Positions 1-64,000 of a stretch of 64,000 nt of DNA are shown piece by piece. The number at the start of each line of letters is the position of its first letter. The stretch's first letter is position 1. Position numbers and translations under genes: made by a program. A model generated the notes under the pieces. That model saw nothing but the letters and a program-made list of their open reading frames with translations. It ran no database searches and was not told the DNA's origin. The stretch lies in the NCBI GenBank assembly GCA_020891255.1, contig BQFW01000011.1:372001-436000 (forward strand), given 5' to 3'. Source of the stretch: Entomortierella parvispora E1425 (lineage: Eukaryota; Fungi; Mortierellomycota).

Positions 1-908
1 GCCTCTGCCGACCACATTCAAAAAGCAATCGGCGATGGCAGGTTGCAGCCATTGGGCGAGATAACAATGGCGCATTTTGCAAGGCACTTAGCAAAGAGGC
101 CTCCCCCCTCTACAGACGATCCTCCGACATTACCTCAAACTGCAACATTTCGTCAAATGCAACACTTGGACAGACAGAAGGAAGCACTCGAGCAGCGTAC
201 AGCAGCAGAGAATGAGGTGAGGCAAAATGAATATTTTTCATTCAACGCTGTGGTGTAGTAGATACAGATCACACATTTGTAGAAGTCAGTTTAGATACCC
301 TTAAAAGATCGCGTTAATATAATTTCGTGTTCAGAGCAGTAATTGCTCTGGGTCGCTTCCTTCCCTACTTTTTCGTTTGCTTTTGTTTGATCGTTACAGA
401 ACACATACACATCCCCCCCCCACTTCCTGCCCGATATCCCCTTTGCAGCAGCAGCAAGATCGACGCCTTAATTCCGATTGCTGAGACTATTAGTAGCTAG
501 TCTAACCTCCTTCCCCCCCCTTTTACCTTTGGATATCACAGACCCTGTTCTGCCGATCAAGCTTGCCTTCGTACAAGTCTTGAGCTTCCACCGGACTGAG
601 ATCTTTATTAATACTTGGTTCACACAGTTTAGACAGTGAGATCCTGCAACGTCTATCCTCCCCCTCGCAAGCAATCCCCTTTCCCTTGATCACTTGTGAC
701 CCGCCCCTCTCTCCTTGAGCTACGACCGATCCCCAACCCATTGTAGCAACACCACAACGCCAAAATCCAAATCAAAAAATCAGAGCTACGACAAGCGCTC
801 TCACTCCCTGACATGGACTTGGATGGGCTTGTGAACTTCAGACCTGGCGATATCGATCCTCCAGGAGAGGATATGAATGATGTTGACCATGAAGACGATG
901 AACACTAG
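1..908 (+). pseudogene. Unknown ORF, 5' end outside the window, interrupted by the family-E insertion at 249-756
   Basis: Frame is open from base 1. Removing 249-760 (insert plus one TSD copy) joins ...EYFSFNA to KIQIKKSELRQALSLPDMDLDG...EDDEH, stop at 906-908. Confidence 0.55.
249..756. mobile_element. Family E solo-LTR-like element (508 bp)
   Basis: Ends TGTGGTGT...ACACCACA (8-bp inverted termini); 4-bp TSD ACGC at 245-248 and 757-760; near-identical truncated copy at 32800-33276. Confidence 0.8.
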
Positions 909-915
909 ATACGAT

Positions 916-1288
916 TTACTTGCTGAAGACCAACGAACGACGATCGTAGCCACAATGAGAAAATATATCTACTGCCAAATCCTCTCTACGTGAATATCGC
1001 ATGAATGCCAAGTCCAGAACAGGCTCTGGCAGGTGGTGGTAAGCAAGATAACCATCTTTCTGAATAAGTCGCTTGACCAAAGAAAACCCAGTTTCGATGG
1101 GGTTAAGATGGGGGGAGTAAGGTGGCAAAAAAAAAAGCAGTGCGCCTCGACTTTCCACTGCCTCCTCAAACTGCTTGTACATATGAATACGGGCGTTGTC
1201 AATTATAACAATCGAGTTTCGCATTGGGTACGGGTTAAGATTTGGTAAGATGGTTGAAACAAAAGCATCATGAAACGATTGTCGAGTA
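916..1288 (-). pseudogene. IS630/Tc1-mariner DDE transposase, C-terminal fragment
   Basis: Contains NSIVIIDNARIH and FLPPYSPHLNPIETGFSLVK, typical of the DDE_3 domain; cut at 1288 by the family-B LTR. Confidence 0.85.
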
Positions 1289-1303
1289 TGTGCGGGGCAG
1301 GGG

Positions 1304-1483
1304 TGGGATATTTTGGGCTCTCACTTACAATATGACTATCGAGACAAGAAGGAGGATCTTTATGTTCTGCCCTCGCACTCCTTTGATAAGGGAGTGCGAG
1401 GGTGGCTTGCTACTAAACTAGGTTACTAAAATAAACATCCCTACATCCCTATTAATACACTTCAAGGCCCACGATATGCCACA
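1304..1483 (-). repeat. Family A 3' LTR (180 bp)
   Basis: Matches 7294-7465 and 31178-31349 except for an 8-bp tandem duplication (ACATCCCT). Confidence 0.95.
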
Positions 1484-1711
1484 GCTCTCTCCCATAGAAG
1501 AGGCTGAAAGCCGGGCTTCTTTGCATATCGTATCTGCTCCTGATTCATACAAGATGGCATCTTGTTTTGAGGTCAACATCCTCCCATGACTTTCTTCTTT
1601 GATGCCCTACAGGTATATACCAAACCTGATTGATGTAAAAACCCATTGGGATAAAAAAACCATCAATGCATCGCTCCAACACTTCGCCCAAATTCTCGTT
1701 GAGTATGGTGA

Positions 1712-4700
1712 TTAACGGCGGCTGCGTTTGATCGCTCGAACAGTCCTGTCGCTGCTGTCCTGGTCGCCACTAATTGTCTGCCTCTTTCTTGCAGACCTGG
1801 ACGAAGCAAGCGGTATTAACTCTTGCTCCAAAGGCTGTCCTCTTTTTGACCTCCTCCGATCCAACACCTTACTGGTAGTATCGTTCTTCTTCACCATGAT
1901 TGTCTGATCCTGGTTTATATACTGCTGAGTTGATTCTTGTCGCTTTCCAACTGTCTGCGCTTGACTCTTCGCCTGCCGACAAGGCTGCGTGGGGTCCTGT
2001 TTAGCTGGTTGACTCTGATCATAAGCCTTCCAATAGTCGCTAATACATTTCCGCTCAATAAAGTTCTCCTGAGGTTCCCAAGTTCTGTCTTTGGCCTTAT
2101 ACCCTTTCCAGTTGACGAGGTACTCCACCCCCTCCCCAGGTTCTTGCCTGTGATCGAGGATTTTCTCTACTTCATAAGTACTTGTTTCTTCAAAGTCGTC
2201 GAGCACAAGCTTTAACTGTGAAGGCGCGAATTTCCTGCCGAGCTCTTCACCTGTTCCGTCCTTTAATACGTAAGAACCGCCCACAGTCCGTCGTACAACA
2301 GTATACGGACCTTCATACCGAGGCGAAAGCTTGTCTCCTTGTATAGGGTCCAATGACATTACTTTTGCTCCGTCTGGAAACTCATTGTGCAGTATCGTCC
2401 GGTTAAAACGCTCAATCATTCGACGTTGAGTATCCTGCGCTTTTGTTTGGATTGCGGGGAAGACGACCTTCGTCATGTACTCCAATCGCTTCACAAGTTC
2501 CTCCTCTGATGACCATTTTTCTGTGGTTGTGGTGAATTTGCTGAGACCATTGAATCGGCGCCCAAAAAATAAAGAAAATGGTGATGAGTTGTGTAAAGCC
2601 ACAATTCTTGTGTTCATCGCCAATTGCGCCATTGGCACATGTAGTGCCCAATTGTCCTTCTGATCCTCGATCTCCTTGCGAATAATATTACATGCTGTCT
2701 TGACATGATTTTCTGCTACTCCGTTGCCTCTGGGATGATACGGGGTGACAAGTCGATGTTGAACATCAAACCTGGTGGTCAATTGCAGAAGGACGTTATT
2801 AGCAAATTCTTTTCCATTGTCCGATTGTAGAATGCGAGGAAAACCGATAAGAGTAAATATCTTGAACAAGACTCTGGCAACAGTGAGCGCGCTCTTGTCT
2901 GGGATCGCCTCTAGAAAAACGAATCTTGTACAGACATCCACTAAAACGAGTAGGAATCGATTTCCATTGCTTTGTACAGGGAACGGACCGGCCAAGTCCA
3001 CTGCCATATGTTCTCCTGGCAGCTGGGCGTGAATGGCAACCATAGGGTGGTATCCTTTCCTAGCGATGTTGACTTGCTGGCATTCTTGGCAGCGTTGAAC
3101 AAACTCCAAACAATCCTTGGCTAGCTTTGGCCAAGTCTTGCCCAACGAATGAATCTGCTTCACCATCGCATTTGTGCCAATATGGCCCATTGCATGTGCA
3201 TCGCTCACTATCTTATTGCGATTGGCCAACTTCACCGTCTCTTTAGGGGTGTCTTTGTCCTGAATTAAGTGAATGTAACTGTAGATCTTTGCTGCGTTTC
3301 TTTCCCCAGTCCTGTTCAACCACAGCTCCTGAGGGAATTGTCGCGACAGCGCGTCTGGCAGCACGTTCAACACTCCAGGGCGATAAACGACCTTGAATGT
3401 ATAATCCAGAATGGTTTCCTGCCATGCCGTCAACATTGAGTTCATCTCCTTTTGCGTGTGCATAAAAGTCAAAGCACGATGGTCAGTAAAGAGCGTGAAA
3501 CAACGACCCCACAGGTAATAATGAAGCTTTTTTAACGCAAAGACAATGGCCAAAAGCTCACGCTGCGTGGCGGAATAATTCCTTTCACTTGGTTGCAATG
3601 AGCGTGCAACAAATGATACGTACCGAATATTCTTCGGTTCATCTTCTCCTCCTGGTAGCTGGTACAGTACTGCTCCAATGCCATAGTTCGATGCGTCCGT
3701 GGCCACATACTGTAAAATGGCTGACTGAAGTCTGGGAAATGTAAAATTGGCGCTTGCACCAATAAGTTTTTTAAAGTGTTGAAGCACTTCAACTGGAGTT
3801 TGTTCAGCGTGAACGTTCCTGGTTCATTTCTCAGTGCATCTAATGGTGCTGCTTGCCTGTCGTAGGTGCCTTCCATTCATCGATGTTCGCCAATTTGTTG
3901 GGGTCAACTCTCTTCCCATTGACGTCAATGATGAATCCCAATAAGGCCACCTGAGTGCTGTAAAACCTGCACTTGTCTCCGTTGATGATAAGATTCGCCT
4001 CTGTCAGTCTCTCGATGACAATCCTGACATGCTCAGCGTGCTCCGCCTTGTTCTTTGAAGCTATCAGGATATCATCAATGAAATTCCTAACGAATTTTAG
4101 ATCTCCAAGAATTCTACTCATTCCTCTTTGAAACAATGACGATAACGGTTTGAGTCCGAAAGGCGCCTTATTAAACATGTATTGAACTCCTCCATGCATG
4201 AATGCTGTCAAATTTCTGTCTGCTGCATGAATTGGTAGCCTGTGGTATGCTTGTCTGAGATCAATCGTCGTGAAAACTTCGTTGCCTCCCGCAAAGTTCA
4301 TAATATCTGATATCAGTGGGACAGGGAAATTGTCATCTGGTAAATAGGCGTTTAACGGCCTTGGATCCAAGCATACACGATACAGTGTTTTGTTCCCTTC
4401 CAAATCCTTTTTTGCTGCGAGCGTCAAAGTATTGTTGTATCTGTTTCCGGCTGGTGCTAACATGATCACATCGTCCTTTATCCATGCTTCCACTGTGTAA
4501 CAGGAATACGGTGACATCACGCGATGTGTACCTACAAAAGCTAGAAACTTGCAATATAATAAAACTCACTTCTTGTCTCCACTCCACCCTCGATACTCCT
4601 ATTGCACACTGCTGCATCCAGAATTGGAACCTGCGACGCTGCAAATACTCGTGGTCTTCTATACAGTTCTACTCCTTCTGGTACTGCTAAAAATACCTTC

Positions 4701-5272
4701 ATTTCTGGTATCGGGCAATGGCTTTGCGGCGATATCTGTGCGTTTTTTTTCAAGGCGTCCTTGATCTTCCTCATGAATTCTTGCTTCTCCTTGATGAACT
4801 CACTTGTCTCCTCCACGAGAGGTGTTTGTAATGGGATGAGTGTGGGTTTGTCATCCTCCTTTGGCGGTGTCTCCTTCTCCGTCGCCATTTCTGGGTCAGG
4901 TAGGCCCATGAGGTTAAATCCATACCTATGAAATAGATCCATGCCAATTGTTATTGCATGCTCCTGATCAATTACTTCATATGGTGCACTGAGCATATGC
5001 TCCCCGCATGTGACTTCTACACTTTCTGTCTCTCCCAACCTTGGTATGGTCGACCTGTCCGCTAACTGAATAAGTCCTTTTTGGGGGCTAGTCGGTATGC
5101 GATATTGGTCGACAACTGTCTTGCTTATGAATGAATGTGTTGCTCCAGTGTCAATCAATGCATAGTGTCGCTCCTGTCTGATAATAATCGGGACAAAGAT
5201 GCGGTTGTCTTTTTTTCCTGCCTTCTTGCTTGCATTGAAATGCAAGATGCAGCCTGGCGATTCGAATGGCAA
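1712..5272 (-). pseudogene. E1 pol: protease, RT, RNase H, integrase, chromodomain (disrupted)
   Basis: Motifs ALIDTGA, RVCLDPR, FIDD, ATDASN, ILQSDNG, YEGPY, YEVEKILDH...WKGY; frameshifts and a solo LTR at 4496-4606. Confidence 0.95.
4496..4606 (+). mobile_element. Family C' solo LTR (111 bp) inside E1 pol
   Basis: TSD CACTG at 4491-4495 and 4607-4611; identical to 21757-21867 and 26713-26823; removal restores the pol frame ILDAAV-EAWIK. Confidence 0.95.
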
Positions 5273-7133
5273 AGATTTGATGACGTCACCACATCATGTT
5301 CAATCATATACACTTCATGCTCTGTTGCTTGCGCGTCCTCCACATCGGGATCGGCAGCGATTTCTTCAACCATTGTTGCTGCAGCAAACTTCACCTCTGC
5401 TTCCTCTGCTTCCTTGCTGCTCCCTTCGCTGTCGCCAGAGGCGCTTCTCCTTTCCCTCTCCTCTAGCACTGCAATCATAGTCTTAACAATGTCTTCCCTT
5501 GTTATGACTCTTACGCCGCCATTCGCTGGCATTCTTTTTCTCGCTTTTCTTTTCTTTTTCTTTTTCGTAGCCGTTTCTGGCTTTTGCTCCATTTTTATTT
5601 CTTCAGACGACGCCTCTACTTTTGTCTTTCCCTGCTCCGTGTGCGTCTCTTCTATTGCTATCACCTCTTCGCACTCTTCTTCAGACTGCTCTTCTTCTGC
5701 TGTCGCTACAACAACTCCCCCTCTCGTCTTCAGCGCTCTCTTTCGCTACTTCAGGGTGTGTTTCCTCCAAGAGGCTTTTGTCCTTGAGGCTGGTGACTTC
5801 CTTCGTGATTGCCACAGTATTATTGTTAATTACATCGTCACTTCCCGCTTCAGCTTCGTCAACATATTCTTCGCACTCACCTTCATGTCTGTGGTACGGT
5901 GCACCTCTGTACGATCCTCTGTTCGTGTTATAGTTTCCACCTCGGTAACCTGAGCGTCCTCCTCTGTAACCTCTGTAAGGTGCTTGGTACGAGTAGCCTG
6001 AAGCAGGTGCCCCCTGGTGGTTGCTGTGGGTGTTGCTTTCATTGCTGTTTGCGGATGAGCCATTCGTCACCGGCTTCTTGTTTTTCTTTGCATCTTCTCC
6101 TTCCTTGAGCACTCGTCGTCTGCGCGCTTCGTCAATTACTGTTTTCCATTCAGTGCAATCGTCAGGACCATAGGCATGAGGAATACTATCCATCAAAAAA
6201 TCCAGCGTTCCAGTCTCAGGCATCGCCATTCCTATGTGTGCGAGCATACGCTTCTGCACTTCTGCTATCTGCATGACGGTGAGTGTCAAGGAGGGGATTG
6301 ACATGCGCAACGTTTGCGTGACGTCGGCGTGTTTCGGCAATTCTTTAACCCTGTATACTTCGACTAGACGTTTCAATCGATACTGGAGCTCCTTGTAACT
6401 CTCTCCCTTCTCCCTTCCAGCCTTGGCAAACTCATCCACTTCTAACGCTTTCTCCAGTAGCGTGAGCGCGGCGTCAACAAACTCCTGTTCGCATCGCTCC
6501 CAGTCCCATTCGCTTCCACGATCCGCTTCTCGTGTCACTACGAACGCGTCTGCAGCTTTTCGATCCAGATTCGCCAACGACAATAATCGGAAGCAGATTT
6601 TCTGGAATGCCAGATGTCCATACTTCAATTGACAGATGGTGCGGAATGTCAGTCGTCAACTTAATCTCCGATTCATCAGACGACTTGGCGGCGCCTGTGG
6701 CAACCAAAGCACCTGTAGTCGACTTGATCATCGTCGGTCTCGTCGTTGACAGTCTCTCAGCTTCCCTGCTTTTGTTCAGATCCTCAACAATGGCGGACCA
6801 TTCGACGATGCTCTCTTTAATGCCCTAGATCTCTTCCTTCACTTTTTCCAATGCGGCTTTATGGGCCGGTGTCTTACTGCTTGGACCCATGCTCTTGCGA
6901 CCAAGTGTTACGCGTTGGTCTGTCTTGCTTTTCAACAGCTGTCCCTGTTTTTTCAAGCAATTCTGTGCCGACTCCAAGGTCAAAGGCTCATCGAAGGTCT
7001 CATCATCTACCTCCATGTGGGAGTCTTCTTCAGGTACGTCCTCAACCACTTCGGTTGGTACGACCACTTCACCACTGCTCGTTCCAAGGTTGCCCTCTTC
7101 CTCCACTTGAGGAGTCTTCGAAGTCTTTGCCAT
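5155..7133 (-). pseudogene. E1 gag (broken into several ORFs)
   Basis: ORFs 6825-7133, 6474-6731, 5681-6628 and 5155-5664 lie between the 5' LTR and the protease; RGG/YRG-rich segment. Confidence 0.7.
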
Positions 7134-7280
7134 TTCCTTGCGCTAGGGCAGGTAATATTTGTCAATGATATTGTCGTTGAGACAATCACAATGACCGATG
7201 CACGATCGATTATTGTTCACAAGGATGTATCCCAATGCCGATGGATGTAACCTTTTTGCGGATTGGATCCGATCTTGTAT

Positions 7281-7293
7281 TCGATAAAAAAAA
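7281..7293 (-). promoter_or_regulatory. E1 primer-binding position: T8-ATCGA (non-tRNA)
   Basis: Directly abuts the 5' LTR; no TGG start; complements LTR TCGAT plus a poly(A) tail. Confidence 0.7.
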
Positions 7294-7465
7294 TGGGATA
7301 TTTTGGGCTCTCACTTACAATATGACTATCGAGACAAGAAGGAGGATCTTTATGTTCTGCCCTCGCACTCCTTTGATAAGGGAGTGCGAGGGTGGCTTGC
7401 TACTAAACTAGGTTACTAAAATAAACATCCCTATTAATACACTTCAAGGCCCACGATATGCCACA
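7294..7465 (-). repeat. Family A 5' LTR (172 bp)
   Basis: Direct repeat of 1304-1483. Confidence 0.95.
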
Positions 7466-7470
7466 AGGGG

Positions 7471-7608
7471 GTCCCCGTCAACGTGAGTAAGTATGGGTAC
7501 GAGTAATGACGAGACGGAAGAAGAGATCTGATTTAATGAGAGAGCGCTGGAGGCGCTGATATATCTTCGTCAACTGAAAATTAAGGGTCAGAGGCCTGAT
7601 CCGGCACA
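7471..7608 (-). repeat. Family B 3' LTR, major part (remainder at 1289-1303)
   Basis: Reconstructed LTR matches 13241-13313; ends CCGGCACA next to a PPT-like tract. Confidence 0.85.
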
Positions 7609-7888
7609 GAAGCCCCCGGCGAGTTTTTAGGTCCAGGGAGGTGCTCGACAGAGGATGAACGTTGAGGAAAAGGAAGTAAAAACCTCAGATTTTGAGAAAG
7701 AAGTAAACTCAAAAGAATTAATTTGGTTGTGCGAGGAGAAAAAGAAGAAAACCTCAGAAGAGAAAATGAAGAGGGCAAAATAATAAACCTCAGTTGAAGT
7801 TGTGCGAATGGAAAGGGTGAGGAAAACGTTCAAACGACCAGGGTCGTAAGCGTGCAAAAACCTCGGAGCGGGATTCTTCGAACAGGAG

Positions 7889-10800
7889 TTATTTGTTGGT
7901 ACTGGGTCGAGTCGAGCGTGTTGTTCTTGTCGTGACGGCCTTGGTTGTCTGTGCGAAGGTGACAGATTTCTTTTTCGCAGCAGGACTGGTGCTCTTGATT
8001 TTAGCTTTGGGTTCGGGCTGCATCCTGTTGGCGGGCACGAGCTCAGGATTCGTTTTTTGCAATTGTCTATAGTAGCGTGGAATGATTGTTTTGGAGTTGA
8101 AAGCGGATTCTGGCAACTCTTGGTTGTGTGAGCTATCGTAGTTCTTCCATTTAACCATGTAAACCGTCTCCCCGGGGGCAATATCACGGTGCCCAATGAT
8201 CTTTTTGAGTTCATAACTGTTGTTGTCTTCTTCTTCGTCATCGCGGAGGGCGAGCTTCAATTGCTCGGGTGCAAAGTTGCGAGAGAGGATGGTGTTGGTG
8301 GTATCCTTCAGAGTATAAGTGCCGTCGTAGCGTGCATCAAGAGAGCCAGTGGCTTCCATGTCTTTGGTCATGACAAATGATCCAACAGGAAACTCTGTGA
8401 TATGGTGAGAGCGATTGAACTTGTCAACCATTTGTTTCTGGCTGGCTTTGCTCTTTTCAGAGATAGCGGGGAAGACAATGTTTGTGAGATACTCAAGACG
8501 ATCGTCAAGATCTTCGGGAGTGAGGAGTTCAGACTTGATTTGTTTGAAGTTGCTGACGCTTGAATAAGCGCGGCCATAGAATAGAGAAAATGGAGTGGAA
8601 CTGTGTAGACTCGCTACTTTAGTGTTGAGAGAGAACTGAACTGCAAGGACTTTGCCGTGGAGCACTTTGCACAGCAATTCCTTGGATGAGCGAACAAGTC
8701 GTTCAGCAATGCCATTACCGCGAGGGTGGTAAGGGGTTGACAAACGATGTTGCGTTTGGAGAAGCGTTAGAACTGAGTCCAACAATAGATTAGAAAATTC
8801 CGAGCCGTTGTCTGTCTGTACGATCTTTGGAGGGCCAATATCACTGAAGAGCGTGAAGAGCTCTCTAGCGATTACAGAAGCCTCTTTCGTCTTGAGGGGA
8901 CGTAAGAAGACAAAGCGGGTGCAGACGTCAACGACGACTAGGGCGTAGACGTGGTTGTTAGAACTCTGCTGAAATTGAGCAAGATCTATAGCTAGATGTT
9001 CACCAGGGAAGATGGCGTGGACAGCTTTGAGAGGGTGGTACCCTTTTCTTGCGATGTTGAAGTGCTGGCAAGCCGTGCACTTTCGGATAAAGTTTAGACA
9101 TGCATCTTTGAGTTTTGGCCAAGTCAACTTTTGCAAATGCAGGGCGCTGACCATGGCGTTGGCTCCAAGGTGAGCATCGCCATGAGTCTTCTGGAGAAGA
9201 TCAGATCGTTCAGATTCTTTGGGGATGGTCATAGCGTCTTCGGCTAATTGCATCTGATGCACGAAGGGTGCTGAGGGATCAGAGAGGTTATTGCCCAATT
9301 GCTCAGACGAGACAGATAAAGTTTGATCATTATTTTCAGGGACCGTTGGGCGGAATCCACGACGAGTGGTGACCGCAGCTGTCTTGCGACGCTTGTCTCT
9401 GTGTTCAGAGGACGGTTCAGAGGAGTGAGTCCAGAGTTCCTTAGGGAATGCTCTCGATAAGGCATCAGGAATGATGTTGAGCAGACCAGGACGATAGATA
9501 CACTCAAAGTCATGGCTGAGGATTGTCTCTGTCCAATTGGCAATAGTTGTAGGTAGATCAGTCTGATTCTGGATGAAAGTAAGAGGCTTGTGGTCTGTGT
9601 ACAGCGTGAAGTGGCGACCCCACAAGTAGTAATGAAACTTCTTGAGGGCGTAGACTATACCAAGTAACTCTTTCTTATAGGCAGGTTAGTTACGCTCATG
9701 TTTTTTTAACGAGCGAGCCATGAACGAAATGTAGTTAACCACAGATTCGTCACCAGGGCCATTGGGGAGTTGGTACAGGACAGTGCCAAGTCCAAGATTA
9801 GACGCGTCTGTAGCAACGTAGAACGGTTGAGTGAAGTCCGGGAAAGAGAGGACTGGTGCGCGGCTGATCAACTCTTTGATCTGCGTGAAGCATTCAAGTT
9901 GAAGTGGTGAAAGCTCGAACGAGCCTCTACGAAATCGGAGTTCGTCTAGTGGAGCAGCCAAGGTGGAGTAGAGAGGGATAAACTCTCGGAAGTAATTGAA
10001 CATGCCAAGATAGCGTTGAACCATCTTGCCGTCAGTGGGTGGAGCCCAAGAGCGGATGTTCGCAACCTTTTCAGGGACGATACGACGTCCAGACTCATTG
10101 ATGATAAAACCCAAAAGAATGACTTCAGTGCTAAAGAAATTACATTTGTCAGGGTTCAGAATAAGGTTGGCTTTGGTGAGGCGTTTGATGACCTCTCGGA
10201 CATGTTCACGATGTTCTTCCGCTGTGTCTGAGAAGATAACAATATCGTCTACATACACAGCAACAAAGGGCAGATCACCTAGGATGAGTGACATTCCTCT
10301 TTGGAATATGGAAGTCATTGGTTTCAAACCAAAAGGGGCACGAGCAAACATGTATTGTTTGCCGTTGTGCATGAAGGCAGTCAAGGGTTGACTCTCCTTT
10401 GTGAGTGCTAACCGATGATACGCCTGAAATAGATCGAGTGTGGAGAAGAATCGGTGACCAGCCGCCTTCTCTAGAATGTCTGCTACTTGAGGCAGCGTGA
10501 AGTTGTCAGTGTCTTCTAAGAGACTATTGAGGTGACGAGGGTCTAGACACACTCGGTTTTTGAGGAGGTTGCCTTCTAGATCGTGCCTTGCAGCCATTGT
10601 AAGTTTGTTCATATGAGGAGTGCCGTGCGGTGCTGGAACAATGACACCGTCGTTCAACCATTTTGATATTTGAGCATCCACCTCCCCCTTTTGAGATTGG
10701 GAGAATGGTTTAGAGGAGCGTTGGAAGACGGTTGCGCCGTCCTTGGTTGTAAGATGGATGCACCTTCATGGAGGGATGAGGACAGCAGCTTTGAGGATTA

Positions 10801-11330
10801 ATTGCTGCATTCTCTGCAAGGGGAGCGCCAATTGCGGACAGGAAATCCTGTCTTTGAGATTTAAACTCTTCGGAGTTTTCATGATCGGGGCGTGTGGAGG
10901 ACACAATAGAAGGTTTTTTGTCAGATTCGACGTTGTCATGTAAGAGGTCTGGGCGTTTGAATTGGATGCCGCTAATGGAAAAACCTAGTCGGGAAAACAG
11001 GTCCATTCCTAAATAGCAATCGTAGCTGTCCAGCTTCATGACATCGAGTTGGTAGTTTAGGGCGCGGCCATTGCAGCCGACTTGAACAGCCTGAGCAGTG
11101 ATGCAAGTGGGATTGACATGATCAGGGTTGGCTAACACAGTTTTGGTGCCTGAAAGCAGAGTAGTTGGGATGCATAGCTCTTCAGCTACTCGTGGATCAA
11201 TTGTTGTCTGTGTGCAACCCGTGTCAAGCAGAGCTGTATACTCAACACCATTGAAAGTGATAGGAACTACAAGTCGTGTATCTTCTGGTTTTTGGCCAGT
11301 GAATGCACAATTGGAGCGATCAAATTAATC
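7889..11330 (-). pseudogene. E2 pol: protease, RT, RNase H, integrase, chromodomain (stops and frameshifts)
   Basis: Motifs ALLDTGC, RVCLDPR, YVDD, ATDASN, IVQTDNG, YELKKIIGHR...WKNY. Confidence 0.95.
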
Positions 11331-13166
11331 GGCATTGAATTTAGGAGTAACATTATGGATAGAACGAGCCAAGTCACCATGCGTGGAACAAGTAGAATAA
11401 GAGGAACCAAGAACCATAGATTTAATTGCATCAACATTACTATAATCATAGTCAAGACCTTTGGTGTCCTCTTTGTCGTCAATATCATCGATTTTGAGGC
11501 CAAAGTCAGGAATAGGATCATCATCGTCAGCCTCGCCTTCAATGAGACGGTTAATGGCTGCGTTGTGTCTTTTGGAGTAATTAGAAGAGTTTTGCTTGTT
11601 CTTATGAGCAAATGTAGAATTGGAGGAACCGTTGGAGTTTGAAAACTCGGACGTGGGAGTTCCGGAGCTTGCAGGTGTGCGATTGTTGCTATGTCTTCTG
11701 CAAGATGAGTCCCAGTGTTGCTTCGTAAGGGTGAAAAGTGGTGCACCAATCCTCCGTGCACCACCATCTGGGAGTCGTGGCGAGGATCGATCACTCTTGC
11801 CTTTCTGCTTGTGTTGCTTACGACTGGACTTGCCGCTTAGAACCGCCATGGGAAGCAGAGTGCGATGAATGACCTTTAGTGCCGTCTTGTTTGATAAGGT
11901 GCGGAGCCCATTGAGAGGCTGCCCAGAAACCGCCCCAAGGATACGTACCCTGGAGAGTATTACTGGTGTTGCGGATAAACGTTAGAAGCGCATCGTAGTC
12001 CTTGATGTCGGACAACCGATTGAAATGAGACAGAGCAAGGTTCTGAACATTGTCCGGGACCGCTCGATAGAGGACCCCGACTAGAAGTGACTGAGGGAAA
12101 TCCGTGTTGCCTCGAGCATCGGCAACACCAGAGGCTCTGAGCAAGCCCTCAAAGCGACAGCCTTGAATGTGAAGACTCGCTCAAGCAGATCACCATTGAT
12201 CATGTCAAGGCAGAAAATGGTTTTGATAGCTCTCTCGACTTGAACCCAAGTACGATCCAGTGGATTTTTGATCAGCTCCATTTGAGAATCAAAACGACGG
12301 TCCATCTCTACTTTTTGCAAAGCGACCGAGACGTAACGCCAAGCCAATGGATCAAAAAGCTCGGTAAGACGTTCTCGCAAGAACTTCTCAAAACGATCGA
12401 GAAAGGTGAAGATGACCTCGACAAACTTGGCTTCAAAGTCCTTCTTTTCAACATTCTTGAGCTGCGAAGTCAGATCTAAGACCGGACTTGAAGGGTAGTG
12501 GGCGAGACTAACTCTAGCAAAGTCGACTGACAGGGTGCCTGGAAAGACTGGAATGGACTTGAAGCTGTTGTAACGGACCAACGCTTGATGGAAAGGAGCG
12601 TTGAGAACGGGAGCCACGTTGGATGAATTCAAAAGTACTTGTGAAGTCTCTTGTGCAAGTGAAGTGGCCGTCGGAAAAATAAGCGGGCGACGCCTGTTGA
12701 GTGCTTCTCTAGCTACTTCCAGATCAGCGTTGGCTTGCTTCAACTTGTTAGCAAGATCAGACAACATTAGATCGCGTTGCACAACTAATGAGGATTGTTC
12801 TGCAGGAGGACTAGCGTTGATGAGCTCCTCGGCCTTGAGTAGAACATCTTCGCGTTGTTCAGCCAATTCATCCACCCGCTGTTGCTTGCGCACAACGAGG
12901 GACTCTAGCTGAGCGATTCTGCTAACAGGTGGCTCTCCGTCTACTTCCATGGGAGCGGAAGAGCGCAATAGTTCAGCGAAGCCAGCAAAGGCACTCGTTG
13001 GAACTGGAGAAGGAGATCCACTGTTGTTGAGCGCGAGGATTGAGCTGTGAGACTCAAGCGGGTTGGATACAACTGGAGTGGCCTCGGCTGAGATTCCAGA
13101 GGAGTCCTCTCCAGTGTTTTGAGGCACAGGAGCAGGAGAAGTGTTCTGTGGAGAACCGTTCGACAT
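11325..13166 (-). pseudogene. E2 gag (frameshifted)
   Basis: ORFs 12081-13166, 11818-12144 and 11325-11849 directly follow the 5' LTR/PBS and precede the protease. Confidence 0.7.
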
Positions 13167-13228
13167 CTTTCAAGAGATTAATGTCTACGACGAAGGGATC
13201 GTGAGGGAATGTGGTGGCCTTCGTTTTA

Positions 13229-13240
13229 CGTCAAAAAAAG
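13229..13240 (-). promoter_or_regulatory. E2 primer-binding position: C-T7-GACG (non-tRNA)
   Basis: Abuts the 5' LTR; complements LTR CGTC plus a poly(A) tail. Confidence 0.7.
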
Positions 13241-13313
13241 TGTGCGGGGCAGGGGGTCCCCGTCAACGTGAGTAAGTATGGGTACGAGTAATGACGAGAC
13301 GGAAGAAGAGATC
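13241..13313 (-). repeat. Family B 5' LTR, truncated by the E4 insertion
   Basis: Matches the reconstructed left LTR over 73 bp. Confidence 0.9.
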
Positions 13314-13432
13314 TGCAATAGGAGTACTGGGGACAGAGTGGAGACAAGAAGTGATGTTTATTTGAGTGCTAGATACTAACTTATATAGGCGAGGACCGCG
13401 TGATGTCACCGTATTAATGTCATACTGTTACA
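13314..13432 (-). repeat. Family C 3' LTR (119 bp)
   Basis: TG...CA ends; about four differences from 37533-37650. Confidence 0.9.
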
Positions 13433-14514
13433 CCTTCCCCTTTTAAAAAATGAGTCCGCGTCTTTGTTTAAAAGCTTGGACCATGTCAGCACAATTGTCT
13501 AAGTTGCTTAGTGGGACCCATTCGTCGGCCTCTCTGCCGTAGCCTTTCCATGAAACCAAGAACTGATGTTGCCTGCGGAATCGACGGTAATTCAAAATTT
13601 CCTCGACTTCGTACTCCTCTTCGCCGTTGATTATGGTCGGGTCCGGTGGTGCTACTGTTCGAGGCCCGAGAGATTCTGGGGACGACCGATAAGGTCGGAA
13701 CGTGTCCACATTGTGATATTCTCGTGGGGTCTTACTTACAAACAATAACCGTCAATAGAAGTCAACGAGAACAAGAGAGGGTTTTATTAAAGACAGGCAC
13801 CAGCAGGTCTTTTATAGTCCGGCGGGTGCCAGTCACGGAAGACTCTTAAACATCGGAGAAGTAAAAAAAGGACTGCGACTCAGGACTGGCGTCCTGAACC
13901 CCATACCTAGTGCTAAACATCACAGACTCCCCCTCCAGAACTGAACTAGGGAAGTGTTCGTAATGTGTGGCTAGAAGCGGTAGCTAACCGTTCTGAGTAG
14001 CCATGATTAAAGGAAAAAAAACCGTTAGGACGGGCAAAATAAGCCTTTAGTCAATAAGCGAGGGATTGAAACCTCATTGTGAACTAAGCAGATTGTACAA
14101 GTCTGTCTTTGTCACTTGAGAAGTAAACCGTGAAGATCGGGAAAGCTTCTACTCTCAGGCAAAAAATAAAACCTGTGCGAGACAGTGCGTCTGCAGATTG
14201 CAACTGTCTATTACTTAGACTGGCTTGTGCCATGTCATTAGTCAGGGGTGATCTGACTTGTCAAGATGGAAAACGCAAAGCGGACAAAACCATTGACAAT
14301 GTAGTTGCATGAGGAGAGGAATGACAAAAGCAAAAAGCTTGTTTGTCTCACTCACGCACGGGTCAAGGAGTTAGAGCATGCGCGCCCACTCCCCCCGCAA
14401 AAAAAAAAAAATGAAAAAATTTTCTAAGCCACCGCCCATTAGGATGGCCCATCATCTAATTCATTCAACTCAATTCAGCTCCCCATTCCTTTTCACTTTT
14501 CTCCCAGAGGACGA

Positions 14515-17500
14515 CTACAGCTTCGCTCTTTTGTTTCGCTCTGACCTTCGGACAGACTGGACATTGTCAACAGTAAAAGAGACCTTCTTAAGCGCCTTAT
14601 TCGGGACTTTTCGTTGTCTCGTCTCCGTCGCCTGTAGAGCGTGCAGTCTTTTCAACTCTTCCTTCTTGGCCTTCTCCAACTTGCGTTGATGCTTGGCGAC
14701 CACTCGCGGATTCTTTTCATTCATGCGTTTCCAGTATTGGTGGACCATCTGGTCTGAGTCAAACCTCTCGTAGGGGATGTAGGAGTCTTCACTATCCTTG
14801 TATCCCTTCCAGTGGACCTTGTAGAGTATTCTGCCGTCTTCAAAAGTATGGCCTTTGATTGATTCTACTTCATAGCTCTCTTCGGAGGGCTTTTCTAGGT
14901 CCTGGGTTACTACGTTGAGCTGCTCAGGTGCATAATGACGAGGAAGAATCTCACCAATTGCGTTTTGTAATTCATAGGCTCCGAAAGCTGTCCTTCTTGT
15001 TACTTTAAAAGGGCCGTCCTTTTTAGGGGTAAGAGCACCTTCGGCAACAGGATCTTCAGCCATGACGAATGCACCAGGTTGTATTTCGCGAATGGTGTGA
15101 GATTTGTTGAACTTATCGATCATTTTCCTTTGGTTACTGGAGCTAAGCTCTGATAACGCAGGAAATACCAGGTGAGTCAAGTATAATAATCTTTTCTCTA
15201 ATTCTTCATCATTTAGAAGACGACTCTCGGCCGCTGTGAAGTTTGATATCCCAGGAAATGCTCGACCATAAAATAGTGAGAATGGTGTTGAATTGTGAAG
15301 TGACACAATTTTGCTGTTCATCTGAAGCTGAACCATGGGTAAGTGCACATCCCAATCAGTAGGGTTTGCTTCAATGTTTTTTCGCAAGATGTCCTTCATT
15401 GACTTGATATGTCTTTCCGCCACTCCGTTACCTCGAGGGTGGTATGGCGTTGAGACTCGGTGGTCAATCTGTAGAGTTTCTGTCAGATTGGTAATAATTT
15501 TGTTGACAAACTCTAGACCATTGTCGCTTTGGATAATCTTTGGAAATCCAATGTCGCAAAATAGACGAAAGAGACGCTTACTAACTGAAGCAGCATCTTT
15601 TGTTTTCAATTCAAATAGGAAAACAAATCTAGTGCAGACATCGACAACTAGGAGGGCATATTCATTGCCGTCTTTACTTGGTGGAAATTGAGCCAAGTCA
15701 ATAGCCAGATGTTCACCAGGGAGTTCTGCGTGAATGGCTTTTAAAGGGTGGTATCCCTTTCTAGCAATGTTGTACCGCTGACATGATGAACATGATTTAA
15801 CCCAGAGGACACAGTCTTCTTTCAATTTGGGCCACGTCATATTGTCTAGCTGGATCATGTTGACCATTGCTGTCGCACCTAGATGACCAAAGGAGTGAGT
15901 CCTGTTCAAGATCTCTCTTCTTTTGGACTTCTCAGGTACTTGTCTATTATCAGGTTCAGGAATTTGATGCATGAAAGGTTTATCAGACAATTGAACGCCT
16001 TCTGCTAGTTTAAGACCTTCTGGACTCATCCGCAGGGCAAAATCTACAGAGTCGATAGTCTCTGCATCTGGAGCTGCCATTGCTGCATTGAATCTCTTAC
16101 GAGCCTTAATCTCTGACATCTTGCTTTCCTCCCATAGATCATCAGGAAATGCTCTGGACAATGCATCTGGAATAACATTCAGGATCCCAGGACGATGGAT
16201 GATCTTAAAGTCATAGTTGAAGATCGTCTCTTTCCAGTCTGCCATGATGTTGTTCAGATTCTCTTGATCCATCAGGAAGGTCAATGGCTTATGGTCAGTG
16301 AACAGAGTGAAGCGTCTTCCCCACAGGTAATAGTGGAACTTCTTAAGTGTAAAGATAATTGCCAACAATTCTTTCTTGTATGCAGGGTATCGCTTCTCAT
16401 GATCACGCAGTGCCCGAGCCATAAACGAGATGTAATTAATCTTGCTGTCATCTTTTTCTCCCAATGGTAGTTGATACAACATTCCTGCAATACCACGATT
16501 GGACGCATCGGTTGCAACGTACATCGGAAGTTCCCAAATGACATGGCAAAGGATTGGTGCTTGAGGAATCAATTTCTTAATTCCTTCAAAGCTTCGCATT
16601 TGGAGACTATCCAAAACGAATGGTCCCTTTACGTTTCTCAGGGCATCTAAAGGACTGGCTATGTCACCAAACAGAGGAATATATTCTCTGAAATGGTTGA
16701 ACATTCCCATGTATCTTTGTACCATCTGACCGCTGGTAGGTGGAGCCCATGACTTGATGTTGGCAATCTTTTCAGGATTAATTCTTCTCCCGTACTTGTC
16801 AACAACAAATCCCAACAGTACAATCTGTGTGCACAGGAAGCGACTCTTCTCTCGATTGATAATGAGTTTTGCTTTTGTTAACCTGTCTATTACAATTTTG
16901 ACATGTTGTAGGTGCTCTTCCTTGGTGTGAGAAAAGATAACTATGTCATCTACATAGATGCAGACAAACGAAAGGTCTCCCAGGAGGTAAGTCATTCCTC
17001 TCTGAAAAATACTTGTCATTGGCTTTAAACCAAAAGGAGCTCTCGCAAACATATATTGCCTCCCCTTGTAGGTGAATGCCGTCAGGGGTTGACTCTCTTT
17101 TGATAGTGGCAACCGATTGTAAGCTTGAGCAAGATCGAGCGTGGAGTAATAACTGTGACCAGCTGTCTTTTTCAGGATGTCGGCGATCTCAGGTAGCTGA
17201 AATGTATCCGATAACAATAACTGCTTGTTTAACAACCTAGGATCTAAACAGACTCTATATTTTAATATCTTGCCTTCTAGGTCTCTTCTGGCTGATAAGG
17301 TCAGCGAGTTATTGTGTGGATTGCCTTTCGGCGCAGGCACAATCACCCCACTATCCCACCATTTTACGATTTGTTGAGCTACTTCAGCATCTGCTGTCTG
17401 CGCATGGAATTGTCTTGTCTTGACAAAGACTGTGCAGTTAGGAGGTACTTTGAGTTCAACTCTCATAATCTCCAAGGTACAGTGGCTCTTGGGATCAATC

Positions 17501-19686
17501 GCGGTGTTGAGGTCCAGTAGATTCTGAATCTCTTTCTCAAAAAGGGCTTTGTCTCTGATAAATTCAGCAGTTTTTTCTTCTTCAGGCTTTTCGTCAGGAA
17601 TGATCGGCGGCTTGTCTTCATCATGAATCCAGATGTCAGGTAGAGGAGATGGTTTGGGCATTCGGACACCTCCGATGTAATACCCAAAGCGATGGAATAG
17701 GTCTGCTCCGACATAAAAGTCATAGTAAGGTATGTTCATAACACCCACTTGACAAGAGACCGAACGTCCATTGCAGGCAAGATCTAACTTATCACATGTA
17801 AGTAGGTTCTCTGCCTTAGCTCCTGCTTCTCCCAGCTCAACTGGATCTGGTAGCTTTGCCACTCGAATTCCCAGCTCTTTAGCAATCGCTGAATCAATGA
17901 ACGAATCCGTCGATCCAGTGTCTAGAACTGCTGTAAGTGATTTACCATTGGCAATTAATTCTACCGCAAAACGGTTGTCACCCTCTTGCGCACCTCTGAA
18001 AGCACAAAGCTTCTTCGTTGGTGGTGTTGGGTCAAACTCATTAAAGTACTTTGAAAATTCAGCAATTTTATTAATACTAACAGTTCCAATTTCTTCTGCT
18101 AGATTGGCATCCAGACTCGAACTGCGGATCATATCGATTTCTCTAGTGATGGCAGCTAGTCTCTTAGGATTCAATGGAACCAATGGAATTGGGCTACTCT
18201 TTTTCATGGCTGCGACCGCGCGGATAGGACCTTGCTCAGGCCTTGCTTTCTTGAAGGACGGTCGCAACTCAGGGTGCACAAAGTAGCACTTGGAGTGATG
18301 ATGCTTCTTGGAGTTGCATCTCTCACTGGTACATGGCTGCTTCTCCTTCTCGCTACGAGGGTGCTTGCCAGTGCTTGCTTGCGGAATCTGCGCCTTCTTC
18401 CCAATGGTGGTAGAGGAGGAAGCACTCTTTCCTGCAAGTGACTTGAATCTTGACTTGAACCACTTGGCCCAATCAGTCTTGCGACCAGGAAGTGCAGTAT
18501 TGTCGGCTCGGAGGCACTCGAGGAACTTCAATACGTTCGGGACATCAGGCAGATTTGGGTAAGTCTTTGTAACTGCTTTCTGGCCCTCATCCGGCAAACC
18601 CGCATAAAGTGACTGAATGACCAACTTCTCATGCACAGTATCCGTTAGGCCAGACGCTTCTAACAGAAGATCAACCTTGTACGCATAGAGGTGGATATCA
18701 GCAAATGATGCTGAATCCAAAGAGAAAAGCTTGTTCATCGCCTCAGCTTGCAAGAGCTCGACTCGAAATAACTCCTGGATGCACTTCTCAACTGGAATCC
18801 AAGTGTTGATGGAGCTGTAATCGTAGCACGGAGGAGACTCTGTCTCAATCACATTGTCCATCTGGGTGGCTAGGTCCTTGCCCATTTGCTTGAGCATGTC
18901 GTCTAGCAACTTTACTTCGATACCAGCCTTGCGGAACGCCTTCATCATGTACTGACTCGCCATGATGTCAAACAGACTGCCCAGCTGGATCTTGTAGAAC
19001 TCGGAGAACTCACGCATAAACTTGTTGATTGCACGAACGATTTCCATGGCGTCAGTGCTGGCTTGGAAGTTCAGCTTCAGTTCCGGCTCATCGTCGAAGT
19101 TTATCGGGATCACTCTGGAGAAGTCGATCTTCTCACTGTCCTTAAATACAGGAACGGCCTTTTCTTTCAAGCGCCTGATGTCAATATGATACAGGTTGGA
19201 GTTGTTGAAGGGAATGGCGTAGGCACCGGTGGTTTCGACTGATGGAGTCGTAGTGGTTGGTGTAGGTGTAGACATGGGCGTCTCGCTTCGACCTCTCCAA
19301 CTCATGTCCACTGGCTCTCGAGGACAAAACTCCTTCCAGTGATGGTATGCCAGGTCCATGTCTCGGGTCACCGTTTTAATCTTGCTGAATGTGGCATCGA
19401 TCTGAGCGCTGTGGTTGCTGAGGATCTTGTCTCTTTCCTCAGGGCCCATGTTCGCATCCTGGTCGAGCTCTTTGGTCGCCTTTCGAAGGGCGTCCTTTTG
19501 CTGCACGAACTTCAGCAGTAATTCGGTCCGCTCAATTGTGACTTTGTCCAGTTCTTTCTTCATCACATCAGCCATAGAAATAGCTTCTGTCGGAATAGGA
19601 ACGGCGTCGTCATACTCTTGCATTGGGACATCTTCGGACAGAGGCGCTGGAGGGCGCTCTGGACTTGCATCGACCTCGGCACTCAT
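14515..19686 (-). CDS. E3 Gag-Pol polyprotein, 1723 aa
   Basis: Zn knuckle CTSERCNSKKHHHSKC; protease VLDTGS; RT RVCLDPR and YVDD; RNase H ATDASN; integrase IIQSDNG; chromodomain YEVESIKGH...WKGY. Confidence 0.97.
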   Translation of the reverse strand: MSAEVDASPERPPAPLSEDVPMQEYDDAVPIPTEAISMADVMKKELDKVTIERTELLLKFVQQKDALRKATKELDQDANMGPEERDKILSNHSAQIDATFSKIKTVTRDMDLAYHHWKEFCPREPVDMSWRGRSETPMSTPTPTTTTPSVETTGAYAIPFNNSNLYHIDIRRLKEKAVPVFKDSEKIDFSRVIPINFDDEPELKLNFQASTDAMEIVRAINKFMREFSEFYKIQLGSLFDIMASQYMMKAFRKAGIEVKLLDDMLKQMGKDLATQMDNVIETESPPCYDYSSINTWIPVEKCIQELFRVELLQAEAMNKLFSLDSASFADIHLYAYKVDLLLEASGLTDTVHEKLVIQSLYAGLPDEGQKAVTKTYPNLPDVPNVLKFLECLRADNTALPGRKTDWAKWFKSRFKSLAGKSASSSTTIGKKAQIPQASTGKHPRSEKEKQPCTSERCNSKKHHHSKCYFVHPELRPSFKKARPEQGPIRAVAAMKKSSPIPLVPLNPKRLAAITREIDMIRSSSLDANLAEEIGTVSINKIAEFSKYFNEFDPTPPTKKLCAFRGAQEGDNRFAVELIANGKSLTAVLDTGSTDSFIDSAIAKELGIRVAKLPDPVELGEAGAKAENLLTCDKLDLACNGRSVSCQVGVMNIPYYDFYVGADLFHRFGYYIGGVRMPKPSPLPDIWIHDEDKPPIIPDEKPEEEKTAEFIRDKALFEKEIQNLLDLNTAIDPKSHCTLEIMRVELKVPPNCTVFVKTRQFHAQTADAEVAQQIVKWWDSGVIVPAPKGNPHNNSLTLSARRDLEGKILKYRVCLDPRLLNKQLLLSDTFQLPEIADILKKTAGHSYYSTLDLAQAYNRLPLSKESQPLTAFTYKGRQYMFARAPFGLKPMTSIFQRGMTYLLGDLSFVCIYVDDIVIFSHTKEEHLQHVKIVIDRLTKAKLIINREKSRFLCTQIVLLGFVVDKYGRRINPEKIANIKSWAPPTSGQMVQRYMGMFNHFREYIPLFGDIASPLDALRNVKGPFVLDSLQMRSFEGIKKLIPQAPILCHVIWELPMYVATDASNRGIAGMLYQLPLGEKDDSKINYISFMARALRDHEKRYPAYKKELLAIIFTLKKFHYYLWGRRFTLFTDHKPLTFLMDQENLNNIMADWKETIFNYDFKIIHRPGILNVIPDALSRAFPDDLWEESKMSEIKARKRFNAAMAAPDAETIDSVDFALRMSPEGLKLAEGVQLSDKPFMHQIPEPDNRQVPEKSKRREILNRTHSFGHLGATAMVNMIQLDNMTWPKLKEDCVLWVKSCSSCQRYNIARKGYHPLKAIHAELPGEHLAIDLAQFPPSKDGNEYALLVVDVCTRFVFLFELKTKDAASVSKRLFRLFCDIGFPKIIQSDNGLEFVNKIITNLTETLQIDHRVSTPYHPRGNGVAERHIKSMKDILRKNIEANPTDWDVHLPMVQLQMNSKIVSLHNSTPFSLFYGRAFPGISNFTAAESRLLNDEELEKRLLYLTHLVFPALSELSSSNQRKMIDKFNKSHTIREIQPGAFVMAEDPVAEGALTPKKDGPFKVTRRTAFGAYELQNAIGEILPRHYAPEQLNVVTQDLEKPSEESYEVESIKGHTFEDGRILYKVHWKGYKDSEDSYIPYERFDSDQMVHQYWKRMNEKNPRVVAKHQRKLEKAKKEELKRLHALQATETRQRKVPNKALKKVSFTVDNVQSVRRSERNKRAKL

Positions 19687-20139
19687 AAGGTAACGCTATT
19701 GATGCGAATGAATACAAAAGAAGCGTTACGCTATGTCTCTTGAATACAGATAGTGAACGCTAACCAGTCAATCGAGTTGGTGGTTTAGACGTAAACAATA
19801 ATATTTTGTTTTGGGACTCAGCCAACAAAAACAAAATCAGTGATATGGACGACAACAGTTGCTGGACTCACTGCAGTGGATCAACCTCTGAACAATGGAT
19901 CTACAGTAACAATGTTGTTCGAACAATGTGTGGAGCACAAAGGAGTGATCAAAGAAAAGGGGCACAAAGGACAAGCCGTTGTGTTCTTTCCGATCAACCT
20001 GCACGGGTGGATACGACTGAGAGGAGATCCCAATTACTGTACACTACACAACAGAGAGGATGATCGATTCTCAAAGGATGGATGATCAACCGGACTGATA
20101 GATGTATAATGGTAATGGATGGATGCCCACTCTTAAGTA

Positions 20140-20151
20140 CGTTGAAAAAAA
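20140..20151 (-). promoter_or_regulatory. E3 primer-binding position: T7-CAACG (non-tRNA)
   Basis: Abuts the 5' LTR; complements LTR CGTTG plus a poly(A) tail. Confidence 0.7.
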
Positions 20152-21877
20152 TGTGATATTCTCGTGGGGTCTTACTTACAAACAATAACCGTCAATAGAA
20201 GTCAACGAGAACAAGAGAGGGTTTTATTAAAGACAGGCACCAGCAGGTCTTTTATAGTCCGGCGGGTGCCAGTCACGGAAGACTCTTAAACATCGGAGAA
20301 GTAAAAAAAGGACTGCGACTCAGGACTGGCGTCCTGAACCCCATACCTAGTGCTAAACATCACACACATGAAAGACGTCGTGGATCTTGTAAAAGGGAGG
20401 TAACTCAACGCGGAAGGTGACTGGCGAGTGTTGTTCCAACAGTGTGAATGGCCCAAGGTACTGTGGTCGCAGTTTGTCGGCTGGTCTAGTGCTATCGGCG
20501 GGAATCGTGATGTTGGTAGCTCTCAGCAAGACCTTATCACCGACTTTGCATTTATGGTCACGTCGTCGCTTATTCGCCTGCTCTTCCTGGTGATCCTGAG
20601 CGCGCTGTAGTGCATCTTGGGCAAGGATGAGCGTTGTCGCCTGCTCCGCGAGAAAACTGTCGACGGTGGGGACTGGGCTGCTCGGCACACTGAGAAGCGC
20701 TGTGGGGAGGCGGGGGTGTTGACCAGTGTTGAGGAAGAACGGAGAGTAGCCAGTGGAAGCGTTGACGGCGTTGTTGTAAGCAAACTCTAGCGAGGGAAGT
20801 AGCTGGTCCCAGTTCGACTGCCTGTTGTCAACGAAGGCCCGTAACATAGTCTTCAGCGTCTTGTTCATGACCTCTGTCTGTCCGTCTGTCTGTGGGTGGT
20901 AGGCTGTAGACAGAGCCAATTTCACATCCAGCAGCTTGTGCAACTCCTGCCAGAAGCGGCTGGTGAATCGTGTGTCGCGATCGGAGATGATGGATGTGGG
21001 GAGGCCATGCAATTTGAAGATATTGTCGAAGAACTGATGGGCAACATCGACGGCTGTGGCGGAGGTGGTGCTGGGGACAAAGTGTGCGAGCTTGGTGAGC
21101 TTGTCGACAAAGACCGTGATGGCGTTGAAGTTGCGGTCTGTGGTTGGAAGAGGGCGATGAAATCCATGGTGACGACGTCCCAGCGTTGAGAGGGGATGGG
21201 AAGAGGCTGCAGCAGTCCTGCGGGTCGCTCCTGAGATCCTTTGTTCCTCTGACACTTTTCGCAGGTGGCAACATAGAGTTGGGTGTCCTTAGCAATGTGA
21301 GGCCAATACACAAAGCGGCGCAGGTTGTCGTAAGTCTTCTGGAAGCCAAAGTGTCCAGCGGTGGTTGAGTCGTGAGCATCACGTAGGAGGGTGAGGCGGA
21401 TGGAAGAGTGCCGAGGGATGGCTAGAGTGGTGGTTCCTCGCCTAGTGTAGTAGAGGAGGTGGTTCTCAAACCGGTATCCATTGGCAACTTTTCCCTCCAG
21501 ACAGTCCTTGTAGATGGGTCCGAGGCGAGGATCGTTCTCGTAGTCCTGCACAAGCTGGTCGCGGACGTCGGAGGACAGCGACAGGCTGAGGTTGTGGAGC
21601 TCAACGGGGTCGGGGTCGCGGTAGTCCGGTCGGCGAGAGAGGGCGTCAGGGACGATATTCTCAACTCCTGGCTTGTACTTGAACTCCATGTCGTATTCTT
21701 GAAGCAACTCCATCCAGCGACCCTGTCGACGAGTGAGTTTGGGCTGGGAGGGGAAGTGCAATAGGAGTATCGAGGGTGGAGTGGAGACAAGAAGTGAGTT
21801 TTATTATATTGCAAGTTTCTAGCTTTTGTAGGTACACATCGCGTGATGTCACCGTATTCCTGTTACACCTTCCCCTT

Positions 21878-24800
21878 TTAAAAAATGATACCGTGCTGCT
21901 CTTTGAAGGTTGTGACCAAGTCCATGCAGTTGTCCAAGTTGCTTACTGGGAGGCATTCGTCAGCTTCTCTGCCGTAGCCTTTGAATGACACTAGGAACTG
22001 GTGTTGTCTGCGGTAGAAGCGGTACTTTAAAATTTCGTCCACTTCATACTCCTCTTCGCCGTCAATTACAGTGGGATCCACGGGGGCAGGAGCTCGAATG
22101 CCGAGTGACTCCGGGGACGGCAAGTAGGGTCGAAAGGTATCAACGTGGAAGACGTCATGGATTTTGTAGAATGGTGGCAGCTCGACGCGGAAGGTGACAG
22201 GTGAGTGTTGCTCCAAAAGTGTGAACGGGCCAAGGAATTGAGGTCGAAGCTTATCGGCTGGTCTGATACTGTCGGCTGGGATGGTGATATTGGTGGCACG
22301 CAGCAGGACCTTATCGCCAACCTTGTACTTGTGATCCCGTCGTCGCTTGTTTGCCTGTTGCTCCTGATGATCCTGAGCACGCTGCAGAGCATCCTGGGCC
22401 AGGGCAAGGGTGGTCGCCTGTTCAGTCAGGAAGGTATCGACAGTGGGGACTGAGCTGTTGGGTTTACCGAGGAGAGCGGTGGGGAGACGAGGGTGCTGGC
22501 CAGAGTTGAGGAAGAACGGCGAGTATCCCGTGGATGCATTGACAGCGTTGTTATAGGCGAATTCCAGTGACGGAAGGAGCTGGTCCCAGTTAGACTGCTT
22601 GTTGTCAATAAACGCTCTCAACATAGTCTTCAGCGTCTTGTTCATAACCTCTGTCTGCCCATCCGTCTGTGGGTGGTAGGCGGTTGACAGTGCAAGTTTG
22701 ACATCCATTAGCCTGTGCAACTCTTGCCAGAATCTACTAGTGAATCGAGTGTCGCGGTCCGAGACGATGGATGTTGGTGTGCCATGCAGCTTGAAGATGT
22801 TGTCAAAAAACTGGTGGGCGACGTCGACGGCTGTGGCAGAGGTAGTACTGGGGACGAAGTGAGCTTGCCTGGTGAGTTTGTCGACAAACACTGTGATGGC
22901 GTCAAAATTTCTAGCTGTGGGCGGAAGAGGGCCGATGAAGTCCATGGTGACTACCTCCCAACGTTGCGAAGAAATGGGTAGCGGTTGCAAGAGTCCAGCT
23001 GGTCGATCCTGGGAGTCCTTGTTCCTTTGACACCTCTCGCAGGTTGCTACATACTGCTGGGTATCCTTGGCGATGTGGGGCCAATATACGAAACGGCGCA
23101 GGTTGTCGTAAGTTTTCTGAAAACCAAAGTGTCCAGCAGTGGCAGAGTCGTGAGCATCGTGCAAGAGAGTGAGGCGGATCGGGGAGTGCCGAGGGATGGC
23201 CAGGGTGGTTGCTCCACGTCGGGTAAAGTAGAGGAGGTTGTTCTGGAATGAATATCCATTGGCAACCTTCCCATCCAGGCAATCCTTGTAGATGGGTCCA
23301 AGTCGAGGATCGTCGTTGTAGTCCTGGACAAGCTGGTCACGGACGTCCGGGGACAGGGAGACGCTTAGGTTGTATAGCTCAACAGGGTCAGGCTCGCGGT
23401 AGTCCGGTCGTCGGGAGAGAGCGTCTGGGACGATGTTGTCAACTCCTCGCTTGTACTTAAAGTCAAAGTCGTATTCCTGAAGCAACTCCATCCAGCGAGC
23501 CTGTCGACGAGTGAGTTTGGGCTGTGTGGGGAAGTGGCGGAGGGTGGCGTGGTCGGTGTGGACGCTGAACTTGGTTCCATCGAGGTAGTAGCGCCAAGTG
23601 CGGAGCGCATGGATGACAGCCAACAGTTCCTGCTCATGGACAGGGTAGTTCCGCTCAGCTGACTGCATTTTCCTGGAAGTGAATGCGATGGGATGGGTAT
23701 TCCCTTCCCGGTCAGTCTGCAGCAGCACTGCACCGATGGCGAGACCGGATGCATCTGTTTCGACAAAGGTGAGGAGATCGGGGTCGAAGATGCGGAGGAC
23801 GGGGGCGGAGCAGATGGCGCGTTTGAGCTGAAGGAATGCAGATTGTTGTTCGTCGGTCCATTTGAAGGGAGTGTTGTTGGCGAGGAGGGAAGAGAGAGGG
23901 AGGGCAATCCCTGCAAAGCCCGATACGTACTGTTGATAAAATTGCGCAAGCCCCAAAAATTGCTGGACGTCCTTTGTGCTCTTGGGGGTGGGCCAGTCAC
24001 TGATGGCTTTGCTGAGCCCGGCCGATGTTTTGATCCCGTCCTTCGTGATGGTGTGGCCCAAAAATTCAGTTTCGTCTTGCATGAAGGAGCACTTGCTCAA
24101 TTTCGCGTATAGACCATTCTTGCGGAGGAGAGCCAGGACGCTTCGGAGATGCTGCAGGTGTTCTTTCTTTGTCTTGGAGTAGATCAACAGATCGTCGAGA
24201 TACACGACAACCCATTTGTCCAAGACTGGATCGAGCACTCGCAACATCATATTGGAGAACGAAGCAGGAGCGTTAGTAAGGCCAAAGGGAACAACATTGA
24301 ACTCAAAGTGACCATAGCGACAACGGAAGGCAGTCTTGTGTGTGTGTGGTTCAAAGATACGCTGCTGATGATAACCGGATAACAAGTCCAACTTGGAGTA
24401 ATAGCGTGCTCCACGGAAGCGGTCAAGTAGCTCGTCGATACGGGGCAACGGGTGTCTGTTCTTCCTGGTGATCTTGTTGAGGCCACGGTAGTCGACGCAC
24501 ATTCGGAGTGTGCCGTCCTTCTTCCGCACAAAAGAGCACGGGGGCGCCATAGGGAGAGGTACTGGGTTTGATAAAACCTGCTGCTAGCAATTGGTCCAGT
24601 TGTTTGCGAAGTTCGTCAAGCTCGGCGATTGAAAGTCTAATGACAGGGCGGAAGGGTGGGTCGGCTGTCGGGTCGGTCTCGATCTTCATAGCATCACCAC
24701 GGTCTGGGGGCAGGCCGTCCGGGAGTTTCTCCGGAAAGACATCAGCGAACTCTTCCATGACAATGGACCGCACCTCTGGGGGTCATATCGGGAATTGTAC

Positions 24801-25695
24801 GCGGTTGGTCAGTTTCTTCAGAGGGCTCTGGGGTGTTGCGAATAAGGGCCAGGAACACCTCCGAGCCGGGCAGGGTTGCCATGGAATGAAAGTGCATGTG
24901 TGTGAGGAGGAGTCCTTTGGTGCGGCTTTGGATGTGATCGGCCTTGAAGCCGCGGCAGCTCCATTTGACATCGATTCCATTGTGAGTGAAATGAAGATCG
25001 TTGGTGCGCCAATTGATGCAAGGGTTAACTTTGGTGAGCCAGGGTTTGCCAAGGATGAGGTCGTATTTGTTGAGAGGATAGAGAATAGGGTTGAGCGAAT
25101 CGGAGTAGTCGCTGCGGTTGAGGGTGATGGGGACGGTGTGTGATGTGAGGGAGGAAGAGCCATTGGGGAGGAGGATGGGGATGGGCAAGCATTCAGTGCC
25201 GAGGAGCTGGTGTCGCTTTTGAAAAGACGAACTGATAATATTACCTTCTGCACCACCATCAATCAGGATTCTGGCAGCGTGGCAATTGACAGAACCGATG
25301 AAAGTGAGCAGTTGGCTCTCTGCCTTTTGGACAGTGAATTCGTGTAGGCGAATCGCACGACGCTTCAACTTCTTCAACTGACTTTTGGACAGAGGTACGC
25401 TAGGTGCCGGCGGTACAGCGAGAGGGTCCGGTTCATCTGTATCGGAGGATCTAGGTAGAGGAGCGGACAGGGCAACTGGAGCGGGCGAGGCAACAGGGTT
25501 TTTGGTTTGGTTTTGGTTTCGGTCCGATAGAACAACCAGAGCATCGTGGATGTGAGTTCGCTTGTCATGATTGGAGTCATGTTTCTGAGGTGTAGAATCA
25601 AGTGAAGTTTTATTTGAGGTACTTAGCTCAGGGTTGTTGGCTACAGTTTCGACAACTGGGGTCCGGACCGACCCTAGTTGCCGGAGGCTTTTCCC
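21878..25695 (-). CDS. E5 pol (protease, RT, RNase H, integrase, chromodomain), -1 frame relative to gag, two single-base frameshifts
   Basis: Motifs ILIDGGA, RMCVDYR, YLDD, VETDAS, IVSDRD, FLGPF, YEVDEIL; shifts near 24775 and 24532. Confidence 0.9.
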
Positions 25696-26594
25696 GAATC
25701 AGGGGATTCACCCGCGGTTATTTGATTAATTCCTCGGCTGCCGTTGCCGTACTTAGGGCAATTGGGACTGATGTGACCAAATTCGCGGCAGCGGAAGCAG
25801 CCACCGTTACGTACAAGGTGCTCTCGGTCGGCGGCGGTCAGGGGTGCGGGGCGATCTCGAGAAGGGTTGTTAGTACCGTTGGTGGGGCGGCTCTGTAAGG
25901 AGCGGTGAAGAGTGCCGAGTTGCTTGTGGATATTGTTGAGTTGGATATGAATATTGTCCACTTCCATTGCGTTGGGGTCGGTGATACCAGCAGAGGATCC
26001 CGAGGCAGCCAGTGCTTTGGCACCGAGTGATGGGTCTCCAGTGTGGAAGATACGACCGAACTCCTCCGCGGCCTTGAAGAGTCTGGGCAGATCTATGGTG
26101 TCGTTGCCTGCATTAACAATGGCCACTTCCAGCATCTGGTGAAGCTGAGTAGGTGCACCACTGAGAAAGGCAGTACGGATAGTATCGTTGAGAACTGCGT
26201 TGTCGGCGTAGTAAGACTGGAGGAGCAGGTGGTATTCACGGGCTTTGGTAATATAGGCCATGACGTTGGAGATGTTCAGTGGCAGTGTCATTTTCATTTG
26301 CATTGTGAGGGCGAGAATGTGCTCCTTAAACTTCGCAGGGCTGAACTCGGCGGCAAGGAGCTTGCTGAAATCCGGGAATGAGGTGTCGGATGGCTTGTTT
26401 AAGAGTGCCCACCAGCCGATAACCTCATCGCCGGCAAAGGCAAGGGTGACCCCGACCTTGCGAGATTCGGCAATTCCAGCGCCATCGAAGAAAAAGGTCA
26501 TGCGTTTCAGAAAACCGAGAACAGAGAATCCGTCGCGCTTGCCGTTGAACGGTGTTGGATGAGGGAATTTGAATGACGGTGTCGCGGAGTCCAT
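25674..26594 (-). CDS. E5 Gag
   Basis: Starts MDSATPSFKFPHPTPFNGKRD; CCHC knuckle CFRCREFGHISPNC. Confidence 0.9.
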   Translation of the reverse strand: MDSATPSFKFPHPTPFNGKRDGFSVLGFLKRMTFFFDGAGIAESRKVGVTLAFAGDEVIGWWALLNKPSDTSFPDFSKLLAAEFSPAKFKEHILALTMQMKMTLPLNISNVMAYITKAREYHLLLQSYYADNAVLNDTIRTAFLSGAPTQLHQMLEVAIVNAGNDTIDLPRLFKAAEEFGRIFHTGDPSLGAKALAASGSSAGITDPNAMEVDNIHIQLNNIHKQLGTLHRSLQSRPTNGTNNPSRDRPAPLTAADREHLVRNGGCFRCREFGHISPNCPKYGNGSRGINQITAGESPDSGKASGN

Positions 26595-26700
26595 GTTGGG
26601 TGAATTGTCGAGGGAGAGTTGATCGAAGAGGGATACGAGGGGGTCCAGGGTGTGAGTGTGTCGGAGGGTCAGTGGGTCAGTGAGGTCAGTGAATCGAAAA

Positions 26701-26712
26701 CCTTTGCTACCA
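26701..26712 (-). promoter_or_regulatory. PBS TGGTAGCAAAGG, probable initiator tRNA-Met
   Basis: Directly after the LTR CA; implies a primer ending GCUACCA, fitting the A1:U72 initiator signature; same 12-mer at 32514-32525 and 37521-37532. Confidence 0.8.
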
Positions 26713-26823
26713 TGCAATAGGAGTATCGAGGGTGGAGTGGAGACAAGAAGTGAGTTTTATTATATTGCAAGTTTCTAGCTTTTGTAGGTACACATCGCGT
26801 GATGTCACCGTATTCCTGTTACA

Positions 26824-27219
26824 AGTACGTAGTCTGTGGGGGGTGCTATAATATTCGTATCGTACAGCGGTGAGCGTGTTGTTGATGTGAACTAGTGATA
26901 GTTCTAAACTCTCGGTGATCGTCATGGTCTTCATTTCTTCCGGGAGTGCTGGTGGTGGATCATAGGCGGAGTGTGGTCCATAGTAAGTTGAATCAGGGTG
27001 CGGATAGACGAAGTTGTCTGGTGCCTTTTCTTCTGACGGCACTTGCGTGAGTGGAGGTTCCTGTTCTTCTACCTTTTCCTGAACAGGTGGTGCGGCTTTG
27101 CTCGAGGTCCCCTCGGTCTTATCTTTTCTGGTCGGTGGTGGTGGGGGTCCAAGTTCTTCCATGGCTTTTCTCTTGGTGCTTTTGTTATTTGTTGGGTTGG
27201 TTGCAGAGTTCGCGCTCAT
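26824..27219 (-). CDS. Extra sense ORF downstream of family F pol, truncated by the C' LTR
   Basis: 132 codons, MSANSATNP...TPHRLRT; no LTR between it and pol. Confidence 0.45.
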
Positions 27220-30200
27220 GGTGTGAAGTTGATGAAAATGTGCAGGTGGTCAGGTTTTGAGATGGAGGAATGAGTTTTTCTGTTTCATTGTGAGAAGAGG
27301 TCCCCATTTGTAGTTGTGATGTGGTTTGTCTGAGCCAATGAGATGCATGAACATGTTGTTCGTTGGATGATTCTGATTGGTGCATGGTTGCAATGTCGTG
27401 TTTTTGGTGGCACTTGTTGGTGGCGTCCGTCACGTGTAAAGTCGAAAAATGTTTTTGTGTCCAGAAGCGAGTTGGGAGAGATGAACATTTCTCTTTCATC
27501 CCTTTTTCTTAATTGTCGTCCATGTCCATTGTTTTCAGGGCTGCGTCGTGCTTGGTACGGGCCGTTTTGGTGAGTGTTTTCTGATAATCCTTAAGTGCAT
27601 CGGCGGCGGAGGAGATGTCTTCAAGAGTTTGCCAAGTGTCGTGGTCTTTGGTAAAGCCGGACCATCGGACTAGGTATTGAAGTTTTCCTTTGGCGTCAAA
27701 GCGATGGGCGATTAATCGTTCGACTTCATATTCTTCTTCGTAGTAGTCACCAAGGTCGTCTGTGACCGGGGTTTTGTCAGGGACTGGATCGTCTGAAGTT
27801 GGAAACAAGTCTTGGTCGCGGGGATGGGCGAGCAGGAGTTTTTCTACGTGGAAAACGTCGTGGGCGCGGCTGTTCGGTGGTAAGTCCAGGCGGTAGTTTA
27901 AGGGTGAAGGCTTTTCAATAATTTTGAATGGTCCTCTGTAGCGTGGGAGTAGCTTGTGGGCTAATCCGGGTGGTTTCCTTAAGTCGGAGGCGTCGAGGTA
28001 GACGAGATCACCAACATCAAAAGATATGTCTTTTCTCGAGCGATCGTACTGAAGTGCCATACTTCTTTGTGCATCTAGAAGGGCTCGCGGATCAACTCAA
28101 ATCGTGTGGCATGATTCTTAAGGAAGGTGTCTACGTTCTTGTCGGGTCGTGTATTTGGATTTGCCAAGGCGGTTGATGCTGGTGTCGAGGGCTGGAATCC
28201 ATACATGGCTTCGAAGGGGCTAAGGTTTGTTGATGCAGACTTGTTCGAGTTGTAGGTAAATTCGGCTTGATCTAACAACTCGTCCCAGTTGCTATGGTCT
28301 TTTGCGATGAAGACACGCAGATATTGCTCGAGAGTCTGAATTGTTCTTTCCGATTGTCCGTCTGTTTGTTGGTGGTACGCAGTGGACATATCTAGTCGTG
28401 TACCCAATCGGGAGAACAATTGCGTCCAGAATTGGGAGCAGAAACGAGCATCACGGTCGGATACAATGGATATAGGAAGGCCATGTAATCGGACGACGTT
28501 CTTGAAGAACAAGTCGGCGAGTTCTTGAGCGGAGCATGAAGTCTGACACGGGATGAAATGGGCAGCCTTGGAAAAGCGGTCCACGAAAACGGCTACAGCG
28601 TCGTTTTCTCTACTAGTCTTGGGTAGGTGCACGATTAGGTCCATGGCGACGTGTGTCCAGGGTCGGTTCGGAATCGGAAGTGGTTGCAGGAGTCCATGGG
28701 GCTTGTGTGTTTGGTTCTTGGAAACTCGGCAGGTATGGCAGGTTTTGACATATTTTTCGACATGTTTGCGCATGTTGGGCCAATACGCGATCTTGGAAAG
28801 TCGAGTGTAAGTTTTGTCCAGGCCGGGGTGTCCTGCTAATGCGGAGTCGTGAGTTTCTTGCAGTAGTGTTGTCTTGGTTTCTGGGTCGTCAGGAATGCAC
28901 AGTCTATCACCATCTTTCAGGAAAAGAAGTTCATTCTCCAGACGATAGGCGGAGCTTGGGTTGTCTCGTTGTCGAAGACTGGTGACAATGGGGCCAAAAT
29001 CTTTGTCATCTGGAGTCTTGGCGCGGATGGAATCGAGGAGGTCTTGGCCGATCGTGGGAACGGATTCACAGATCGCGGCTAAGTTGTGGTCAGGCCGTCT
29101 AGATAGGGCATCGGGGACCACGTTCAGGGGGCCAGGTGTGTACGCGATCTCGTAATTGAACTCGGCAAGTTTTTCTAACCATCGTGCTTGTCTATGGTTT
29201 AGAGTCGGTTGAGTTGCCAAATGCTTCAGGGAGTCGTGATCTGTAAAGATCTTAATCGGGACTGTGGAACCGTGTAGATATGTACGCCATTTGGTAAGGG
29301 AGTGTACGATTGAGAGAAGCTCCTTGTCGTGTGTTTGATAATTCAACTCTGCGGAGGAGAGTTTCCGGGATTCAAAAGCAACAGGTCGTCCATTCTGGAC
29401 CAGGGTAGATCCAACGCCTCTGTTGCTGGCATCACAGTGGATTTCGACTGGATCGGTCGGGGAGAAGTGGGCCAGGATGGGGTCCTTGGCGACAGCTTCT
29501 TTCAATTCTTGGAATGCTTTTCTTTGTTCGGGACCCCAGACGAATGGGTTCTCGTCTTTCAGTAGGTCCGACAATGGCGTTGCCATAGTAGCCAGGTGGT
29601 CAAGGTACTTGCGATAGAAGTTGACTAAACCCAGGAAGCTCAGAACTTCGGTGACGTTAGTGAGTTCAGGCCATTCTAATATTGCTTTCACCTTGTCTGG
29701 ATCCATTTTTAGGCCATCTGGGGTGATCTTATGGCCGAGGAAAAGGATTTCTAATTGCATGAACTCGCATTTGCTCAATTTCGCATAGAGGCGATGTTTG
29801 GCGCAACTTTTCGAGTATAGTCTGTATGTCGCGGAGGTGTTGTTCGGGAGAGTCGCTGTAGATCAACAGATCGTCCAAATAGATCAGGACGCAGCGATCG
29901 AGTTCATCGCGAAAGATGTCATGCATTAGTCTCATGAACGTCGCTGGGGCGTTACAGAGACCAAAAGGCAGGACAACAAACTCGTATAGTCCGTATCTTG
30001 TTCGGAACGCGGTCTTGTATCTATCGACTTCTTGGACTCGGACTTGGTGGTAACCGGATCGCAGGTCAATCTTTGATAGCATCGTGGCTTTTTCCAAGCG
30101 GTCCAGTAGTTCTTCGATTCGGGGTAAAGGGTACGTATTTTTGATCGTTTGCTTGTTTAAGGCGCGGTAGTCTACGCACAAGCGCAGCTCACCACCCTTC

Positions 30201-31004
30201 TTTTTAACAAACAATACCGGGGAGCCGTAAGGTGACGAACTTGGTCGGATGAAGCCACGTTCCAGGAGGTCATCTAGTTGTCTTCGGAGTTCGTCCATTT
30301 CGGCTAAGGACATTTTGTAGGTTGGCTTGGATACCGGGGCGGAGTCGGGGAGTAAGTCGATTCGGTGATCGATAGCTCGTCTAGGTGGTAGATCCTTCGG
30401 GAGGGCGTCTGGAAAGACGTCGGCGTATTTATCCAGGAGGGCTTGTACACGGGGGTCGACAGGGGAAGGATCAACTTTCTTATCCTCTGACTCTTGTGGG
30501 CGGATGATACAGAGGTAGGCTTGTTCCTTTTTCATGACTTTCTTGAACTGGCAGGCTGACATCAGACTAAGTTGGTTTCTATTCTTGCGAATACCCTGGA
30601 GGCGTATGCCGGATTCCGTGCATATTTCTCCAGTACACCAGTTAACTTTGATGCCACTCGAGGATTGTAGCCAAGTTTGTCCAAGGAAGGCTCCATGGGC
30701 AACTTGCGCTATGGAGAATAATAATATCGGTTGATATTCGGGACTGAACGGGATTTTCAGGAGGCAGTATCGCTGGATGGTTTGGGACTCGCGACCATCG
30801 GCAAAAGTGATACTTCGGGGCGTTTTGAATTTGTGCGTCGTCAGCTTTAGGTGTCGGGCGAGGTCTTGATTCAGGAAATTGCCTGAAGCGCCACTGTCAA
30901 TCATGAAGTGCACTTCGGCATGCTTAATCTTAGCGGGCAGGTACAATAACGGTTTGGATGTCATGGACTCTTCGTTGTTATTGTCGGATACTTGGTTTAG
31001 GTCG

Positions 31005-31130
31005 GGTTCGGGTTCAGGTTCAGGTTCAGGTTCGGGTTCAGGTTCAGGTTCAGGTTCGGGTTCAGGTTCAGGTTCAGGTTCGGGTTCAGGTTCAGGTTCA
31101 GGTTCAGGTTCGGGTTCAGGTTCAGGTTCA
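31005..31130 (-). repeat. Hexamer tandem repeat (GGTTCR x21) encoding (Glu-Pro)21
   Basis: 21 units with a higher-order period of about 24 bp, in frame upstream of the protease. Confidence 0.95.
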
Positions 31131-31177
31131 GACTGGATTGAGTGAAAGTTCAGCTTCGATCTCAATTGCTTCAGAAG

Positions 31178-31349
31178 TGGGATATTTTGGGCTCTCACTT
31201 ACAATATGACTATCGAGACAAGAAGGAGGATCTTTATGTTCTGCCCTCGCACTCCTTTGATAAGGGAGTGCGAGGGTGGCTTGCTACTAAACTAGGTTAC
31301 TAAAATAAACATCCCTATTAATACACTTCAAGGCCCACGATATGCCACA
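31178..31349 (-). mobile_element. Family A solo LTR inside family F pol
   Basis: TSD AGAAG at 31173-31177 and 31350-31354; matches 7294-7465. Confidence 0.95.
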
Positions 31350-31530
31350 AGAAGTTCTTGGTCGTTCACAAGTTTCCTTTGTTGTGACTCTTGTACTTGG
31401 GTAGGGAGGTTCTTGATCTTTGTTTTCTTTTCTATAGGTTCGGGAATAGAAACAGGACTCTTCGGAACAGATGGTTCTGGAGTTTTCGGGTTTTCAGGTT
31501 CGGGATGGCGCACCAGATCTCCAGAGGTAT

Positions 31531-32340
31531 CTAATGCGCTCTGAAGTTTACCGACTTCTTATTTCGCTCGGGGCAATCATTGATACGATGACCAGGTTTG
31601 TGACAATAAAAACAATTGCCTTTCGCAAAGTCAGTTTCCTTGATCTTGTTTGATGGTTGTTGGAACTTGGAACGGGAGTTTGGATGGGCTTGGATAGCGT
31701 CCAGGTCCATAGGTTGGGGGTAAACTTCCTGGTTCGAAGTCATTCGTTGAGGCTTGTGGAAATTCCGGGATTGGAAATAATGAGGACGGTCATATTTCAT
31801 TCGGTCCAATCGCTCAGCGAGAGAGATCAGGCCGTTGATGTCATTCTCGGCGATCTCGGGGTGGTTGTCGACAAGTTGGCGTAGCTCGGGTTTGAGGCCA
31901 CTTCGAAAGAATTTAACGGCTAAACCGTCGTCAAGATCCGAAAGTCGGCTACGGAGTTGTTCGAACTGTATAACGTATTCGTTGACAGATCGCTTTTGTC
32001 GTAATTCTCTGATACGATCGAAAGCGTCAAATGAATCGTTTGCGTTTATGAATTGCTGACGGAACTTGTTCTTGAACACGTCGTAGGCTGACATGTGTTT
32101 TCCATCAGTGGTCATTGTAGCTTCGATTGTGCCAAGTTGTTCAAACCATTGGGATACAACACCTGTCAGTAGGAGACTGGCAAAGGTGATGCGGTCTTGT
32201 CCTTGTGCAGAGACTTGAGCTGCGTTGCAGTAGCGTTCGAATCGGATGAACCAGTTTTCCGCGCGGTGGTCTCGGTGCTTGCCGTCGAATGGTTCGGGGC
32301 GGAGACCTCGAAGGATGGATTCGGGGAAAACGGTGGTCAT
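31531..32340 (-). CDS. Family F Gag, 269 aa
   Basis: RPEPFDGK, RQKRSVNEY, QPMDLD and knuckle CFYCHKPGHRINDC. Confidence 0.92.
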   Translation of the reverse strand: MTTVFPESILRGLRPEPFDGKHRDHRAENWFIRFERYCNAAQVSAQGQDRITFASLLLTGVVSQWFEQLGTIEATMTTDGKHMSAYDVFKNKFRQQFINANDSFDAFDRIRELRQKRSVNEYVIQFEQLRSRLSDLDDGLAVKFFRSGLKPELRQLVDNHPEIAENDINGLISLAERLDRMKYDRPHYFQSRNFHKPQRMTSNQEVYPQPMDLDAIQAHPNSRSKFQQPSNKIKETDFAKGNCFYCHKPGHRINDCPERNKKSVNFRAH

Positions 32341-32525
32341 GGTGTTGTTTGGGATTTCTTGTTCGTATGAGGAAGAGGAGGTAGGGCTCGGGGGTTCGGA
32401 TTCGTCTGATGAGTCGGGTGCCGAGGCGGGGTTACGGAACGAGCGGAATGCGTTGCCTTTTCTGGAGGCCAGGTTGGTACTAGGTTTTCAGGTGTGGGGT
32501 GGAACAGGGTTTGCCTTTGCTACCA

Positions 32526-32799
32526 TGTAATAAACTTGGGATAAGTTTATCTGAGACGGGTGGAGAGGAAGAGGTCAGGTCAGGGAAACAGGGTCAGGGT
32601 GATCGTATTCTGGTAAATAATTGATGATGTTTATTCGTTGTTGTGCTGTGTCTTTTATACTGAGCTACAAAGACTCTTCTAGAAGTCCTTAGTAATCCTA
32701 GGCGCCGGTTTCGTTGCTATGGAGAGATCTAGAACCGTCGCGTCCTATCCAGAGAGGTCTAGTGTCATGTGACTAAGGTCAGAGATGACCATCTCGACA
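32526..32799 (-). repeat. Family F 5' LTR (274 bp)
   Basis: TG...CA ends; adjacent PBS; right end interrupts the family E repeat. Confidence 0.8.
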
Positions 32800-33276
32800 A
32801 GAAGTCAGTTTAGATACCCTTAAAAGATTGCGTTAATATAATTTCGTGTTCAGAGCAGTAATTGCTCTGGGTCGCTTCCTTCCCTACTTTTTCGTTTGCC
32901 TTTGTTTGATCGTTACAGAACACATACACATCCCCCCCCCACTTCCTGCCCGATATCCCCTTTGCAGCAGCAGCAAGATCGACGCCTTAACTCCGATTGC
33001 TGAGACTATTAGTAGCTAGTCTAACCTCCTCCCCCCCCCCCTTTACCTTTGGATATCACAGACCCTGTTCTGCCGATCAAGCTTGCCTTCGTCCAAGTCT
33101 TGAGCTTCCACCCGACTGAGATCTTTATTGATACTTGGTTCACACAGTTTAGACAGTGAGATCCTGCAACGTCTATCCTCCCCCTCGCAAGCAATCCCCT
33201 TTCCCTTGATCACTTGTGACCAGCCCCTCTCTCCTTGAGCTACGACCGATCCCCAACCCGTTGTAGCAACACCACA
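32800..33276. mobile_element. Family E repeat, second copy; first 32 bp missing
   Basis: Near-identical to 281-756; followed by CCGT and E6 gag sequence. Confidence 0.85.
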
Positions 33277-33493
33277 CCGTGCGCGCCAGAACGACGAACG
33301 ACGGCGCAATGAACACTCGGAGCGTAGCTCACACAGCTCAGACGATCGACAAGACCGTTCCCACCGCGGATCAAGCCGCTTCGGGCCATATCAAGCTGAC
33401 AATCGCCAGCGCAGAGACAACAGGGATAGCCACAACTCTCGTGAGCGCAATTACAGTAAGGACCCTCTTCATATACTACGCTCTCGTAAAAAT

Positions 33494-36400
33494 GTGTGGC
33501 AAACATACCACGATCTTGATATCAACTTCAACGCACTCACTCTTGCGTCCTACTCCTCTCAGACTAGAGACATGTCGCCAGTGTCAGATAAAGAATTCAT
33601 AGAGTCTGTTCACTCCACAGATTCAGTCCTGGCACATGCGGGGAGGGAAAGTAGAATGTCACAAGACATACCACAGGAATATATGATAATAAACGATGAG
33701 CAATCACACATGTTTGAAACACTTATATACAATGAAATGGGTGACCAGAACGACAATGACAAGAGACTTGTAGTACCGATCTACTTCGAAGGCCTTCAAT
33801 TTGAAGCCCTAATTGATTCTGGAGCCACGAAGTCATTCATAGACAAGTCATTAGTAGAAGCTCTGAAAATTGAGGTCAGCAAAGCACGGGGAAACATCTT
33901 CCTCGGGCACAAGAAAATGCATGTAGCAAGAACAGGAGTAACAGAACATATAGAAGTAGAATGCAATGAACATTCGCTTCTCGCCTCATTTGAACTGTTT
34001 GACCTACAATACCCATTTGTCATTGGCATGGACCTGTTTAACAAACTAGGGTTCTCAATCGGAGGCATTGCAGACGGACGAGCAAACGCACAGACTCTGC
34101 CAACGCCAACACCAGATGAAAAAGCCATCCGTGTTACCATTGGAAACACCAATCGAAGAACTTACTGACAAGTTCAAGAAACTCAAAGCACAATTCATGA
34201 GTGAAATCCAAGACTCGATAAAGGACAACGCACAGATACCGCTAGACAGCTACTGCACTCTACCAGAGATGCACGTGTTCTTGGATGTTCCTGAGGGCAC
34301 GACTATTTATCGCAGACCAAGGACGTTTGCTGAACAGCAACAGCATATTTTCGACGAACAAGTTGACAAATGGCTTAAAGATGGAGTTATCACACTTGCT
34401 CCGGCCAACAATCGGCACAATAACACGCTAACTCTCGCGGCCAAGAAAGATCTCCTCGGCAATAAAACGAAATGGCGGGTTTGCCTAGACCCACGTCCTC
34501 TGAACAAATTATTAAAGGATGACAACCATCCAGTACCATTAATATCGGACATCTTACAACAGATAGGTGGCCACATGATTTATACAACGCTCGATTTGAC
34601 ACAAGCATATCACCGGTTACCTATCGAAGCAGGACATCAACCACTCACTGCATTCATGCACCGAGGAACTCAATATATGTTCCGACGAGCTCCATTCGGA
34701 CTTAAGCCACTGTCAAGCATATTCCAACGTGGAATGACACGCATCTTGGGGGACTTGCCCTTTGTCCTGGTGTTCATTGACGACATCGTTATTTTCTCCA
34801 AGACCAAGGAAGAGCATGCAGCGCACGTCAAGTGTGTAATCGAACGCCTAACAGAAGCAAAGCTTATTATCAACCCAGAAAAATCACACTTCTTCTCAAC
34901 ACAGATTGTACTCCTCGGCTTTGTTATCGACTTGGCTGGAAAACGGGTAGATCCTACCAAGCTAGCCAATATCGACCAGTGGGTTCCACCAACCACAGGC
35001 ACTCAAATTCAGTCCTACATGGGCACATTCAATTTCTTCCCAGAATTCATCCCGCTGTTCAGTACATTGGCAGCGCCACTGGATAAGCTGAGGCATGAAA
35101 CAAAAGCGTTCAAACTCAATGCAGACGAACTCGATGCTTTCAATACATTCAAGCAATTGCTAAGCCATGCACCAATCTTGCACTTCGCTGACTTCGGTCT
35201 GTCGTTCTATGTCGCCACTGACGCATCCAACGTAGGCATTGCATCGGTCCTTTACCAGAAAGTCAGGAATGAATCCAAGAAAAAATGGGAGAACAGATAC
35301 ATATCCTTCATGGCACGCTCTCTACAAGACAGAGAACGACGGTATTCAGCCACACAAAAAGAATTGCTAGGAATCGTGTTTGCACTCACGAAATTCCACT
35401 ACTACCTCTGGGGAAGACACTTTACACTGTATACAGATCACCGAGCACTTACGTTCATTCACTCGCAGAAAGAGTTAAACTCCATGCTCACTGGCTGGCA
35501 TGAAACAATCCTGAGTTATGACTTTACGGTCGAATACCGACCTGGAGTGATGAATGTGTTGCCAGATCACTTGTCTAGACTGTTCCCAGCCTCCATCCAG
35601 ACTCGCTACGACTCCAACCATGGGCACATAGTCAACGCTTACATGCACATCATGCAAAACAAAGACACAATGTTAGAAGTCGTTCATGGCAAAAAGAAGC
35701 AGGACGATATATTGAACAAAACCCACGCCCTCGGCCACCTTGGAGCGAATGCAATGGTCCGGTCTATACATGCGGAACAATACACATGGCCCCATCTCAC
35801 AGACGACTGCTTGAATTGGGTTAAGAAATGCTCGGAATGTCAGAAGTACAATATTAGTATCAAAGGCTATCATCCATTAAAAGCTATCCACGCAAACCTG
35901 CCAGGAGATCATATGGCTATGGATTTAGCGGGACCGTTCAAACTCTCAAAGAAAGGCAATGAAATCCTTCTTATCGTAGTCGACGTATGCACACGCTTCG
36001 TCTTCTTAAGAGCGCTCCCTGATAAACAAGCAAACACTGTCGCTAAAGCCCTGTTTGATATATTTTGTACCGTTGGCTTTCCTCGCGTTTTACAATCCGA
36101 TAACGGCAGGGAATTTGTGAACCAAGTCATGCTTGCAATGACCTCTGAATTTAACGTTGACCACCGGCTACTTACGCCGTATCACCCTCGAGGAAACGGC
36201 GTTGCCGAACGACATGTCAAAGTCGCAGTCGACATCCTCAAGAAAGAACATCATCAGAAACAAGATACTTGGGACCTTCATGTACCCATGGCACAGCTTG
36301 CAATGAATACAAGAATCGTTGCTCTCCATAATTCATCACCGTTCTCTCTCTTCTTCGCTCGCAAGGCCAATGGCTTCCGAAATTACTCCAAATCTACCAA

Positions 36401-36968
36401 GAACGTCATGACCCACAAGCAGCTCTGTGATCGTCTCGCATACATGACTGAAATTGTCTTTCCAGCGATTGACAAGAAATCAGAAGAGACTCAAAAGAAA
36501 ATGATCGCCCGATTCAATGCCACAGTTCTGCATAATGAATTCCCTGATGGCGCAAAAGTCATGACACTTGATCCCATCCGCGGTAATAAACTTACGCCAC
36601 GGTATGAAGGCCCGTACACAGTAGTGCGCCGCACGACCGGTGGATCTTATGAGCTCAGAGATGGTACAGGCGAGTCGCTCAGTCGCAACTATGCCCCATC
36701 CCAGCTCAAACTCGTACTCGAGGATTTAAATACGCTGCCCATATTCGAGATCGAGTACATTCTCGACCACCGTCCTCATCCTTCTCGAAAGGGGGAGTGG
36801 GAATACAAAGCAAAATGGGCTGGCTACTCCAAAGATGACTACAGTTGGGAACCCGAAGAAAACGTTATTGAAAAACAATGTATCAGAGAATACTGGCAAC
36901 TTCTCAAAGAAAATAAGCGACCACAGGATCAAAGATCGAAGAGATACCAAACGAGAATGAGGAACTAA
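33494..36968 (+). pseudogene. E6 pol, one frameshift near 34122
   Basis: ORFs 33494-34168 and 34068-36968; closely resembles E1 pol. Confidence 0.92.
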
Positions 36969-37149
36969 AACGCTACTACGCAAAGAAGACCTAACAGGCA
37001 AAGAGGTTTTTTACCACATGGTTTTCCTCAAAGACAAGAGGTTTTTCACTTTTCCTCAACCATAACATTTTCATAGAGGTTTTATTTTTTACCCTCTCAC
37101 TGACCAGTAGTGTCAACCCGCGCTTCGCTCTCCATGGGAGGGGAAGTTC

Positions 37150-37325
37150 TGTCGCATAATTTGGTGGCGCAGCGGCAAATGATGCTGCTGGCAGCAAGGC
37201 ACAGTCACGGAGGCAACGGTCAGGATAATATCCTGACCGGTTCAATAAAACAGAGATCCCTCTCTTATTCTCACTGACTCCGTGTGCCATATACTTTTCA
37301 CTATTATTCGTAGTCTGCGACTACA
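37150..37325 (+). repeat. Family G 3' LTR (right end inferred)
   Basis: Follows the PPT; TGT...ACA ends; AATAAA at 37244. An alternative end at 37289 is possible. Confidence 0.65.
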
Positions 37326-37650
37326 AATAGCTTTACTGGCTGAAAAGAGGTTGGTATCCGGGGTGGTGGTCGCAGGAGGGTTGTTTGGGACAGTCATTGA
37401 AAGGCCGTGGAAAAGGTCGGTGAGGTTGTCGATGGAATCGAGGGTGTTGTTGGAGTCAGGGTGGCAAGGTTCAAGGGTCAGGGTCAGGGGTCAGGGGTCA
37501 GAGGTCGGGGGATCGAGGTTCCTTTGCTACCATGCAATAGGAGTACTGGGAACAGAGTGGAGACAAGAAGTGATGTTTTTTGAGTGCTAGATACTAACTT
37601 ATATATGCGAGGACCGCGTGATGTCACCGTATTAATGTCATACTGCTACA
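37326..37650 (-). mobile_element. Family C 5' remnant: LTR 37533-37650, PBS 37521-37532, leader and gag start
   Basis: LTR matches 13314-13432; leader resembles the E5 leader. Confidence 0.85.
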
Positions 37651-37851
37651 CGAACAGACTCAAAAGTGGATGGCAGCAGGTACAGGTTTGAGTCTGTTCA
37701 CGATTGACTCAACACAAAGGCGGATTTTTTTGGAGGGTTTTATTGAGAACAGGCACCAGCACATTTTTATATCACTGCAGGCGTCTGACACAGGAGACTC
37801 TTATTGTCGGAAAGGGTCATCGAATTCCTGTATGATACTGTATATATCGCA
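37651..37851 (-). mobile_element. Family-D-related LTR remnant
   Basis: Aligns by eye with LTR D (GAGGGTTTTATT..ACAGGCACCAGCA..GACTCTTA..TCGGA); right end uncertain. Confidence 0.6.
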
Positions 37852-37872
37852 CCTTGAATCTGCTTTTGTCCA

Positions 37873-40127
37873 CTAGTCTGCTGTTGTTGGATGGTCTGTA
37901 AAGTGTATAATAATAAAAGACGTTATTGTTAGTTGTCATCAGAAGAAAATGATGGCAAGTCAACAAGGACGGGAATAAATTCACAGAGGAATGGCGGCAG
38001 TGGTAGAGGAGAATCGTGACACTTACTGCAAGTAATGACGCCCACAAGCTTGTTCCAGAATCCTCTCTTTTTCTGGCTGCCGTCTTCGTAGTGACCATCG
38101 CATAGCTGCGACTGCTGCTGCCCAGCAGGAGCTACTCGACTGTATCCTTGCTCCCGGAGCAAATCTTGGCCCAGACTTGCTGTTGCGTCTTCAGCTGCAC
38201 ACTCTGCTACAGTATTTTCTCCAGCGACTCGCAGTGTGCTTTGTGTGTGTTTCAGTTTTGGAGTGTTATGCGCTAACGCAACGGGCTGTTGAGGACTGAA
38301 CTTGGTGCCGCCATTTCCAGTCGATATCTGAGTCGAATGCAGTATCTGTTGAGATTGTTGGTTTACGCGCTGGGGACCACGGGATGAATGATGTTGGGGA
38401 CGATGAGCATTGTGAGGGTTTGGATGGTTAGCAGAACTATGAGGCGGATTCATAGAGTACTGTATAGTACAGTACAGTGTGCAAGAAAAAAAACAAAAAA
38501 GGAGAGTACGGAGGTTGAGTATGAATAGTGCGCAAAAAGGATGAAATGACTTTGGTTTCATGACAGTGCCGCACAATCCACTTACATCCAGACCTGACTC
38601 CCATCCTCTGCCGTTATTAAGAAGCATCCAGTCAAATACTCCGTCTTCGACTTCATTCATGCTCTTCAATGCCTTTGTAAATAGGTCTCGCAAGAAGGTG
38701 TAGTCAGGCGTCTCTTCGAAGGATAACTTCCGAACGTAATTGAGATAGATCCCAAATTCCTCTATGAAGGCATTAACCCAGGATACGGTTAGCAAAGGCT
38801 CGACGACGGACGGTTATCTCAGAAGATAGTATAGTTCACATGCCTGGGAACCCTTCACAGAGTTCTTTAATTGGCGTTGACTGTTTCTTTTCGCCAATTT
38901 TTTCGTATTTTTGCTTGTTGGTAGCAGCCTTAAGCCCTTGCCAGGGCAAGCCCCCTCGCAAAAAGTACATAAACACATGGCCCATCGCCTCCAAATCATC
39001 ACGTCTAGATTGCTCTGTATGCATGTGTTGGTTTATAATTAGTTCCCTTGAGTCTAATTGCAACGTGCATCTAAATCAGTCAATCGAGAGAAATTACCTC
39101 TGCCAAGATGGGTGTTGATGCTCATGTAGCGAGCTGTTCCGCTGAGCGATTTGCGCTCGCGATATGGTATATGCTGTTTGGTTTTCGGGTCTCGGTATTG
39201 CTTCGCCATGCCAAAGTCGACGACATGGACCAAATTAGCATGTTTACTATGAGGTTTTCCTACCAGGAAATTGTCTGGCTTGATGTCGCGATATATCAAG
39301 TTTTTCTCGTGGATAGTTTGGACGCGTGAGAGCTAAATTAGTAGAAATTCAAGGAAGAGTGGTCAGCACCACAAGCCAGCGACAGCACATCTCGTATAAT
39401 ACTGAAGGAGTTGTACCATTTGTTTGGCAACCATGGCAACAGTTTTGATAGTGAACTTGCGCCCACACATATCAAAAAGGTCCTCAAGTGAAGGCCCAAG
39501 CAAGTCGATACAAAGGACGTTGTGCAGACCTTCTTGTCCAAAATAGAACGCATTAGGGATACCAGCTGAGAGGTCGAAGGGTTCAACAATATGAAAGACG
39601 TTAGCCTGTTAGACCTCGAGTGTTAATATAATTGCTGTCACTAGGACAAATAGGATGATGTCATCGCCGACACACTCTGAACGAGGGGAAGTAGCGGATA
39701 TTTGTTCATGGTTACGAAGGGTTAGGTGCATATGCAACCTACACACTCACAAACATGAGAAACACCGTACAAACACAAATCGTACTGCATCCTACAACAT
39801 ATTTCATATGTAAGAGAGAAACTTACTGGAACCAGCCAAAATCTTGTAAGTTCGGTATTCATCTCGGAGTTGAGGCGCATCACTCTTTCTTGGTTCAAAC
39901 TTGATAGCTACCTGTTGGTTGTTAAGCAAATTTGTACCTGCAACAGCCAAGACAGCAGAACATAACGAATTAGCTAAGTCCAGCAGAAGGAGAGAAAGGG
40001 CGAAGAGAAAGGATAACTCACCTTCGTAGATGATGCCGAAACTGCCTTCCCCAATCTTCTTGCCGACCCTATAGTGGACACCGACAACGTTGGAAGACGA
40101 GTGTACACTTTGCGAACTGCCACTCAT
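37873..40127 (-). CDS. cki1: Casein kinase I, Cki/Yck (gamma-like) type, multi-exon
   Basis: [90 protein letters not shown]; last exon inferred from splice signals. Confidence 0.93.
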
Positions 40128-40488
40128 TTCGTATTCTAAAAATGATTCCAGCTTACATTATTAAAGGCTGGAACAATGTAGATTTTTTACAAAAAAAAGG
40201 CTTACAGGTGATTTAAAGGCCAATGGACAGAAAAAGAGACAAGGTGGTTCGATGATTAGAGTGAGGTGGGGCACGAATAAGACGAGTGGCAGTGAGGCCA
40301 GGAGCAAGAGTGTGTGGGGATGAGGAAGGAGAGAGATGAGAAATGCAGCCAGGGTGTGAGTTTGCTTGCATGTTCACTCCGTGCCTCCTTTTTCCCCGTT
40401 CTTTTCTTCGTCCCCCAGACAAGCCACCCACTCTTGCAATAAATCCTTCAGTGAGCCAACATCCTTTAGCAACCATCCATTTTAACCA

Positions 40489-41827
40489 ATGCCTCCAACT
40501 AACCGCGAATCGCATCGTCGGTTTGAATCAGACCATTACGTTCGCCCTTCAGATAGAAGGTATGGTCGGAGCAGCTTCCATTCATCCATAATTTTCGATC
40601 CTACGCCGCCTTCCATTGCACCACAAAATAGCAACTATCAAGGCAAGAGGTACGACCCTAATTACATTCCAAGATGGGCTCAACGGGACCGAGCTCGCAA
40701 GAACACCGCCCCAGCATTCTCAACTAAAGATGCTGAACGTTTGAAGGAAAAGTCGTCTTCTCGTCCATCACAAGGGGATGAAGCAAAGCGACAGAAGACA
40801 CATGATCGGAGAGAGGGTCAGTGATTAATCCTCAGCATGCTTCTTCTTTACATCCCAAACCCCTTTGGCTTTTGCTCACATGGTTTCGCTATGCTCATAT
40901 ATAGAGGAAGACAGGAAAAAGAACTCGAGAGAAGGGGGATCACCTGCTCAGGAAATCGCGGCTTTATCTCGAGCTGTTCTCGATACACAAGCCAAAGCAA
41001 TCATACCCGAGTCAGCTGTAAAACATCCTGACGCCTCTCCTCCCTCAAACTTTTCTCCTCCCTCAAACTTTTCTGGCAATCCAGAGGCAGAAGCGACAAC
41101 GACTGAGCATCCCATCAAATGCAAAAACATTTCCTCTCCACAGCTAAAGTTGGAACCGCCGGAGCTATTCTCGATGCCATCTGGCAAGGACGTATCCTGG
41201 CAACCAGCTTCTGAAGATATAGATAAATCCCTGGATTCTGATAGCGCCACACTGGATTTAGGGGGAAAATCTCAGTCTCTAACGTCGCCACCAACAATAA
41301 CCGCAAGTTCTTTGCCTCCTGGCACCTGTGAAGAAGTATCTCATGATCAGTCCCCGCTGGCAGGTGGCTCCCGTATTCAGTTTTCATTTGCACACTCTAC
41401 TCTGGGAGCAGTATTTTCTAGGGAACTGAATGCACTGTGTTCAGAGACCAAGAAACAGCACATTCGAATGGATGATCTTTTATGGCAACTAGAGCATCAA
41501 GGCAAAGAGCGCCATGAAGCATCCTTGCAAATGATGCAAATGGCGCAAGAGTTACAGCAACAGCGAACAATAGTTCTACAGAAGGATTTGGAATCCAAGA
41601 GATCAGAGACACTGGCAGCGATGGCAAGGGCCAACCAAGAGATCGCTCAGTTCAGGGAGCAAACTGCAAAAGCAAACGAAGAAAGGTCTCTAGCTCGTGA
41701 GGAAATGTTCAAGACCAGAATAGAGCTGCAGCAGGCTCAATGGCGCATAAAGGACCTGGAGCAGACTATCCGACTACTGGAAAGCAAATGCGGTGCACCG
41801 CATTCTTGTGCTGACTCTGCAATATAA
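40489..41827 (+). CDS. Uncharacterised protein with a C-terminal coiled coil, probably two exons
   Basis: ORFs 40489-40824 and 40865-41827 are joinable by a GT-AG intron; Q/E/A-rich heptad region. Confidence 0.55.
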
Positions 41828-41983
41828 CAGTACTGTCCTATGGCTGTTAGATTTGACTCGACTCTAGAGTACAGGTGATTTCGAGAGACATGTGCCAGAA
41901 GAGTAGCAACTAATAAAAGATAGAGGTCGCAAGGTAACATGAACTATCTCAGTAACGTTGGTTTTTGCTCAATGGCCTTTTTA

Positions 41984-44900
41984 CTAATCAAGATCAGGCT
42001 GGGGGGACTCTGAATTAACTGAGGGAGCAAACGCCATCCGACGACGATTCACATCTTTTACCACTCGAGTGCTTCGCCTGGATTCATCCCCGACAGTTCG
42101 TAAAAAATGGGTTTTACGGTCTTTGGGCAGAAAAGTCAAGCTTTGGTGCGCTATCTTCTCAGATCTGGCAGTCGCCGACACGCTCACACTAGTCTCAGTT
42201 GTAGCATCAGCTGTAGCATCCTGCATCCTGCTGTCAACTGTAATAGAGTCTGCAACGGCGGCGACATTATCGTCCAAAAACGAGGCATCCTTGACAGGCA
42301 ACTGGCCGTTGAAAGCCGAACTATCCGACCAGAGGGACATCGACGGTCGATCGTGATCGTCCGCATCAATGATATTGCGAATAATCCTATTGCGTCGCAA
42401 AGCCTGCCTGAGTTCATTCTTGGAGTCGGCTACTTCTTGGGCCACTGTTGGTGTCGACCCAATGTCCCGATTGAGGATCTCAAACGGCAAAACTTGTGAA
42501 CGAGTTACTGCAGTAAGCGAGCCAGATGCTAAATCTTTCAGACTCCCATTGTCGATCGGCCTACCAATCAGCAGGCGTGATTCTGCGAATCTCTCTCTGG
42601 TCCTGTCTGCAGCTGGATCCTCAACACCTTCATCGCTCACTCTCAGGCTCATTATACTGTCTTCATTAGGTGAGTCTCTCTCGGAGTCCGTCTCGTCCAC
42701 GTCACTCAAGAATACCAATTGGTCGTCCTCCACGTTTTTTGTAAAAGCTCTGGCAAACGCCATCGTGGTTGGGTTGTCGGCTAACGTTTAGAAAGTTATT
42801 AGATGTAAGTAAATGCTCAACAAAATAATCAAAAACAAACGAAAAAAACCTACCTAGTTCCTCCAGTTTCTCTGATATTTTGAGCTTCTTTTTTCGTCGG
42901 AATCGTCCATCCATATCCTCATCATCAAACAAGTCCAGATCGTCCATTTGCCCATTGCGTCGCTTCCAAAGAGATCCAGCAGCTATTCCATGAACTAAAT
43001 CTGAAATATCTTTGTTGTGCTGATCCTGTTCTTGTTGCCTAAGTGAAAGTTAATAGGCGTTAGACCGGTGCTCATGCTACATAAGCATGTCCACAACAGT
43101 ATGTCTTACATATGTAATTTCCGAACATTTTCTGCATCGCGACTGCCCAAATCAATGTTGCTGTCAATCATATCATCCCCTAAATCATAGTCGTCATTTT
43201 CCGGATTATCGGACTCGTAATCAACACCCCCCATCCCCATGAACTCATCCTCCTCCTCCTCGGCCTCATATTCGATAAAGGCAGACTTATCGCCTTTCGA
43301 AATGGTGTGCTTGGGCTCTTGCTTAATCAGTCGTCGACCATGCTGCTCTTGTTTACTAGTTCCTAGTGCAGACTGGGAACCTTTTTTGGCGTCGCCATCA
43401 CCCCTTTTGCCAAAATTGTGCATATTTCGAGCCTCGATTTGAGAAAACGATAAGGTAGGAGGACTTGACTTGTCGTTGGTTTCCTGGCGCAGGGGTGTTA
43501 ATTCTTCTGATGAGCTGCGTGCTATTGGAAACCTCCCGGACAGGAAATCAAGAGCACTAGAAAGCACTTCAACCGATTCTTTCTCGTCAGTCTGGGACAG
43601 ACCATTAGCGATCGTGTCGGTCGAGGGCGACAACCTGGTGGGACTTGCAAGTGTGCTGCCGGTTCCACTGATGACCCTTACTCTTGGTGTCCTGGGGTAA
43701 TTGGGCTCCCCGGTAGGTTTGTCCAAGTCAGAGATGTCGTCATCATCATCAGTCCTAATATTGCAGTCATCCACATCGTGAGGCCCATCGAGAGGTCCCT
43801 CGCTGCCGCTGTCTGTCAAAGAGTCATGTGCCTGGCGGTGATCAACAAGCACCACCCTTACGTCCGAGTCATCATCACCAATGACATTCAATTTCCTGCT
43901 TGTTATACGCTTAATTTTGACTGGCTTCGTCTCTTCACTGTCTTGGTCACTGTCATCAGTTTCGGACGCGCTGTTTTTCTCTTCTTCGGACTCTGTCAGC
44001 AGATTGCGTCCTTCGGAATCAGCAGATAAAGCCTCATTCTCGCTCCCTGTGTCTGTGTCTTTTTCTCCATCAAACTCGTACGCATTATCTTCTGTAAGTG
44101 AGGAGACCAATATATCTTCCCTCGCTTCAACCTCGTCTAAGCCGGATCCACAGATTTTTGTCATCTCTCTGTCAGAGTTATTCACCATGTAATCGCTGGT
44201 AGACCTCCACTTTCCAGGCTTTTCGGTGTCGTGTTTTTGGATATTATGACGTTGAAGATTTCGCTTGCTCATCTCCCGTTTCATCTGGCTGTTAAAATTA
44301 TTGATGTTCGATGCGACTCTCTTTTTGGGAGGAGACATCATCACAGACTTAGCGGCGAACAGCGAGTCATTGAGGCCTTGCGAGGAACTACCCAAAAGGC
44401 TCAAGTTCCGGATTTGATTCGAGAGAGGTGAAGCGATAACGCTCTCTGGGTCTTTTACTCGCTCCAATTGGTCACTGACATTGCTCGCATTAGGTATCCG
44501 CATGCCAGTGATGGCTCGGGACTTCCATCGTCCTTGTTCCCATTTTCCACTCATCTCTTCTTCATCCTCTGAACTTGACAACGAGACTAAGCCCCTGCAA
44601 GTCTTGCCTTCTTTGGACTGTCTACATACAGGCAATGTTTAAACCTGCGTCAATAGGAATATCTCTTGATATCAAGGGAATATTTAGATATCCTCTACTT
44701 ACTGTTTTGCTAGTGTTTCCTTCATGAGACTTTGAATTGTGAGTTTTCTGTTAACAGCAGATTTCAAATTGGTGCCGCCAATTCGAAGTAAACGTTCCCG
44801 CTCTTTAGTCTCCTCCAAATGTTGTTTCTTCGATAATCTGATTGCCTTTGGTGTCGCCCGAGGCTCGTGAGCATGTTGATCAGAGCCTCGGTCCCATGCA

Positions 44901-45706
44901 TGTTCACCGACTAATGATGTGGTTATGGAAGATCCTGCCAAAGCTGACGAAATAGGCGCTGATCCAAGCCCATTGGTAGTCACGTCCGCATTGAAGATCC
45001 CGTCTGAGGCACAAGAAGAATGAAGAGAGTTGTGGTGATCGCCAGCGCTCGAATACGAAACTCCTTCTTCTGAATCGCTTTGGTTGTCTGAGTGAAATCC
45101 TGGGCGAGATCTGACAGAGGATGGCGATAGCGGATCCCTTTGTTCACCAGGGGAAGGACTGTCAACAAAATGATGAGGCGAGAGGGACGATGGTCGTATA
45201 TCATTGGGTGTCATATCTTGGCGAGTATTTTCAATATTGTGATGCAGACGTGGTTTGCTGGCGTTCCTCTTGGGCTTGAGTGTTGGACTGAACATGAAAC
45301 TACTTGGCTCCAAAGACTTGTCTTTGGTCCTCTGAGTTAGCTTCCTCTCCTGAGGCCCTGAGTTCATGACCTGCTCGGGAGACTCTCTCATGAACAGTGA
45401 AGAGGAGCTAGCTCGAAGGGATTTCAAATGACTTGGACTTTGTGATCCAGCCACGGGATTGGACTCTGGTAAATTAGGGACAGAGGCCGGGTTCAGTTGA
45501 TTTTGCCTAGACTTGGTGGGTATTTGTGGAGACAGAATGGATGAGGACTGCTCCATGATAAGAGAGTCTTCATCCGTGTCCGATATTGGACTGCCTACAA
45601 GGAATCCAGAGGCACTTTGCGACGAGGATGCAGGGGACTGAGGGTTAACGCTTTCGTCCTCAATGCCCATGAGGGCCATGAGGCCTTTGTCCATTCCTTC
45701 CGCCAT
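41984..45706 (-). CDS. mrc1: Mrc1/claspin-like replication checkpoint mediator, multi-exon
   Basis: FIEYEAEEEEDEFMGMGG...DDMID...VRKLHM resembles the MRC1-like domain; large acidic low-complexity protein; start codon uncertain. Confidence 0.75.
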
Positions 45707-45717
45707 GTGGTTGTTAA

Positions 45718-46491
45718 AGGGTAGACACATTTGTGTGAAGACCCCCCGTGTGAAGGACCTTCATTTGTGTGTAGTCAAAATAAAAAAATGGCTAAGCCAC
45801 TTCATTTGTGTGAAGAGATCCTTGTTGCCCCTGCGCCGAAAAACAAGTTCAAATATATCTCCCATGGAACAACAGGCCACAACAACGATCCTTAGCGGCA
45901 TTTTCCTTACTTTCCTCAATGCTGTGAGGTCTATCGAGAATATTATGGACGAGCGTATTGAAGAAAAGATGGAGAAGACGATCGACAAGCGCGTTGAAGA
46001 AAAACTGGCGATCCTGTTGAAGAAAGAGGTATATCCGTACGTCCTCATTGAAGCATCCGGTCGCGCCTACTACGAAGCGGGCGCGACGCACTCGTTATCC
46101 CTTCGGATTTTCATTGCATCCAGTCGCTATTAGTGGTTCACTCCCTTCTTGCCAAGGATGCAAAAAGAGAATTGACCGCGGAGGACAGCGGATAGTGTGG
46201 AAGACAATGGACAATGAGACAATGAAGTTCACCACAACATACCATTTCCACCCAGACGATGATTGTCTTAAGAGGAGCCTCGACAGGTCTCCCAAGGACT
46301 TGGATGCGGCTAGAGTGGTGCTGGGCGACGCGATCGACAAGGAGGAATAGGAGAGACGCGACGCGATTTTTTTTTTTTTTTTTTTTTTGCAGAACTTCAC
46401 ACAAATAGAGTGGCTTAGCCATTTTTTTATTTTGACTTCACACAAATGAAGGTCCTTCACACGGGGGGTCTTCACACAAATCTGTTCACTC
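45718..46491. mobile_element. Non-autonomous TIR DNA transposon, Kolobok-like (774 bp)
   Basis: TTAA at 45714-45717 and 46492-46495; ~98-bp TIRs, each with three ATTTGTGTG(A/T)AG motifs; purine-purine termini. Confidence 0.8.
45864..46350 (+). pseudogene. Cargo ORF of the TIR element: coiled coil plus PARP-type zinc-finger-like motif, frameshifted
   Basis: MEQQATT...KKEVYPYVL, then SCQGCKKRIDRGGQRI...YHFHPDDDCL in the next frame. Confidence 0.5.
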
Positions 46492-46528
46492 TTAAAAAAT
46501 CTAACCAACGACCATGGGGGACTTTCCT

Positions 46529-47030
46529 TTTTGGGCATCTTATCCGTCGACCTTGACATCTCGTATCCGCCGACCATTAATCACCGACCCCTCTCTAATC
46601 CGCCTTCCTTCTTGTCCCTCATCCGCCTTCCTTCTTGTCCCTCATCCGCCGACCACTCCGTTTCTTGACCACCGACACTTCCGTAACCGCCGAGTTGTGA
46701 AATTTTGGGAGGGTTCAAACTTGCCAAAAGTTGCGAAGTAATTACTCTCTCCATAACTTGTGGAAAGTAGATACCGTGGATCATATACCAATGTGTCTAG
46801 CCATATCTCCCTTGTAGCTTGGTCAACTGAATCCTTGAAACCTCTGCCGTCACCAATGGTGACCGGCTGCTCGAAAGACACCGATCTATTTTTTTTGTTG
46901 ACATGAACAAAGTACTTCGATTAGGTTGAGGACTAAGGAAGGGGTCGTCGGCAGATAAGATGAAGACAAGTCGGCTGATGCGGCAATGGTTAGGTCGGTG
47001 GTTAATGGTCGGCGGATAGGACGCCCAAAA
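46529..47030. mobile_element. MITE-like inverted-repeat element
   Basis: TTTTGGGCRTCYTATCCGYCGACC and TATCCGCCGACCATTAAYCACCGACC are inverted at the two ends; internal 23-bp tandem pair at 46598-46643; no TSD seen. Confidence 0.5.
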
Positions 47031-47061
47031 CACAAACTTAGCAAAATCAAAAAAATTAAAT

Positions 47062-47133
47062 TGATCTACGCAGGGGTCGAACCTGCAATCTCCTGATTCG
47101 TAGTCAGACGCCTTTCCATTGGGCCAGCAGACC
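47062..47133 (-). tRNA. tRNA-Arg, anticodon ACG
   Basis: Cloverleaf: GGTCTGC/GTAGATC acceptor stem, TCTGA-CTACGAA-TCAGG anticodon arm, GCAGG-TTCGACC-CCTGC T arm; T7 terminator downstream. Confidence 0.97.
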
Positions 47134-47243
47134 ATCTTATTCGTACCATGTTCGGAAACTATATTGCTTTTATGTCTCAGATCTTGTCTATACACGTGAC
47201 CGATTCACGTGACTCAACTACTGTGTCACGTGTGTAGTACCCT

Positions 47244-47409
47244 CCTTTATTACACGGTGACGAGCCGTGGCATTTGTTGCGCGGGGATCCGGGGTCTTTT
47301 GTTCGTCTGGACCACGCGGCTTTTCTCAGGTTGTAGATAGTTTGGTCTAGCACTTCACTTCTTTGGCTCGACATAGCAAATAAAATGTTGCAAAAAAAAA
47401 AAAAAAAAA
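47244..47409 (+). mobile_element. Short poly(A)-tailed retro-insertion (LINE/SINE 3' end)
   Basis: AATAAA at 47379; A18 at 47392-47409; 15-bp TSD CGTGTGTAGTACCCT at 47229-47243 and 47410-47424. Confidence 0.85.
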
Positions 47410-47510
47410 CGTGTGTAGTACCCTTATTTGTCCAGAATAATCCATAGTCACGCGGAACACAAACCATATATGGAGGTGCCAGAAGTCAATGCGAAGGCTG
47501 GGAAGAGACA

Positions 47511-47981
47511 ATGGAGTTGGTGACCAGCCTTGGCAGGAAACTGTGGAAGCGAGCGAAGAAAAGCTGGGAGAGCAAGAAGAAGAAAGTAGAGGAAGAAGGC
47601 AAGGAATTCAAGAAGAAGGAACCGACGTTTTCGGACGAGACTACGGACAGCTTTTGGACGATGCTGATGGATTTTTTCCGAGGAGCAAGAAACATCAAGG
47701 CACAAAACCTATTGGACGACGATATGGAAAGAGAGGAAGTGGCCGATCACGGATCACTCGCATGGCGACAATGGACGGTTATCGACGCCTACCACGGATT
47801 GGCCCCGCTTTTCCTGAAAGACAAGATCAAGACACTACTGTTCTGCACGACCCAAGAGATCGCGAGCATCATGGCGGACAGGTTTATCAAGGGCATTGAG
47901 GACTACGGCCGAACAGGGATTTGGAATCCGTGTTGCAAAAAGACTGTGGACTGGGAGAAGTCTATCGGGTTACTGGTGTGA
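47511..47981 (+). pseudogene. Probable C-terminal fragment of a non-LTR retrotransposon ORF2
   Basis: IWNPCCKKTVDWEKSIG resembles, from memory, the C-termini of early-diverging fungal LINE-like proteins; not verified. Confidence 0.4.
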
Positions 47982-48527
47982 GCAAACGTACCAGGCCTGA
48001 GGAACCGGGTGCCCGTGCTGGCGGACACGGAGGTAGCAACAATAACTTTGGGTAACTTTAACCGGATCTGGGAGACTAGTGCATGAAAGGACACTTCGAG
48101 GGCTGGGTCTGGTCTTGCTGTAGCAAAACCGGAAGCTCCCGCTTAAAGGTCACGGGTTTACGAGACAGGGTGCATGGGCCGCCATAGAGGTTGTGGGGTG
48201 TTGTGTGTGTGCGTACTGGCAGGCATGGCGATGGCTTCCAGGCGTTTTAGGTTGGGTCAAGTTTGACCTGAGCCGTATCGTCGTGCAGTCAAATACGGAT
48301 TTACGTACAGATTCTCTGTAGTTTGAGATCTTAGTACACGAAATCTTGGCCATGCCTCAGTATTTGGAGGAGAAAAAAAGTTTGAATGGGCTGCATGCAG
48401 CATCTCTCCTCCCTGTCTTCTTTCCGAGAGGTACTGTTATCATTCTTCACATGGAGCTGGCCAATCCTATCCTATAATGAAATTAACTGTGTTATTGACT
48501 TTCTCTTCGTAGAGTGATGTGGGATCA

Positions 48528-51302
48528 ATGACATTTTGCAGCCGCCCCGAGCTTCTTGATCTACCAGAGATGGTGCAGATGATTTTTGTATTTCTTGAAC
48601 CACTCGACCTCATCCAACAATCTCGTGTTTGTCGCCTCTGGCACTTGATCGCTCATCGTTTGTTATGGCGAAACCACTGTACTTTACCGTCTAGTATCGC
48701 CGACCTTTTATATATGGATTGTGAGCAGCAGCCAAGCTCAGGAAATATCTCACCCCTCACTGTCTTGACACAAACCCCGTTTGCGTTAAGTGGACCTTAT
48801 TGCAACAGCGACAAAGCCAGGCTCTTCCAGCGGTATATTCCTTGGATCCGTTCTCTCTCAATAGAAGCTTCTGACGACAGTGATGAGGAGTATAGGTTGA
48901 AAAGGCAGATTTTGAATGAGAGAGATGTTCCAACACGGACGACCTATGGGGCCATTTTCAAATTAACGGATCTCATCAAGCTGGAGCTCAGACTCTTCTA
49001 CAGGCCATCCGAGTCGGAAATATGGCAGCTAGACCAATATGAGATGCTAAACGACCTCATCGACCTCAATGCAGGACTCCGCGCCATCTCCGTCATTGAC
49101 CGCAGTGGCTTCAGGTCCCATGAATATTACTGCGTTGATGAACTGCTTCGCCATGTCAATGTAGCATGTCTGGAAAGACTTTCTCTTAGTGCTGCTCTTC
49201 GCGAAGAAGATTTTCCTATTATATTCCGAGCTTTTGGAAACATGGCTTTAATGAGCAGAGACGAACAAGACCATACATCAGCCAACGCCTATAGGAAATA
49301 CACCCGATTGGATGAGTTGGTCCTGCATTCTTACGATCCAAGCTCGCTTCATGGAACGTACCTCTCGAATGATCTTTTTCAAGTGGATGGGGAACAGTGT
49401 TCGTCCATTCTGGGTATTCGTTCACTGTCTTTATTGGACTTCAGAACCCATTATGTTCCAGCACTGGATTGGTCTATATCTGAGCCACACAATGACATGC
49501 TATTGCGAATATTGGCTCGCTGTCCAAATTTGGAAACCCTTGTGATCTCACCAAACGTCGCCAAGCTTCGATGGCCATCTTCAGACCTCTACAAGGACAG
49601 GATTTTTGATATTTATCAAGACAAAGTTGAAGACTTGAAATTCATGGCAGAAGAGCTTCGTGCATTTGAGCTGACGCTTACACCTGAGGAACAGCTTGCC
49701 AGAGGTCTTCAAGATGAGCTCCTTTTCCGTGAACAAGAGGAATTCGGGCCACTTTTCGCTCTATCTTGCCTAAAATTGAAGTCGATTGAGTTTGGAGGCC
49801 AGTGGCACATAACGACAAACACGTGGGAGTTAATGATGATCATGTTTGGACAACGATCCTCAAGAGGCAGTCAAGATATAGTCTCCATGAATTTCTGGGG
49901 CGCCACAAATTTATCTTCGGTTGCATTGCGAACCCTGGTCTTGGGAGGATGTATGCTGACGTCTCTAGATATCAGCGGATGCCCTTACGCAAGCGAGTAT
50001 GCTTGGGCGCCTCTTTGGAATCTTCCGCTATTACGGCACTACCGAGCGTTGGGAGTTCCGATACTGGCAGAAAGACTGGTGTACTGGGGGAAGGATACGC
50101 GTTTAATCAATGGCTATGTTGGTAGTGAGCATTGGGCGTGTGAACACTTGGAAACGTTGGCAATATGGATCGCTGTTCCTGTGAGTTGTGATGCAAGTGA
50201 ATTCAAATACGACAGAAAAGCGAACCTTTGGAAGCTTCGAAAGCGAGCTAAAATTTTATACAAGGATCTTCGCAAGGGGCTTTCGAAGGATCGAAAGCGA
50301 TATGACCAGAGGAGGGGTAGAATCCCGAGCCAGATAAATTCAGAGAGTGGACAAAACGCCTTGGAAGAGAAGGATCAGTTGTTACGGCGCCGTGCTCATG
50401 ACGACTACAGACGGATTAATAGAGCAGAGATCGCTCTTGAAAATACCCCACGACGGATGCAAGTCCAGGCTATAAAAACAAAAGTGCTAGGGATGTGGCA
50501 AGCAAGACGTCTTGCTGGAGGATCATCAACATATTTTCATGATGGTGATGTTGATGATGAGCAAGATGATAGAAACAATGAGGGTGTCGTTGTTGATACG
50601 CATCGTGAGCCGTTATTCTCATCTGCTGCTGGGAATCTCCCAAGTCATCAGCGAAACTTCAAGGACCAAGTCCAGGAGATGGTGTGCGGGCAGATTGGCC
50701 GGCTTTCCAATCTCAGGTCACTTGTCTTAGAGGGACCGGCAGCTTTCATGTACAAGCACTCACTGTACTTCGCCAATCCTGATGTTGGACGACATCGCAC
50801 AAACCAGAGTCACTTGGATATCCGCTACGAACATTCGACTCCGTATACTTGCATGGAATTAACGCTTCACACTGGCCTGGGCTCGTTGATACCACTAGGA
50901 GCCTGCCTACAGCGATTGGAAGTATACGCTCTAGAGGAGAAAATCAGCCGCGATCGGGAAACTGTTAGGTGGATTGCTCACCATTGGGGTGGATATCGTG
51001 CCAAGTCTTGGGAGCAAGGGGAGATGGACGTAAATGAGGACTGGCAAGCGGCCCATCCCCTTGCATATGACTCAGAACGAGTTAAAGATGTGCCCAGGGC
51101 GTTTCGAGAGTTGATTGGTGTCCGTTGTCGGAACACGGTCGAGCAATTGAAAAACGAGAGAGGAAAGGAGACATCTGCACACATCCGATTCAACAACTTG
51201 GGTTGGCTAAAGGACAGATGTCCTTGGATTCGCGTCCAGACCGCGGATGCTCTTGACGCTCATATTGACCGATTTGGCGACGCATCAACATTCAAAGAGT
51301 AA
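48528..51302 (+). CDS. F-box protein with an LRR-like C-terminal region
   Basis: N-terminal LLDLPEMVQMIFVFLEPLDLIQQSRVCRLWHLIA; single long ORF. Confidence 0.88.
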   Translation: MTFCSRPELLDLPEMVQMIFVFLEPLDLIQQSRVCRLWHLIAHRLLWRNHCTLPSSIADLLYMDCEQQPSSGNISPLTVLTQTPFALSGPYCNSDKARLFQRYIPWIRSLSIEASDDSDEEYRLKRQILNERDVPTRTTYGAIFKLTDLIKLELRLFYRPSESEIWQLDQYEMLNDLIDLNAGLRAISVIDRSGFRSHEYYCVDELLRHVNVACLERLSLSAALREEDFPIIFRAFGNMALMSRDEQDHTSANAYRKYTRLDELVLHSYDPSSLHGTYLSNDLFQVDGEQCSSILGIRSLSLLDFRTHYVPALDWSISEPHNDMLLRILARCPNLETLVISPNVAKLRWPSSDLYKDRIFDIYQDKVEDLKFMAEELRAFELTLTPEEQLARGLQDELLFREQEEFGPLFALSCLKLKSIEFGGQWHITTNTWELMMIMFGQRSSRGSQDIVSMNFWGATNLSSVALRTLVLGGCMLTSLDISGCPYASEYAWAPLWNLPLLRHYRALGVPILAERLVYWGKDTRLINGYVGSEHWACEHLETLAIWIAVPVSCDASEFKYDRKANLWKLRKRAKILYKDLRKGLSKDRKRYDQRRGRIPSQINSESGQNALEEKDQLLRRRAHDDYRRINRAEIALENTPRRMQVQAIKTKVLGMWQARRLAGGSSTYFHDGDVDDEQDDRNNEGVVVDTHREPLFSSAAGNLPSHQRNFKDQVQEMVCGQIGRLSNLRSLVLEGPAAFMYKHSLYFANPDVGRHRTNQSHLDIRYEHSTPYTCMELTLHTGLGSLIPLGACLQRLEVYALEEKISRDRETVRWIAHHWGGYRAKSWEQGEMDVNEDWQAAHPLAYDSERVKDVPRAFRELIGVRCRNTVEQLKNERGKETSAHIRFNNLGWLKDRCPWIRVQTADALDAHIDRFGDASTFKE

Positions 51303-51413
51303 AATTAGTGACTGCGACAGTAACCCTGTCATGAGCATGTGAGCAAGTGTGCTGTTGACCATTCCATGTTCCCCAGCAAGACTTCATCAGTATAACGTAC
51401 GCACGCTTCCACC

Positions 51414-54400
51414 ATGTCGTCTACCTCCCTGTCCATTCCAATTGCATTCTGGACACGCGGCATTTCGTTTGCAGCCATCTCATCGGTCTATGCTTGTGGC
51501 GACAGAGTCATTGCGGGATTCGAAGATGGTCTCATTTGCGTTCTTCGTAATAAGTGCACCGCGTCAGTCAACAGCAGCGGTGATGACGCAGGTGATATTT
51601 TGGTAAACTTTTGATCTCTTGAACACTGCTCGTAGACCGTAGGCGCCTTTTGACGTTTACTTTTGACTCTTTGTTTTCCAGTTAGAGCCAGCAGCGGTTT
51701 TGATAGGGCATCTCTCTCGAATCACAGCTTTCACAGGCATGATAGTTCAAGTAGATACTAAATCTGCGCCTGAGTGGGTCTTATATAGTGCATCGGAGGA
51801 CGGGTGAGAAACACGCTTTTATTTGTTGACAAGTTAGCCTTGTGCAGTTAGCCGTTAGCATTGACAAAGGGTCTTTCTGTAATAGAGAGGTCAAGAAATG
51901 GAATCTCGCAGATGGACGATGCTTGCAGTCAAGTCCAGATGCGTTTATTGGGGTACCAACATATCTCGGTGTCTTCTCTGGTGCAGAAATGGTACGAGTG
52001 TTATTGTGGACCGCGGTTTGCTTACATCATCGGTTTTAATCCAGCCAGTTTGCTTTCACTTGTTAGCTTGGATCAGGGCCGAAGTTTATTATCTGTGCAG
52101 GGATGTCACACGAAGCTTGCATCCTGGATTCGACATCGTTGGAGGTGGTTCGTGTCTGGGGGGGTCATCTAGAATGGCTTCACTGCACTGTTCTTCCTGG
52201 AGATGGTGTGTATGGCCGGTTAGATGAATTGCATTGTGGGTTTGATCTCTATCTTACTATCTACTATGTTTCTACGCAATATAGATCAAAATCAAAGCAG
52301 ATTCCTCTCTGTCTCAGCTGATTGCAAGTTATCGCTCTGGGTATTCGATACATCAGGGTTGACGGTGGTCAAGTCCAAAGTTTTTGAAATATGTCCTAGG
52401 CTGCAGGAAATCCCTGTATCGTTGGTTGCGTGTTGCTTCAGTGCATCACGAGCAGCTCTGGTCACACGGGGTTGCATACAGGTAAAAAAAACCCAGTTAG
52501 TTCCTGCAGCATGAAGGATTAGTGAGCACGAGTCTCATTTTATTGTGATGTAGGTTATTTGCATGGAGCAGAGAAAAGCAGCATGTTATGTTATTCACGC
52601 ATCTAGAGACGAGTCCTTCGCTGGAGCGAAGTTCATTTCTTTGGAAGAAATTGCAGCATGGACTCAGGTACACGGGGTTATACAGATGTACATCGCTAGG
52701 AGATTAATGTTTACTTAAACAGAGTCTTTTTGCCTCCCTTTTCCGCAGTCTGGGCAAGTGTTTGTTTACTCGCTGTCAGCAGCACTACAGCGAACTGAGC
52801 TCACTGCAGAGCAAACCCCTTTGGAACTTCACAGTTTTGTTCAAATCAGCGCCTCTTGGTCAAATCCTACTGCTGTAGTTGAAGGTATTTCATGGCATTC
52901 ATCTTTGCTTTTACAAAACGTTCATCACTTTATTAATCATTGGAGACTATCAACGCTGTAGTTTCTGACCGGGAACCATCACCGACATATATGCCCAACG
53001 TCATGATTGTCAGTACTGACAAAGGGCAGTGCCACCTCAATCTACAGAGCACCCAGGATGGACTACGTTACACGTATGCCTTGTTGCACGGGAATGAGAA
53101 AGAGACTGAGGCCAGTGCAGGTACGCTGATCCTTGACGATTACAAATAATTAACTTTAAACTAACACGTGAACGAAGTTTGCAATATCCTTTGGGGATCA
53201 AATCAAGATCTATTCCCAGAGCCTTTCATCACGTTTTCATTGATGCTTAGTGACGAGTTGCTGGCGCTTGGACATAGTAATACTTGTACACTTCTCTTCA
53301 TGATGTAGTTACAAATGAATGAAAAAGTGGACAACTAAACCCGTAAATTCTGCTAGGCAATGGGAACGTTTGGATCGGGTCTATTGAGGATGCCATACCG
53401 CTACTTACAGCGAGCCCTTTTGCTGGGACATGCAAGGACGCCAAGTTATTACAGGGTCATGTCGGACCAGTCTCCTGCATCTTCACCTCTGAAGATCTTT
53501 TAGAGCGCTCATTTGTTCTTACAGGAGGCAAAGATTGCTCAAGCAGAATATGGAATATCGAGTAAGCTGACCCCTCCTTTTCTCTCCTTTACGCTGTCTT
53601 TATGTTTTATGTTTTGTTTTTATAATTAACTTGTTATTTGTATCTAGTGCGGGCAGAGAAGTTGCATGTTTTAATAATCACAGCCGACCAATTGAACATT
53701 ATTTCCAAGTCCCTGAAGATGGCAACACCAGGATGAAGCGAACTGTCATATCTGTTGCAGAGGATCACTCGGTGGCTATAATCTCCATAGAGGAAATGAG
53801 CTGGTAGGTTAATTTTGGTAGGTTAACTTATCGCTAACATCTTTGGATTACGCGCAATAACTACTCATATATTTCTAGTATCTTCTTATTTGGGGGATAT
53901 ACACATACCCTCAAAACGATCCAGTGGCGTCCTCCGGAAGATTATGTCGTGTTGTGGTACACCGATGAAACCGCGTTCGTGTGGCAGATACAAACAGGTC
54001 ACTTGGATCGGATTGTAAAAGGCGAAGCTGCTCGCGAAATTATGATGGATTCAAGATGGAAGGTTTCGTAAGTAAAACTACTATGCCATTTCGCTTTTGT
54101 GCAGTTTGTCGTCCTTTTTTAAATTCTAAGTGAGCGTGCATATTAGACAAATATCAGCGCATTCATATGGATCCAAATGGGCTTTTGAATGCACAACTCT
54201 TCAGTTCGGAAATGGAGGTAGGTCCCAAGCATGCCGTGTAGACATGTATACATATTATCTATAATCCTAACCAGTCTCTCAACTCTAGTTTATATCCCAA
54301 TTCTGCAATTGAACCTGAAGCACATTCAAAACATCTTGGTTACAGGACGTATGGTAGGGCGACAGGGCGAGGCATCTTCAGCTCTGTCAGGCAGTGGTCG

Positions 54401-56478
54401 GCCTACATCGACTGTGAGAGCAACATCAAGTCGGCAGATGGCCACTGGTGCTTCTACCGGATGCATAGCCAAGGACAAGCTTAGTGTCGATCAATATGCT
54501 CAGTTATCCGACAAGGCGCAAAGGTGCTTGCGAGCCGCCAGAGCAGTGCTTGGTCTTCTGGTGACCGAAGATAATGCACATGCGATATCAATCAGGGCTT
54601 TACTTGGACTTCCGCGCCCAGAAGCTACTGTCACGTTGGGAATGAAAGGGTAACCTTGTGGTATAAATTGTTCCCGCCTTCGTTTTCAAGCGGCGAGCTA
54701 CACTAACAGTGCTTCTGATCATCTAGAAATTACGGCAACATTTCTATCCAAGTGCCTGTCATTGAGGACGCTGGGGCATCATGGTGCACATCGCCGACTC
54801 TTACAGCCTCAAAGCTTATCACGATCTTATCACTAAGCAAGACTCTTGCTGCAGCACAAAATCTGGACGTGGACATGGACACTTGGTCGCGTGGGTACTG
54901 CACCGCTGTGCAGGATGCTGCTGGCGCAGGCTTTTGCCAACCGTCTCTCTCCTATCTTGCGAAGTACTGGCAAGACCCGCAAGGTTCGATACTGGCTACG
55001 ATTTCGTTCGTAATATAACGTTGCAGAGATTTTAACACACTATTTACTCATAGTCGAAGTCCAAGAGGCGACGAAGATAGTGCTAATGACGGCCATAGAG
55101 CGGATGTCTAAAGGGGACATTGCTGTCCTAGTCAAGTATTGGTCTTCATTTTGTAAGTATGATCGTCATCGTATGTGCCGTTATCGGTAGATTGGCTCTA
55201 ATAGACAATATTGGCTATGCTTTTTTTGGTATAGTACCAGCTGCTGCACAACCGGACGCCTGCTCAAGCCAGTACATGGCCCGATCAGCCGTCATTCTCG
55301 GCATCATAGGGGCTGAGAACGCAGACGCGCTGCCAGAAAAGTACGTTGTCGATTTATGCCCGAATTGAATAGAGTTGAGAGTAACCTCCTCATTGTTTTT
55401 TAATGGTTTTTATTATCTTCAACCAATTAAAGGGTTTGCAAGCTGGTGGCGCTTTCTCTGACGATCCTTCTGAATGATGACTCGCGATTATCGTACAAAG
55501 TGGCATCGATTGATCTATTGGCACAAGGATTTGCGTCTTGGCAGCCCTTTATCAAGGCAGATGCTGTTTTAAAAACTTTATTTTCGATGGCAATGGATCC
55601 TCAGCCTAACGGCGGAGTAGTATCACGGCGGGCTCGGCGAGCCATCACCCAAATTGCGTCTGTGAACTCTGTGCTCTTTGTTACAACACTGACTCAAGAG
55701 ATCCTGGATGCCAAAAAACCTATCGAGCGGATTGGACTATTGAAGCTCATCTCGATTTTTACGAGAAAGGTATTTCTGAAGATATCGTCTTAGTGTTTGA
55801 CGCTGTCTGTTGTATTGTTGTTTTTATTTAACCTCATCTATGAATGAAAACCAGGACCCGGCAGTTCTTTACTTGGGATTGTCCCGGCTTGCTGAGGCCA
55901 TTGTCAAGTCTTTAGATCCGACTGTTCCACATATACGGGAGCAAATGTTGCCTGTCGGCACTTCCGTTATGATGGATCTTGTGTTGTCATACCCTCAGCT
56001 TGACTTCCATGTTGGATCTCAAAAGCTTGCCGTTGGAACATTAGAGGGAGCGATTGTTGTTTATGATCTTCAGACTGCAACCCGATGGCAGATCCTAGAG
56101 GGACATGCGAGGCCCGTGTCTGCGGTTTCGTTCTCAAGGGATGGCAAAACGATAGTCTCTTGTTGCCTGAAGGAGGGTACCGTGCGGTTCTGGCATCCAA
56201 ATCCAGGATTTTTTGGAATGCTGATGGCAGGAAATGGCATCTTTGGAACAAGAAGTTCGGGATCAGGCAGTGTTAGTTCGGGATCAGGACAACAAGGAGG
56301 TGGAGGGATGCCGTCACTTTCCTCACAGCAATCCAGCAAAACTTTTGACTTTGCTCTACAGGAGTCTGTGGTTGTTGGATCTGAGGAGTCTATGTTAAAC
56401 CACGTGCGCTTCGAATGGACCGGAGATCGTGCCGTGAAGTTGTCAGTGTATGATCATATCATGTCGTTCAACATCTAG
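51414..56478 (+). CDS. WD40 protein, WDR7/rabconnectin-3 beta-like, many introns
   Basis: WD repeats at both ends, e.g. LAVGTLEGAIVVYDLQTATRWQILEGHARPVSAVSFSRDGKTIVS; exon structure not fully resolved. Confidence 0.75.
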
Positions 56479-57698
56479 CAGAGGATAGGCGAGGGGGTTA
56501 TTACAATGCTATAATTGGTGAGCAGTACCTACCCCATCATAGGACTCCAACCAAGACTGACATGTGCTACGAGGGCCCAGGGAGGGTGAATAAATACAGC
56601 AAGCGCCGATACAAAGCTTGAAAGAGATGGCGATCTCAAGACCTTTTCTGGGGATATTGAGAATTGAATCTTTAGGTGATCAGTTGATCCCATTGGTCGG
56701 GCCCAGCGATGTAATCAATCTAGGAGTGGGAGAGAATAAAGCTCAAAAGCGACTGCTTGAACCTGTCCAAGTTAGGACGGCAGATCAAAGTCGGTTAAAA
56801 TCCATCACAGGCGCCAGATCAAGCGATTTCAGCGTGTTCTATGAAACCAGATTCATCTTTATGGCTCCAAATCGCCCTTTCTCCGTGAGGCGTACCACTC
56901 CAGAAACTGGTTTGCGTATTGATAATTCTTCAGTACTTCAGTCCTACCCATGATTGGGTGTTTCATTAATGCCTGTCTTCTCCTCTACTGAACCTTAGCC
57001 CTCGACGTTAAACGCCGTAACTCCGGCTAGGCATGAGTAGTAGCAAATTTGTGATCAGATTCCAGTCTGGTGTTAAATACTTGTCAGGCGGGAAGTGTTG
57101 CAAGTACCGAAGAATATAGAAGGGTCGAAAACTAACCAAGCACCAAGCGGCTACGGCATTTAGAAATGACATCATCAGAGCTTTGTCTGACCACTCTGAA
57201 AAACCAAGGTCTAAATGATCCATGACTGTGAATTGGTAGAGGCAAGTGTAATTTGATTAGATCTGATGCCAATGCCTTTGAGAATAGACTGAGAGCTAAC
57301 GCACTTCAACACGCACTGGCGAATATTGGTCGGAACTCTCCAGTAAGATAGTCTAGAACTCTATAACGAATACGGTGTCCCTGGGCCAGGCAACACGGGG
57401 AGGTTGTCGAGATAATGATGGTACAGGTAGTGCCCCTTGGGCGGAAGCAAGGGTAAATGCACCAAGAGAAGAATTCATGCTTGACAGAGAGCGCGAAAGA
57501 CGTGCTGAATGGGAAGCAGATCAGATGATCGGACATTGCGGTTGAGAATACAATGAACCAGTCCAAGGACTGCAAAAGCACGTGCGGCTGCAAGGAGCCA
57601 GGTATTGAGTGTTGAGGGTTTAAGGTAGTGAGTAAATGTCGTCCGGGTACGGATGGATCGGATTCATCCAATACATCCAATATATGGTTCTTATTCGT

Positions 57699-59924
57699 TT
57701 ATTGAAGGCCTAGAGCTCCATCTGGATCTGCAGGGTTAAAAATTATATCTGAAATCAATGGTGGAGTCTCATCCTCGCTTTCTACCTGTGCTCCCTGATA
57801 ATCGGGTGCTTGTGTGAGTGGAATGGGAAGCTCCAACTCTGCTTCGCTATTTTCCTCGAGATCAACGTTCATTTTCGATAGAGAAAAATTTTGGGGTGCG
57901 AGTGGCGGTGATGGTGTGATCGAAGCCGCACTGTGAATTATGTTTAACAAACTGGATCTCTTCCCGTCTAATTTGCCTGAAGTTGTCGTCATATTCCCAA
58001 AGTTTGATCCAGATCCAGACCCCAAGAACCCATAAGTTGGAGCCCTGAAATCTCTGGAAACACGTGCATCGTTGTCCTCATCAATCTGGAGCAGGACTTC
58101 AGCGGCTTCTATCTGCGCACGCGAATGACTGGATTTCAAGTGTGGTGTTGATCTCTGCGTTTGAATTCCGGACTCCAGCAGAATTGATCCTTGTTCTCTT
58201 CCATAAGCCGGAGGAGGGACAAGAGAGCCGCTTGTAGGAGCTAGCCCCCACTTTTTAACATTTGCCTCCACAAAGACGAATCCAGACTGTCCAAAGTTTA
58301 CATGAAGTACGCATGAGCCAGTTGCACCGACCGTGGGGAACAAGTTGGCTATAGACGAAGGGGAGATCGAGTGGAGATCGAGCGGCGATGTTGTCCGAGG
58401 AGTGCCCCCAAACCCTATGTAGGCATCTTCTAATCGCTTGCCGTTCCTGGTAAAAAATATTGTGCCTGTGCGAGGTCGATATCCACAACCAACCACATCT
58501 CCTTCGTAGAAGCAAGGGGCATATGGATATCCCTGAAAGATGGAATTGCAATATTTGCTTCCGTCCCTTGAATTGTACGCGATCGAATGTCGACTCCAGC
58601 CTAAGAAAAGCGCGCGAGCAAGAGTTGTGATTAATATACTGAAGAAGAGAAAATGAGCAATGAGGGCCACTAACCAGGTAATCGGGTGTGAGGATAAGGT
58701 TTGGTGGCAACGCCAACTGCGACCACAATATCTGGGCCCTTCTCGAACATCTTGACCTCCCAGTAATATACTTCCTGAATCTTTGGCATAGGAAGGTTTG
58801 TCTGAACAGAGGCTTCGTTATCTGCCATTGGTGGAAAAGAGATCTCAATCCCATCATGGACCTGCACATGGACTCGCTGCCCTCTGTGTTGCGGTGGTTG
58901 TCCAGATGCCGATGCTCTGGGTCGCTCCTGTGGTTGTGAATATTCCAATGAGGCTAATGAGATGAACGCCTCCTCAAACTCCCAAGCGGAAACACCTTTT
59001 TCTTGGATCGAGATATATTGCGCGAGTGTAATATCTGTAGGTACCGAGAATGGAGGATGTTTTGCAAGGAAGGCTGGTGAGGGGCAATAAACGGTTAGAA
59101 ACTCTGGTGAAGCTATGCCATCGCCATCCTAGACTTCAGTGCTGGGTGACAGAAAAAAACAGTGCGACAGTGCATGAGGCACGCGACACTCCGCAAAGCC
59201 TTCGAAAGAAACAGATTGCCATGGAGAGAGAGAAAAGTTGGGCAAGAGCAAAGTCATTATGGTGACATTCACCTTGAGCAGAGACATATGATCGTCGTTG
59301 TCCCTCTGTCATCAATGTCCAGCGTTCGTCCACTTCCTCAAACGTCTCCTCCGGGTCTGGGTCCGCGTCCTTTGGGTAGGTATGAGGCCCAATATAGTAA
59401 TGCTGTAAGATTCCTTCTGACTGATTATGAGTGTCGCTCGAGTGTCGTCCGCCAAAGCTAAAACCAAAATGAGAGTCAAGTAGAGCCCTCAGACCTCCTC
59501 TGTCACTGCCAGTGTCCTCGTTCTGTGCGGAAGTGCTAGAGGACGCCAAGGGTGGATTCATCCGTCTCGTACTATCGCAGTATGTCCTGATTAAGGAAGC
59601 CACGAAAACAAAGGCAGCCGTCGCTATGACTATGATCAACAGCCAAGTTGAATCCTCACTTCCTTCTACGCTGTCTTCATTCCCACCATTTGTCTCCTGA
59701 AGTTCTGGAGCCGACGGTGGCCAGAAGTCGAAACCAATGTCCGTGTTTGAAGGACGCTTCTTGTAAAGAGGCGGGACAATGTTTGAAGGCATTGTGTTCT
59801 CAGAAGAGGCCAAATGTACACCGGGTTCTCGCTGCCACCAGGTCAATGATTCCCAAGAAGATTCATCAGTTTGGTCATGCGATGTCCGCTGGCATAGTCT
59901 GCAAGAACGGGAAATGGGGGTCAT
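57699..59924 (-). CDS. SSH4: SSH4-like membrane-anchored SPRY-domain protein
   Basis: TM segment LLIIVIATAAFVFVASLI; YYWEVKMFEK, VGVATKPYP, GDVVGCGYRPRTGTIFFTRNGKRL; start uncertain. Confidence 0.82.
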
Positions 59925-60223
59925 CGTTTCGTTTTGAATTGTAAGAGGAATGCGGTTGAAACTTACGTACAGTAGTCGTGCAGAATGGGATTTTGGTGGC
60001 TTGTGGCTTCGATTGAGCACTGCTCAGTGTAAATGGTATAAGGCGGGATTTTTTTTGCTGTTAAGAAGTCGCGCTTTAATGGCTTGGTGTATCACAGTGA
60101 CCCATGGTCGCAGGATGGACGAGAGTATCTTTTAAAAGATGTGCCACTTGGGAGGCCTTTGGAATGCGGACTGTTGTGGGAACCCCTAACACAGCATTTT
60201 TGCTTGAATGTGCTCTGCATTGT

Positions 60224-61032
60224 TTATCGCGATTGTCTCTCTGCGATCGGATTAGCGTGAATCGTCGTAGATAGGATCCTGATCTGTTGTGTGGGTCTGT
60301 TCTTAGCGTCGACAGGTAATCTCTCGATTGCATCCAAAGTTGTGTCCAGTCCATCTATGACTTTGGCAAAAACGGTGTACTTTGTGTCCAAATGAGGTTG
60401 CTTGTCGTATGTAATAAAGAATTGGGATCCATTTGTATCCGGTCCCGAGTTCGCCATTGATACGATTCCTCTGCCTGTATGCTATAACCAGTGTATATAG
60501 ATAATAGATATATAGGGTAAGAGAATGTCAGAGGAAAACAGGTGAAAGAGCATTCTTCTAATCCACAGCTACTATCTTCACCTTCAAACCCCCGCGTAGC
60601 TCATCAGGAAACTTCTTTCCCCAGATAGAGTTGCCACCCTTGCCTGTTCCTGTTGGGTCTCCAGTTTGGACCATGAATCCTTTGATGTTCCTATGGAACA
60701 AATTATTGTCATAGTATCCGCTTGCGCAGAGAGCCAAGAAGTTCTAAGCATATATGAAGTACATTGGTTAATACAAGAGTAAATGGTGGTGTGACATGTT
60801 CTTCCGGTTCATACCTCCGCTGTTTTTGGGACGCTCTCGCAAAAGACTTCCAGCTTGAGGTCGCCCAGATCCGTGTGCAGCGTGACGGACTATAAAAAGT
60901 GTATTGGACAAGAGTGTGAGAGTTGCCCTGGCTAGGATGGACCATTCTTCATTCCCTCATTTCCATGACTTCATAAGTATGTCGCATGCTTAAAGCGAGT
61001 TCTCGTCCATATCCATTTGATGTCTTTACCAT
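60224..61032 (-). CDS. cyp10: Cyclophilin-type peptidyl-prolyl isomerase, PPIL3/Cyp10 type
   Basis: [52 protein letters not shown]; first exon (ATG only) inferred. Confidence 0.88.
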
Positions 61033-61154
61033 GACGATTCAATTGATGGTGGAGGAATAGAAGAATGTAGTCTACGGCTCCAGTCTGCATCAATGCAATG
61101 GCTCTTTTTGCAACTAAGCCACAAAGATTTTTGAGCCCATATCGCGAGATTTAT

Positions 61155-64000
61155 TTAGTCGAGGGACCCATGCTCGTCGTCGCTATCAACATGCCCAACC
61201 ATTCCTGGCAATAACTGCGGTGGTGTCATCCCTGGAGCCAAAAACTGGGCCAATGATGTTTCTGTCGAGAACTCTGAGGACGTTAAGAGGTTATCTGAAG
61301 ACAGATAATCATTGTTGTTTCTGTTGTAAGTGTTGTTGGTGTTGTGAGAAGAATGCATGGTGGATTCAATCGTGCTAATGCTACTTGTCGTTATGGAATG
61401 CTGGAGTTGCGATGTCGGGTAGTGCTGAAGTTGTGAGATTTGTTGAAGTTGCAACTGCACGCTTAATGGCAGAATACTGCTTTGAGAGTTGTCGTCACTG
61501 CCGGAAGACTGTGAGGTCTCAAGGACATTGGAGCTGAACGCTCGATTTTTGGATGGGGGACCAAATGTCCCACAGGCCGAGCCAAACGCACCAGACGTGA
61601 AAGTTGACGGTCCTGTCACTGATATTCCCACAGATGATAAAGCTGCTGCCATTCCGTTACTGCTACTTCCACTTCTTCCTCTCCCATCATTTTTGGTAGT
61701 AAAGGACAGCTGGCGACCGTGAGTTCGTATCGAGGCGACAGGCGATGGCTGTGGAAGAGTCGTTGATCGTAGCTGTCTCTGTTGCTGCTGCTGTTGACAT
61801 GTAAGACTATAACAATCTCGATTCAATTCCTTAGGCACTGGATCCAAAGATCCAGTACTCCTCCAAGTGCTCGCGTCGGTCTCGCCTGCAAGGTCTGCTG
61901 TTGTCGACTGCCTTCTAGAATGCGAAGGCGTCGAGTACTGGCTTACAGCTGGTGAAGATGACCTTGATGACTGTCGCGACCCATGTTCACCAAATAATGT
62001 CGAGTGCTTCAGCCTTCGATTTGCAGCTGCCTCGTCCCATTCTGAAGGCAGCCTCGACAAGGATGTTCGTCGGCCCCTGGCATGTAGCTCACCAATATTA
62101 TCTCCGTTTCCCTGACTTCTGAGGTTAACGGAGCCATCAGTCGAGTTTCTCCGATATTTCTTGAATGGGTTCAAGTCTTCGAAAACTGGATCTATTTTTG
62201 CGGTTCCAGTAAGCCATTTTGGCGAGTGACCCCGCTGCGCTGACAGGAGCCCTTGGCCCCCTGTCTCCTCATCCCAAGCTCTAGGCGATGAAGGTCGCGA
62301 CCCATCTAATCCTGGCATACCGTCCTGTAGGTGCTTGGGCCTGATTGGGAAAGGCGAATTTGTGTACTGTGCTCTAAACTCAGATGGAGACATTGGCCGG
62401 AGAGCTGGCGAACAAGACTGTCGAGCAGATGGTGATGATGGACCTCTCCTGGTTTCAGATCGCCCCCGAGTAAACACTGCTGAGCGAGACGGGTTGGTAG
62501 ATCCAGCCAAGTTATCAATCCGTAGAGGTGCCAGTTGTTTCCATCCCTCCGTTGTGAGGCGCCCTTGCCCTTCATAGGCGCCATCACGGTTACAGACGCC
62601 TTGAAGGGGCTTGACGTCTTCATCTTCAGACACGGTGCAGTGCAGACTGTTGGCCGAAGTTGATTGTACCGAGAGCTGATTAGCCCTCTCATCTTTCGGA
62701 TGGCTTTCAGGACCTCCGAGACAATCTAACTGTTGTTCCTCATCGAATGATCCCACCTCAGGGTCCTGAATCTCCGGTTTTGGCGAGCTAAGCATTCGCA
62801 CGCCAAGAATCAAGAGAGCAATTCCCAGGATGATTAACAGCAGAACCCAGGGTTGGTAGTCGGAAAACTGGTTCAAGTATATGATTGAATTAATTAATCC
62901 AAAAGTCGTGTAGAATCCATAGAACAATGGCACGACTAAAACAGAGTCATATAGCTTCAGTGCGGTGTTCAAGCACAAGACCTGAAAGACTGCTGTGAGG
63001 ATCAACAGGAACAAGATAAGGAAGCTAAGCGGATCCTGGAACGGACTCTTATGATTTTGGTCTCCCAGTAAAGCCCTTGGGGTTCCGGCACCTCCCATAC
63101 TGGCGCCTGGAATCGACGATGTTATCAATTTGATGCCACTCTTGGCTAAGAGTAAGGTCTGACTAGCCAATAGTCCACCACAAGTGGCCATAATCATGGC
63201 AACAACCTTCCTCATCCTCGTATCCCTAGCAGCCATCTCTCGCTCCTCGATTACCACGTCGTCCTGTTCCTCGTCTTCATGAAGGGTCAAACCACTGGCT
63301 CTGGCAAACCGACCTTTGCCAAGTAGAGCTGTCAACTTCAGCTTCATCTTCCTGCGGATCAATCGCTCTGTGTTCGGGTCCAAATGTGACTCATCCAAGG
63401 TGATAGTCCAATAGGCATATGTGCCCAGGCTCAAAACGGCGATGATGGCAAGATTCAGAATGGAGAAGTAGAGAATAAATAGTATCCTGGAGAAAAGAGC
63501 CTTGAGTTCGAGAATGGTGAGAGAATTTTCGACATCGGCACCTGCAGAGTTCATGCCGCCAAATGTTACAATCCACACAACGGAAGCCATAACCATGAAG
63601 GTACCCAGAATGTCCTGTCGTGTGATCCTAGTCCCGACCAGGATCTTTGCAAAGACGAAGTTGAATATCAAGGCCAGGGAGCCTAGTGGTGCAATCCACT
63701 GCGTTTTGAGAAAATCTAGACAGTGTACAAGCACATTTAGAAAGTATAATATCAGTGAGTCTATCACATACGCACGTTTAGTCTGTGCTTATCACCAGGA
63801 CACGAAACGCTTACTCAGAGCAATAGTACTCCCAAAGATCTGGCTGACAAGATAGAGTGCCAATCCTATAAGCCATCTTGGCCGGCTGCAGTCTTGTCGC
63901 TGTCTCTCCATTGCCAGGGCTCTGTTCCGAACATGGTCCAGTTTCAGCAAATTTAGCCCAGCTGCGTTCAAAATCGAGGATACGACAGACACCACTGTCC
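61155..64000 (-). CDS. NIPA/DUF803-type magnesium transporter family protein, 5' end outside the window
   Basis: IAPLGSLALIFNFVFAKILVG, QVLCLNTALKLYDSVLVVPLFYGFYT; long disordered C-terminal tail. Confidence 0.85.

Follow-up and report, generated by a model that had tools for sequence, protein, structure and literature searches.

LTR retrotransposons of Entomortierella parvispora with a primer site that matches their own predicted poly(A) junction

Architecture of the elements

The window analysed here comprises 64,000 nucleotides of the genome of Entomortierella parvispora E1425 (assembly GCA_020891255.1, contig BQFW01000011.1, positions 372,001 to 436,000), and all coordinates below refer to it. 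The intact element E3 lies on the minus strand, with a 5′ LTR at 20152-20364 and a 3′ LTR at 13712-13924 (TG...CA, 213 nt, 100% identical), flanked by the target-site duplication ATGTG at 13707-13711 and 20365-20369. A single ORF of 1723 aa (14515-19686, minus strand) was shown by Pfam to encode, in order, gag, protease, RT, RNase H, integrase and a C-terminal chromodomain, and a polypurine tract, GGAGGGGGAG, is found at 13927-13936 (minus strand), 2 nt upstream of the 3′ LTR. E3 is thus a Ty3/gypsy chromovirus by its LTRs, target-site duplication, polypurine tract and domain order.

The unusual feature of E3 is its primer-binding site (20140-20151, minus strand), in which T7 (20145-20151), directly abutting the terminal CA of the 5′ LTR, is followed by an “anchor”, CAACG (20140-20144). 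This site is identical in 5 genomic copies and in relatives at 71-86% RT identity. In the 3′ LTR, a predicted poly(A) signal and cleavage site, being the putative R/U5 border, occupies 13762-13788 (minus strand), where AATAAA (13783-13788) is followed by 15 nt, CGTTG (13763-13767), and A (13762), with a TATAAAAG box at 13806-13817, about 55 nt before the A. The anchor is therefore the exact reverse complement of an LTR motif whose next base is A. In the leader immediately beyond the anchor (20126-20139, minus strand), a 5-nt loop, TACTT, precedes a second helix, AAGAG-TGGG, complementary to R according to RNA duplex folding, within which AAGAG (20130-20134) matches CTCTT (13773-13777) in register. 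The paired part is conserved in E3 relatives while the loop varies. The 3′ LTR itself ends CACA and is followed by the target-site duplication, not by T's. These coordinates agree with the sequence-only reading, which had proposed that the elements are primed by their own poly(A) tail, with one small correction to the LTR bounds.

Two further families in the window repeat the design with different anchors. Family A carries T8-ATCGA at 7281-7293 (minus strand), other copies having T7 or T8, and its 5′ LTR contains CATAAA, 16 nt, TCGAT, and A at 7327-7354 (minus strand; also at 1337-1364 and 31211-31238), with TCGAT|A at 7327-7332. Family B carries a spacer C, T7, and GACG at 13229-13240 (minus strand), an uninterrupted copy being present at another locus, and its 3′ LTR contains ATTAAA, 20 nt, CGTC, and A at 7507-7537 (minus strand), with CGTC|A at 7507-7511. 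Family F4 is represented by an element at 33277-37300 that is cut off at its 5′ end, the 3′ LTR of which (37150-37300, plus strand) contains AATAAA (37244-37249) and CACTG|A (37272-37277), while full copies of F4 elsewhere carry T7-CAGTG. A fifth family of the same genome, G5, also has the T-run and anchor. In none of E3, A, B, F4 and G5 does the site begin with TGG, as would be expected of complementarity to the 3′ end of a host tRNA. By contrast, the D8 family, also chromoviral, carries a conventional primer-binding site, TGGTAGCAAAGG, at 26701-26712 (minus strand; also at 32514-32525 and 37521-37532), complementary to the 3′ end plus CCA of a tRNA-Met(CAT) gene found in at least 5 copies in this genome. 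The same site is present in two other classes of the genome, at 28% and 34% RT identity. Rfam searches of the E3 and F4 3′ regions gave nothing above noise.

Covariation and distribution of the primer site

The same design was found in 23 independent lineages, including Absidia glauca (Mucorales) and soil and marine metagenome contigs, down to 34% RT identity. In general, the 5′ LTR is followed by a spacer of 0-2 nt, T6-8, and an anchor which is the exact complement of 4-9 LTR bases that are followed by A. In the 11 families found without using the match as a criterion, the anchor 5-mer plus A matched the element's own LTR in 9/11, against 1/110 for the LTRs of other families, which is far more than chance. 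With 18 families, the figures were 16/18 against 7/306. The remaining 12 of the 23 lineages were found by a scan that required the match, and hence only the first 11 count as an unbiased test. In a scan of 80 metagenome loci, 13 of 49 CA(C)T6-10 sites on the sense strand matched, against 0 of 20 on the antisense strand. Anchor positions 1-4 are Watson-Crick in 23/23 lineages with 3-4 pair types each, falling to 7/23 at position 6. One lineage (L100), for instance, pairs CTTTGA, after T7, with TCAAAG|A. In pairing energy, the element's own duplex averaged -22.1 kcal/mol against -12.0 across families, and the second, imperfect helix alone averaged -10.4 against -6.0, with 0 of 20000 permutations reaching the observed mean.

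The base after the anchor is A in every family, as expected at a cleavage site, and AATAAA or ATTAAA lies 14-27 nt upstream of this A in 14/23 lineages, with variants such as CATAAA, AATATA or AATACA in most of the rest. Four lineages (G5, L069, L097 and L106) have no A-rich hexamer within 10-30 nt of the anchor. The T-run, on the other hand, lies outside the LTR. Within-family polymorphism of F4, A and B could be judged from match lengths only. For F4, 15 copies have the T-run junction and 15-16 LTR copies end exactly before it, while for E3, 5 junction copies contrast with 7. One copy (L055) has a C inside the run (TTTTCTT).

All lineages with this design fall in one nested RT clade, within which a 17-tip subclade, every tip having the design, has support of 0.92, and the tRNA-primed D8 family falls outside. 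The design also spans two fungal subphyla, since an A. glauca element with 99.6% identical LTRs and a target-site duplication has T6-ATGAT against ATCAT|A, 16 nt after AATAAA. No junction could be identified at three loci inside the clade (L089, L096 and L104), the 5′ LTR of another (L067) was not found, and a Rhizopus locus (L070) had no LTR pair within 4 kb. Two apparent cases were set aside, one lying in a simple repeat or too close to the RT domain (L083) and the other being a hairpin 9 nt from the run (L152). A T8 at locus L049 proved not to be at an LTR border, the true G5 junction being found further upstream.

A possible role for the poly(A) tail in priming

Taken together, E3, A, B, F4 and G5 appear to have replaced the tRNA primer-binding site with a site complementary to the 3′ end of their own polyadenylated transcript, and priming from the element's own poly(A) tail is the best reading (with a probability of about 0.6), albeit inferred from sequence without RNA data. 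The interpretation put forward in the sequence-only reading, in which the anchor sets the register and a trimmed tail primes minus-strand synthesis, is therefore supported, as every sequence-level prediction that could be tested came out as the model requires. Since the T-run abuts the LTR end and is not part of the LTR, the last 6-8 bases of the primer must be A's. After the anchor-A, however, the LTR continues with non-A bases in all families, and no A-run with the right anchor exists inside E3, such that only an untemplated tail can supply them.

In the inferred mechanism, transcripts end at the anchor-A and receive a poly(A) tail, whereupon this 3′ end (R plus tail) anneals to the leader of the same or a co-packaged RNA, with the anchor and the second helix setting the register. 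The tail would then be cut back to the 6-8 A's that pair with the T-run, a trimming step that has to be postulated given that normal tails are much longer. By analogy, the RNase H of Tf1 cuts at the end of an 11-bp RNA duplex, and the perfect duplex here is 11-16 bp. RT would extend the 3′ OH of the tail through U5 and R before transfer to a 3′ R, and plus-strand synthesis would copy the retained primer, so that the site is rewritten from the poly(A) junction in every cycle, which would explain why it always matches.

Minus-strand priming in LTR retroelements has three accepted modes, namely the tRNA 3′ end, a tRNA fragment, and the Tf1 5′ self-primer. A fourth mode using the transcript's own poly(A) tail would tie reverse transcription to 3′-end formation, acting as a built-in check that the RNA is complete, and would give annotation software a simple rule for elements now reported as lacking a primer-binding site. 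It is somewhat more likely than not that an old, monophyletic clade of chromoviruses, found in Mortierellomycotina, Mucorales and environmental relatives, gave up tRNA priming in this manner, thereby circularising the genome and restricting copying to complete polyadenylated RNAs. This clade perhaps includes the unexplained Skipper and Tcn1 cases, the “orphan” T-rich primer sites of which have been left open since 2010 and 2016.

Alternative explanations

The possibility that the pairing between R-poly(A) and the leader is real but serves to circularise, dimerise, package or regulate the RNA should also be given consideration, although it is regarded as unlikely. Minus-strand synthesis would then be primed by something else, such as another oligo(A)-ended host RNA, a protein, or de novo initiation. 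The second helix does resemble long-range 5′-3′ interactions such as the bipartite Ty3 site (PMC5371799), priming is not directly shown, and U-rich hairpins in the 3′ UTR suggest that the tail also has structural roles. However, the T-run sits exactly where the 3′ end of a primer must sit, no other candidate primer site (TGG...) follows the LTR whereas D8 elements in the same window have one, and a separate primer ending in A6-8 next to a family-specific anchor is not known.

Slightly less favoured is the proposal that the primer is the element's own 3′ end but is not made by canonical polyadenylation, being instead a short oligo(A) tail added by a TRAMP-like polymerase or a partly deadenylated decay intermediate, or having a cleavage site set by something other than AATAAA. 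T6-8 matches short oligo(A) tails better than full-length tails, and the four lineages without a nearby hexamer are in keeping with this view. Although no data bear on how the tail is made, the canonical hexamer at canonical spacing in 14/23 lineages and the A after the anchor, typical of canonical cleavage sites, speak against it.

Tf1-like 5′ self-priming, in which the 5′ copy of R folds back on the leader, RNase H cuts after the anchor-A and the T-run is a spacer that is copied and later trimmed by integrase, is highly improbable despite the complementarity of the element's own LTR to the leader (as in Tf1/sushi and as predicted for the Tcn1 clade; PMC6317226) and a perfect duplex similar in length to that of Tf1, because only one T could pair with templated sequence, the cDNA would carry no complement of R and could not transfer to the 3′ end of the RNA, and the T's would have to be removed from every LTR end, yet a T-run of 6-8 is conserved across 23 lineages. 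Primer roles for the leader itself and for the 5′ copy of R were rejected on logical grounds.

Relationship to known priming systems

The sequence-only reading had suggested that oligo(T) primer-binding sites were noted in Skipper-like lineages, and this proved correct. In the chromovirus Skipper of Dictyostelium, Spaller et al. (2016; PMC5006619) reported a polypyrimidine tract in place of the TGG site, with a C next to the LTR as in family B and at three other loci (L055, L056 and L086), although most lineages of the present design have no C. No complement was found in Skipper LTRs, and the authors suspected a novel kind of self-priming but judged a simple poly(A) stretch unlikely as the primer. 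In SM-Tcn1 and the Tcn1 clade, a conserved thymine-rich sequence after the 5′ LTR and the absence of a tRNA site were described, with the mechanism called unclear or self-priming predicted (Novikova et al. 2010, PMC2864245; Neumann et al. 2019, PMC6317226), and no link to the poly(A) junction is reported. The motif is thus not wholly new, while the match to the poly(A) junction and the proposed mechanism are new as far as could be found by a literature search that was partly blind to the printed form “poly(A) tail”.

As in Tf1 of S. pombe, no tRNA would be used, the element's own transcript would supply the primer, a short perfect RNA:RNA duplex abuts U5, and a cut by RNase H at the duplex end would suffice. 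Tf1, however, uses the first 11 templated bases at the 5′ end of the RNA, whereas here the partner is the 3′ end of R plus 6-8 untemplated A's, so the two ends of the genome would be joined at initiation. The initiation complex of Ty3 similarly bridges the 5′ leader and the 3′ end of the genomic RNA, but it is a tRNA-iMet that makes the bridge and is the primer (PMC5371799), while in the present elements the 3′ end would pair directly and act as the primer itself. Lastly, target-primed reverse transcription of LINE-type elements also rests on poly(A):oligo(T) pairing, albeit with the roles reversed, in that a T-rich DNA end primes on the poly(A) template in LINEs, whereas here the poly(A) 3′ end would prime on an oligo(U) template inside the same kind of RNA.

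Organisation of the elements and their primer sites

The first 38 kb of the window (positions 372001-436000 of contig C11 in a 38.9-Mb fungal assembly) was found to be a nest of Ty3/gypsy chromoviruses inserted into one another. Element E3 lies on the minus strand and is bounded by LTRs at 13712-13924 and 20152-20364, which are 213 nt in length and 100% identical, with ATGTG as the target-site duplication, GGAGGGGGAG as the polypurine tract, and a single open reading frame of 1723 amino acids running in the order protease-RT-RNase H-integrase-chromodomain. The sequence-only reading, in which the leader of E3 was noted to mirror a site within its own LTR, was confirmed and shown to be general. 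Directly after the 5' LTR come a run of seven thymines (T7, 20145-20151) and the anchor CAACG (20140-20144), while the LTR itself reads AATAAA, 15 nt, CGTTG, and A (13788 to 13762), with CTCTT and AAGAG also matching in register after a 5-nt loop. The same arrangement was observed in family A, which has T8-ATCGA (7281-7293) against CATAAA, 16 nt, TCGAT, and A, and in family B, which has C-T7-GACG (13229-13240) against ATTAAA, 20 nt, CGTC, and A.

A protein search of the genome, followed by a nucleotide comparison (blastn) against the families of the window, further revealed that the E3-like RT classes make five families, namely E3, A, B, F4, and G5. F4 is the most abundant of these; a 5'-truncated copy lies at 33277-37300 on the plus strand, with its 3' LTR at 37150-37300, whereas full copies carry T7-CAGTG against CACTG followed by A. 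G5 is represented by four dispersed copies with T7-AATTG against CAATT followed by A. In contrast to the dispersed copies of G5, those of E3, A, B, F4, and the tRNA-primed family D8 are packed into one cluster of 30-60 kb per contig (contigs C1, C2, C5, C6, C8, C10, C11, C13, C14, and C15 of the assembly), of which the first 38 kb of the window is an example, suggesting retrotransposon-built centromeres targeted through the chromodomain.

The T-run was found to lie outside the LTR. For F4, 15 places match the LTR end plus the T-run plus the leader, while 15-16 LTR copies end exactly before the T-run; the corresponding counts for E3 are 5 and 7. The 3' LTRs of A and B, and those of loci L056/L057, L069, and L071, likewise end at CA and are followed by flanking sequence. 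Given that minus-strand DNA starts next to the 3' end of the primer, the primer must end in 6-8 adenines.

Relatives in other genomes and metagenomes

Homologues from public assemblies, together with a metagenome scan, yielded many complete elements in which the same design recurs. The E3 lineage at 71-86% RT identity keeps CGTTG followed by A, while the loop varies. Other lineages have other anchors, including CCTTG, TCGTT, CCTT, GCTTG, TCGCT, TCATC, CGCTC, CACAG, AACCG, AATCC, CAAAG, TCACTT, TCAAACT, and TAGTTG, each of which is matched by its own site. An element of Absidia glauca (Mucorales; locus L071, LT553855) has LTRs of 496 nt that are 99.6% identical and the duplication CATGA, and carries T6-ATGAT against AATAAA, 16 nt, ATCAT, and A. 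In this element (at 3995-4006 of L071), the anchor ATGATG after the T6 run contains the start codon of the polyprotein reading frame, so that the primer site and translation initiation overlap. Spacers of 0-2 nt (none, C, G, TA, or TC) separate the terminal CA from the run, which is T6 in 3 lineages, T7 in 14, and T8 in 6, although one copy (locus L055) has TTTTCTT.

Covariation between primer site and LTR

In the 11 families found without using the match as a criterion, a match of the 5-mer plus A to the element's own LTR was obtained in 9/11 (11/11 for the 4-mer), against 1/110 across families. When extended to 18 families, the figures were 16/18 against 7/306. In the metagenome scan, 13 of 49 sites on the sense strand matched, as opposed to 0 of 20 on the antisense strand. 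Anchor positions 1-4 are Watson-Crick in all 23 lineages with 3-4 pair types each, falling to 20/23 at position 5 and 7/23 at position 6; it should be noted, however, that twelve of these lineages were found by a scan that required the match. The base after the anchor is A in every family, where the frequency of A in these LTR tails is 0.27. AATAAA or ATTAAA lies 14-27 nt before that A in 14/23 lineages, and most of the others have CATAAA, AATATA, or AATACA there, with none being present in G5 or in the lineages L069, L097, and L106. In terms of pairing energy, the element's own duplex averaged -22.1 kcal/mol against -12.0 kcal/mol across families, and the second helix alone -10.4 against -6.0 kcal/mol, with 0 of 20000 permutations reaching the observed mean.

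Conventional primer sites in the same genome served as a control. The D8 family (primer-binding sites at 26701-26712, 32514-32525, and 37521-37532) and two other RT classes of the same genome (L075 and L076) have TGGTAGCAAAGG, which is complementary to the 3' end plus CCA of a tRNA-Met(CAT) gene present in at least five copies. The D8 family, which uses a tRNA-iMet site of 12 nt, has very short LTRs of 111 nt (21757-21867, 26713-26823, 4495-4607, 13314-13424, and 37533-37651), with several solo or nested copies, one of which sits in reverse orientation inside element A. In an RT tree rooted on D8, every element with the T-run design falls in one nested clade, inside which a 17-tip subclade where every tip has the design has a support of 0.92, and L107 and L108 form the deepest T-run branch. 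Three elements inside the clade gave no identifiable junction.

Proposed priming mechanism

The first 6-8 bases of the primer site can only pair with adenines, yet the LTR has no such A-run after the anchor, and E3 has none inside it with the right anchor. The adjoining bases follow the LTR of each family, and the matched LTR position looks like a cleavage and polyadenylation site. From these observations, it is inferred that the primer is the element's own polyadenylated 3' end, as the sequence-only reading had proposed; this interpretation is supported at the level of sequence and covariation, pending RNA and cDNA mapping. The trimming of the tail, the strand transfer, and the rewriting of the site from the retained primer are likewise inferred, with the trimming resting on the analogy with Tf1 RNase H and a perfect duplex of 11-16 bp. 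The rewriting would explain why 11-16 bp are always perfect while the distal helix is only kept in part. The alternative of a fold-back of the 5' copy of R fails, as it would leave the thymines unpaired, put them inside the LTR, and give a cDNA with no complement of R.

T-rich or polypyrimidine sequences in place of a tRNA primer site have been reported previously. Spaller et al. (PMC5006619) described in 2016 a polypyrimidine stretch in place of the primer-binding site in Skipper, for which a novel kind of self-priming was suspected and a simple poly(A) stretch was judged unlikely, and stated that the feature was not known in other organisms. Novikova et al. (PMC2864245) found in 2010 no primer-binding site and a conserved thymine-rich leader in SM-Tcn1, the mechanism of which was called unclear, whereas Neumann et al. 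(PMC6317226) predicted self-priming for the Tcn1 clade in 2019. Ty3 bridges its 5' and 3' ends through tRNA-iMet (PMC5371799). No paper linking such sites to the poly(A) junction was found, albeit in an incomplete body of literature in which the expression "poly(A) tail" could not be searched as such.

Additional features of the elements and the window

Arrays of small hairpins of the form RRGG-U3-7-(2-22 nt)-U3-7-CCYY were noted between the end of the reading frame and the polypurine tract in the 3' UTR of F4 (36969-37149, plus strand), in B (7561-7888, minus strand), and in loci L055, L056, L058, L062, L067, L068, and L080. Fifteen were counted in 4.7 kb of 3' UTRs, against 0 in 50 kb of coding sequence and 0.01 expected after shuffling. 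No match was obtained in Rfam in searches of the E3 and F4 3' regions. The hairpins resemble ENE-type U-rich clamps that hold a poly(A) tail (compare the Evade ENE, PMC12501189), and elements that depend on their tail might protect or position it in this way. In some lineages (G5 at loci L063-L066, and L055, L056, and L069), 2.8-3.7 kb lie between the primer site and the gag-pol reading frame, and this stretch holds antisense reading frames of 150-370 amino acids of unknown function, so these elements may carry an extra antisense gene.

A repeat of 477 nt (281-756 and 32800-33276, plus strand; 97.7% identical) also occurs in several other clusters; it neither begins with TG nor ends like an LTR, and it replaces the 5' part of the F4 copy in the window. 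Outside the retrotransposon nest, inverted repeats of 91 nt (45725-45815 and 46395-46485; 95.6% identical) lie next to T22 and T18 runs (46367-46388 and 47392-47409) and may mark another mobile element.
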